NCBI GenBank assembly: GCA_046758505.1
Contig: JBHIAH010000001.1
Coordinates: 83,898 to 147,897, forward strand
Direction of reading: 5' to 3'
Length of the DNA: 64,000 nt
Source: Candidatus Methylomirabilales bacterium
GTDB lineage: Bacteria > Methylomirabilota > Methylomirabilia > Methylomirabilales > CSP1-5
Part shown: positions 1 to 64,000 of the stretch, piece by piece
Position numbering within the stretch: the stretch's first letter is position 1
Layout of the letters: the number at the start of each line of letters is the position of its first letter
Made by a program: the position numbers and the translations under genes
The notes under the pieces: generated by a model
Database searches by the model: none
The model's input: the letters and a program-made list of their open reading frames with translations, nothing else
Told to the model about the DNA's origin: nothing

Positions 1-2663
1 TCCATTGTCACGACCGGGTCGCCCTGCAGACCAAGCGAGAGGGCGGCTACGTTCGCTGGCTCTACGGCGAGATCGCGGATCAGGTTCATCGCCTCGCGAC
101 GTTCCTCCGCCGGCTCGAGATCGCCCCCGGAGATCGGGTCGCCCTCTTTGCCGAGAACCGACCGGAGTGGTGCGTGGCCTATCTCGGGATTGTGGCCGCG
201 GGAGCCACCGCGGTCCCCCTCGATGCGCAACTCGGGGAACAGGAACTCGAGTCCGTCCTCCGTCACTCCGAGAGCCGAGCCGTTGTCGTCTCGGAGGCCG
301 GCCTGACCAAGGTGCACCCCCTCGTTGCTCGCCTTCCTCTCGCCCCCGAGGTCATTCTGCTCGATGCAAAGGCCGCACCCGGGGTGCACGTCCTGGCCGA
401 GATCCTGAAGCATACCCCCAAGGATCCGCTCCCTGCACCCACACCGGAGGGGATTGCGTCGATCCTGTACACCTCGGGGACCACCGGAACACCGAAAGGT
501 GTGATGCTGAGCCACCGCAACTTTCTGTCGAACTTCTCCGCCGTGCGGGAGCTGAAGGTCTGCGGACCCGAGGACAATCTCCTGGCCCTCCTCCCGCTCC
601 ACCACGTGTACCCGTTTATGATCTCCCTGGTGACCCCCCTCCTCTGCGGGGCCCGGGTCACGTTCCTGCAAAGCCTGAAGCCTCCCGACCTGCTCGCGTG
701 TATGCGGGAGACCGGAGTCACGATCCTGGTCGGAGTCCCGCAGCTTCTGGCGCTTCTCCATCGAGGAATTTTTCAGGAAGTCAACAAGCGGTCCTGGCCG
801 CTTCGCGTGCTCTTTGACCTCCTCCTGGGTCTCGCCGGCGCCGCACAACAGTATCTGGGAAGGAACACCGGTCGTGTCCTGTTCCCCCAGATCCATCGTC
901 GCTTCGGCGGCAGGCTCCGCGTCCTGACGAGTGGCGGAGCCAAACTCGAGCCGGCGGTCGGCCGAGACTTGTGCCGCCTCGGCTTCACCGTCCTCGAAGG
1001 GTACGGCCTCACCGAGACTTCACCGGTCGTCACGTTCTCTCCGGCGGATCGACCCCGGTACGAGTCGGTCGGCGTGCCGCTCCCCGGGGTCCGCGTCCGG
1101 ATCATGGAGCCGGATCCAAGCGGAGTCGGCGAGATCGCCGTCCAGGGTCCCAATGTGATGCACGGCTACTTCAAGGATCCCGAGGGAACCGCCCAGAGCT
1201 TCCGGGACGGCTGGTTCCTCTCGGGGGACCTCGGGTATCTCGATGGCGACGGATATCTCTATATCGCCGGACGGCTCAAGGAGGTCATCGTCCTCCCGTC
1301 GGGGAAAAACATCTACCCCGAAGACGTGGAGGCTGACTTCTTGAAGAGCCCCTTTATCAAGGAGATCTGCCTGGTGGGGACCGAGGAGCCTGCCGGGGGG
1401 TTGACCGCCCTGGTCGTTCCCAACTTCGAGCACCTGAAGGCCCAACGGATCGCCAACGTCGAAGACACCATACGATGGGATGTGGAGAATGTCTCCCGCA
1501 ATCTCCCGGCGTACAAGCGTCCGACGCGGCTGCACATCGTGAAGGACGCCTTTCCCAGGACCCGTCTCGGCAAGATTCAACGGCACCTCGTCCGCCAGAT
1601 GTATCTCCAAGAGGAGGTTGTGCGGGCCGACGTGGATGAGGGGGTTGCTCCCTCCGAAACGGACCAGGCCCTGTGGGAGAGCCCGGTCACCCGCACGATC
1701 ATCACCTCGCTCCCGGTCCTCACCCGCAAGAAGCAAGGAATCCGCCTCGACGATAATCTGGAACTGGACCTCGGTCTCGATTCGTTGTCCCGGATCGAGC
1801 TCCTGGTGGCCCTCGAGGAATCGTTCGGCATCGACCTCCCGGCGGACACCGGGCCCGAGCTGTTTACGGTGCGAGATGTCGTGCGCAAGGTGCAGGAGTG
1901 TCTCGGGGAGCACGCCAAGACCGCCGAGGCGACGCGGGCGGCGCGGCGCCCCCCCTGGAGCGAGATCCTGGCCGGGGAGCCCCCTGAAGCGGTCCAGGCG
2001 GAAATCGCGGCGGGCAAGAAACCCTGGGCGCTCTTCGTCACGTTTCTTTCTCGCGCGCTCCTCCACCTCGTCTTCCGGCTCTTCTGCCGCCTTCGTGTCC
2101 ACGGGTTCACTCATGTGCCGGATCGAGGTCCCTACCTCATCACCCCGAACCATGCGAGCTACGTCGATGCCTTCGCCCTCGGGGTTGCCCTTCCCCTCAG
2201 GATGGTCCGCCATCTGCACTTTCTGGGCTTTCAGCAATTTTTCCAGAATCCGGTCAGCGCCATGTTCGGCCGGGCGTTTCGGGTCATTCACGTGGATGCC
2301 GAGGCCTACCTTTTCCAAGCCCTCCGAGCGGCGGCCCATGTCCTACGGCAGGGCGAGACCCTCTGTATCTTTCCCGAGGGGGCCCGCTCCATCGACGGGG
2401 AGATCAAACCCTTCAAGAAAGGGGGAGCCATCCTGGCCAAGGAGCTGAACCTCCCCCTGCTCCCGACCCGGATCATCGGCTCCTTCGAGATTTGGCCCCG
2501 CGGGAGAAGACTTCCCCGGCCCCATCCCCTGGTGATCATCTTTGGTCCCCCGGTCACCGTCGAGGAGCTGCTCGCCCAGGAGCCAATCCCGCCCGGCGCG
2601 GATCTCTACCAAGTCATTGCCGCGCGCCTCCGCGACCGGGTCGCCGCCCTGGCAGCCGAATGA
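1..2663 (+). CDS. Fused acyl-AMP ligase (FadD-like) / carrier domain / PlsC-type acyltransferase, 5' partial
   Basis: The frame is open to the window edge (HCHDRVALQTKREGGYVRWLYGEIAD precedes the ORF-track Met at 174). AMP-binding signatures YTSGTTGTPKGV and GYGLTETS. Carrier-type Ser motif LGLDSLSRIEL. PlsC motifs NHASYVD and FPEGARS. Confidence 0.8.
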   Translation, partial: HCHDRVALQTKREGGYVRWLYGEIADQVHRLATFLRRLEIAPGDRVALFAENRPEWCVAYLGIVAAGATAVPLDAQLGEQELESVLRHSESRAVVVSEAGLTKVHPLVARLPLAPEVILLDAKAAPGVHVLAEILKHTPKDPLPAPTPEGIASILYTSGTTGTPKGVMLSHRNFLSNFSAVRELKVCGPEDNLLALLPLHHVYPFMISLVTPLLCGARVTFLQSLKPPDLLACMRETGVTILVGVPQLLALLHRGIFQEVNKRSWPLRVLFDLLLGLAGAAQQYLGRNTGRVLFPQIHRRFGGRLRVLTSGGAKLEPAVGRDLCRLGFTVLEGYGLTETSPVVTFSPADRPRYESVGVPLPGVRVRIMEPDPSGVGEIAVQGPNVMHGYFKDPEGTAQSFRDGWFLSGDLGYLDGDGYLYIAGRLKEVIVLPSGKNIYPEDVEADFLKSPFIKEICLVGTEEPAGGLTALVVPNFEHLKAQRIANVEDTIRWDVENVSRNLPAYKRPTRLHIVKDAFPRTRLGKIQRHLVRQMYLQEEVVRADVDEGVAPSETDQALWESPVTRTIITSLPVLTRKKQGIRLDDNLELDLGLDSLSRIELLVALEESFGIDLPADTGPELFTVRDVVRKVQECLGEHAKTAEATRAARRPPWSEILAGEPPEAVQAEIAAGKKPWALFVTFLSRALLHLVFRLFCRLRVHGFTHVPDRGPYLITPNHASYVDAFALGVALPLRMVRHLHFLGFQQFFQNPVSAMFGRAFRVIHVDAEAYLFQALRAAAHVLRQGETLCIFPEGARSIDGEIKPFKKGGAILAKELNLPLLPTRIIGSFEIWPRGRRLPRPHPLVIIFGPPVTVEELLAQEPIPPGADLYQVIAARLRDRVAALAAE

Positions 2664-2738
2664 CCCCTTTCGCTTTGCAGCCTCCCTACCCGTATAGTAT
2701 CCTAAGGAACACCTGATCCTCGATCAAGGAGGGAACCG

Positions 2739-3887
2739 GTGGTCCAACGGGACCGGATGCGAGACCGTTTCCTGACGCTCGTCCGCATGAACAGCCCTTC
2801 GCGGAAGGAACGGGAGCTGGCGACACATCTCAAGGAGGACCTGATCCGCCTCGGGGCCGAGGTGCACTTTGACCAGGCGGAACGGATGGTCGGTGGATCG
2901 GTGGGAAATCTCATCGCCCGCATCCCTGCAACCCACCCGGGCGCGGCTCCCTTCCTGCTCTGTGCCCACATGGACACCGTCGCCCCCACCGAAGGGATCA
3001 CGCCCCAGCCGGCGGAGCACATCATCACAAGCGACGGGTCCACGATCCTCGGGGCGGATGACAAGAGCGGCATCGCCATCATCTGTGAGGTGCTTCGCGT
3101 CCTCCGGGAGGCAAAAATCCCCCACGGAGAGATCGAGATCGTCTTTACCATCTGCGAAGAGATCGGCCTTCAGGGGGCGAGGCATCTGGATGTCTCCCAG
3201 CTCCACGCCCGCACCGGCCTCGTCCTGGACAGCAGCAATCCCGATCACCTGATCACCCGGGCGCCGGCCGCCAACCGGCTGCAGGTTACCCTCAGGGGTC
3301 TCGAAGCCCACGCCGGGGTCTGCCCGGAGAGGGGGATCAATGCGATCCGGATCGCCAGTGAGGCCATCGCGGCAATGCGGCTCGGCCGCCTCGACGAGGA
3401 GACGACGGCCAACATCGGGATCATCGGTGGCGGCAGCGCCATCAACATCATCCCCAGCGCCGTCACGGTCCAGGGAGAGGCGCGGAGCCACGACGAGGGC
3501 AAACTCAAGGCCCAAACCGAACACATGGTCCACTGCTTCAAGGAGGCGGCGGCACGCCACGCACTTACCCTGGACGGCGTGACACAGCGGGGCCAGGTGG
3601 CCTGCCGGGTCCAGCGGGACTACGATCGGCTCTTCATCCCGGAGGGGGCCCGGATCGTCCAGCTTGTTCGCGAGGCCGCCCGCGCCCTCGGGCGCGAGAT
3701 CACCCTCTGGCGGACGGGCGGAGCCTCCGACGCCAACATCCTCTGCGCCAAGGGGCTCGAAGTCGCCAACGTGGGGACGGGGCAGCAGGAGGTCCACACG
3801 GTGCGGGAGCGGTTGGTGCTCGACGACATGGTGCGATCCGCACAACTCGTCCTCGAAACGCTGAAGCGGCACGCGGGTGGCATCTAA
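2739..3887 (+). CDS. M20/M25/M40 family metallopeptidase (PepT-like)
   Basis: Motifs CAHMDTV, GADDKSG and ICEEIGLQG. GTG start at 2739; ATG at 2757 is an alternative. Confidence 0.75.
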   Translation: MVQRDRMRDRFLTLVRMNSPSRKERELATHLKEDLIRLGAEVHFDQAERMVGGSVGNLIARIPATHPGAAPFLLCAHMDTVAPTEGITPQPAEHIITSDGSTILGADDKSGIAIICEVLRVLREAKIPHGEIEIVFTICEEIGLQGARHLDVSQLHARTGLVLDSSNPDHLITRAPAANRLQVTLRGLEAHAGVCPERGINAIRIASEAIAAMRLGRLDEETTANIGIIGGGSAINIIPSAVTVQGEARSHDEGKLKAQTEHMVHCFKEAAARHALTLDGVTQRGQVACRVQRDYDRLFIPEGARIVQLVREAARALGREITLWRTGGASDANILCAKGLEVANVGTGQQEVHTVRERLVLDDMVRSAQLVLETLKRHAGGI

Positions 3888-3919
3888 GGCCAGGGCGATC
3901 CGAAGGGGAGGCGAGTCAC

Positions 3920-4321
3920 ATGTACACGGTGACCAGCATCATGAAGAGCCCGGTGGTGCGCATCGAAGCCACCAAGTCGGTGACGGAGGCCCTGCACCGG
4001 ATGCAGGAGAAAGGGATCTCAAGTATCCTGGTCACCCCGACGGCGCCCGGGGAGTCCATCGGGATCATGACCAAGCGGGACATCATCTCCAAGGTGGTCT
4101 CCCAGGGAAAAGACCCCGAGAAGCTCAAGGTCCGGGACGTCATGACCTCGGGGCTCATCACGGTCCCCCCCGACTGCCCCCTCCGGGATGCGGCCACGAT
4201 GATGACGGAGAAGGGGATCCGGCGGGTCCTGGTGAGTCATGGGGACGACATCATTGGGATCGTCAGCGACACCGACGTTTTCCGGGCGGTGGAGGAGGCG
4301 GGATGGGGGCTGGATTACTGA
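3920..4321 (+). CDS. CBS-pair domain protein
   Basis: 133 aa with two CBS-like halves (IMKSPVVRI...ILV and VRDVMTSGLITV...RRVLV). GGAGG-like RBS upstream. Confidence 0.8.
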   Translation: MYTVTSIMKSPVVRIEATKSVTEALHRMQEKGISSILVTPTAPGESIGIMTKRDIISKVVSQGKDPEKLKVRDVMTSGLITVPPDCPLRDAATMMTEKGIRRVLVSHGDDIIGIVSDTDVFRAVEEAGWGLDY

Positions 4322-4737
4322 GATCGTTCCTCGACGATATCCACAAAGGCCGCCAGGATATCCGTCTCGGTGATGATGCCCACCAGGAGGTCTCCTTGGA
4401 CCACGGGAAGTCCCCCAACCTGGCGTTCGAGGAGAAGGCGGGCCGCATCGGCGATCGAGGTCTCTGGGGTGACCGTGAATAGCCGTTTTGTCATGATCTC
4501 CCGCACCGAGAGCTTCTCGAGTGCGTCGTACGGATCCTCCCCTCGGGGGCCCACCGTGACCGCCGACGGAAAGACCAGCCGGATGTCCCGGTCCGTCACG
4601 ATGCCGACGAGCCTCCCATCCTCGACCACCGGGAGGTGGCGGATCTGGTGTTCCCGCAGCAGTCCCCAGGCGGTCCGCACGCTATCCGAGGGACCGACCA
4701 GGACCAATGCCGTCTTCATCCGCTCGCCGACCTGCAC
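4315..4737 (-). CDS. CBS-pair domain protein
   Basis: 140 aa with two CBS halves (MKTALVLVGP...HLPVV and VREIMTKRLFTV...GLPVV). Its 3' end overlaps the convergent CBS gene by 7 nt. Confidence 0.8.
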   Translation of the reverse strand: MQVGERMKTALVLVGPSDSVRTAWGLLREHQIRHLPVVEDGRLVGIVTDRDIRLVFPSAVTVGPRGEDPYDALEKLSVREIMTKRLFTVTPETSIADAARLLLERQVGGLPVVQGDLLVGIITETDILAAFVDIVEERSQ

Positions 4738-4966
4738 GCCGCCAGCTCACATCTCGTCGATGCCCTGAACCCCGCTGCCGCAGCCTCTCCTCGTTTGTCG
4801 CATAAGATAGCAGTCGGTTTCAGCAGGGTCAAGCACGCCAAGGCGGGTGAACCAGGCTCCCGGGGACCGCCCGGCTCCCTCAGACCTTGCGTCCCTCCGC
4901 GCGATCCGGTATGCTGATTCGGAAATCGCCGGTCCGCGTTAGCCTCAGGCCGGAACCCGAGGCGGC

Positions 4967-5590
4967 TTGCACTCCCGGCCATATATCATGGACGTTCAGC
5001 ATCAACGGATTCTGGATTATCTCGTCGGCTCCTGGCGGGAGCGGTTCAACCTGATCCCGGCGATGGAGGTCTCCGAGGCCTTTCAGCTGCCGACGGCCGA
5101 GACCCTGAGGGTCTTGGAAGAGATGGCAACGGACGGCCTGGTAGAGCTGCACCGGCAGCAGGCGGGTCCTGCGGATCCGGGGGTGCTCGGCTACTCTGTC
5201 TCGGAAACGTTTCGGGCAACCTACGTTCTCCCGTCCCGATCGATTTTGAAGGACCGCTTCGAAGAGACGAAGCAGGATTTCGGCCCCTTCAAGAACCTCC
5301 TCTATCAAGGCGTGAGTCAGGACGAACTCTTTCGATTCCGCCCGACCATCCTCGATCAGTACCGGCAGAACCCGGATATCGAGGTGAAGCCAGATCTCAT
5401 TGTGACCAAGCGGGCGGCGCTGAAGCGGGACAATGTTCAACCGGTATACGTCCGCTACCGATGGGCCACCGGGCTGTCCGGTGACCGCTACATCATGGTC
5501 AACCTCTGGGACCTGGCGGAGCTCAGCCAACAAGAACAGGCCGCCTGGGCCCGCGACGCACTCCAGGAACCGAGAGGGGTCGGTGCGTGA
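4967..5590 (+). CDS. Hypothetical protein (N-terminal winged-helix-like)
   Basis: Clean ORF with coding-like composition and no motif I can name. Its stop overlaps the start of the next gene. ATG at 4988 is an alternative start. Confidence 0.5.
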   Translation: MHSRPYIMDVQHQRILDYLVGSWRERFNLIPAMEVSEAFQLPTAETLRVLEEMATDGLVELHRQQAGPADPGVLGYSVSETFRATYVLPSRSILKDRFEETKQDFGPFKNLLYQGVSQDELFRFRPTILDQYRQNPDIEVKPDLIVTKRAALKRDNVQPVYVRYRWATGLSGDRYIMVNLWDLAELSQQEQAAWARDALQEPRGVGA

Positions 5591-6287
5591 ACGGCTGCTC
5601 GCCTGGTCAGAGGGAGAGCACCTGGACGGGGTGCTCCACCTTCCAGGACCGGGGAGGTGGCCCTGCGTCATTGCCGCCCACGGCCTCCTCAGCACGAAGG
5701 CGAGCGATAAATATCTCCTGTTGGAAACACAGCTGACGCAGGCGGGCTTCGCCTGTCTCCGTTTCGACTTCCGAGGCTGTGGACAGAGCGGCGGGACGCT
5801 GAAGGATACAACTGTCGGTGGCCGGATCCGCGATCTGCGGGCCATCCTCACGCACCTCCGGGAGCACCAGGCGCTGGAGCAGCCCTTCTTCCTCGTCGGG
5901 AGCAGCCTGGGAGGCTACGTCGCCCTCTATATCGCCGTCGAGGCACCCCAGGTGATGGCAACGGCACTCTGGGCAACGCCCGCACACCTCCGAGATCTCC
6001 AGGGCCGGAGGGACTCCCTCATGGCCCACGGGCTCGGGGCACCCTTCTTCCAAGAGCTCTCACAGGGGACGATTGCCGAGGCCCCTGCCGCACCGCCGGG
6101 GTGCTTGATTATCCATGGGGAACAGGACGAGCTGGTCCCCTGCCATCATGCCCGAACCCTGTACGAACGAGCCAAAGAGCCCAAGGCCCTCGAGATCCTT
6201 CCGGGAGCAGACCACCGCCTCACCGATCCCGAAGACCGGGAGCGGGCCGTCCAATTGACCATCGCCTGGTTCAAGAGGTACCTATGA
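5583..6287 (+). CDS. Alpha/beta hydrolase
   Basis: GTG 5583 overlaps the upstream stop. Nucleophile elbow LVGSSLGGY, then IIHGEQDELVP and GADHRL. The ORF-track start at 5433 is an upstream extension inside the previous gene. Confidence 0.7.
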   Translation: MRERLLAWSEGEHLDGVLHLPGPGRWPCVIAAHGLLSTKASDKYLLLETQLTQAGFACLRFDFRGCGQSGGTLKDTTVGGRIRDLRAILTHLREHQALEQPFFLVGSSLGGYVALYIAVEAPQVMATALWATPAHLRDLQGRRDSLMAHGLGAPFFQELSQGTIAEAPAAPPGCLIIHGEQDELVPCHHARTLYERAKEPKALEILPGADHRLTDPEDRERAVQLTIAWFKRYL

Positions 6288-6865
6288 TCGAGAAGGAGCA
6301 GATCCGCCGCCTTCTCACCGGTCGGCGGAGACAGTCGCTCTCGCCCCAGGGAAAGCGGCGGGCCGCGGTTCTGATCCCGCTTTACAAGGACAAGGAAGGG
6401 TTTCAGATCCTCCTCATCAAGCGGACAGAGCATGTCAGGACGCATCAAGGGCAGATCGCCTTTCCTGGGGGGACCTGGCATCCGGACGATCCGAATCCCA
6501 CCGCGACGGCCCTGAGAGAGGCTCATGAGGAGATGGGCATCCGTCCCGAGGATGTGGAGGTGTTGGGGGAGCTGGATGATGCCTCCACCGCCACCTCCAA
6601 CTTCCTCATCACCCCCGTGGTCGGAGTCATCCCCCCACGGTATCCGTTCCAGATCAACGCGGGGGAGATCGCCGATCTTCTCTCGCTTCCCCTGGAGACC
6701 CTGCGGGATCCCTCTGCCTTCCACGAAGAGACCTGGGAGAGGAGGGAAGGGGGCCGGGTCCAGGTCTTCGTCCGCCGCGAGGGGCCTCACATCATTTGGG
6801 GGGCGACGGCCAGGATCCTACGCCACCTTGGGGGGATCCTCTTCGCTGCCCCCGCGGGACCCTGA
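6284..6865 (+). CDS. Nudix hydrolase, CoA pyrophosphatase-like
   Basis: ATGA start/stop overlap with the upstream gene. Nudix box GGTWHPDDPNPTATALREAHEEMGI. Confidence 0.75.
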   Translation: MIEKEQIRRLLTGRRRQSLSPQGKRRAAVLIPLYKDKEGFQILLIKRTEHVRTHQGQIAFPGGTWHPDDPNPTATALREAHEEMGIRPEDVEVLGELDDASTATSNFLITPVVGVIPPRYPFQINAGEIADLLSLPLETLRDPSAFHEETWERREGGRVQVFVRREGPHIIWGATARILRHLGGILFAAPAGP

Positions 6866-7015
6866 TGTTACCCCCCCTCCCCCCGCAGAACGACATTTCG
6901 GTTGAACCAAGCGCGAAGTTCCTTTACAATGCTATCCCTGACCGTACTGACCGATACCCGTGACAGCCGCGGTCCACGCGGTGACTGCGTGCTTCCAGGC
7001 TCAGGCGGGGCCGAC

Positions 7016-8026
7016 ATGAACGCGCACCACCCAGAACCAGAGATCCCGAGAGATGCGGTCCAAAAACGGCGGCGGAGGCGACGGCGTCTTATCCTTGCCT
7101 TGGGGATCGTCGGCCTCCTCGGTTCGACCGTCGTACTCTCGTGGAACCATATGGTAAGCCAGGGTACCCGCAGTGCGCTGTTTGACCGGAAGGGGGACTT
7201 GATCTCGGCGTTGCCGCTCCCGGCGGCTCCTCCCAGCCCCGAGAGGGCTCAGGACCTCCTGCTTACCAGCTCCACGGGGCTCACGGCCAAGGTCCGCCTC
7301 CTCTCCTCCGCAGAAGGCAAGCTGCTTCCCGGCGTCATTCTGCTCGATGGGATCAAGCAGGGAAGACGGGTGGTGGACTATCCGGCCATCGAGGAAATCA
7401 ACAAGCACGCCGTGGTGATGTCGATGGACTATCCCTTGGTATGGGGCAAGAAGTTCAGCGGATGGGACATCCTCCCCGCGTTGGTCACTTTCCGCCAGGC
7501 CGCCCTCGATTCCGTCAGCAGCGTGCTCTTGATGGTCGATTACCTCGAGAGCCGCCCCGACGTCGATAAAGACCGCATCATCCTGGTGGGGACGAGCTTC
7601 GGAGCCCCCGTGGCAGTCATTGCGGGCGCCATCGATTACCGGCCATCGGCCGTGGCCGTCCTGTACGGTGGTGGGAAGCTAGGAGACCTTATTACCCACA
7701 ACCTCCGTCGAAGCGGTCGCCTCGGCCGGACCGCGATCCCCCGCCCTGCGGCGGGCTTCTTTGGCCGAGCGATCGCAGCAGCGCTGACCCCCCTCGAGCC
7801 GACCCGCTATGCCCCTCTCATCGCACCCCGGCCGCTCTTACTGATCAGCGGGGCCGACGACGAGCTGATCCCGCGAGACAGCGTCTTGGCCTTGTACAGG
7901 GCGGCCAGGCCCCCCAAGGACCTCTGGTGGATCCACTCCAAGCACCTCAGACCAAAGCAGCAGGATCTGATGCGGACGCTGATCCGTCAGCTCAACCAGT
8001 GGTTTCAAAGAAAACACCTCCTCTAA
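7016..8026 (+). CDS. Membrane-anchored alpha/beta hydrolase
   Basis: A poly-Arg stretch is followed by the TM segment LILALGIVGLLGSTVVL. Elbow VGTSFGAP. The start is uncertain: 6902 TTG, 6929 or 7016. Confidence 0.6.
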   Translation: MNAHHPEPEIPRDAVQKRRRRRRRLILALGIVGLLGSTVVLSWNHMVSQGTRSALFDRKGDLISALPLPAAPPSPERAQDLLLTSSTGLTAKVRLLSSAEGKLLPGVILLDGIKQGRRVVDYPAIEEINKHAVVMSMDYPLVWGKKFSGWDILPALVTFRQAALDSVSSVLLMVDYLESRPDVDKDRIILVGTSFGAPVAVIAGAIDYRPSAVAVLYGGGKLGDLITHNLRRSGRLGRTAIPRPAAGFFGRAIAAALTPLEPTRYAPLIAPRPLLLISGADDELIPRDSVLALYRAARPPKDLWWIHSKHLRPKQQDLMRTLIRQLNQWFQRKHLL

Positions 8027-8036
8027 GGCTCTGCTG

Positions 8037-8747
8037 ATGATCCATCTCCTCCTGTTCGATGTGGACGGAACCCTCATCCATACGGGGGGGGCGGGAGTTC
8101 GGTCGTTTCAAAGGACGTTCCGCGAGCTGTTCGGGATCGAGGCGGTCACAGAGGGAATTCGGTTCCACGGCCGGACCGATCTGGAGATCACCGAGGACAT
8201 CTGTGCTGCCAGGCTCGGCCGGTCCCCCACGCCGGAGGAGATCGAAGCGATCTGCAGCCGGTATCTCACCCACCTGCGAGAGGAAGTGCGTCTGTCACCG
8301 GGCTACCGGATCATGCCGGGACTCCCCGGCCTCCTGGAGACGCTTTGCGGTCGGGCCGATGTCCGGTTAGGCCTGGCCACCGGCAATCTCGAAGGTGCAG
8401 CCCGGGTCAAGCTGGGTCGGGCCGATCTGAACCGCTACTTTTCCTTTGGGGGATTTGCTTCCGACGCGAAGGACCGAACCGCGCTGATTCACAAGGCTAT
8501 TGAGCGGGGTCAGACCCTCGTGGGCCGATCGCAACACGGGATCCAGGCCATAGTCATCGGCGACACCGATCTCGATATCGCCTGTGGCCGAGAAGCAGGC
8601 GCGACCACTGTGGCCGTCGCAACCGGCGGTGACTCGTGGGAGACCCTGCTTCAGGCGGCGCCCGACCACCTGCTGAAGGACCTGAGCCACCCCGAAGAGT
8701 TGCTGGCGATCCTCAGCGACTCCCCCGAACCATCCCGCCGCGGCTGA
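8037..8747 (+). CDS. HAD-superfamily hydrolase (phosphoglycolate-phosphatase-like)
   Basis: Motif I LLFDVDGTLI; late motif VIGDTDLD. Confidence 0.8.
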   Translation: MIHLLLFDVDGTLIHTGGAGVRSFQRTFRELFGIEAVTEGIRFHGRTDLEITEDICAARLGRSPTPEEIEAICSRYLTHLREEVRLSPGYRIMPGLPGLLETLCGRADVRLGLATGNLEGAARVKLGRADLNRYFSFGGFASDAKDRTALIHKAIERGQTLVGRSQHGIQAIVIGDTDLDIACGREAGATTVAVATGGDSWETLLQAAPDHLLKDLSHPEELLAILSDSPEPSRRG

Positions 8748-8962
8748 AGCCTCAGGGGACCCGAGCCCGTTCGGAAGCACGTTGCTGTCCGCCCGGGTCC
8801 GGGCGGTTTCGGGATGGGGGATGTTCCCGCCCCCTCGGCACTACGCCCAGAGCGTGGGATGGGGATCCTTCCTGCTCATGACGGCGGGGAAAACCCGAGG
8901 GAGGAGAAGCCTGGGGGAAAGGCGCGAGCGTTGCGAGATTTCGGCGTAGCGTCGTGCCGCCC

Positions 8963-9766
8963 TCAACCGACGATGTCCTCCCCGCCATCGACACCAACCA
9001 CGTTGCCCGTCATCCATTGCGTCTCCGGTTGGCTCAGGACCACGATCCCGGCCGCCACATCGGCGGGGGTCGTCAGACGGTGAAACGGATTCCGCTCTCT
9101 GGCGACCTCGATCATCTTCTCGTGGCCGGGGATCTTGCGGAGGGCCGGGGTGTCGGTCACCCCGGCACGGACGGCATTGACAGCAATTCCCATCGGCGCC
9201 AGTTCCAGCGCCAGCTGTCGAACATGCGACTCCAAGGCGGCCTTGGCGGCGGAGACGGCACCATAGGTCGGCCAGACTCGCTGTCCGCCCGAGCTCGTCA
9301 TGGCAAAGACCCTCCCCCCCTCCTGCATCAGTCTTCGCCCAACCAGATCTTGGACCCAGTAGACGAGACTGTGCGCCATCACATCCACCGTCATATCCAT
9401 CTGGGGTTTCGTAATGGCTTCGGCGGGGTTCGCTGCGATGAAGGGCTTCAGGGTCCCAAAGGCCAGCGAGTGGAGGAGGACCTTGACCCCCCCCTCCTCA
9501 CCCCGTTCCTTCAGGACCTTTTCCATCCGATCCAACGCCTCCCGGCGCTTCTCCTCGTCGGCGGCGTTCATATTGAAGAAATGGGCCTCCCGCCCCATCC
9601 CCCGGATCTCCCCCACGATTCGCTCCACATTGGCCAGGGTGGCTTTTCGATCCATGTGCACTCCGAAGATATGCATTCCGGCTCGCGCCAGGGCCAGACC
9701 CGTAGCCTCTCCGAAGCCGCTCGACGCGCCCAGCACCACAGCCCAACCGCTCAACCGCTCGCTCAC
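8963..9766 (-). CDS. SDR-family oxidoreductase (enoyl-reductase-like)
   Basis: Gly-rich VLGASSGFG. RBS GGGAGGA lies 5 nt before GTG 9766. The ORF-track start at 9811 is also possible. Confidence 0.75.
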   Translation of the reverse strand: MSERLSGWAVVLGASSGFGEATGLALARAGMHIFGVHMDRKATLANVERIVGEIRGMGREAHFFNMNAADEEKRREALDRMEKVLKERGEEGGVKVLLHSLAFGTLKPFIAANPAEAITKPQMDMTVDVMAHSLVYWVQDLVGRRLMQEGGRVFAMTSSGGQRVWPTYGAVSAAKAALESHVRQLALELAPMGIAVNAVRAGVTDTPALRKIPGHEKMIEVARERNPFHRLTTPADVAAGIVVLSQPETQWMTGNVVGVDGGEDIVG

Positions 9767-9943
9767 TATTTCCTCCCTTCGCTGCGCTTCCACTCGATCT
9801 CCACACGGCAAATGGCGCAGGGATTCTACCCTAAGAGCGTTTGGGATTCAACGTTGAAACAGGCAACAACGTTCCCGTTTGACACCGAGGAAAAAGAACG
9901 GTAAAATTTTGCCCTCCACGCCACACCGTTCTGGAGGCGGTCC

Positions 9944-10663
9944 ATGCGTCGTGTTTTTCTGTTGGCCCTGATCCTTGCCTGCGCCGTCTTCCCCTGGAAG
10001 CGGGGCGACGCGACCGAGCGTCTCGGGGTCATTCCTGAATCTCTCCTCCGCGATTCTACCTCCCAGGAAATCCGAGAGGTTGTCGAGGGGGCGTCCTACG
10101 TCGGGGAGAAGAAGGGGGTGATCTTCAAGGGGCACCGGGCGGTCTACGAGTACCTCCTGAACCATCTCGACTTCGCCTCCCAGCTCGGCCGGGTCCTGGA
10201 TCTTTCCGATTACGCCGTCGAGCAGACGGGAGCCCGGGGCTACGAGGCCACCACCCCCCGGGGGGGATGGGCTCACCTCCAGGTGATCTATGCCGAGGGT
10301 GAGAAGCGGGTGGTCCTCGCCCGTGGGAGATACGGCCGGGCGGTGGTCGTGCTCGATTACACCTCCTTCAATCGCGAGGGGGAGAGTTACATCCTCAGTG
10401 ACCTGTACGGGTACGTCCGGGCGGATAACCCCATCCTCGATCTTCTCCTGGGCCTCTTCGGGGGGATCTTGAGTCATCGGGTCAACAAGATCTTCAGCAG
10501 TGTCGCCGAATTGAGCGAGCGCGCCTATACGGCCCCAGCCACCTTCTACGCGGAGCTCCTTCGTCACCCGGAGCTTCCCGCCCACCACCGCCTCGAGTTT
10601 GCAGAGATCCTGAATCGAGCCTCGCATGGCGAGGCTCGGGCGTTTTACGTTTCGCCCACCTGA
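9944..10663 (+). CDS. Secreted hypothetical protein
   Basis: GGAGG RBS and signal-peptide-like N-terminus MRRVFLLALILACAVF. No recognisable domain. Confidence 0.55.
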   Translation: MRRVFLLALILACAVFPWKRGDATERLGVIPESLLRDSTSQEIREVVEGASYVGEKKGVIFKGHRAVYEYLLNHLDFASQLGRVLDLSDYAVEQTGARGYEATTPRGGWAHLQVIYAEGEKRVVLARGRYGRAVVVLDYTSFNREGESYILSDLYGYVRADNPILDLLLGLFGGILSHRVNKIFSSVAELSERAYTAPATFYAELLRHPELPAHHRLEFAEILNRASHGEARAFYVSPT

Positions 10664-10769
10664 GCATCTCTCCTAAAGAGGTCTTTGCGGCTCACATCGT
10701 TGTCGCGTCAGCTGAGGTCTGCATCCCGGCCCGCTGAAGAACGGACCCGCTGAGGCGTTCGTCCCACAC

Positions 10770-11597
10770 CTACTCTACAAAATCAAGCTCGACCGGCCGG
10801 GGCAAGATCCCGCTTTCGAATCCCCGCTGCAGCAGTCTCTTCACCGCCCGCCGTCCCTCCGGTCCGTAGGACAGGGTTAGCTCATTCACATACATACCGA
10901 CGAAGGTATCCGTAGAGGACCGGTCCATCCCGCGACCAAAATCCATGGCGTAACTGAGGGCCTCGTGCCGATGCAGGAGGGCGTACTGAATGCCGGCTTG
11001 GAGGAAATGGGCAATCTGCCGCATCCGGGCCCCTCCCAGGTCCCGCCGGACCGCGTTCACGCCCAGCGGCAGCGGGAGTCCCGTCTCGTCATGCCACCAG
11101 GCTCCCAGGTCCAGGCTGTTTACCAGCCCGTGCTCCTGATACGTGAGCTGCCCCTCGTGGATGATCAGGCCTGCGTCGTACCTCCCCTCGGCCACCGCTC
11201 CGAGGATCTGGTCGAAGGGGAGGACGGCGTACGGAAACTCCCCCAGGCAGACCCGCAGGGTGAGAAAGGCGGTGGTGAGGGTCCCGGGGATCGCGATGGT
11301 TTCCCGTCGGAGATCATCAGGGCTGAGAGGTTTCCGCGAGACCAGGATCGGCCCATACCGCTGCCCCATGCTGGCACCGTGGGGGAGCAGGGCATACTTG
11401 TCGGCCACATACGCGTACGCATGGAGCGACAGGGCAGTCACGGGAAGCCTCCCCTCCATCGCCCAGCGGTTCAGGGTCTCGATATCCCGCAGCACGTGGC
11501 GGAACACGAGGTCGCCCGTCTCGAGCTTCCCCGCCGTGAGGGCGTAAAACATGAAGGCATCGTCCGGGTCCGGACTGTGCCCCACCTCGATAACCAT
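10770..11597 (-). CDS. mqnD: MqnA/MqnD-family menaquinone (futalosine pathway) protein, MqnD-like
   Basis: N-terminal VGHSPDPDDAFMFYAL resembles the HSPxPND motif of 1,4-dihydroxy-6-naphthoate synthase. The start is set to ATG 11597 because the ORF-track start at 11615 lies inside a heptamer array. Confidence 0.65.
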   Translation of the reverse strand: MVIEVGHSPDPDDAFMFYALTAGKLETGDLVFRHVLRDIETLNRWAMEGRLPVTALSLHAYAYVADKYALLPHGASMGQRYGPILVSRKPLSPDDLRRETIAIPGTLTTAFLTLRVCLGEFPYAVLPFDQILGAVAEGRYDAGLIIHEGQLTYQEHGLVNSLDLGAWWHDETGLPLPLGVNAVRRDLGGARMRQIAHFLQAGIQYALLHRHEALSYAMDFGRGMDRSSTDTFVGMYVNELTLSYGPEGRRAVKRLLQRGFESGILPRPVELDFVE

Positions 11598-11601
11598 TCG
11601 C

Positions 11602-11636
11602 GGTTCATGGTTCATGGTTCACCGTCCATGATTCGG
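11602..11636. repeat. Heptamer array: GGTTCAT GGTTCAT GGTTCAC CGTCCAT GATTCGG
   Basis: Five units in a 7-nt register, immediately 5' of the mqnD-like start on the minus strand. Confidence 0.8.
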
Positions 11637-12071
11637 TTCCAACAGCACCTGCAGGCCCCGCGCGCCTGGCCTCCCGCGGCGACCCTGGTCGGCGGCTTAC
11701 GCCCTGGGTCCCTCCGTGTTCACGCTCCGTGCAGCAACCATGGGCACGAATCGCGCCTCGGTTTCCCAGGCCGTCGCCTGCCGGGGGGCCCCGCCGCTTC
11801 CGGCAATGTCGCTCGGGGCCTGCAGGTGCTGCCCAAGAACAAGATAAATTCCTCAGGAGCATCGGATCTCTTCGGGAGGGCGAGGGGAGCTGGGCCTGGA
11901 CCCGGCGGAACCTGGTTTGCGGGCGGCCGGGGTTCCGCCGCCGGAGCGGAGCGCAGGTGGGGGTGGCCGTCCTGGGCACCGAGTGGAAAACACCGCGCGT
12001 AACGAAAATCTCTCGACACAGGCACCCGTGGAATTTTTTCGCCGACGCAGGCTGGTCCCTGAGCCGCCCCG

Positions 12072-12794
12072 TCACCTTACCGTGTCGCCGGGCTTCAGCT
12101 CAATCACCCTGAGCCCCCGGATCCCCTTGGTCAGCTGCCTCAGCTTCGCCGGAGTCCCGGTGAGCGGCGGGAAGGTCCCGTAGTGCATCGGAATGACCCA
12201 CTTGGGCTTCAGGAGTCTACAGGCGTATGCCGCCTCTTTCGGGGACATAGTAAAGAGATCTCCGATAGGGAGAAAACAGAGCTGTGGCTCATAGAGCGCC
12301 GCGATGAGCCGCATGTCCCCGAAGACCTGGGTGTCCCCTGCGTGGTAGAAGGTAAAGCCGTTTTCCAGGGTGACGACGTACCCGGCAGGATCCCCGCCGT
12401 ACACGAGGCGGCCCTCTTCATCCTGGATCCCCGAGCTGTGGAAGGCCTGGACCATGGTCACTGAAACGCCCTCCACCCGCTGGGTCCCGCCCATGTTCAT
12501 GGGAAGGGTATTCCCGACTCCCCGGCTCTCGAGGAACGCGGCGATTTCGAAGATCGCCACGACCTTCGGGTTGTGGCGCTTGGCGAGGGCGGCCGCATCG
12601 GTCATGTGGTCAAAGTGGCCGTGGGTGATCAGCATGAGATCAATCTTGTCGACCGTCTTGAGACGCTCGGGACAGGCGGGATTTCCCATGACCCAGGGAT
12701 CAATCAGAATATGGAGTCCCTTGGGAGTGACAACCTTGAACGTGCTGTGTCCGTACCAGGTGATGGTACAATCTCTTTTGAGCACCATGGTCAA
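12072..12794 (-). CDS. MBL-fold metal-dependent hydrolase (UPF0173-like)
   Basis: ITHGHFDH metal motif, GGGAGG RBS, 240 aa. Confidence 0.8.
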   Translation of the reverse strand: MTMVLKRDCTITWYGHSTFKVVTPKGLHILIDPWVMGNPACPERLKTVDKIDLMLITHGHFDHMTDAAALAKRHNPKVVAIFEIAAFLESRGVGNTLPMNMGGTQRVEGVSVTMVQAFHSSGIQDEEGRLVYGGDPAGYVVTLENGFTFYHAGDTQVFGDMRLIAALYEPQLCFLPIGDLFTMSPKEAAYACRLLKPKWVIPMHYGTFPPLTGTPAKLRQLTKGIRGLRVIELKPGDTVR

Positions 12795-12983
12795 CCTCCC
12801 TTTTTAAGAACATTGGAATAAGATCGATCCTCCCAGAGAAAGAAAGGCAGGCCGAGTCTTGCACAAACACGCCTCAATATCAATAGATCCACCGGGAAAG
12901 TGGAGCGAAACCAATCCTCTCCCTGGCGCGTCCCAGGGGTGAGGGCAAATTGGCCGAATGAGCTGGATGTCAGCGAGGGAGGA

Positions 12984-14783
12984 TCAAGGGACGTCGACCA
13001 GCAAGGGAACGATCTGGCCGGTCTTGACCTGGAGGAGCCCGCGCTCCCTGAGCCTCAGGGCCGGGATCGCGGTGAAGGTGAGCGCTTGCAGTGTCAGGAG
13101 GGGGTCCGGAAGCGTTGAACCCAGATCCTTGACCGCCCGTTTAATGCGGCCCATTTTCTCCGCCAGGATCGGGACCGGCTCTTCGCTGATGATCCCCCCA
13201 ATGGGCATCGGCAACTCCTCCACGACCGCCCCGTCGGCCGCGACCACAAAGCCGCCGCCGATCTCCACCAGGCGGTTCAGCGCCAAAGCGATATCTGGAT
13301 CGGCCACCCCGAGGGCCACCAGGTTGCTGACATCGAACGAGAGGCTCGAGGCCACCGCCCCGTGCCGCAGGCCGAATCCCGTGACGAACCCCACCGTCCT
13401 CTGTCCGAGCCCCTGCCGGTCGAACACGGCGGCCTTCAGCACATCCCTCTGGGGCTCCGCGATCACCGCCCGCTCCTCGACCGGCAAGGACAGGCTGATC
13501 TCCCGGGTCAGGATGGGACCGGCAATACCCACCACCCTCACCTTGGTCCAGCCGCCCAAACGGTCCGCCGGGACCTTCAGATCCTCCGGCGTGAGCCGTT
13601 GCGGCAGGTCAGGCCTGGGGAGGGCTTCCCACAGTCGAGGGTTTGCCTTGATCTCTACCAGGCTCTTCCCCTCCCGCGCGACCACCCTGCCTCTGCTGAT
13701 CACCAGCTCGGGCTCGATCCGCCTCAGATCCGGAACCACCAAGAGGTTGGCGTACTTTCCCGGTCCGATGCCCCCCACCAGGTGGTCGAGCCCGAAGTGT
13801 TCCGCGCAGTTCAGCGTGGCCGCCCGCACGGCCCAAACCGGATCCAGACCGACCTCGATCACCCGCCGGACCGCATGGTCCATGCTGCCACGACTGAGGA
13901 GGTCATCGGGCCAGACGGTATCAGTGACCAGGATCAGGCGCCGGAGATCGACCCCCGAGAGGATCACCTCACGCAAGGCGCCCAGGTCCTGACGGACCGA
14001 GCCCTCCCGGACCATCGTATGCAACCCAAGGCGAATCCGCTCGACCACCTCCTCCGCCGTGATCGGCTCGTGGCAGGAGCCGATCCCGAGGCCAACGAAT
14101 TGCTGGAGCTTCCACCCGCGGGCCCCGGCGCCGTGCCCCTCGACCTGTTTTCGGAGGAAGTGGGCCTTTTCGATCAAGGGGATCAGCTCGGGCGGAGACT
14201 TCACCGCACGATGCCAGTAGATCTCCCCAAGCCCGAGGACCAGGGGGTGCTCCAAGAGATCCGCCACCTCCGCCGCCCCGATGACCGGCTGCCCGTCCCC
14301 CCGGTCAGAGCAGAGCAGAGAGATAGAAGGCGCCGTCGTGTAGACCAGGATGGGCAACTCTTCCAGCCCTGCGAGGAAGGCCCGGAAGGCCGCCGCGCCA
14401 CCCACGTTCGCCGCATGGACCAACTCGGTGATGACCGTGGTCAGACCCTGCGGGATGGCCACATGCAGAAACTCGTGGAGGCTCTGTACATTATCGAGGT
14501 GGGTGTGCCCCTCGACCAGTCCGGGAATGAGATACTTATCTTTCGCGTCGAGGATCTCGGTTTCGGGGCCGACGATATGGTCCAGATCGGGGCCCATGGC
14601 GCAAATCCGCTCCCCCTGAACGGCCACTCCCCACCCTCCCAGGAGCTCCCCGCTGTAAACATTGAGAAGCGTACCGCCCCGGACGATCAGGTCCGCCGGC
14701 CCTGTTATTCCCCCCTCCGCGGCGACCGTCTTCGCCACCTGAAGCCCCCCCCCAAGAAAAAAAGACCCCCGGGACCCGCACAA
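12984..14783 (-). CDS. ade: Adenine deaminase
   Basis: About 600 aa amidohydrolase. N-terminal DLIVRGGTLLNVYSGELL and GLVEGHTHLD. Length and layout are typical of Ade. The exact start is uncertain. Confidence 0.75.
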   Translation of the reverse strand: MCGSRGSFFLGGGLQVAKTVAAEGGITGPADLIVRGGTLLNVYSGELLGGWGVAVQGERICAMGPDLDHIVGPETEILDAKDKYLIPGLVEGHTHLDNVQSLHEFLHVAIPQGLTTVITELVHAANVGGAAAFRAFLAGLEELPILVYTTAPSISLLCSDRGDGQPVIGAAEVADLLEHPLVLGLGEIYWHRAVKSPPELIPLIEKAHFLRKQVEGHGAGARGWKLQQFVGLGIGSCHEPITAEEVVERIRLGLHTMVREGSVRQDLGALREVILSGVDLRRLILVTDTVWPDDLLSRGSMDHAVRRVIEVGLDPVWAVRAATLNCAEHFGLDHLVGGIGPGKYANLLVVPDLRRIEPELVISRGRVVAREGKSLVEIKANPRLWEALPRPDLPQRLTPEDLKVPADRLGGWTKVRVVGIAGPILTREISLSLPVEERAVIAEPQRDVLKAAVFDRQGLGQRTVGFVTGFGLRHGAVASSLSFDVSNLVALGVADPDIALALNRLVEIGGGFVVAADGAVVEELPMPIGGIISEEPVPILAEKMGRIKRAVKDLGSTLPDPLLTLQALTFTAIPALRLRERGLLQVKTGQIVPLLVDVP

Positions 14784-14812
14784 ATTGTTCCACGTCCCAT
14801 GGGGTGCGCTTT

Positions 14813-15325
14813 TCAGTTCAGCATGCCGATCAGGCGGTGGAGCTCCCGCCGGGCCCCCTGATGATCCGGATCATACTCCAAGGCTTTCCGGACCTCGGCA
14901 ACGGCCTTCGCAATTTCTCCCTTTCGGGCATACAGACGGCCCAGATTGATATGAGGGTAGTGTCGGGGTTCGTACCGCTTGGCCTCCATGGCCTTCAAGA
15001 GCCAGGGGACGGCCTCGTCATACTCCCCCCTTTCCATCATATAGACCCCGATGTCGTTATACGGGTTCCCGAAATCGGGATCGATCTGGATGGCGATCTC
15101 GCACTCCTGGATCGCCTCATCGATCCTTCCCTGAAAGCTGTACGCCCACCCGAGAAAGGTGTGGGCCTCAGCGGTGGGATAGAACTCGATGGAGCGGCGG
15201 TAGTTCTCGATCGCGGCATCCAGATCACCCTTCATCTGATGCCGGTACCCTTCCTGGAAGAAAAACTCTGCCTGTTCGAGACCGGCGGGATCCGTCATCG
15301 CCTTGCCCCCCTCTGCCGACTGCAC
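14813..15325 (-). CDS. TPR-repeat protein
   Basis: Repeated A..Y..AI...P....A-type 34-aa units (AIENYRRSIEFYP, AIQIDPDFGNPY, ALEYDPDH). Confidence 0.75.
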   Translation of the reverse strand: MQSAEGGKAMTDPAGLEQAEFFFQEGYRHQMKGDLDAAIENYRRSIEFYPTAEAHTFLGWAYSFQGRIDEAIQECEIAIQIDPDFGNPYNDIGVYMMERGEYDEAVPWLLKAMEAKRYEPRHYPHINLGRLYARKGEIAKAVAEVRKALEYDPDHQGARRELHRLIGMLN

Positions 15326-15385
15326 AGGGCCTGCGTCTCATCGTCAAGTACCATAGAGCTCACATGCTGTCAAGGCGGGTGTCGC

Positions 15386-16600
15386 TTATGGGTGCGCGGC
15401 GACCGCGATCCGCTCGAGCACCGGCGGGTGAGTGTAGAGGAGGAGGACGGCCCAGCGGGGCGGCGTGATGTCGGCCAGGTTGGACCGAGCCAGGTCCACC
15501 TCCACCTTGACGTAGGCCTCGGGGTTTCCCGAAAGCTCGAGCGCCGCGTGGTCCGCCTGGCGCTCGAACCCGCGCGAGATGGCGTTCTGCAGCGGCAGCG
15601 TCACGAGGCTCAGGATGAAGAGGACCAGAACGAGCAAGGGCAGCCCGGCGGGGTCCGCGGGATGGACAAGGAGATGTTGAGCGGTCCCCCATCGGAGAAC
15701 GAGGGCGGCGATGCCGAGCCCCAGGAAGAGGGCCAGGATCGAGAGCCCCACCCCCTTCCAGATGTGGTGATGGATCCGGTGGCCCATCTCATGGGCTAAC
15801 ACCACCTCCACCTCCTCGGGAGAGGCGCGCTCGAGGAGCGTGTCGTACAGGACAATGCGCTTGGTCCGGCCGAAGCCAGTGACATAGGCATTGCCCTTCA
15901 CCGTCCTTCGGCTCGCATCCGCCTCCAGCACCTGCCCCACGGCAATGCCGGCCCGATCCGCCAGCTTCAAGACCCGACCCTTGAGATCAGCATCCGTGAG
16001 TGGCGTGAAGGTGTAGAAAAGGGGATCGATGACGATCGGAGCCAGAAAGGTAAGTAGGAGAATCAGCCCCCCCACGACGCCCGTTGCTGGAAGGAACCAA
16101 CGCGAGGGGTCACGCCGGATGAACAGATAGAAGACATTCACCGTCAGCAAAAGCAACACCCCCTGGACGAACAGTCCCTTGGCCCAGTCCTGGAACCATC
16201 CCCCGAGCCCATGGGTGGAGAGGCCATACGAGTGCTCCCGAATGTACCCGCCGTACACGTCGAGCGGGAGGAGAATAAACCGGAAGAGGAGCAGAAGGCA
16301 GGCCGCATACAGGGTCAGGGTGAGCCAGGGGCGATGGCCGGCCCAGGCCGCGCTGAGGTCCCGCAGGGTTCGAGTGGCGGGGGTGAAGGTAAACAGAAGG
16401 AAGAAGGCAAGCGTAATGGCGCTGCGGACGCCAAAGAGGAGATACCGCCCCTGCATGTAGCTTTTGCCCCGCGCGATCTCCTGTGGGGTAAAGTACCGGA
16501 GCGCGACCTCATTCGCCGGCACCGCACTGCCGCCGAGGCCCGCAGTCGTCAGCAAGAGCCCCAGGCAAAGGACGCCGATGGCGGCCGAGAGGATACGCAT
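15386..16600 (-). CDS. M48-family (Ste24/HtpX-like) zinc metalloprotease
   Basis: HEMGH zinc motif and multiple TM segments. The start is set to the MRILSAAIGVL Met at 16600. Confidence 0.8.
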   Translation of the reverse strand: MRILSAAIGVLCLGLLLTTAGLGGSAVPANEVALRYFTPQEIARGKSYMQGRYLLFGVRSAITLAFFLLFTFTPATRTLRDLSAAWAGHRPWLTLTLYAACLLLLFRFILLPLDVYGGYIREHSYGLSTHGLGGWFQDWAKGLFVQGVLLLLTVNVFYLFIRRDPSRWFLPATGVVGGLILLLTFLAPIVIDPLFYTFTPLTDADLKGRVLKLADRAGIAVGQVLEADASRRTVKGNAYVTGFGRTKRIVLYDTLLERASPEEVEVVLAHEMGHRIHHHIWKGVGLSILALFLGLGIAALVLRWGTAQHLLVHPADPAGLPLLVLVLFILSLVTLPLQNAISRGFERQADHAALELSGNPEAYVKVEVDLARSNLADITPPRWAVLLLYTHPPVLERIAVAAHP

Positions 16601-16727
16601 TGAAGTCACTCCGCGGCAACGAGATATACGGACTGTCGCTGAGTGTACCTTCATTCTTCAACAGTGGCAAGTCCGCCAGGACCGCGTCCGGGCTACGGCG
16701 CTTTCACGCTCCACACACCCCCCGTGA

Positions 16728-16736
16728 TGATATAAT
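16728..16736 (+). promoter_or_regulatory. Extended -10 element upstream of the ceramidase gene
   Basis: TGATATAAT. It is followed at 16745-16760 by the perfect palindrome CAGGCCC-GA-GGGCCTG. Confidence 0.4.
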
Positions 16737-16795
16737 CTACCGTTCAGGCCCGAGGGCCTGACCCCACGATTGGGCAAATCGGGCGAGGGCCTCCT

Positions 16796-18841
16796 ATGCG
16801 TGTCAACATAAAGCGATTCAGCTTTACGGCAATCCTGCTCTCGGCATCGACGATCCATGTGGCCGGAGCGACGGTTACTCCAATGGCCGCGTCGGGCCCT
16901 TGCGCCAATTCCAACACCTTTCTGATCGGGAGCGGAATTTACGACATCACAGGACCCGCAGCCGAATTGGGCATGATGGGCTATGCCCGCCTGGGCCAGA
17001 AAACGGCCGGGATCCACACGCGTCTCTGGTCGCGGGCCTTCGTCATCGCGTCCCCCTGCAACAATAACCGTGTCGTCCTGGTCACTGCGGATCTGGGAAT
17101 ACTCAGCCAGGCAGTGGCGCAAGGGGTCGTCGAACAGCTGGAGCACACCTTTGGTGACCTGTATACCGATCAGAACGTGTTGCTGAGCGCTACCCATACG
17201 CACTCCGGACCGGGAGGCTATTCCCACTACGCGCTTTACAACCTGACCATCTTCGGTTTTGATCGGCAAAATTTTCGTACCGTCGTCGACGGGATCTATC
17301 AGTCCATCGTCCGCGCGCACGACAACCTCGCAGAAGGAACCATTACGATGGCCACCGGTGAGCTCCTCGACGCCAGTATCAATCGTTCCCCCGTGGCCTA
17401 TGCACAAAATCCCGCAGCCGAGCTGGCAGTGCACCCTTTCGATACCGACAAGGTGATGACCCTCTTGAAGCTGGAAAAGCTCCACGGCCGGGAGATCGGC
17501 AGCATCAACTGGTTTCCCGTCCACGCCACATCAATGGGGAACGACAATACGCTCATCAGCGGCGACAATAAGGGGTATGCCGCCTACCTATTCGAGAAAC
17601 GGAAGGCAACGGACTACACGGCAGGTGAAACCTTTGTGGCAGCCTTTGCGCAAAGTAACGAAGGAGACGTGTCTCCCAACATTTTTGGAGGGACCGATGG
17701 CGGGGGTGCCACTGACTTCGAAAGCACCCAGATTTCAGGTCAACAGCAGTTCGCCAAAGCACTAGAGCTTTATAACGGTGCGACGGAGTTGCTTACCGGA
17801 GGGGTGGATTCCCGCCATACTTACCTCACAATGGATGAGGTGTCTGTGGCGCCAGCGTTCACCGGCGGTGTTGATCGCCGCACGTGTCCCGCCGCGATCG
17901 GCATTTCGATGCTGGCAGGTGCCGAGGAGGGCCCCGGCTTTGGTGAGGAAGGGTGGACCTGCCAAGAGATAGAGGATTTCTTTGGTGCATTCACGTGCGC
18001 AGGGCTGACCACCGCCTGCCAAGGTGAAAAGCCGATTGCGCTGGAAACGGGTACGCAGGAGCCCTTTCCATGGACGCCGGAGGTGCTGCCGTTTCACATC
18101 ATCACGATCGGCAAGCTGGCTCTGGTCGGTGTTCCCTTCGAGATGACCACGATGGCCGGACGACGCCTGCGCAGGACGGTGGAAGCTCAATTAGCGCCGG
18201 CGGGCATCGATACCGTGGTTATCGCCGGATTGGCCAACGCATATGCAGGCTACGTGGCGACGCGAGAAGGGTACAGCGTCCAGCACTACGAAGGGGCATC
18301 GACACATTTCGGCCCCTGGACGCTGGCAGCGCTGCAGCAAGAGTTCGACCGCCTCGCCTCAGCCCTCAGGGAAGGTTTCGACGTGGATCCCGGCCCCACG
18401 CCGAGAGACTTACGTTGTTGTCAGCACACCGTGCTCACCGGTGTGGTCTTTGACGACAAGCCGTTGTTCAAGCGCTTCGGAAGTGTTCACAAACACGCAA
18501 AACGATCGTACACTCGCGGGGAGACCGTCACGGTCATCTTCTGGGGCGGACACCCCAGGAACAACTTGAAAATTCAGGACACGTATCTCGAGGTGCAGCG
18601 CAGGATGAAGAGATCCTGGGTAACTGTCGCCACTGACCTGGATTGGGAGACTAAGTACCGGTGGCAGCGGGTTCCCTGCCCCCCCACGTTTGCCTGCTCA
18701 TATGTCACGGTCGAGTGGGAAATTCCCGAGGGTGCAGCGGGGGGATCGTACCGCATTCGGCACTACGGCCACTGGAAATCCGGCTGGAACGCAAGCATCC
18801 ATCCATACACGGGAACCTCACGCATCTTCACAGTCCAGTAA
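16796..18841 (+). CDS. Neutral/alkaline ceramidase
   Basis: Signal peptide, then DITGPAAELGMMGYARLGQKTAGIHTRLWSRAF, which matches the neutral-ceramidase N-terminal signature. About 680 aa. Confidence 0.8.
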   Translation: MRVNIKRFSFTAILLSASTIHVAGATVTPMAASGPCANSNTFLIGSGIYDITGPAAELGMMGYARLGQKTAGIHTRLWSRAFVIASPCNNNRVVLVTADLGILSQAVAQGVVEQLEHTFGDLYTDQNVLLSATHTHSGPGGYSHYALYNLTIFGFDRQNFRTVVDGIYQSIVRAHDNLAEGTITMATGELLDASINRSPVAYAQNPAAELAVHPFDTDKVMTLLKLEKLHGREIGSINWFPVHATSMGNDNTLISGDNKGYAAYLFEKRKATDYTAGETFVAAFAQSNEGDVSPNIFGGTDGGGATDFESTQISGQQQFAKALELYNGATELLTGGVDSRHTYLTMDEVSVAPAFTGGVDRRTCPAAIGISMLAGAEEGPGFGEEGWTCQEIEDFFGAFTCAGLTTACQGEKPIALETGTQEPFPWTPEVLPFHIITIGKLALVGVPFEMTTMAGRRLRRTVEAQLAPAGIDTVVIAGLANAYAGYVATREGYSVQHYEGASTHFGPWTLAALQQEFDRLASALREGFDVDPGPTPRDLRCCQHTVLTGVVFDDKPLFKRFGSVHKHAKRSYTRGETVTVIFWGGHPRNNLKIQDTYLEVQRRMKRSWVTVATDLDWETKYRWQRVPCPPTFACSYVTVEWEIPEGAAGGSYRIRHYGHWKSGWNASIHPYTGTSRIFTVQ

Positions 18842-18889
18842 GGAGACGCGCCCCACGCAACATCACTCACGGCGTGGCTCGCGCTTCTT

Positions 18890-41451: not shown

Positions 41452-42747
41452 GTGATCCCCACCGCCATTCCCAAAGGGGTACGCGTTCTCTCCCCGGCCG
41501 AGGCAGCCCGCCTCAGATGGGTCGAGAAGACGCTTCTCTCCGTCTTTCAGCGCTGGGGTTTTCGGGAAGTCCTGACCCCCACCTTCGAATATCTCGACGT
41601 CTTCGCCCACGGGGCGGGGGATGTGGTTGAAGGAAAGGCCTTCAAGTTCGTGGACCGACAGACCGGGCTTCTCCTGGCGCTGCGGCCTGATCTGACCCCC
41701 CAGGTGGCGCGGATGGTCGCTGCCACCATGCGGCATCATCCCCTCCCGCTCCGGCTCGCGTACTCCACCTCGGTCTTCCGCCACGAGGAGCCCCAGGCAG
41801 GACGGCAGCGGGAGTTCTTTCAGGCCGGCGTTGAGCTGATCGGCTCGGACCGGCCCGAGGCAGATGCCGAGATGATCGCCATGGCGGTCGAGGGATGCCA
41901 GGAGGCCGGGCTCCAACGTTTCCAGATCGACGTCGGCCAGGTAGAGTACCTCCGGGGGATGCTCAACGCGCTCAACCCGTCGCCCGAACTCCGCCGAAAG
42001 ATCGTTTCCGCCCTCCGACGCAAGGACGCGTTGGAGCTCGAACTCACCCTGAAGCCGCTCCAGGCCGAGGCGAGATTGAAAGAGGGGATCCTGAATCTGA
42101 CCACCCTGTACGGGGACGAAGCGGTCCTGGAACAGGCGAAGGCGTGGGCCGTCACCGAGCAGTCCCGGGTGGCTCTCGAGAACCTGATCGACGTCTACGC
42201 AGTCCTCAAGACCTATGGTCTGGCCGAGCACATCATCATCGATTTGGGCGAGACGTATGCCTTCGACTACCACACCGGGGTCGTCTTTCAGGTCTTCACC
42301 GAGTCGCTCGGCTACCCCATCGGTGGAGGCGGGCGCTACGATAACCTGATCGGCCGGTTCGGCTACCCCTGTCCCGCCACCGGGTTCGCCTTCGAGCTGG
42401 AGAAGGTTCTCGGCGCCCTGGAGGCAGAGGGAATCCTGCCGGCGGATCAAGGGCCGGACTTCCTCATCATCGATTTCAATCCGGACAAGCGCCAGGCCCT
42501 TCACATCGCCCGGGCCCTGCGGGGCAAGGGCTACGCTGTAGCCAGGGACATCATCCGGCGCGACCTCGAGGGGTCGCTCGACTATGCCCGAGTGAGCGCG
42601 ATCCCCCGCGCTCTCATCCTAGGCCTCGATGGAATGCCCGGGGATACCATGTCCCTGCGAGATCTTACGAGAGGGACTGAGACAACCTTCTCTATTCCGG
42701 AGTTTATCCAGCGCGTCAGGGATGGGACACTCCAATGGCCAACGTGA
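41452..42747 (+). CDS. hisZ: ATP phosphoribosyltransferase regulatory subunit
   Basis: HisRS-like core without an anticodon domain: FQRWGFREVLTPTFEYLDVF, FQAGVELIG, GGGRYDNL. hisZ-purA adjacency. Confidence 0.85.
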   Translation: MIPTAIPKGVRVLSPAEAARLRWVEKTLLSVFQRWGFREVLTPTFEYLDVFAHGAGDVVEGKAFKFVDRQTGLLLALRPDLTPQVARMVAATMRHHPLPLRLAYSTSVFRHEEPQAGRQREFFQAGVELIGSDRPEADAEMIAMAVEGCQEAGLQRFQIDVGQVEYLRGMLNALNPSPELRRKIVSALRRKDALELELTLKPLQAEARLKEGILNLTTLYGDEAVLEQAKAWAVTEQSRVALENLIDVYAVLKTYGLAEHIIIDLGETYAFDYHTGVVFQVFTESLGYPIGGGGRYDNLIGRFGYPCPATGFAFELEKVLGALEAEGILPADQGPDFLIIDFNPDKRQALHIARALRGKGYAVARDIIRRDLEGSLDYARVSAIPRALILGLDGMPGDTMSLRDLTRGTETTFSIPEFIQRVRDGTLQWPT

Positions 42748-44039
42748 TCGTGGTCGGCACGCAGTGGGGGGACGAGGGCAAGGGAAAGGTCGTTGACACC
42801 ATCAGCGAATCCTTCGACGCCGTGGCCCGGTATCAGGGGGGGAACAACGCGGGACACACCGTGGTGGTGGGCAACGAAAAGGTGATCCTCCACCTCGTTC
42901 CCTCGGGCATCCTTCGGAAAGGGAAGACCTGCATCCTCGGAAACGGCGTGGTGGTCGATCTCCCGGGCCTCACCCATGAACTCAACCAGCTCCGCCGCCT
43001 GGCTGTGAACGCCGAGGGACATCTGTTCATCGGGAAAAACGCCCACCTGGTCCTCCCCTACCACAAGATCCTGGACCACGAGCGGGAGAGGGACGCCGCC
43101 CGACCCATCGGGACCACCGGACGCGGGATCGGTCCCGCGTACGCCGATAAGGTCGCCAGAGTGGGGATCCGCATCGGCGATCTCTTCGACCCGGCCCTGT
43201 TCCGCGAGCGACTGCGCGCCAATCTGGCCGAGAAGCAGGCCCGCGCCACGAAAGAGAGTGCGCTGCACACCCTCGATCCCGAGGCCGTCTTTGACGAGCA
43301 GATGGCCCACTTCCGCGAAGTCGAGGCCTTTCTGGTCGACGCCTCGGCGGTCCTGAACCGGATGATCGACGAGGGAAAGAAGATCCTGTTTGAGGGGGCG
43401 CAGGGCACCCTCTTGGATGTGGACCTGGGGACGTACCCGTATGTGACCTCGAGCAGCGCCACAGCCGGAGGGGCCTGCATCGGCACCGGGGTCGGCCCGA
43501 CCCGGGTTGACGGGGTCCTGGGCGTCATCAAGGCCTACACAACGCGGGTGGGGGAAGGGCCGTTCCCCACCGAGCTCAGAGATAACATCGCCGAGGAACT
43601 CCGCAAGCGCGGAGGAGAGTACGGGGCCACCACAGGCAGACCCAGGCGATGCGGGTGGCTCGACGCGATTGCCCTTCGCTATGCCATCCAGGTGAACGGC
43701 CTCAGTACGTTGGCGCTGACAAAGCTGGACGTCTTGGATCCGTTCCCGGTACTCCGGATCTGCCGCGCCTATCGCTACCGGGGTCACACCCTGGAGGATT
43801 TCCCCAACGAGACTGATATCCTGACGGAATGCCAGCCGGTCTACGAGGAGATCGAGGGGTGGCAGGAAAGCACGGTCGGGCGCACCTCGATCGCGGAACT
43901 GACCCAGGAGTGCCGCGCCTTTCTAGACCGGCTCGAGGCCATCCTCGGTATCAACATCTCCATCATCTCCACGGGCCCCGAGCGGGACCAGACCATCCTC
44001 CTCCCCACCCCCACCTTGAAGCAGTGGGGCCTGGTGTAG
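42735..44039 (+). CDS. purA: Adenylosuccinate synthetase
   Basis: MANVIVVGTQWGDEGKGK, GGNNAGHT, TTGRGIGPAY. Confidence 0.95.
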   Translation: MANVIVVGTQWGDEGKGKVVDTISESFDAVARYQGGNNAGHTVVVGNEKVILHLVPSGILRKGKTCILGNGVVVDLPGLTHELNQLRRLAVNAEGHLFIGKNAHLVLPYHKILDHERERDAARPIGTTGRGIGPAYADKVARVGIRIGDLFDPALFRERLRANLAEKQARATKESALHTLDPEAVFDEQMAHFREVEAFLVDASAVLNRMIDEGKKILFEGAQGTLLDVDLGTYPYVTSSSATAGGACIGTGVGPTRVDGVLGVIKAYTTRVGEGPFPTELRDNIAEELRKRGGEYGATTGRPRRCGWLDAIALRYAIQVNGLSTLALTKLDVLDPFPVLRICRAYRYRGHTLEDFPNETDILTECQPVYEEIEGWQESTVGRTSIAELTQECRAFLDRLEAILGINISIISTGPERDQTILLPTPTLKQWGLV

Positions 44040-44201
44040 TTCACGGTTCACAGCCAATAACCAGCAGTCAGCAGCCAGCTGTCAGCCGTCGGCAACCAAT
44101 TCAAAGCCCGCTATCTCCTGATAACTGATTGCTGACCGCTGATGGCTGATCGGTAGTTGCTGAACGCTGAGTGCTGGCTGCTGCCTGCTGATAGCTCATA
44201 A
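44039..44201. repeat. Longest locus: 8 units (GTTCACG...GTCAGCA-type) plus 12 units (CTGAnnG-type), purA / beta-propeller spacer
   Basis: 44039-44097 is eight units in perfect register. 44118-44201 is twelve units (CTGATAA CTGATTG CTGACCG CTGATGG CTGATCG GTAGTTG CTGAACG CTGAGTG CTGGCTG CTGCCTG CTGATAG CTCATAA). The arms are partly complementary. Confidence 0.9.
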
Positions 44202-44204
44202 CGG

Positions 44205-45176
44205 GTGGACGACATGTGGCTGCTTCGTTGGTCAGGGAGAATCCTTGCGACCTTCCTGTGTGTTCTGGCCTCCGGGGCCACTCTCTGGGCTGATGTTGTC
44301 GTGGTCGCAAACGAACACGCCGGCACCCTGTCGATATTGAATCCCAAGGTGCGGGAAGCCATCGGAATACTCGAGGTCGGGGGGGATCCCCACAATCTGG
44401 GCGTGACCAGGGATGGGCGACGGGTCGTGGTAACGCAACCATCCGCCGGGATGGTGACGGTTGTTGATGCCCGCCTCCCAAGAATATTGAAGCATCTGAA
44501 GGTCCCCGGATGGCCCCACGGCGTCGCGGTGAGTCCAGATGACCGCTGGGCCTTTGTGGGTGCGGAAAGGCACCGGAAAGTATATGTGGTGGATCTCCAG
44601 CGCCTGGGCCTCGACCGGGCATTCGCCGTGGAGCCTGCGGTCCACAACCTGGTCATCACCAAGACTGGCCAGGCGTGGATGACGGCCCTGGGGGAACGTT
44701 TTCTTTGGCTTGTGGATCTCCAAGCCGGGATGTTGATATCCCGCCTCGAGACGACAGCTAGGCCCCACGACCTCGCCCTCACACGCGGCGGAGATATCCT
44801 CTGGGTCGCAAACTGGGGGAGCAGGGATGTGTTCCTCGTTCATGGGCAGCCACGCCAGGTCGAGACGATACCGATCTCGGGTCGCCAGCCCCACCATGTC
44901 GCAATCACGCCCGATGAGCGCGAGATCTGGATCACGAATCACGGGTCGCAGGACATCAGTGTCATCGATGCCTTGGCCCAACGCGAAATAGCTAGAATCG
45001 CAGTCGGCAAAGCCCCGCATCACGTGGCCTTTTCAGCCGACGGGCGCAGGGCGTACGTTGCCAACAGCGGATCGGATACTGTGTCAGTCGTGGACGTCGC
45101 GGCTAGACGCGAGGTGAGCCGGCTACCAGCCGGCGCGCACCCCCACGGAATCGTCGTCATCCCCGACACCCCCTGA
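44205..45176 (+). CDS. Secreted YVTN-type beta-propeller repeat protein
   Basis: Repeated about-40-aa units (G.PHGVAVSPDGR.AYVAN...VSVVD). Signal-like N-terminus. ATG 44214 is an alternative start. Confidence 0.7.
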   Translation: MDDMWLLRWSGRILATFLCVLASGATLWADVVVVANEHAGTLSILNPKVREAIGILEVGGDPHNLGVTRDGRRVVVTQPSAGMVTVVDARLPRILKHLKVPGWPHGVAVSPDDRWAFVGAERHRKVYVVDLQRLGLDRAFAVEPAVHNLVITKTGQAWMTALGERFLWLVDLQAGMLISRLETTARPHDLALTRGGDILWVANWGSRDVFLVHGQPRQVETIPISGRQPHHVAITPDEREIWITNHGSQDISVIDALAQREIARIAVGKAPHHVAFSADGRRAYVANSGSDTVSVVDVAARREVSRLPAGAHPHGIVVIPDTP

Positions 45177-45468
45177 AGGTTTCCAAATGGCGGACACCCG
45201 CTCATCCGTTTTCCTGCGTGATGACTCACCCTCCCCTGCTATAACGAGCCTGAAGACCTGGTAGCTGAGCGAGCAGCGCACACACCTTTTCAGCGATAAG
45301 GCGGTCCAGAGCCCCTCTGTAAGTTGCGGGGCTCATCGAGCAGTGATTATTTGGCACCACTAGCATCATGGAAATGGGGCGGCGAATGCGGGGTTTTCGA
45401 TTCCCTGTGCGACCCGAAATCCCAATCCTCCAAGCGGGAAGGGACGGCGTGACCGAAGCATCTGGCGC

Positions 45469-45497
45469 TTGACACACCCTCCCGAGTGGTGGATACT
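45469..45497 (+). promoter_or_regulatory. Candidate promoter upstream of the IPCT/DIPPS-like gene
   Basis: TTGACA, 17-nt spacer, GATACT. It would give a roughly 350-nt leader. Confidence 0.3.
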
Positions 45498-45773
45498 CAA
45501 TCTCCCCCCTCTGCCCCCCAGCCAACACTGGGGTCACAGGGTCCCGGCGGGAAAGGCACCTCGATGAAAAGGGACGACACTTCTGTACCACCTAAGGCAG
45601 GAATACCCCATGTCAGCCGAATGGACCCCTCCCGGATGCGAAGCAGCCCAGACCGGCACAAGGAATACGGCCACCGTGACGGTGATCACATCACAAGTGG
45701 TAAGGCCCCCCTGGCATAACCCCAATAGTAGCCGCACTTAACATCAAGAGCCGTAAAGTCGGACATAAACCAC

Positions 45774-45802
45774 GGTTCACAGCAGTGTCCCGACGATGAA
45801 CC
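45774..45802. repeat. Mini heptamer element GGTTCAC AGCAGTG TCCCGAC GATGAAC C
   Basis: Inverted termini GGTTCA...TGAACC, 50 nt upstream of the low-GC IPCT/DIPPS-like gene. Confidence 0.5.
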
Positions 45803-45850
45803 ATACTAGTTAAGCAAAGACCTCACCAAAGGATTAAGGCTCGACTGACC

Positions 45851-47176
45851 ATGAACTGCCTCATCATTGCTGCAGGACGGGGAAGAAGATTCCTTTCCCA
45901 AGGGGACTCAAAGCCGCTCATTCGACTCTTGGGATTGTCCCTGATCGAACGGGTCATATTGACCGCAAACAGCGTGGGTCTGAACGACTACTATGTAGTC
46001 AGCGGCTACAATGGTGAGAAGCTCCGCCAAGCATTGGACAGACTCAGTCGGTCCCGAAATCTACGAATAACCCACCTCATCAACGAAGAGTGGGAGAAGG
46101 AAAACGGATTATCTGTTCTGAAGGCGAAGACGGTCCTCAATCAGAATTTTATCCTCTTAATGGCAGACCATATCTTGGATGAATCAATACTGCTCAAACT
46201 CAAGAATCAACCCATTGCCGAAGCTGAAACGATCCTGGCTGTAGATTACAACATCGACACGAACAAGCTTGTTGATGCTGATGATGTTACGAAAGTTCTT
46301 GTCGCCGGCGATCGGATCGTAGACATAGGAAAGAACATCAAGAAATACAACGCTTACGACACAGGGGTTTTCCTTCTTTGTTCACCCGACATATTCAGCG
46401 CCATCGAAGAGAGTGTCCAGAGAGGCGACAGTTCACTTTCAGGAGCAATCAGGATAGCGGCCGAAGATAACAAAGCCAAAGCGATGGGCATTAAGGATGC
46501 TTTCTGGATTGACGTCGATGATGACCTATCCCTGAAAAAGGCCGAAGGCCAGCTCTTATCCACGGTGAAAAAGTCATCGGATGGCTTTATTTCGAGATAC
46601 ATCAATAGACCACTCTCGATCAGGGCCACAAAACATCTTTTAAAAACCGAGATTACTCCAAACTCTGTTTCCTTCTTTTCGTTTGTTCTTTCAATGGTGG
46701 GGGCGGTTTTTTTCTTTTCAGGGGGATATATTCCTTTGGTTATTGGGTCAATCCTGGCACAAATATCATCCATCATTGACGGATGTGATGGTGAGATAGC
46801 AAGATTAAGATTCCAGGTCACGGAATTCGGAGGATGGTTTGATGCTGTCCTCGATCGATACGCTGATGGCTTTCTGCTTTTGGGTTTGACGTTTCAAGTG
46901 TATTCTACAAATGTCCACTTTCTAATCGTGTTAATTGGGTTTCTAGCAATACTAGGCACTTTCATGAATAGTTACACAGCGGAGAAATTCGACCGTTTCA
47001 TGCAGAGAAGACTTCCCCATGGGAAGTACTATTTTAGAATGGGTCGGGATTTGAGGATGTTTATCATATTTCTTGGGGGCCTCGCCAATCAGCCTCTTTT
47101 AGTGCTCGTTGTCATTGCTTTGATAATGAATGCAGAGAATGTCAGACGAATGATCCTTGTAGTGGAGAATGAGTAG
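45851..47176 (+). CDS. Bifunctional nucleotidyltransferase / CDP-alcohol phosphotransferase (IPCT/DIPPS-type architecture)
   Basis: N-terminal sugar/alcohol-phosphate nucleotidyltransferase motif IIAAGRGRRF. C-terminal membrane domain carries the CDP-alcohol motif DGCDGEIARLRFQVTEFGGWFDAVLDRYAD. Clearly more AT-rich than its surroundings. Confidence 0.8.
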   Translation: MNCLIIAAGRGRRFLSQGDSKPLIRLLGLSLIERVILTANSVGLNDYYVVSGYNGEKLRQALDRLSRSRNLRITHLINEEWEKENGLSVLKAKTVLNQNFILLMADHILDESILLKLKNQPIAEAETILAVDYNIDTNKLVDADDVTKVLVAGDRIVDIGKNIKKYNAYDTGVFLLCSPDIFSAIEESVQRGDSSLSGAIRIAAEDNKAKAMGIKDAFWIDVDDDLSLKKAEGQLLSTVKKSSDGFISRYINRPLSIRATKHLLKTEITPNSVSFFSFVLSMVGAVFFFSGGYIPLVIGSILAQISSIIDGCDGEIARLRFQVTEFGGWFDAVLDRYADGFLLLGLTFQVYSTNVHFLIVLIGFLAILGTFMNSYTAEKFDRFMQRRLPHGKYYFRMGRDLRMFIIFLGGLANQPLLVLVVIALIMNAENVRRMILVVENE

Positions 47177-47624
47177 TGCGCCGTCGATCACATGCTGTCC
47201 CGGCCCCTGTAGCGACGCGGGGATCAAGAAGAGGGGCGAAACGAGGGGTCGTGTTTCGTGTCCGAGCGAACTCTTTCGGCCATCCTGGGGTCTTCCGGGG
47301 AGGAAGCTGTCAACTTGAGATCCAGGACAGCGGCAATCCATTTGTCGTTCCGGCGTGGCAGACGACCAAATCGCTCGACGACGGCTGTCGTGGCTCTGGG
47401 ATCCAAGCTCACTATCTCCCCGCTCCCAAGCGCCGTCTCGCGCTGGACTTCCCCTGCCGGCTCTCGCTCGCTGCTGTCGCCCCTCACGGACGTTCATGGC
47501 GTGCTCTGCCGCCGGCCTGGCGTGGGACCCAGGAGCTCCCCTTCGTCGTGCACAAGGCCCTGCGGACCACACTTTTAGGCACCGCCTGCGTCAACCAATT
47601 ATTCCCTTTCACAGAAGCAGGATC

Positions 47625-48515
47625 ATGTTTGACGTCTGCGTCATCGGCCACGTGACGAGGGACATCATACGCATGACCCGTGCGGGCACAGAACTCCCGG
47701 GCGGCGTCGCCTATTACTTTTCCATGGCATGCAAAAGCCTCGGATCGAGAGTGACCGTGGTGACAAAGTGCAGAGAGGACGACCGGCTTCTCTTGAGCGA
47801 TCTGGTGACTCAGCATATTCCGATTTGTTTTCAGCGGAGTGAGCAGACAACGACGTGTGAGCATACGTACCTGAAGGATCCCAATGTGAGAAGAGAGAAG
47901 ATCACAGGCGTCGCCGCCCCATTCACGACCGAGGATATCCCACATGTCTCCGCCAGCGTTTTTCACGTCGGACCGCTCACCAAGTCGGATATTTCGGTGG
48001 ATGTCCTCACGCTCCTTTCACAAAAATCACGGGTATCCTTGGATATCCAAGGATTCCTCCGACACATCGAGAACGGAAAAATCAGATACACGGATTGGGA
48101 ACAGAAGGAGGAGGGATTACGATACGTCAATATTTTAAAGGCCGACGAAACCGAGGCAAAAATCCTCTCGGGACAGATGGATCTCGACCGAGCGGCCCTG
48201 CGGCTCTCGGCATATGGGATCAATGAAATCATCATTACCCGGGGGAATAACGGATCTGTGATTTATGCCGGAGGAAAGGCGTATCCCATCCCCGCTTTCA
48301 TTCCCACGAGAATCGTTGATCCGACGGGATGCGGGGATACCTATATGGCTGGATATATTTTCAAGCGGCTTCAGTCGTGCCCAATCGACGACGCGGGGAA
48401 CTTCGCGGCCGCAGCCGCGTCGTTAAAGCTCGAGCGATCCGGACCCTTCCGAGGAACCGAACAGGACGTCCAAGACTTTTTGGACCACCAGCGAACGAGA
48501 GCTGGAAAGGGATGA
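47625..48515 (+). CDS. PfkB-family carbohydrate/polyol kinase
   Basis: MFDVCVIGHVTRDII and C-terminal signature DPTGCGDTYMAGY. Lower GC. The ORF-track start at 47355 is a GC-rich non-coding-looking extension. Confidence 0.8.
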   Translation: MFDVCVIGHVTRDIIRMTRAGTELPGGVAYYFSMACKSLGSRVTVVTKCREDDRLLLSDLVTQHIPICFQRSEQTTTCEHTYLKDPNVRREKITGVAAPFTTEDIPHVSASVFHVGPLTKSDISVDVLTLLSQKSRVSLDIQGFLRHIENGKIRYTDWEQKEEGLRYVNILKADETEAKILSGQMDLDRAALRLSAYGINEIIITRGNNGSVIYAGGKAYPIPAFIPTRIVDPTGCGDTYMAGYIFKRLQSCPIDDAGNFAAAAASLKLERSGPFRGTEQDVQDFLDHQRTRAGKG

Positions 48516-48801
48516 CCGATTCCTGATCGTGGACTGGCAGGGCGTCCGAGATCGAGCATTCCCACGACTTGTGAGCCACGAGGTGTGCCAGCCCTACTCA
48601 CGGCCGCATGAAGGGGGGACGATATTTCCTGTCGACGCCAAGATTGAACCCGACGCAGTTAAACAGATTAGGCAAGCCTGCCACCCCACGTTCACAAATT
48701 AGGCGAGGCTGACATTTCACACCTCACGTCGCTACCCCGGTTCCATCCCCACATCTCTTAAGGAGGCATGGCCAGGAGCCGCCGCAGCGGACCCGCTACC
48801 G

Positions 48802-49494
48802 TTAGTCGGAGGACGCCACCTGGTTCGGCCGGAGCAGGTGGTCCTCCACCCCCCTGACGCCGGGAACGTCTTCGACGAGGACCCGCAGGGCCCGGCGGAC
48901 CTCAGCGTAGGCGACGAAGCCCACGAGGCGCACGATCCCGTCGGCCACCATGACCTGCACGGAAGGCCACTCCAGCCACTCGATAATCTTGAGCTCCTCG
49001 GAGACCCGTCGTTGGATCTCCGCGTCGTCAGGCGGCATTCCAGCCGGGTCGGCGGGTACTGGCCGCAGGGCGAGGGCCCGGACCAGGTCTCGGCGGCTCA
49101 CGATCCCGACGAGGTGCTCGTCGCGGACGACCGGGACTCGCTTGATTCGGTGCTCCTCGAGGATCCGGGCAATCTCCTCGACTGGAGTCTCTTCCGTGAC
49201 GGTTACCGGCGGCTGGTTCATCACGTCCTCGACCTGCTTTCCGTGGATCCGAATAAACTCGCGCGCCTGCCCCTCCCGGTCCGCCAGGAAGGCCAGCCAC
49301 CATTTCTTGCGGCGGGGACTTCGAAGCCGATGAACCAGGTCGGCTTCGCTCACCACCCCCAGGACCTCGCCGCCGGCCCCGACCACCGGGACAGCGCCCA
49401 CCCCCGTGTCGAGGAGGAGCCACGCGAGGGTCTCGACCAACATCTCCGGCGTCGCCGTGACCACCTCGTGCGTCATCACGTCCCGTGCCAGCAT
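48802..49494 (-). CDS. CBS-pair plus BON domain protein
   Basis: Two CBS halves (ARDVMTHEVVT...AVPVV and VEDVMNQPPVTV...RVPVV) and a C-terminal BON-like VQVMVADGIVRLVGFV...VPGVRGVEDHL. Confidence 0.8.
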   Translation of the reverse strand: MLARDVMTHEVVTATPEMLVETLAWLLLDTGVGAVPVVGAGGEVLGVVSEADLVHRLRSPRRKKWWLAFLADREGQAREFIRIHGKQVEDVMNQPPVTVTEETPVEEIARILEEHRIKRVPVVRDEHLVGIVSRRDLVRALALRPVPADPAGMPPDDAEIQRRVSEELKIIEWLEWPSVQVMVADGIVRLVGFVAYAEVRRALRVLVEDVPGVRGVEDHLLRPNQVASSD

Positions 49495-49549
49495 GGCACT
49501 CCTCGTCTCGCCTGCATCTCCAATAAGGGTTGGAGGGGCATATATGAGC

Positions 49550-49596
49550 GAGAAATGAAAACGCCCTCCCGGGCCGTGCTCCGCCCGGGAGGGCGT
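49550..49596 (-). terminator. Strong intrinsic terminator on the minus strand, 55 nt upstream of the CBS-BON start codon
   Basis: Perfect 13-bp stem ACGCCCTCCCGGG / CCCGGGAGGGCGT with a 10-nt loop. On the minus strand it is followed by UUUCAUUUCU. Confidence 0.7.
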
Positions 49597-49925
49597 CTAA
49601 GTGCCTGGTGCGCCATCGATTGTGCCTGAGGTGGGCCCGGGGCTATGGTCACCCCGGTTTCATACCTCCACCACTTGCGGGGAGCTTCCCCCTCCCCTCA
49701 TCCCCTGGTCACCCAAGCGACCACGGGAAGGGCCGCCAACAATATAACCTCCTTGCAACAAGACAAATGAGATGTCAATGACGCTGGTCGACCATTAATA
49801 TGATTGAGATTAGATTCACGGGGGGGGCGGGCCGGATGTAGCAGGCTCGGATTTGCCAGTTCCCTCTGTAGGAGAACTGTAGGGCAAATGTCTATTCCGC
49901 GGCCATTTCCACCCGGGGAACCCCC

Positions 49926-49955
49926 TTGACATCCGAGGTGCTATTATGATATATT
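49926..49955 (+). promoter_or_regulatory. Candidate promoter of the PilZ gene, in an AT-rich divergent region
   Basis: TTGACA, 18-nt spacer, TATATT. Confidence 0.4.
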
Positions 49956-50061
49956 TTATTGTATAAATTAAAGAGTTGTCGCACTTTCCTCGATTTGGTC
50001 TGAATGTTGCATTGTATCTGCCTGTATACGCAGCGTCTCTACGAAAGGGGGGAAGCCATCG

Positions 50062-50424
50062 ATGCTTCGCGACGTGGATGGAGGCAAACGGCGGCATCGC
50101 CGGTGGGCAGCAGGAGGCCGGCTCGTGGGACGGATTGACGCCACCCAGAGGGTGTCTTTCGTCGATATCAGCCTGGGCGGGGCCCTGATCGAACATTCGA
50201 CAATGGTCCAGCCTGGAATGATCTCATTCCTGACCCTCTCGCTCTCCGGGGAGGAGGAAGCCCTGAAGTGCCGTGTGGTGCGATCGGCGGTCCATCGCTA
50301 TGAGATCGAGCCCACCGGGGAGCGGGGCCTGGTCTATCGCTCGGGGGTGGAATTTCTGGACACCTCGGAGGTATCCCTGCGCCTGATCGACAAATCCATC
50401 GAGTCCCTGAAGGCCGTCGCCTAA
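50062..50424 (+). CDS. PilZ-domain protein
   Basis: RRHRR (RxxxR) followed by DISLGGA (D/NxSxxG). Confidence 0.7.
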   Translation: MLRDVDGGKRRHRRWAAGGRLVGRIDATQRVSFVDISLGGALIEHSTMVQPGMISFLTLSLSGEEEALKCRVVRSAVHRYEIEPTGERGLVYRSGVEFLDTSEVSLRLIDKSIESLKAVA

Positions 50425-50548
50425 CCTGTTGACCGCAGAATCTCCGCGCTCTCAACCTCATACCTCCTCGGTCCTTTCCCTGTAACACAGAGAGTCCAGG
50501 TCACGTTTCCCTTGACGGTGCTGGGACACGTGTGGGACCAGGTTTGAG

Positions 50549-50577
50549 TTGACTCCCGCCAGATAACGGTGCAAAAT
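50549..50577 (+). promoter_or_regulatory. Candidate promoter of tRNA-Lys
   Basis: TTGACT, 17-nt spacer, CAAAAT. The tRNA 5' end lies 9 nt downstream. Confidence 0.4.
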
Positions 50578-50586
50578 CACTCGCGG

Positions 50587-50662
50587 GACCCGTTAGCTCA
50601 GCTGGCAGAGCACCTGCCTTTTAAGCAGGGGGCCGCAGGTTCGAATCCTGCACGGGTCACCA
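50587..50662 (+). tRNA. tRNA-Lys (anticodon UUU)
   Basis: Hand-folded cloverleaf: acceptor GACCCGT/ACGGGTC, D arm GCTC-AGCTGGCA-GAGC, anticodon loop CTTTTAA, T arm GCAGG-TTCGAAT-CCTGC, encoded CCA. Confidence 0.9.
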
Positions 50663-50999
50663 GCGCCTTGAGCACCGGAACGCTTTTCTCGACACGCCTC
50701 CAGGGCCCTTGCCCGGCCAAAGTGTCAGAGGGCCGGGCTCCCCCCCCATCCCCCTGTCAATCGGACCCTGCCTGCCCCCCTCAGCACGGCCGGAGCCTGC
50801 GTACGTCGACCTCGCTCTCTCGCATCTGTCGCACGCGCGAGGCCTTATCCCCAAGCCCCCCTGGACATTGAACGGCCTGCCCCCCCCGGGGACCCAACGA
50901 ACCGCCTCATGGTCCGCATCTTGCACTCTATACCCGGATTCGGCATGTCACCAAAAAACACCGGGGGGTGCAGAGCAGCCCCAAGCAGGAGGGAAAGGG

Positions 51000-51206
51000 A
51001 TGACTCCGAAGCAATGGTCAATCGAGGCCTTTGAAATGTGTGACCACGGCGGGATGATCTGTATGACCTGTGCCGAGAGAGCCATCAGTGCCGCAGTCGA
51101 GGAAGAGCGAGCGGGGGGGCGATGCGAGGTGCATGCCCACAATGGCGACGAAGGGCTTCTTCGCGAGCGGGTGTCCAGCGGTCTCGCCTCCTCCGAAGAG
51201 GCGTAA
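51000..51206 (+). CDS. Small Cys-rich hypothetical protein (68 aa)
   Basis: GGAGGG RBS before ATG 51000. No recognisable domain. Confidence 0.3.
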   Translation: MTPKQWSIEAFEMCDHGGMICMTCAERAISAAVEEERAGGRCEVHAHNGDEGLLRERVSSGLASSEEA

Positions 51207-51365
51207 AGGCTGCTCCCCCTTTTTTCGGGCGTTCCCGTCCGCGTCGCGCGTGTCAATCTGACTCTGCGCAGCACGCCTCCACATCTCCTGACCTGCCCAC
51301 GGACCTCCGTCCACGCCCTTGGCTGCTCCCAGTGTCCCTCCCTTCGGCCATCCGCACTCAGGAAA

Positions 51366-51533
51366 CTGTTAGCTGTCAGCAGTCGGCTGTCGGCTGCCAG
51401 CCCTTGGGAAAGCGACGACCGTAGGCCGACGACCGACAAGCAAGAAAGTGACTGGTGGCTGGTGGTTTTCACCAATCACTGATCACCAATCACCAACCAC
51501 TATCCGTGAACCACGAACCGTGAACCGTGAACT
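51366..51533. repeat. Composite locus with four unit families in tandem
   Basis: CTGTTAG CTGTCAG CAGTCGG CTGTCGG CTGCCAG; GACGACC GTAGGCC GACGACC GACAAGC; GTGACTG GTGGCTG GTGGTTT; then nine units ACCAATC ACTGATC ACCAATC ACCAACC ACTATCC GTGAACC ACGAACC GTGAACC GTGAACT. Confidence 0.9.
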
Positions 51534-51667
51534 CCTGCAAAGAGGGCGCCTTGCCGCCACGGACCAAATCCGATACAATCCCAGGCACGAGCCCCGCGGA
51601 GGATTCCGGGAAAACAGGAGGGAACAATCCCGATGGTGCACAATCAGCGGGAAGGGAGGTGAGCCCA

Positions 51668-51919
51668 GTGCTAGAAGGTCAGGATCCCCTGCATGTGACC
51701 CTCCTGGCCGCCACCCTGAGTCAGCTGATGCTCGGCGTTGCCAAGGAACTCTTTCCCCACCGCCCATACTTTGACCTCACCGCTGTAGAAAGGCAGTCCG
51801 TAGCCGATCATACCCGGAATCTCCTCCACGAGGCCCGGGGCAATTTTTTGGGACCGGATCTTTTTCCCTCACGCAGCAATGCTGCCTTTCCTCCCCAACG
51901 GGAGGAGGACTACCTGTAG
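51668..51919 (+). CDS. Hypothetical protein (83 aa)
   Basis: GGGAGG lies 8 nt before GTG 51668. An alternative 46-aa antisense ORF in the same codon register, also with a GGAGGAG RBS, cannot be excluded. Confidence 0.25.
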   Translation: MLEGQDPLHVTLLAATLSQLMLGVAKELFPHRPYFDLTAVERQSVADHTRNLLHEARGNFLGPDLFPSRSNAAFPPQREEDYL

Positions 51920-52094
51920 GTGTCCGGCGACACCAGAGGCTCTCGCAGTGTGGTGGATGGACCTGTACCCAACCAGAAATGTCTTCTCACGACGCCGGGA
52001 CCCTGTTAGACTGGTGATCGATTCCATGGGGAGGGGCCAAGCGGTGTATCCCGCGCAGGCCCATCCGGCAGGAACGGTCCACGGGAGTTGACGG

Positions 52095-52436
52095 ATGAGG
52101 CGAAAGATATTTGTCCTCGCGGCGGTCGTCGTTACCGTGGCGAGTTGTGCTCCCCACTTCGACGAGACGATGAGGGAGTATTACGGCGATACGGCCATCA
52201 CCACCCAGGTCAAGACGGCTATCGCGGGGGAAGGGCTCTTGAGCTACCTGAGTATCAGCGTCGAAACCTTCAAGGGCGTAGTCCTCCTCTCCGGGTTTGT
52301 CGATTCCGAACACCAGCGAAAGCGGGCCATCCAAGTCGCCAAGGATGTCCCGGGGGTTCGCGAGGTCAAGGCTCTCCTCGTCGTGAAGTATCTCGAGGTC
52401 AAGCCGAAGTCCCAAATACCCACGCCCAAGCCGTGA
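52095..52436 (+). CDS. BON-domain lipoprotein (OsmY-like)
   Basis: Lipobox-like VTVASC, and FKGVVLLSGFVDSEHQRKRAIQVAKDVPGVREV. Confidence 0.75.
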   Translation: MRRKIFVLAAVVVTVASCAPHFDETMREYYGDTAITTQVKTAIAGEGLLSYLSISVETFKGVVLLSGFVDSEHQRKRAIQVAKDVPGVREVKALLVVKYLEVKPKSQIPTPKP

Positions 52437-52734
52437 CAATCACCGGACTCCCCTCAAGGAGCGGCTGCAGATGATCCGGCCCGCGCAGCAGGCATAAGCG
52501 AGAGCCCCTTCCCCAGTGACCTCGCTTCCCCACCCCCTGGCGAGTTCGCCTCGATCTCCCGCCGTCCTATCGCCCCCATCGACGATCCGTGCATCACGTC
52601 CAAGAATGGTTCTCGTACCGCATCACGCATACCAAAGAGATTCCGCTGGCATCTCGCCCCGACACAGGATAAGCTACGCGGGTTGCACGGCCTTTGCCCC
52701 GGTACCCGGCCGCGAAGTCTCGGCATAGGAGACC

Positions 52735-53001
52735 GTGAGGATGGATCCCGAATTCCAGGACCTGGATGATCTCAAGATGGTTCACGCCTTTCGCGACGAG
52801 GCCGACGAGATGGAGTTTTATCAGGAACACCGCGAATGGCTTCTCGACCTGATGGAAGGGGATATGCTCCACGTCCAACGGATCCGGCAGTTCCAGGGAA
52901 TGATCCTACTTTGGCTGGGTTTCAAAGAGGGGCGGCTTGGCCGGAGCTGGGATTCAGGCGAGCGGCGATGGCTATACCATCCCGGGCAGCCCGCAGCCTG
53001 A
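52735..53001 (+). CDS. Hypothetical protein
   Basis: ORF with an acidic N-terminus and no motif. Start is GTG 52735 or ATG 52741. Confidence 0.35.
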   Translation: MRMDPEFQDLDDLKMVHAFRDEADEMEFYQEHREWLLDLMEGDMLHVQRIRQFQGMILLWLGFKEGRLGRSWDSGERRWLYHPGQPAA

Positions 53002-53046
53002 CTCAGCTTGCGCTCCTCGGACACCGCGACTGCAAAAGGGACTGAG

Positions 53047-53253
53047 ATGGCGGGGCCAAAACAGCCATGCCCCAAGTGTGGCGGGTCTTCCTGGGTCGAA
53101 TACGGGAAGGAGGATGAGGGGCTCTTTATCTTTGCCCTGGTTGCGGGGAAGCGGCTCGCGGATGGAACGTTCGAAACAGACCTGAGCAGGGTGTTGACGG
53201 TGAACCCGTACAGTTGCACGCAGTGCGGATATTTGGAACTGTACAAGGGATGA
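53047..53253 (+). CDS. Small zinc-ribbon protein (68 aa)
   Basis: CPKCGG ... CTQCG pairs. AAGGGA precedes ATG 53047. Confidence 0.45.
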   Translation: MAGPKQPCPKCGGSSWVEYGKEDEGLFIFALVAGKRLADGTFETDLSRVLTVNPYSCTQCGYLELYKG

Positions 53254-53291
53254 ACGCGGGACGGGGCACGGTCCGTCGATCGCCCGATGCC

Positions 53292-53627
53292 TTACCGGAT
53301 GACCAGGACCCGGAGGGCGGCAGGCGGGCCGGGCCGGGATTTCTCTTTCTGATACTGTACGGTCACCCACTGGCCAGGCTCGAGGGAGGCCGGCACCGGG
53401 GCCTGCGAGCTAATCTCGGTCTCGGGGGTAATCTGAAAGACATGGTCGAGTAAGCGCTCTTGCGATCGGACAACCATAACTCCCCGATCCCGATCAAGCT
53501 GAACGATCTGGCCTTGCCACTCCCGAACGTCGAGGGTACCTTCCCCCTCGGGGGCCACCCCGGGCACCGAGCACGCCCCGGCTCCAAGAACGAGGCTTAC
53601 CAGCAGAAGTGTCTCTGCGAGTCTCAC
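53292..53627 (-). CDS. Small lipoprotein, hypothetical
   Basis: GTG 53627 followed by LLLVSLVLGAGACS (lipobox-like). The ORF-track upstream extension looks non-coding. Confidence 0.45.
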   Translation of the reverse strand: MRLAETLLLVSLVLGAGACSVPGVAPEGEGTLDVREWQGQIVQLDRDRGVMVVRSQERLLDHVFQITPETEISSQAPVPASLEPGQWVTVQYQKEKSRPGPPAALRVLVIR

Positions 53628-53742
53628 GCGCGCATCATAGCAGGGGCCGAGACATCGGCCAAGCCCCGCGTCACCGACCCCGGGCACAGATCGGCGACGC
53701 CCCACACCCCCCCGCCTGCGGAGCGCGGATGTATCGAGGCCC

Positions 53743-53770
53743 TTGACACCGAACCGAGATCGAGTAGAAT
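53743..53770 (+). promoter_or_regulatory. Promoter of the 31-aa TM peptide mini-gene
   Basis: TTGACA, 16-nt spacer, TAGAAT. Confidence 0.45.
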
Positions 53771-53811
53771 AAGGATGGTGAAAAACTCCAGGCCACAGCA
53801 GGAGGAACGCA

Positions 53812-53907
53812 ATGCAGCTGGTTCTCTTTGAGGTCCTTTGGTTTGGAGTCATCTTGTTTATTGTGTGGTTTGCTCGCAGGAAGGCCCGTCAGGAGGTTGA
53901 GGAGTAG
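53812..53907 (+). CDS. 31-aa single-TM peptide (MQLVLFEVLWFGVILFIVWFARRKARQEVEE)
   Basis: AGGAGG lies 6 nt before ATG. A TTGACA-16-TAGAAT promoter sits about 65 nt upstream. Hydrophobic helix plus a charged tail. It is below the ORF-track length cut-off. Confidence 0.4.
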   Translation: MQLVLFEVLWFGVILFIVWFARRKARQEVEE

Positions 53908-53969
53908 CTTCCCGAAACCTCAGGGCGCCAAAGCGTGCGCCACGAACGGGGCACGCCCGGGGAGGACCG

Positions 53970-54218
53970 ATGATTACCGAATATCTCTTTCTCACCCCGG
54001 AGGGCGAGATCATTTGTAATCTCCAAGAGATCCGCCGCTATGTCGAAGAGCATTACGACGACCGCCGCCTCTGTCCGCACTGCGGCTGCTACCTGATCCC
54101 CACCGGGGAGACCCACCGATTCCTCTTCCGCCTGTACCGCTGCGCCAACAGCATCTGCTCGGCTTCCCTCAAGACCTTCCGGCTCCGGCACTTCTGGCAC
54201 CGACAGCAGGTGGCATAG
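53970..54218 (+). CDS. Small zinc-ribbon-like protein (82 aa)
   Basis: GGGGAGGA RBS; CPHCGC ... RCANSIC. Confidence 0.45.
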   Translation: MITEYLFLTPEGEIICNLQEIRRYVEEHYDDRRLCPHCGCYLIPTGETHRFLFRLYRCANSICSASLKTFRLRHFWHRQQVA

Positions 54219-54506
54219 CCTCCCCCCCACGTTTCCGGTGACCATCCCGGTTCGGTCTTCGCTCACGGGACAGGCCGTATTCCTCGGTCCTTCGATTTAT
54301 CAGTGCGATGACGACCGTATTCAGACTTCGACTTCGTGCCGGGTGAGCGCAGGTGCGTATCAGACCTGGAGGAATACGTCACAGGATGTGTGAATCGAAC
54401 CACGAGGGCCGTTCCAACTATTTTCTCCAACCACCTGCCGCTCACTGGACCGAGGAAGCAGGCCGAACCGCGAGGTTCGGACTAGGCCAAACAAGTTGGG
54501 ACGGCA

Positions 54507-54629
54507 CTAGTCGTCTTCGGGAAAAAGCGGCCGGCTACAGGCGGGACACAGGGCAACGGATGGGCCGGGTTTCGCCTCATCGATCTGTCCGGTCCATCCA
54601 CACGCAGCGCACTTCACAGGAAAATCCAT
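54507..54629 (-). CDS. Possible 40-aa zinc-ribbon peptide
   Basis: Hand translation MDFPVKCAACGWTGQIDEAKPGPSVALCPACSRPLFPEDD, with two CxxC pairs. The RBS is weak. Confidence 0.25.
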   Translation of the reverse strand: MDFPVKCAACGWTGQIDEAKPGPSVALCPACSRPLFPEDD

Positions 54630-54650
54630 ACGGTCTCATGGGGAAGGCGC

Positions 54651-55013
54651 TCAGCGCCCCCTCAGGTCCTTGGGGGTGGTCACGTAGGGGCCCCCGCAGA
54701 CCCGCCCGATGGCCCTGGCTGGCCCCTGACGGGCCTCCCGGTCAAACACGGTGAGTAGATAGGCGAGTCCCGCCACTACGAACGTCGCCTCGCAGGTACC
54801 CGCACGCGGCGGAACTTGGGCAGCGCTCACGGCCGCGCTCGTGGCGATCAGGGCCGCACCCTCGGCCACCGACCTCCCTGATTCCTTTCCGCTTCCCCGC
54901 GTCTCCCGCGCCGACTCCTGCGGCTCGCCCCGGGCGGACACAGGCGTAGGCATCCCCGCGATAAGCCCGACCATGACAGAGATCAACACTAGCCGCTTCC
55001 CCACGGAACGCAC
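54651..55013 (-). CDS. Secreted hypothetical protein
   Basis: Signal-like N-terminus MRSVGKRLVLISVMVGLIAG. No motif. Confidence 0.4.
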   Translation of the reverse strand: MRSVGKRLVLISVMVGLIAGMPTPVSARGEPQESARETRGSGKESGRSVAEGAALIATSAAVSAAQVPPRAGTCEATFVVAGLAYLLTVFDREARQGPARAIGRVCGGPYVTTPKDLRGR

Positions 55014-55289
55014 TCCCCACCCACGGCCATCATTTGCTTGTCGACATTGTGCGACGTGGCCTCGAACAGGAGCGGATCGCTAACCGACGCCTCGGCCCCA
55101 GGCCGCGCACGATGCGCCCACGCCCTCGAAGAACCGCCTGCCGACGGTTTCGGTCATCTTCTCGTGAATCATTCTGCCTTGTCAACGCTCTTTTTCCCTT
55201 GAGCGGAGGGACAAGGGCCGTGCCGACGCATGCGTCTTGCGATTTCACGTCGGATATGATATGTCTAGCAACGCTTCACGCTCGAGGCG

Positions 55290-55367
55290 GACCCCATCGT
55301 CTAGCCTGGCCTAGGACACCGCTCTTTCAAGGCGGCAACGCGGGTTCGAATCCCGCTGGGGTCACCA
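55290..55367 (+). tRNA. tRNA-Glu (anticodon UUC)
   Basis: Acceptor GACCCCA/TGGGGTC, anticodon loop CTTTCAA, T arm GCGGG-TTCGAAT-CCCGC, encoded CCA. Closely resembles the canonical bacterial tRNA-Glu layout. Confidence 0.9.
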
Positions 55368-55483
55368 CTGTTTGCGGGGGTACATCCCCTCATTCCTGAC
55401 GGCCAAAATTCCCCGTGCCCACCCCGGGATGAAGGGTAAGGGTAGCATTCCAACCCTGCGCGCTGCTTTCGACCTACACGCTT

Positions 55484-56212
55484 ATGACGCCTCACGACAA
55501 ACTCGGGTTCATCTTTCTGTTCCTTGCCCTGACACCTGTGGTATCCGTTCCCAACCCGCATCCGTCCCCCCCCATCCAGCTCCACGATCCCGACGAGGAC
55601 TCCACGTGGAAGCGCCTCAAAGAAGAGGACGGGGTCACGATCTTCCTGCGGGAAAGACCAGGAAGCTCCATGAAAGAGGGTATCGGGAAGGGCGTTATTG
55701 ATGCTCCGCCGTGTCGGGTGTTTCAAGTCCTCACGGATTCCGATCATCTTGTCGAGTTCATGCCGTATCTCAAAGCCCGCGTTGTGAAGGGTGCCAGCCC
55801 TGACCGGGAATATATCTGCGAATACCTGGACTTCCCGTGGCCCATCTCGGACCGTATTCTCAATCTCCGGGTCGACCGGATCCGGAAGTACCGAAACCGC
55901 CCGTGCGGATACATCGTCTACTGGCAGAAAGACGAGACCTACACGTGCACGATAGAGGACATCCACACAGTCTACGACGGGGGGGTGCCCGACCCCGTCG
56001 TCCCTCCCGCCAACCAGGGGTACTGGCATCTCCTCCCCGCGGAGGGGGGTCAGAAGACCCTGGCGTACTATTACGCCTTCAGCGATCCGGGAGGAAGCAT
56101 TCCCAGCTGGCTGAAGAACTTTCTTGTTGATGATGCCATCCTACGTTTATTCCAGGCCGTCCGAGAACGCGCCACGAGCGCGAACCTGTACCCGCCGTGT
56201 CAGTGCCCCTGA
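55484..56212 (+). CDS. Secreted START/SRPBCC lipid-binding domain protein
   Basis: Signal peptide, then WKRLKEEDGVTIFLRE...VLTDSDHLVEFMPY...LDFPWPISDR...SIPSWL, a typical START fold pattern. Confidence 0.7.
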   Translation: MTPHDKLGFIFLFLALTPVVSVPNPHPSPPIQLHDPDEDSTWKRLKEEDGVTIFLRERPGSSMKEGIGKGVIDAPPCRVFQVLTDSDHLVEFMPYLKARVVKGASPDREYICEYLDFPWPISDRILNLRVDRIRKYRNRPCGYIVYWQKDETYTCTIEDIHTVYDGGVPDPVVPPANQGYWHLLPAEGGQKTLAYYYAFSDPGGSIPSWLKNFLVDDAILRLFQAVRERATSANLYPPCQCP

Positions 56213-56539
56213 ACATGGGCATCCATGCCGTGGATGCCGTCTCCCATCTCCCTGCCTTACTCCCAGTCCCGCCCCAGGGTATCCAGGCGGAGCCCCGTCG
56301 GTGGCCGTCACCGACTCCCGAGTAAACCTCTCCCGTTTCGGCCCGTGGCCCCCCCTCCCACACCCGATCTCCGCCGTTGCTTCACCGCGATGGCGGACGC
56401 CCCGAGCCGGAGTCTTGCATTCCGGTACACCGTATGGTAGCCTTTGGCCTCTGCGCGCGCTGGGGTTCAATGTCCACCCTCCCATTTTCTGTTACGCTGT
56501 TCACGGCGAGTCATCCACCTTCGAGGAGGAGGTCAGGTC

Positions 56540-57790
56540 ATGGCCGAAAAGGAGTTATACGAGGTCGGCACAATCCCCCCTTTAGGATCTGTTCCCAAGA
56601 AAATGCACGCCTACGTGATTCGCCCCGAGCATCATGGCCCCCCCCTCCAATCGATGACACCCGAAGTCGTGGACGTCCCCGACATCGCTCCCAACGAAGT
56701 CCTGGTTCAGGTGATGACCGCGGGAGTCAACTACAACGGCGTGTGGGCGGCGTTGGGACAGCCGGCGTCGCCGACCCGCTTTCATAAGCATCCGTTTCAC
56801 ATCGCAGGGAGCGATGCTGCGGGGGTCATCTGGAAGATGGGGAGCGCCGTCGGAAGTGCCACGTACCCCTGGAAGGTGGGGGACGAGGTCCTGATCCACT
56901 GTGGACAGACCTGCGGTCAATGCCCCCAGTGCAACGGGGGAGATCCCATGCTCTGTCGCGAACAAAAGATCTGGGGGTATGAATCACCCTACGGCGCCTT
57001 CGCCCAATTTACCAAGGTCCAGGTCCAGCAGCTGTTACCCAAACCTGCATCCCTCACGTGGGAGGAGAGTGGCTGCTACATGCTGGTCCTGGCCACCGCC
57101 TGGCGGATGCTGTACGGGCATCCCCCCCACACCCTGCGGCCCGGCATGAACGTGCTCGTCTGGGGGGGGTCCGGCGGATTGGGGACCATGGCCATCCAGA
57201 TCATCCGCGCAGCAGGAGCCAACGCCATTGCGGTCGTCTCGAACGACGAGCGGGGTAAATGGTGCCTCGAGCTCGGTGCCAAGGCGTACATCAATCGAAA
57301 AAACTTCAGGTGTTGGGGACAACTGCCTCCCGTATCCGACCAAGAGACGTACGGTGCATATGTCAAGGAGGTGCGGAAATTCGGGCAGGCCATTTGGGAT
57401 ACCACCGGTAAAGGGGTCGATCCGGATATCGTCTTCGAGCATCCGGGCGAACAGACGTTTCCGGTGAGCTGCTATGTGGCAAATCGCGGTGGCATGGTGG
57501 TGTTCTGCGCCGGGACCACCGGATTCAATTTGACGCTCGATGCTTCGTATGTCTGGATGCGCCAGAAGCGAATTCAGGGCTCACACTTCGCCACCCAGTA
57601 TCAAGCCGACGCCGCCAACCGGGCGGTCATGGATGGGACCATCAAGCCTGCCATGTCGGAGGTCTTTGAATGGGAACGCATTCCGGAAGCCCATGACCGC
57701 ATGATGAACAACACCCACCCCCCGGGGAACATGGCATTGATGGTTCAGGCTCCGCGGCGGGGTTTAAAGCGCCTGGCGGAAATGATCTAG
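56540..57790 (+). CDS. ccr: Crotonyl-CoA carboxylase/reductase
   Basis: N-terminal LYEVGTIPPLGSVPKKMHAYVIRPE and VMTAGVNYNGVWA are characteristic of Ccr. GGAGGAGG RBS before ATG 56540. Confidence 0.85.
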   Translation: MAEKELYEVGTIPPLGSVPKKMHAYVIRPEHHGPPLQSMTPEVVDVPDIAPNEVLVQVMTAGVNYNGVWAALGQPASPTRFHKHPFHIAGSDAAGVIWKMGSAVGSATYPWKVGDEVLIHCGQTCGQCPQCNGGDPMLCREQKIWGYESPYGAFAQFTKVQVQQLLPKPASLTWEESGCYMLVLATAWRMLYGHPPHTLRPGMNVLVWGGSGGLGTMAIQIIRAAGANAIAVVSNDERGKWCLELGAKAYINRKNFRCWGQLPPVSDQETYGAYVKEVRKFGQAIWDTTGKGVDPDIVFEHPGEQTFPVSCYVANRGGMVVFCAGTTGFNLTLDASYVWMRQKRIQGSHFATQYQADAANRAVMDGTIKPAMSEVFEWERIPEAHDRMMNNTHPPGNMALMVQAPRRGLKRLAEMI

Positions 57791-57803
57791 CCGCGCGATC
57801 CAT

Positions 57804-57909
57804 GAGCAGTCGGCGGTTGGTGCTCAGCCGCTGCAAATCAGCCATTAGCGGTCAGCCCGAAGAATTGGAAACTGATAGCTGACTGCTGACGGCCGACTGC
57901 TGGCAGCTG
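57804..57909. repeat. Inverted CAGCnnT-type / CTGAnnG-type arrays between convergent ccr and M28 peptidase genes
   Basis: Left arm has eight units with 14-nt alternation (57804-57859). Right arm CTGATAG CTGACTG CTGACGG CCGACTG CTGGCAG (57872-57909). Confidence 0.8.
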
Positions 57910-57911
57910 TT

Positions 57912-58994
57912 CTATTGGGCGAGTTGCGCCACGGTGGCGATGAGGGTCCGGGCCACCCGGGCCATGAAGGGATAATCGAGCGTCTCCGGGGTGTCGGTCG
58001 GCCGGTGATAGTGCGGATTTCGAAGAAAGGCGGTATCGGTCAGCATCATGGCCGGATACCCGTGATCCCAGAAAGGGGCATGGTCGCTCCAGCGGCTTAC
58101 GGGGATCAGGAGCCCCCGCAGGAACACCCAATAGGTGACCAGCGTGAGGTCCGGCACGTACCGGGTAGCCGCATCCTCGAGGCGCGCCAGGAGGGGGCGC
58201 GACCGGCGGTTTCCGATGACGCCGAGGAAGTCGCCGACCGTCGGTATCGTTTTCAGGATCCCCCAGGGCACCGTCTGGCTGCCGGGTCGATGATCCGTGT
58301 AACCGACCATTTCCAGGATGAATACTCCGTCATACCTTCGTCCTCGTGACCACGCTTGCTGCGCAAAGTGGCGACTGCCGTGCCGATAGGAATCGAGCCC
58401 CGTCTGGGGCTCTTCCAGGCTAAAACCCACAAATTGGAGGCTGGCAGCTGGCTTGAGTTGGCTCAGCGCCTTCGCGGCGGCCAGGAGGACGGCGACCCCG
58501 CTCGCATTGTCATCAGCTCCCGGCGACCCGTCAATCGCATCGTAGTGCGCCCCCAGAAGGAGACCGGGCCTGTCCGGCACGGATCCGGGAAGGGTGGCGA
58601 CCACGTTGAAGTAGGGACGGCCCATGTAGGGGAAGGGCTCGCAGTGCACCCGAAATCCGAAGGTGGCAAACTCCTCCGCGAGACGTTTCCCCGTTCGAGC
58701 CAACTGCTCCGGGTGTGCCTGTCCGTGGCGGGGGCCGACCAGAATCTCCACCCACCGGGAGAGATCTTCCTCTCGCACACCCCGGAGCAGCTCGGCCGTC
58801 ACGCACCCGTCCATAATGCCAGACCGTATAAGAGACACGGGCAAAAGTCCAGGGAGAAGGGAGGGGGAACGGCGGCGACTTGCCCGGATTTCGAGGAGGA
58901 GGTCCGCCGCGGGCCACGCTTCTCCCCACCGCGGCGATTCTGCGACCGGGTCGCTGCCGGTTTTTGGCCCTCCAGGCGACTGGGCGAGGGCCAC
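57912..58994 (-). CDS. M28-family aminopeptidase
   Basis: HYDAIDGSPGADDNASGVAVLL and FSLEE. The start is uncertain. Confidence 0.75.
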   Translation of the reverse strand: MALAQSPGGPKTGSDPVAESPRWGEAWPAADLLLEIRASRRRSPSLLPGLLPVSLIRSGIMDGCVTAELLRGVREEDLSRWVEILVGPRHGQAHPEQLARTGKRLAEEFATFGFRVHCEPFPYMGRPYFNVVATLPGSVPDRPGLLLGAHYDAIDGSPGADDNASGVAVLLAAAKALSQLKPAASLQFVGFSLEEPQTGLDSYRHGSRHFAQQAWSRGRRYDGVFILEMVGYTDHRPGSQTVPWGILKTIPTVGDFLGVIGNRRSRPLLARLEDAATRYVPDLTLVTYWVFLRGLLIPVSRWSDHAPFWDHGYPAMMLTDTAFLRNPHYHRPTDTPETLDYPFMARVARTLIATVAQLAQ

Positions 58995-59125
58995 TCGCGG
59001 GGTTCCAACGCCCTCGTCTGTTCCTGCTTGCTTTGGAAAAGGGGGATGCCATAGAATAAGACCCCATTTCCGGGGTGCCTGACCCTGGAGGGGTGCTTTG
59101 CCAGTGAGGAGGGATACCGGGCAGG

Positions 59126-60097
59126 GTGAAGGCCTTGGTCACGGGCGCGACCGGGTTCATCGGCAGCCACCTCGTGGAGTACCTGTTGCAGCGGGGAGAC
59201 GATGTCACCTGTCTCGCCCGGAGCCGAAGCCGCCTCCGGTGGCTGAAAGGTTTACAGGTCAGGGTCGTCGAGGGAGACTGCACGGATCCTGCCCTGGGGG
59301 GGCGCCTTGTTGAGGACTTTGACTGGGTCTTTCATCTGGCTGGGCTCACCAAGACCCTGGAGCGCAACGAGTATTACCGGGTTAACGGGAAGGGGACGGC
59401 CAACCTGGGCACGATCCTGGCCCAGAAGAGACGACCACCCCGGCTGGTGTACCTGAGCAGTCTGGCAGCGGCCGGGCCCAGCACGGACGGACATCCGTTG
59501 CGGGAATCTGACCCCCCCCAGCCGGTAAGTCATTACGGCCGGAGCAAGCTGGAGGGGGAGAACGGGCTGACACGACTCGGGGCCGGGATTCCCTGGACCA
59601 TTGTCCGGGCACCGGTGATTTATGGTCCCCGGGACCGCGACCTCTTGGTCTTCTTTCAGCTGGCCAAACGGCGGGTGGCGTTTCGCCTGGGGAGGAGACA
59701 GGCCTTCAGCCTCTGTTATGTGGAGGACTTGGTACGCGGCCTGCATTTGGCAGCCGAGCGGGGAGGGACCGGAGAGATATACTACCTCGCAGAGGCCTCT
59801 CCCCGGTCCTGGGACGAGATATCGGAGGCCATTGGGGCGGCCGTGGGGGTCCGGCCAATGACGGTTCCCCTCCCTCGTCCCCTCCTGGCCGGCGCCGCGT
59901 GGGTTTCGGAGGGGATGGCGCGCCTCACGGGAATTCGACCGCTCCTCAACCGAGACAAGGCCCGGGAAATGCAGCAGCAATACTGGATATGCAATCCGGG
60001 CAAGGCCGCACGGGATTTAGGCTTCGCCACCTCCATCCCCCTACGCACGGGAACGGCACGGGTGGCGAAGTGGTATGAGCGTCACGGCTGGCTCTAA
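59126..60097 (+). CDS. NAD-dependent epimerase/dehydratase-family reductase (CerR-like by context)
   Basis: MKALVTGATGFIGSHL Rossmann motif and YGRSK catalytic motif. Lies immediately upstream of the alpha-oxoamine synthase. Confidence 0.8.
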   Translation: MKALVTGATGFIGSHLVEYLLQRGDDVTCLARSRSRLRWLKGLQVRVVEGDCTDPALGGRLVEDFDWVFHLAGLTKTLERNEYYRVNGKGTANLGTILAQKRRPPRLVYLSSLAAAGPSTDGHPLRESDPPQPVSHYGRSKLEGENGLTRLGAGIPWTIVRAPVIYGPRDRDLLVFFQLAKRRVAFRLGRRQAFSLCYVEDLVRGLHLAAERGGTGEIYYLAEASPRSWDEISEAIGAAVGVRPMTVPLPRPLLAGAAWVSEGMARLTGIRPLLNRDKAREMQQQYWICNPGKAARDLGFATSIPLRTGTARVAKWYERHGWL

Positions 60098-60108
60098 AGG
60101 AGGAGGGC

Positions 60109-61287
<1,179 letters not shown>

Positions 61288-61289
61288 CC

Positions 61290-62393
61290 GTGGAGGTCTT
61301 CCCCGTCGTCACCGATCGAGATCTCCACGCCTTCCTCCACCTACCATGGCGTATCTACCGGGGCGATCCCCACTGGGTTCCCCCCCTCCTCCTCGAACAG
61401 CGCCAACTCCTTACGCGTCAACACCCCTTTTTTGAAAAAGCCGAGATCCGCCTGTTCCTGGCCAGGGAAGGGGGGGAGGTCGTCGGCCGTATCGCCGCCA
61501 TTGTGGACCACCACTTCCTTGAATCGCATCACGAGCCGGTCGCTTTCTTCGGGTTTTTCGAATGCCTCAACGACAGGTCCGCTACGCGGGAGCTTTTCGG
61601 CGCGGTCCAGGAATTCCTGCGCGGGAAAGGCATGCAGGCAATCCGCGGACCGGTCAACCCCTCCATGCACGATCCCTGCGGCCTCTTGATCGACGGCTTC
61701 GAGTCCGCACCCGTCTTCCTGATGCCCTATAACCCTCCCACCTACTCGGATCTCCTGGAGGAAGTCGGTTGCCGAAAGGTGAAGGACCTCCTGGCGTACA
61801 CTCTCCGGATCTGGACCGACCCACCCCCCAAGGTGCTCCGATCGGCCGAGGAGGCCCGGCGAAGGGGTATTCAAGTTCGGCAAATAGACTTGAAGCGCCT
61901 GGGAGACGAAGTCCGAATCATCTGCGAACTCTACAATACCGCCTGGCAGAACAACTGGGGTTTCACCCCGATGACCCAGGCAGAAGCCGAATGGATGGCA
62001 AAAAATTTGAGACTCCTGATCGTGCCTTCCCTCACCCTGATCGCCGAGGCGGAAGGGAATCCTATCGGCTTTCTGATGCTCCTGCCCGATTACAACCAGG
62101 CGGTGCGACATCTCAACGGTCGTCTGGGACCCCTCGGCTTCCTCAAGTTCCTCTGGTACCGTCGTCGGATCCGCGACGTCCGCCTCCTCCTCCTGGGCAT
62201 GCGACCCGCGTACCGAGGCAAGGGAGTGGATTCACTCCTCAACCTCACCGCCTTTCAGGCCCTCAAGCAAAAAGGCTATATCCAGGCGGAGATCTCTTGG
62301 ATCCTGGAGGACAACTGGGTCGTCCTTCGGATGGCGGAACGTCTCGGCGGGGCCCTCTACAAACGATACCGGATCTACGAACTGCCTGTATGA
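61290..62393 (+). CDS. GNAT-fold N-acyltransferase (bacterial ceramide-synthase-like by context)
   Basis: About 367 aa. C-terminal acyl-CoA-binding-type motif MRPAYRGKGVDSLL. GTG start lies 3 nt after the upstream stop. Confidence 0.55.
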   Translation: MEVFPVVTDRDLHAFLHLPWRIYRGDPHWVPPLLLEQRQLLTRQHPFFEKAEIRLFLAREGGEVVGRIAAIVDHHFLESHHEPVAFFGFFECLNDRSATRELFGAVQEFLRGKGMQAIRGPVNPSMHDPCGLLIDGFESAPVFLMPYNPPTYSDLLEEVGCRKVKDLLAYTLRIWTDPPPKVLRSAEEARRRGIQVRQIDLKRLGDEVRIICELYNTAWQNNWGFTPMTQAEAEWMAKNLRLLIVPSLTLIAEAEGNPIGFLMLLPDYNQAVRHLNGRLGPLGFLKFLWYRRRIRDVRLLLLGMRPAYRGKGVDSLLNLTAFQALKQKGYIQAEISWILEDNWVVLRMAERLGGALYKRYRIYELPV

Positions 62394-62417
62394 CCCGATG
62401 ACCGACGACCGACGACC
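62390..62417. repeat. ATGACCC GATGACC GACGACC GACGACC array at the stop codon of the GNAT-like gene
   Basis: Four units; they are the reverse complement of the CGGTCGT family. Confidence 0.75.
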
Positions 62418-62646
62418 GAAGTTACAAAGAGCGAGGAGGGGGTTCCTTCCGAGGCGGGCGCCATCTGGCTTGCGTCTGGCCGGGGTCCCACCGCCGAAGC
62501 GTAGCGCAGGCGGGGGTGGCCCGCATAGGCAAATCACGACGCCTGAACGTGTGTGACGTGGCCGCTGCGCACCACGTTCTAGCAGAATTATGGCGCCGCT
62601 GAGGAAGGTCCCTCCGAGCTCTTGGTTGGTGGTCGCCGGTCGTCGA

Positions 62647-63522
62647 TCATCCGTCCCCAGCCCGCCGCCACCAGAGAACCGTCGTCATCCGCTCGACCAC
62701 CAGACAGAGGAGAGCGAGCAGGATTCCCGCCAGGACGTCAATCACATAGTGATAGCGCAGGTAGACGGTGGAGCAGATCAGGGCCACGACGACGGGGAGG
62801 AGGATCCAAAAGAGGCGACGGACGAACTGCCGGGCGTACCAGAGGACCAGGAGGACGACGGCGGTGTGACCGCTCGGAAAGGCATCCCGCTTGAATCGCT
62901 CGAGGGCGTTCAAGGTCTCCCAGATCGTGTCCGCCGCGAAGACCCCGTGCAGGTCTACCGTTTGCAGATGCGCCAGCGTGAACCGGGGCCCCACGGCAGG
63001 GATCAGGAAGTAGCCCAGATAGGAGAGGTAAAAACCAAGGGTCATTCCACAGACCGCCCGATCAAAGTCCCCCGCTTTCCCCCACCGATAGAGAGGCACG
63101 GCCAGGATCACGGGAAGAAAGTAATAGGACGCGTAGGCCCAGGTCAGGAGTTCCGTAAGCACGGGGTGGATAAAGCGCTCCAGCCAGACGGTGGGGTGCA
63201 CCCCCAAGAGGGCGTGGTCCAGCTGGATCAGGAGCGTGTCCCGGACAAAGGGGCTCACCCACGGCAGGAGATCGGCAATACTATCGAAGATGACCGCAAC
63301 GAATAACAAGGGGTAGAACGCGTGGAGTAGCCGCACGACGCAGACGTGCCCCCGATCCAGCCACCAGAGGAGCGTGAGGGCCAGGGTTAGGCCCCCGTAT
63401 TTCACCAGGAGGGCAGGCACGTGCGGGTTGAGAGGCCGCGTCGCCACCGTGGTGACGATCAGGACAAGAAGCGCAAGATAGGTGATGAGATCCACCGGCT
63501 TGAGTCGTCGAGGCCCCTTCAT
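62647..63522 (-). CDS. PAP2_C / sphingomyelin-synthase-type membrane phosphotransferase
   Basis: Multi-TM protein. FPSGHTAVV and RYHYVIDVLAG match the SGHT and HY(T/V)xDV motifs of SMS/IPC-synthase-type PAP2 enzymes. Confidence 0.7.
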   Translation of the reverse strand: MKGPRRLKPVDLITYLALLVLIVTTVATRPLNPHVPALLVKYGGLTLALTLLWWLDRGHVCVVRLLHAFYPLLFVAVIFDSIADLLPWVSPFVRDTLLIQLDHALLGVHPTVWLERFIHPVLTELLTWAYASYYFLPVILAVPLYRWGKAGDFDRAVCGMTLGFYLSYLGYFLIPAVGPRFTLAHLQTVDLHGVFAADTIWETLNALERFKRDAFPSGHTAVVLLVLWYARQFVRRLFWILLPVVVALICSTVYLRYHYVIDVLAGILLALLCLVVERMTTVLWWRRAGDG

Positions 63523-63871
63523 GTACCCTCCGGCTGTGGATATCGAGCCCCCATCTTAATGGCTTTCGTTGGTTTTTCAAGACGAAAGCTCCCACATCGC
63601 CGGAGCCCGCCCATCCGCAAACGTGGAAGGGCAACGAGATCCCAGCGTCGCGGCCGAGCGAATTCAAGGAAAAGGAAAAGGTTGAGGTGGGGGGGCAAAC
63701 GTGCTATCTAGAAGGAGAGGAGTCGTTCCGAAGGACACGCCGAAGCGACCTTACGAAGCCGCAGAGGACCCGATCCCCCACACGCTTCATGAGCACACGA
63801 CCCAGGAGGCGCACCGAGGGAGCCCATGAAGGTCCTGGCGGTTCCTCGAGCGAGACGAAAAGGAGGATACC

Positions 63872-64000
63872 ATGGTAGACCCCCAGGAAATCGAAGAGGA
63901 TTACGGGGACGAATATCTAACCGTCAGCGAAGAACGGGAGCAGCCGCGGATTACGGTGGACGAAGGGATCTTCAACCATCCCATCCAAGACCTGCACTAT
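63872..64000 (+). CDS. Hypothetical protein, 3' partial
   Basis: AGGAGG lies 5 nt before ATG 63872. The frame is open to the window end (MVDPQEIEEDYGDEYLTVSEEREQPRITVDEGIFNHPIQDLHY). Confidence 0.4.
   Translation, partial: MVDPQEIEEDYGDEYLTVSEEREQPRITVDEGIFNHPIQDLHY

Follow-up and report, generated by a model that had tools for sequence, protein, structure and literature searches.

The window examined here is a stretch of 64,000 nucleotides (64 kb) from a Methylomirabilales (NC10) genome. Between purA and a tRNA-Lys gene it contains a variable locus, in and around which the following features were identified:

42735 to 44039, forward strand: purA (adenylosuccinate synthetase; PF00709, E 2e-174), a core-genome gene marking the left-hand side of the variable locus
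44205 to 45176, forward strand: gene for a YncE-like beta-propeller protein (PF21783)
45724 to 45763, forward strand: possible second fragment of a MIPS (myo-inositol-1-phosphate synthase) gene, a weak match to about nt 150-189 (aa 51-65) of MIPS
45765 to 45848, forward strand: 3' pseudogene remnant of MIPS (tblastn, DNA alignment, blastn)
45851 to 47176, forward strand: gene for an IPCT/DIPPS-type bifunctional enzyme of 441 aa (NF041135, Foldseek, motif, dN/dS)
47177 to 47624, no strand: spacer of 448 bp, 63% GC, apparently non-coding (codon-position GC, homology searches)
47625 to 48515, forward strand: gene for a PfkB/ribokinase-family kinase of 296 aa, a predicted myo-inositol kinase
50587 to 50662, forward strand: tRNA-Lys(UUU), marking the right-hand side of the variable locus (ARAGORN and Rfam)

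The purA gene is syntenic with two related loci, L008 and L109, in both of which the cassette follows it directly. The tRNA-Lys(UUU) is 100% identical to that of L008 (11495-11570), located there approximately 170 nt past the IPCT/DIPPS gene. The YncE-like gene, host-like in composition (GC 0.62), and the next 588 bp (45177-45764) lie between purA and the cassette in the window lineage only, being absent from this place in L008 and L109. An earlier sequence-only reading of this DNA had reported a PfkB-family kinase after the fused gene, and this was recovered (PF00294, E 2.5e-28) with its start corrected: ORF 47355-48515 over-extends the kinase, which gene callers and family lengths show to begin at ATG 47625.

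The AT-richer islet described in that reading is borne out by base composition, the fused gene having 45% GC against a background of 62%. Against a background of 122 windows of 500 bp (GC 0.624 ± 0.031, minimum 0.544), GC falls to 0.468 at 46001-46500 (z = -5.1) and to 0.422 at 46501-47000 (z = -6.6). The IPCT/DIPPS gene has a GC of 0.451 and a GC3 of 0.511 (z = -4.8), the host ORF reference for GC3 being 0.776 ± 0.055; for the kinase gene these values are 0.540 and 0.633 (z = -2.6). The cassette thus differs strongly in composition from its host. The spacer between both genes shows no coding signature (GC1/2/3 = 0.66/0.61/0.62) and is only about 109 nt long in the closest relative, L075. Neither DUF4202 nor a MIPS remnant was detected in it, it resembles no other fetched locus, and it gave no Rfam match and a fold z-score of +2.1.

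The 441-aa protein is identified by whole-length sequence and predicted-fold matches as an intact fusion of the IPCT/DIPPS type, a class with the numbers EC 2.7.7.74 / 2.7.8.34, in agreement with the earlier proposal of a nucleotidyltransferase joined to a CDP-alcohol phosphotransferase in the architecture of di-myo-inositol-phosphate synthases. Pfam domains were found at residues 3-172 (PF12804/PF00483) and 269-370 (PF01066); residues 1 to about 240 form the IPCT domain, and about 244-441 comprise a juxtamembrane helix and a six-TM CDP-alcohol phosphotransferase (DIPPS-type) domain. The GxGxR loop of the cytidylyltransferase domain is present as AAGRGRR and the motif D-G-x2-A-R...G-x3-D-x3-D is complete (DGCDGEIARL...GGWFDAVLDRYAD), this catalytic motif and the RxxR motif being intact here and invariant across 119/119 homologues. 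NCBIfam model NF041135 aligns end to end (residues 1-438 against model positions 1-417 of 419; 279.5 bits, E 4.9e-83); that this score is below the equivalog cut-off of 580 for a Thermococcales-only model shows divergence, not a different function. In phmmer searches 4MND was matched over residues 1-413, while the N-terminal domain matched 2XME (E 4.6e-15) and 4JD0 (E 3.1e-12). Foldseek analysis of the AlphaFold model (pLDDT 77) also placed 4MND first (E 7.6e-24, TM 0.74/0.80), followed by AF2299 and then by the stand-alone IPCT structures 4JD0 and 2XME (TMt 0.82-0.84). The C-terminal domain groups with DIPPS and AF2299 and not with PgsA/PssA, both in its folds and in its score with TIGR00560 (pgsA), which is only 17.7 bits compared with the 279.5 bits of the IPCT/DIPPS model. 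Six TM helices are seen both in the hydropathy profile and among the AlphaFold helices at 270-439, and the protein ends at the last of them. The gene is under purifying selection (dN/dS 0.10-0.13 against L008, L075 and L004; 0.10 against L008). Nine deviations occur at invariant family positions (90th percentile, 8), all of them conservative.

Among characterised proteins, the (hyper)thermophile IPCT/DIPPS of A. fulgidus (AF0263, PDB 4MND; NF041135) is the same fusion, collinear end to end, with the same catalytic motif and six TM helices, and provides the best fold match; identity to it is only approximately 28% in the N-domain and 38% in the C-domain. The membrane domain is nearer to that of AF2299 (A. 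fulgidus, PDB 4O6M/4O6N/4Q7C) than to the proven AF0263 DIPPS (155 vs 79 bits), making AF2299 its closest solved relative; this alignment covers 193 residues and reaches to within 5 residues of the C-terminus. AF2299 likewise has six TM helices and soluble substrates (PMC4634129), whereas its N-terminal cytosolic domain gives no sequence alignment with the IPCT domain of the window protein. AF2299 was crystallised with CDP-glycerol, and its physiological reaction is unsettled.

Roughly 70 related loci were fetched overall, and cassette context was surveyed in 39 species-level loci. MIPS lies directly upstream of IPCT/DIPPS in 18 of 35 loci, and DUF4202 follows immediately in 27 of 37. The order MIPS - IPCT/DIPPS - DUF4202 is the standard cassette. 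Several ANME-1-type loci have MIPS upstream with GT4 and GH130 in between. The window cassette lacks DUF4202 and, where its relatives show the MIPS linkage, has a stub and a kinase partner. Outside the window, the kinase family adjoins IPCT/DIPPS at no fewer than nine loci, and MIPS is often there too; among metagenome kinase loci, 8 of 31 have the kinase beside IPCT/DIPPS, in several gene orders, and gaps of 1-8 nt or an overlap are found at L094, L097, L098, L100 and L101. L075 has the gene order of the window (IPCT/DIPPS, then kinase; 73% and 65% identity), L030 reads kinase-MIPS-IPCT/DIPPS-DUF4202, and three Bacteroidota loci with no MIPS directly upstream have, after IPCT/DIPPS-DUF4202, more distant PfkBs that share the pocket signature of the family. 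The earlier suggestion of a kinase instead of MIPS is literally true of this locus; in relatives the kinase usually accompanies MIPS, and the genome of the window may have a second MIPS elsewhere.

ANME-1, WOR-3, Actinomycetota, Desulfobacteraceae and others carry homologues of the IPCT/DIPPS protein at 65-70% identity, the gene has a lower GC than its flanks in 19/19 loci checked, and transposases adjoin the cassettes of L005 and L030. Together with the deviant composition of the window gene, these observations indicate that its cassette was horizontally acquired and is foreign to the host. The relatives come from seeps (including cold seeps), sediments and the subsurface, with hosts including NC10, ANME-1, sulfate reducers, WOR-3, Actinomycetota and Bacteroidota, as distinct from the (hyper)thermophiles of the characterised enzymes; the window host is an NC10 methanotroph. 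To judge from the window and the related loci, the MIPS-IPCT/DIPPS-DUF4202 cassette is very mobile.

A degraded MIPS 3' end occupies the 70-85 nt ahead of the IPCT/DIPPS ATG; it contains an in-frame TAG (45807-45809) and closes with a TGA (45846-45848) that lies 2 nt ahead of that ATG. The remnant matches MIPS aa 341-367 with 44% identity (tblastn), and in a DNA alignment with the MIPS 3' ends of L004, L014, L016 and L075 its stop codon is in register. By blastn it is 71-74% identical to many MIPS genes over 53-56 nt, the best real score (33.7 bits) exceeding the maximum among 200 shuffles (31.0 bits). Homologous stubs, both starting at MIPS nt ~990, were identified in L008 (E 6.5e-4) and L109 (E 4.6e-13); the stub between purA and tRNA-Lys is common to three Methylomirabilales lineages. 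It had been stated that no MIPS gene was in view, which holds for an intact gene (none within the 64-kb window by tblastn) and fails for the 3' remnant at about 45765-45848, which falls within the coordinates given in that reading. Both L008 and L109 have an intact, constrained IPCT/DIPPS alongside the same stub, and in L008 no kinase adjoins it (the L109 contig stops 91 nt past the IPCT/DIPPS gene); these genomes probably have another source of inositol phosphate. A stand-alone NC10-like MIPS was found in one of the samples in which the contig of the window is also present. The possible second fragment (45724-45763) is 81% identical to L004 MIPS over 32 nt (blastn, E 0.006), with a weak HMM match IVAALNIKSRKVGHK to MIPS positions 51-65 scoring near 0. 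A counterpart was not seen in L008 or L109, so it may be a chance match.

With phmmer, the kinase matched TM0415 (E 2.8e-39) and MI3K_TK (E 5.9e-15). In a Foldseek search with its model (pLDDT 94.8), ranks 1-8 are taken up entirely by entries for TM0415 or MI3K_TK (TM up to 0.91), ribokinases following from rank 9 on; the phmmer order is the same. As its nearest sequence and structure relatives are these two characterised myo-inositol kinases and its family is repeatedly operon-linked to IPCT/DIPPS and MIPS, the polyol that it phosphorylates is almost certainly myo-inositol. This gives a name to the polyol in the scheme put forward earlier (kinase, then CDP-alcohol, then acceptor), which the comparison with relatives supports, as it does each point of that reading that could be checked. 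TM0415, the PPi-dependent myo-inositol 1-kinase of Thermotoga maritima (PDB 5YSP; PMC5931981), is the nearest characterised relative (about 33% identity, TM 0.85-0.91). Its residues D11, N78, Q141 and R145 contact inositol (PMC5931981); D11, Q141 and R145 are conserved as D13, Q142 and R146 in the window kinase, which also shares K171, F221, T204 and K265 with it. The TM0415 gene belongs to an inositol catabolic operon and not to a DIP (di-myo-inositol-phosphate) cassette; the enzyme makes 1D-Ins(1)P, its Km for inositol is 12 mM, and those who described it are doubtful that its real substrate is inositol (PMC5931981).

The motifs G235-C-G-D238 (GXGD) and D174..E177 (NXXE-type) are present in the kinase, the Gly and Asp of the former and the Glu of the latter being invariant in the family. 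The GXGD motif is the ATP-type GCGD and not the PPi-type RXGRGD, both arginines of TM0415 being missing (PTGCGD), and Cys at its second position is the ATP-type state (PMC5931981). At the five PPi signature residues given for the ribokinase family in the same study (K171, F221, R229, R232, M266), the window kinase reads K, F, P, C and L. All of the 119 homologues have Cys at 232, and P, A, V, T and S are common at 229, with no Arg among them. By these residues the kinase does not fit the PPi-dependent subclass (RXGRGD), only K171 and F221 being kept. The kinase probably uses ATP; since the family keeps these two residues and has Leu in place of the bulky hydrophobic M266, the donor is not certain. 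The donor-site residues of the family stand between the ATP- and PPi-dependent classes, and the inositol pocket of the family is nearly invariant.

MI3K_TK (TK2285, PDB 3W4S/4XF7), the ATP-dependent myo-inositol 3-kinase of the DIP-producing Thermococcus kodakarensis, is a PfkB-family enzyme whose product is Ins(3)P (PMC5931981). It has a small residue in GXGD, as has the window kinase, and is the second-best structural match (TM 0.78-0.85), being far more distant in sequence than TM0415; its pocket is hydrophobic (L77, L87, V112) compared with F/N/Q in the family of the window kinase and C/H/E in the window kinase itself. The MI3K_TK gene presumably lies near the DIP genes of T. kodakarensis, not in an operon with them, and we take its 1D-Ins(3)P to be the same compound as the MIPS product. 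The TM0415 product, 1D-Ins(1)P, is said, after work by Rodrigues in 2007, to be the wrong enantiomer for IPCT.

In alignments of the family, the nearly invariant inositol pocket is altered only in the window kinase. Among 52 columns at least 95% conserved in 119 homologues it deviates at exactly three, F78C, N80H and Q91E (C78, H80 and E91; TM0415 positions 76, 78 and 89), and each of them belongs to the set of 13 residues lying within 4.5 Å of inositol in TM0415 (chance ~0.013). Asn occupies position 78 in 118/119 family sequences and is His here. Two of these positions, 78 and 89, are the residues mutated in PDB 7E4L, whose title describes the conversion of a pyrophosphate-dependent myo-inositol-1 kinase into a myo-inositol-3 kinase by N78L/S89L mutation; Cys at 76 is shared with Acanthamoeba homologue No. 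7, which yields a product other than Ins(1)P. The kinase sequence is identical across three independent assemblies. Three substitutions in an otherwise invariant acceptor pocket mean that the substrate or product may differ. A kinase retuned to another regio-isomer or another cyclitol or polyol, leading to a non-canonical CDP-alcohol and phosphodiester or uncoupled from IPCT/DIPPS altogether, nevertheless seems unlikely to us: two of the substitutions (N to H, Q to E) are polar-conservative, no catalytic motif is lost, D13, Q142 and R146 are kept, three deviations are inside the family range (median 1, maximum 4-5), dN/dS is 0.135, and the IPCT/DIPPS partner has conservative changes only.

The reading to which we incline, with some reserve, is that of a horizontally acquired, partly decayed DIP cassette with the kinase as salvage entry. 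The MIPS stub and the adjoining probable inositol kinase point to a salvage-fed variant of a known pathway rather than a new kind of system. The kinase would phosphorylate free myo-inositol from uptake or recycling, with ATP as the probable donor, and so serve as the entry where MIPS, the de novo entry, is lost from the locus. By homology, the N-terminal domain would join inositol phosphate and CTP to give CDP-inositol, from which the six-helix domain would move phospho-inositol to a second inositol-1-phosphate, giving DIPP; a phosphatase might then release DIP. A bolder version, which we hold to be rather doubtful, has de novo inositol-phosphate synthesis at the DIP locus replaced by the kinase-fed route and the kinase pocket re-tuned at its hydroxyl-choosing residues, so that DIP or a stereo- or regio-variant phosphodiester is made purely from scavenged inositol. 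If true, a methanotroph would be making a compatible solute independently of MIPS, and its kinase would be a natural case of regiospecificity switching in inositol kinases.

The product had been left between a compatible solute and a lipid head group, and the former is now favoured. Transfer of phospho-inositol from CDP-inositol to diacylglycerol or ceramide, a Kennedy-type route feeding sphingolipid metabolism, would suit the neutral ceramidase at 16796-18841, the serine-palmitoyltransferase-type class I/II aminotransferase beside a reductase at 59126-61287 and the Aas-like acyl-ACP synthetase/acyltransferase at 174-2663; these sphingolipid-type genes, however, belong to the core genome and lie at a distance of 12-30 kb, not within the foreign islet. 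Sphingomonad loci combine MIPS with a split IPCT-like protein and a CDP-alcohol transferase encoded separately, and for Bacteroides vulgatus-type clusters it has been proposed, though not proven, that inositol lipids arise by way of CDP-inositol (PMC9246714). Those clusters also have MIPS, an NTP-transferase and a CDP-alcohol phosphatidyltransferase, but as separate proteins with a HAD hydrolase and of unproven function, whereas the window protein is fused and DIPPS-like. Its membrane domain ends at TM6, while CDP-alcohol transferases acting on lipid acceptors typically extend by a further 3-4 helices at the C-terminus; AfDIPPS and AF2299, for their part, "do not process lipids" (PMC4634129). 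The nearest relatives in sequence and fold are soluble-substrate enzymes, the RxxR arginines, which have been connected with recognising the inositol-phosphate acceptor (PMC4634129), are invariant, and occurrence of the same protein at 65-70% identity in ether-lipid archaea and ester-lipid bacteria is hard to reconcile with a lipid acceptor. A head-group role is thus distinctly improbable. Least probable of all is a decaying relic, its remaining genes unused and heading for loss now that MIPS (a stub with an internal stop) and DUF4202 are gone, for despite the long spacer and an IPCT/DIPPS at the high end of its family in deviations, both ORFs are full length with all motifs present, all nine of those deviations are conservative, and IPCT/DIPPS is constrained (0.10) across lineages already sharing the stub, as is the kinase.

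DIP, a heat- and salt-protective solute, has been taken to mark life above about 55 °C; the NC10 methanotroph host is, we assume, mesophilic and not thermophilic. Deep-sediment Thaumarchaeota were called the first non-thermophiles with DIP genes in 2021 (PMC8397731). To such systems the salvage-fed reading of the window adds a cassette variant with a decayed synthase and an attached dedicated inositol-kinase family. What appears new here, from sequence comparison, is the MIPS stub, the recurrent kinase-IPCT/DIPPS linkage with an ATP-type GCGD, and the three inositol-pocket departures. If confirmed, this would widen the known entry points to DIP synthesis, offer a natural test of the N78/S89 regiospecificity rule and point to DUF4202 as the missing DIPP phosphatase.

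The sequence-only reading had described an AT-richer islet in which a fusion enzyme with a complete CDP-alcohol motif is followed by a PfkB-family kinase, and the following genes were located there or just downstream:

45851-47176, + strand: IPCT/DIPPS (fused cytidylyltransferase and CDP-alcohol phosphotransferase), 441 aa, residues 3-172 forming an NTP-transferase domain and residues 269-370 a CDP-alcohol phosphotransferase domain
47625-48515, + strand: PfkB kinase, 296 aa, with its true start at ATG 47625 and the end of its stop codon at 48515
48802-49494, - strand: CBS-CBS-BON gene

Independent gene calls and all homologues agree on this kinase start, and the end of the gene lies where it had originally been placed. 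All eight residues of the catalytic CDP-alcohol motif are present in the fusion enzyme. GC content falls to 0.468 at 46001-46500 and to 0.422 at 46501-47000 (500-bp windows) against a background of 0.624 +/- 0.031, the lowest 500-bp window outside this dip being 0.544. GC3 also differs from that of the host, at 0.51 for IPCT/DIPPS and 0.63 for the kinase compared with 0.78 +/- 0.055 in 35 host ORFs. The exact fusion protein is on record at NCBI for a Candidatus Methylomirabilales MAG (phylum NC10), and contigs identical to that of the window are present in three runs of one SRR series. The remark that no myo-inositol-1-phosphate synthase (MIPS) gene was in view held as well, as tblastn with two MIPS proteins as queries found no intact copy in the 64-kb window. 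The earlier observation is thus confirmed, and its interpretation is supported and sharpened by the results described here.

The NCBIfam IPCT/DIPPS model aligned with the fusion protein from end to end with 279.5 bits (E 4.9e-83), which is under the model's cut-off of 580 bits, set for Thermococcales, and far ahead of other models. Grouping with phosphatidylglycerophosphate synthases, the outcome that would have spoken against the original assignment, was not seen (pgsA model, 17.7 bits). A search of solved structures aligned the whole protein to the Archaeoglobus fulgidus IPCT/DIPPS AF0263 (PDB 4MND) and its N-terminal domain to the stand-alone IPCT structures 2XME and 4JD0. The AlphaFold model (pLDDT 77) gave 4MND as top match (E 7.6e-24, TM 0.74/0.80), followed by the A. 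fulgidus CDP-alcohol phosphotransferase AF2299 and then by 4JD0 and 2XME. The window protein deviates at nine of 179 near-invariant columns, each time by a conservative change. It adds a new member to a known family.

Homologues with 65-79% identity were identified in Methylomirabilales, ANME-1/Methanophagales, Methanosarcinales, WOR-3, Actinomycetota, Desulfobacteraceae, Thermoplasmatota, Zixibacteria, Bacteroidota and others. Among 39 species-level loci with a full-length IPCT/DIPPS gene, MIPS lies directly upstream in 18 of the 35 with enough flanking DNA, and a gene for an HD-like DUF4202 protein lies directly downstream, usually overlapping the IPCT/DIPPS stop codon, in 27 of 37. The GC content of IPCT/DIPPS is below that of its flanks in 19/19 loci checked and transposases occur next to some cassettes, which fits the published view that genes for di-myo-inositol phosphate (DIP) have been widely exchanged between archaea and bacteria. 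DUF4202 (PF13875, with a weak HD-phosphohydrolase match; for example L006:6819-7385, and in the same position in loci L009, L014, L016 and L030) is a good candidate for the phosphatase acting on DIPP, the phosphorylated precursor of DIP. It is missing from the window, and no mention of it was found in the literature searched.

Several cassettes depart from this arrangement. In several ANME-1-type loci, MIPS, a GT4 glycosyltransferase and GH130 (mannoside-phosphorylase family) precede IPCT/DIPPS instead, with DUF4202 following (L006, L007, L011, L013, L017, L018 and L020, from ANME-1 and Methanosarcinales), and a similar GT4 and GH130 pair lies downstream of IPCT/DIPPS in L040, L042 and L045. 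The expanded cassette suggests a glycosylated, possibly mannosylated, DIP derivative. In L004, a Methylomirabilales locus with intact MIPS, IPCT/DIPPS is followed by a xylose-isomerase-like TIM-barrel gene (PF01261; 9612-10436), a family to which IolE (inosose dehydratase) and IolI (isomerase) belong. Sphingomonadales/Alphaproteobacteria loci (L064-L074) have an IPCT-like N-domain protein (33-39% identity) as a stand-alone gene beside MIPS, and several of them have a separate CDP-alcohol phosphotransferase as well; this split arrangement of sphingolipid-producing bacteria may serve inositol-lipid synthesis.

The best solved relatives of the kinase are the Thermotoga maritima myo-inositol 1-kinase TM0415 (PDB 5YSP; E 2.8e-39, approximately 33% identity) and the Thermococcus kodakarensis myo-inositol 3-kinase (E 5.9e-15); the eight best Foldseek matches of its AlphaFold model (pLDDT 94.8) are entries of these two enzymes, with TM up to 0.91. 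TM0415 phosphorylates myo-inositol using PPi, and five donor-selectivity residues and an RXGRGD motif have been defined for it, ATP-dependent members having a small residue at position 2 of GXGD (Nagata et al., PMC5931981). In the window kinase, K171 and F221 of TM0415 are retained as K and F, while R229, R232 and M266 are replaced by P, C and L, respectively. Position 232 is Cys in 119/119 homologues, and position 229 is commonly Pro, Ala, Val, Thr or Ser, with no Arg among these. PPi dependence was considered, TM0415 being the best match, and was rejected as the leading idea since both motif arginines are missing. ATP is the predicted donor, with reservations, as the kinase keeps two or three 'PPi' residues of the bulky or basic kind.

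IPCT/DIPPS lies beside the kinase in eight of 31 metagenomic kinase loci, in the orders IPCT/DIPPS-kinase, kinase-IPCT/DIPPS, kinase-IPCT/DIPPS-MIPS and MIPS-kinase-IPCT/DIPPS, and five of the eight show gaps of 1-8 nt or overlaps. A Cyclobacteriaceae genome carries kinase-MIPS-IPCT/DIPPS-DUF4202, and three Bacteroidota loci carry IPCT/DIPPS-DUF4202-PfkB, with no MIPS directly upstream and with distant PfkB proteins of the same pocket signature. This linkage supports inositol as the probable acceptor of the kinase. Its frequent position beside MIPS in relatives indicates that the kinase is usually an addition to MIPS, not a substitute.

The window kinase may be a retuned one, altered in regiospecificity or acceptor. 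The acceptor pocket of the family (D11, F76, N78, Q89, L116, Q141 and R145, TM0415 numbering) is almost invariant, and the window kinase deviates from the 119 homologues at only three of 52 columns with at least 95% conservation: 76 (F to C), 78 (N to H) and 89 (Q to E). In TM0415, 13 residues lie within 4.5 Å of inositol, and all three positions belong to this set (chance approximately 0.013, a post hoc estimate), and 78 and 89 are the two positions that differ between PDB entries 5YSP and 7E4L, the latter entitled 'Conversion of pyrophosphate-dependent myo-inositol-1 kinase into myo-inositol-3 kinase by N78L/S89L mutation'. Homologue No. 7 of Nagata et al., with C76 and Q89, forms a product that is not Ins(1)P (PMC5931981). 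These changes suggest that the window kinase may differ from its relatives in either respect, in a direction not predictable from sequence alone.

A lipid head group had been named beside a compatible solute as the possible product of the fusion enzyme. For Bacteroides, lipid synthesis by way of CDP-inositol has been proposed (PMC9246714), and the window encodes the following candidate lipid enzymes:

174-2663: AMP-binding-ACP-acyltransferase (Aas-like) fusion, core-genome
16796-18841: neutral/alkaline ceramidase, core-genome (E 1e-172)
59126-61287: NAD-dependent reductase/epimerase, then class I/II aminotransferase (serine-palmitoyltransferase type), core-genome

These are core genes outside the islet, which argues against a part in the reaction of the fusion enzyme; they do hint at sphingolipid metabolism in this NC10 bacterium. 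The membrane domain consists of a juxtamembrane helix and six TM helices, the protein terminating at the sixth. This six-TM architecture goes with soluble acceptors, while enzymes with lipid acceptors possess 3-4 additional helices (Clarke et al., PMC4634129). Relatives use soluble substrates, and near-identical proteins are found in archaea and bacteria alike, both of which also speak against a lipid product. An RxxR motif (R399-D-L-R402) and a terminal RR are kept without exception in 119 homologues and recur in AF0263 and AF2299; in PIP synthases, binding of the phosphate of the inositol-phosphate acceptor has been proposed for two arginines, one of which lies in an RxxR motif (PMC4634129), the likeness here being one of motif and not of direct alignment. 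On its own, the membrane domain matches AF2299 (155 bits) better than AF0263 (79 bits). The physiological reaction of AF2299, an enzyme crystallised with CDP-glycerol, is unsettled. A route to DIP as a solute is accordingly the better supported half of the original product claim.

Directly upstream of IPCT/DIPPS lies a pseudogene stub (45765-45845), which the L004 MIPS protein matches in tblastn as its last 27 residues. Its DNA is clearly homologous to MIPS 3' ends. The stop codons align, that of the stub lying 2 nt ahead of the IPCT/DIPPS ATG, and the stub carries an in-frame TAG at 45807-45809. Against 34 MIPS genes, blastn gave 71-74% identity over 53-56 nt, with a best score of 33.7 bits compared with a maximum of 31.0 in 200 shuffles. 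A further fragment at 45724-45763 was considered as proof of an internal MIPS deletion and kept as weak evidence only, L008 and L109 being without it. These two loci (75% and 79% IPCT/DIPPS protein identity, respectively) also possess stubs, both starting at MIPS nt ~990, that of L109 matching at E 4.6e-13. The cassette is directly or shortly downstream of purA in all three, with tRNA-Lys within ~170 nt in L008. The common stub and placement indicate that the cassette entered the purA-tRNA-Lys interval before the three lineages diverged, and that MIPS was truncated early. A rough NJ tree groups the window with L008, L109 (P0002) and L075 in a single clade, to which L004 is sister. MIPS is intact in L004; L075 has both the kinase and a MIPS 3' end that is intact. 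Most simply, the ancestral order would have been MIPS-IPCT/DIPPS-kinase, with MIPS lost later. The L008 locus is without the kinase, and the L109 contig stops 91 nt past IPCT/DIPPS, so that its kinase status is not visible. Despite the loss of MIPS, IPCT/DIPPS is still under purifying selection (dN/dS 0.10 against L008; 0.09-0.11 for the flanking purA and HisRS-family genes), and these low values, together with the intact motifs, contradict pure decay of the locus.

The purA-tRNA-Lys interval is a variable hotspot (window 44040-45764 and 47177-50586 versus L008 9731-11494). Compared with L008 (Ca. Methylomirabilis MAG-BB-18), the window has additional DNA on either side: a YncE-like beta-propeller gene and 588 bp to the left of the cassette, and the spacer, the kinase, the CBS-CBS-BON gene and ~1 kb more to the right of IPCT/DIPPS. 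HMMs built from 28 and 32 sequences identified neither DUF4202 nor MIPS remnants beyond the stub in the spacer (47177-47624) and its flanks. The spacer has no Rfam match even at E <= 1 and a fold z-score of +2.1. A 159-aa Arg-rich ORF of the public gene calls (47176-47655) is probably spurious: its codon positions give no sign of coding (GC1/2/3 = 0.66/0.61/0.62), and the loci and families compared contain no homologue of it. Searches around the islet for direct or inverted repeats or att-like tRNA-Lys duplications gave short chance matches only, no integrase was found in the purA-tRNA-Lys interval, and promoter and terminator scans were uninformative.

The constrained IPCT/DIPPS of L008, with no adjacent kinase, suggests some other source of inositol phosphate in genomes of this type. 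A stand-alone, NC10-like MIPS, 88% identical to that of L004, was identified in L106-L108 (SRR29324584, SRR29324611 and SRR29324609), where its GC is 0.58, that of the surrounding DNA is 0.61-0.64, and IPCT/DIPPS does not follow it. It could be the missing synthase of the window's or a sister population; the link is unproven, only one of these three runs of the same SRR series also holding the window's contig (L003). Kinase homologues that do not adjoin IPCT/DIPPS have mixed neighbours. Only in two metagenome contigs is the neighbourhood suggestive: in L093:2580-3542 and L095:1341-2303, a kinase homologue (54% identity) is closely preceded by a gene of the sodium:solute symporter family, and the two could form an inositol uptake-plus-phosphorylation pair.

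Anatomy, composition, the pseudogene, synteny, selection and residue patterns were observed directly. For the scheme put forward earlier, from kinase to CDP-alcohol to acceptor, the best-supported reading would run from inositol through CDP-inositol to DIPP. By homology and synteny, the kinase would convert free inositol to inositol phosphate. Homology and the MIPS linkage of relatives suggest that the N-terminal domain would then form CDP-inositol, and that DIPP would arise when the membrane domain joins this to another molecule of inositol phosphate. A putative phosphatase would finally release DIP, the usual partner DUF4202 being missing at the window locus. The locus represents a DIP-pathway variant in which the synthase gene has decayed and a kinase gene is attached, and the spread of its homologues takes the range of DIP genes well past thermophiles. 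The host organism of the window is mesophilic, and DIP could act here as an osmolyte, as a thermoprotectant or in some other way.
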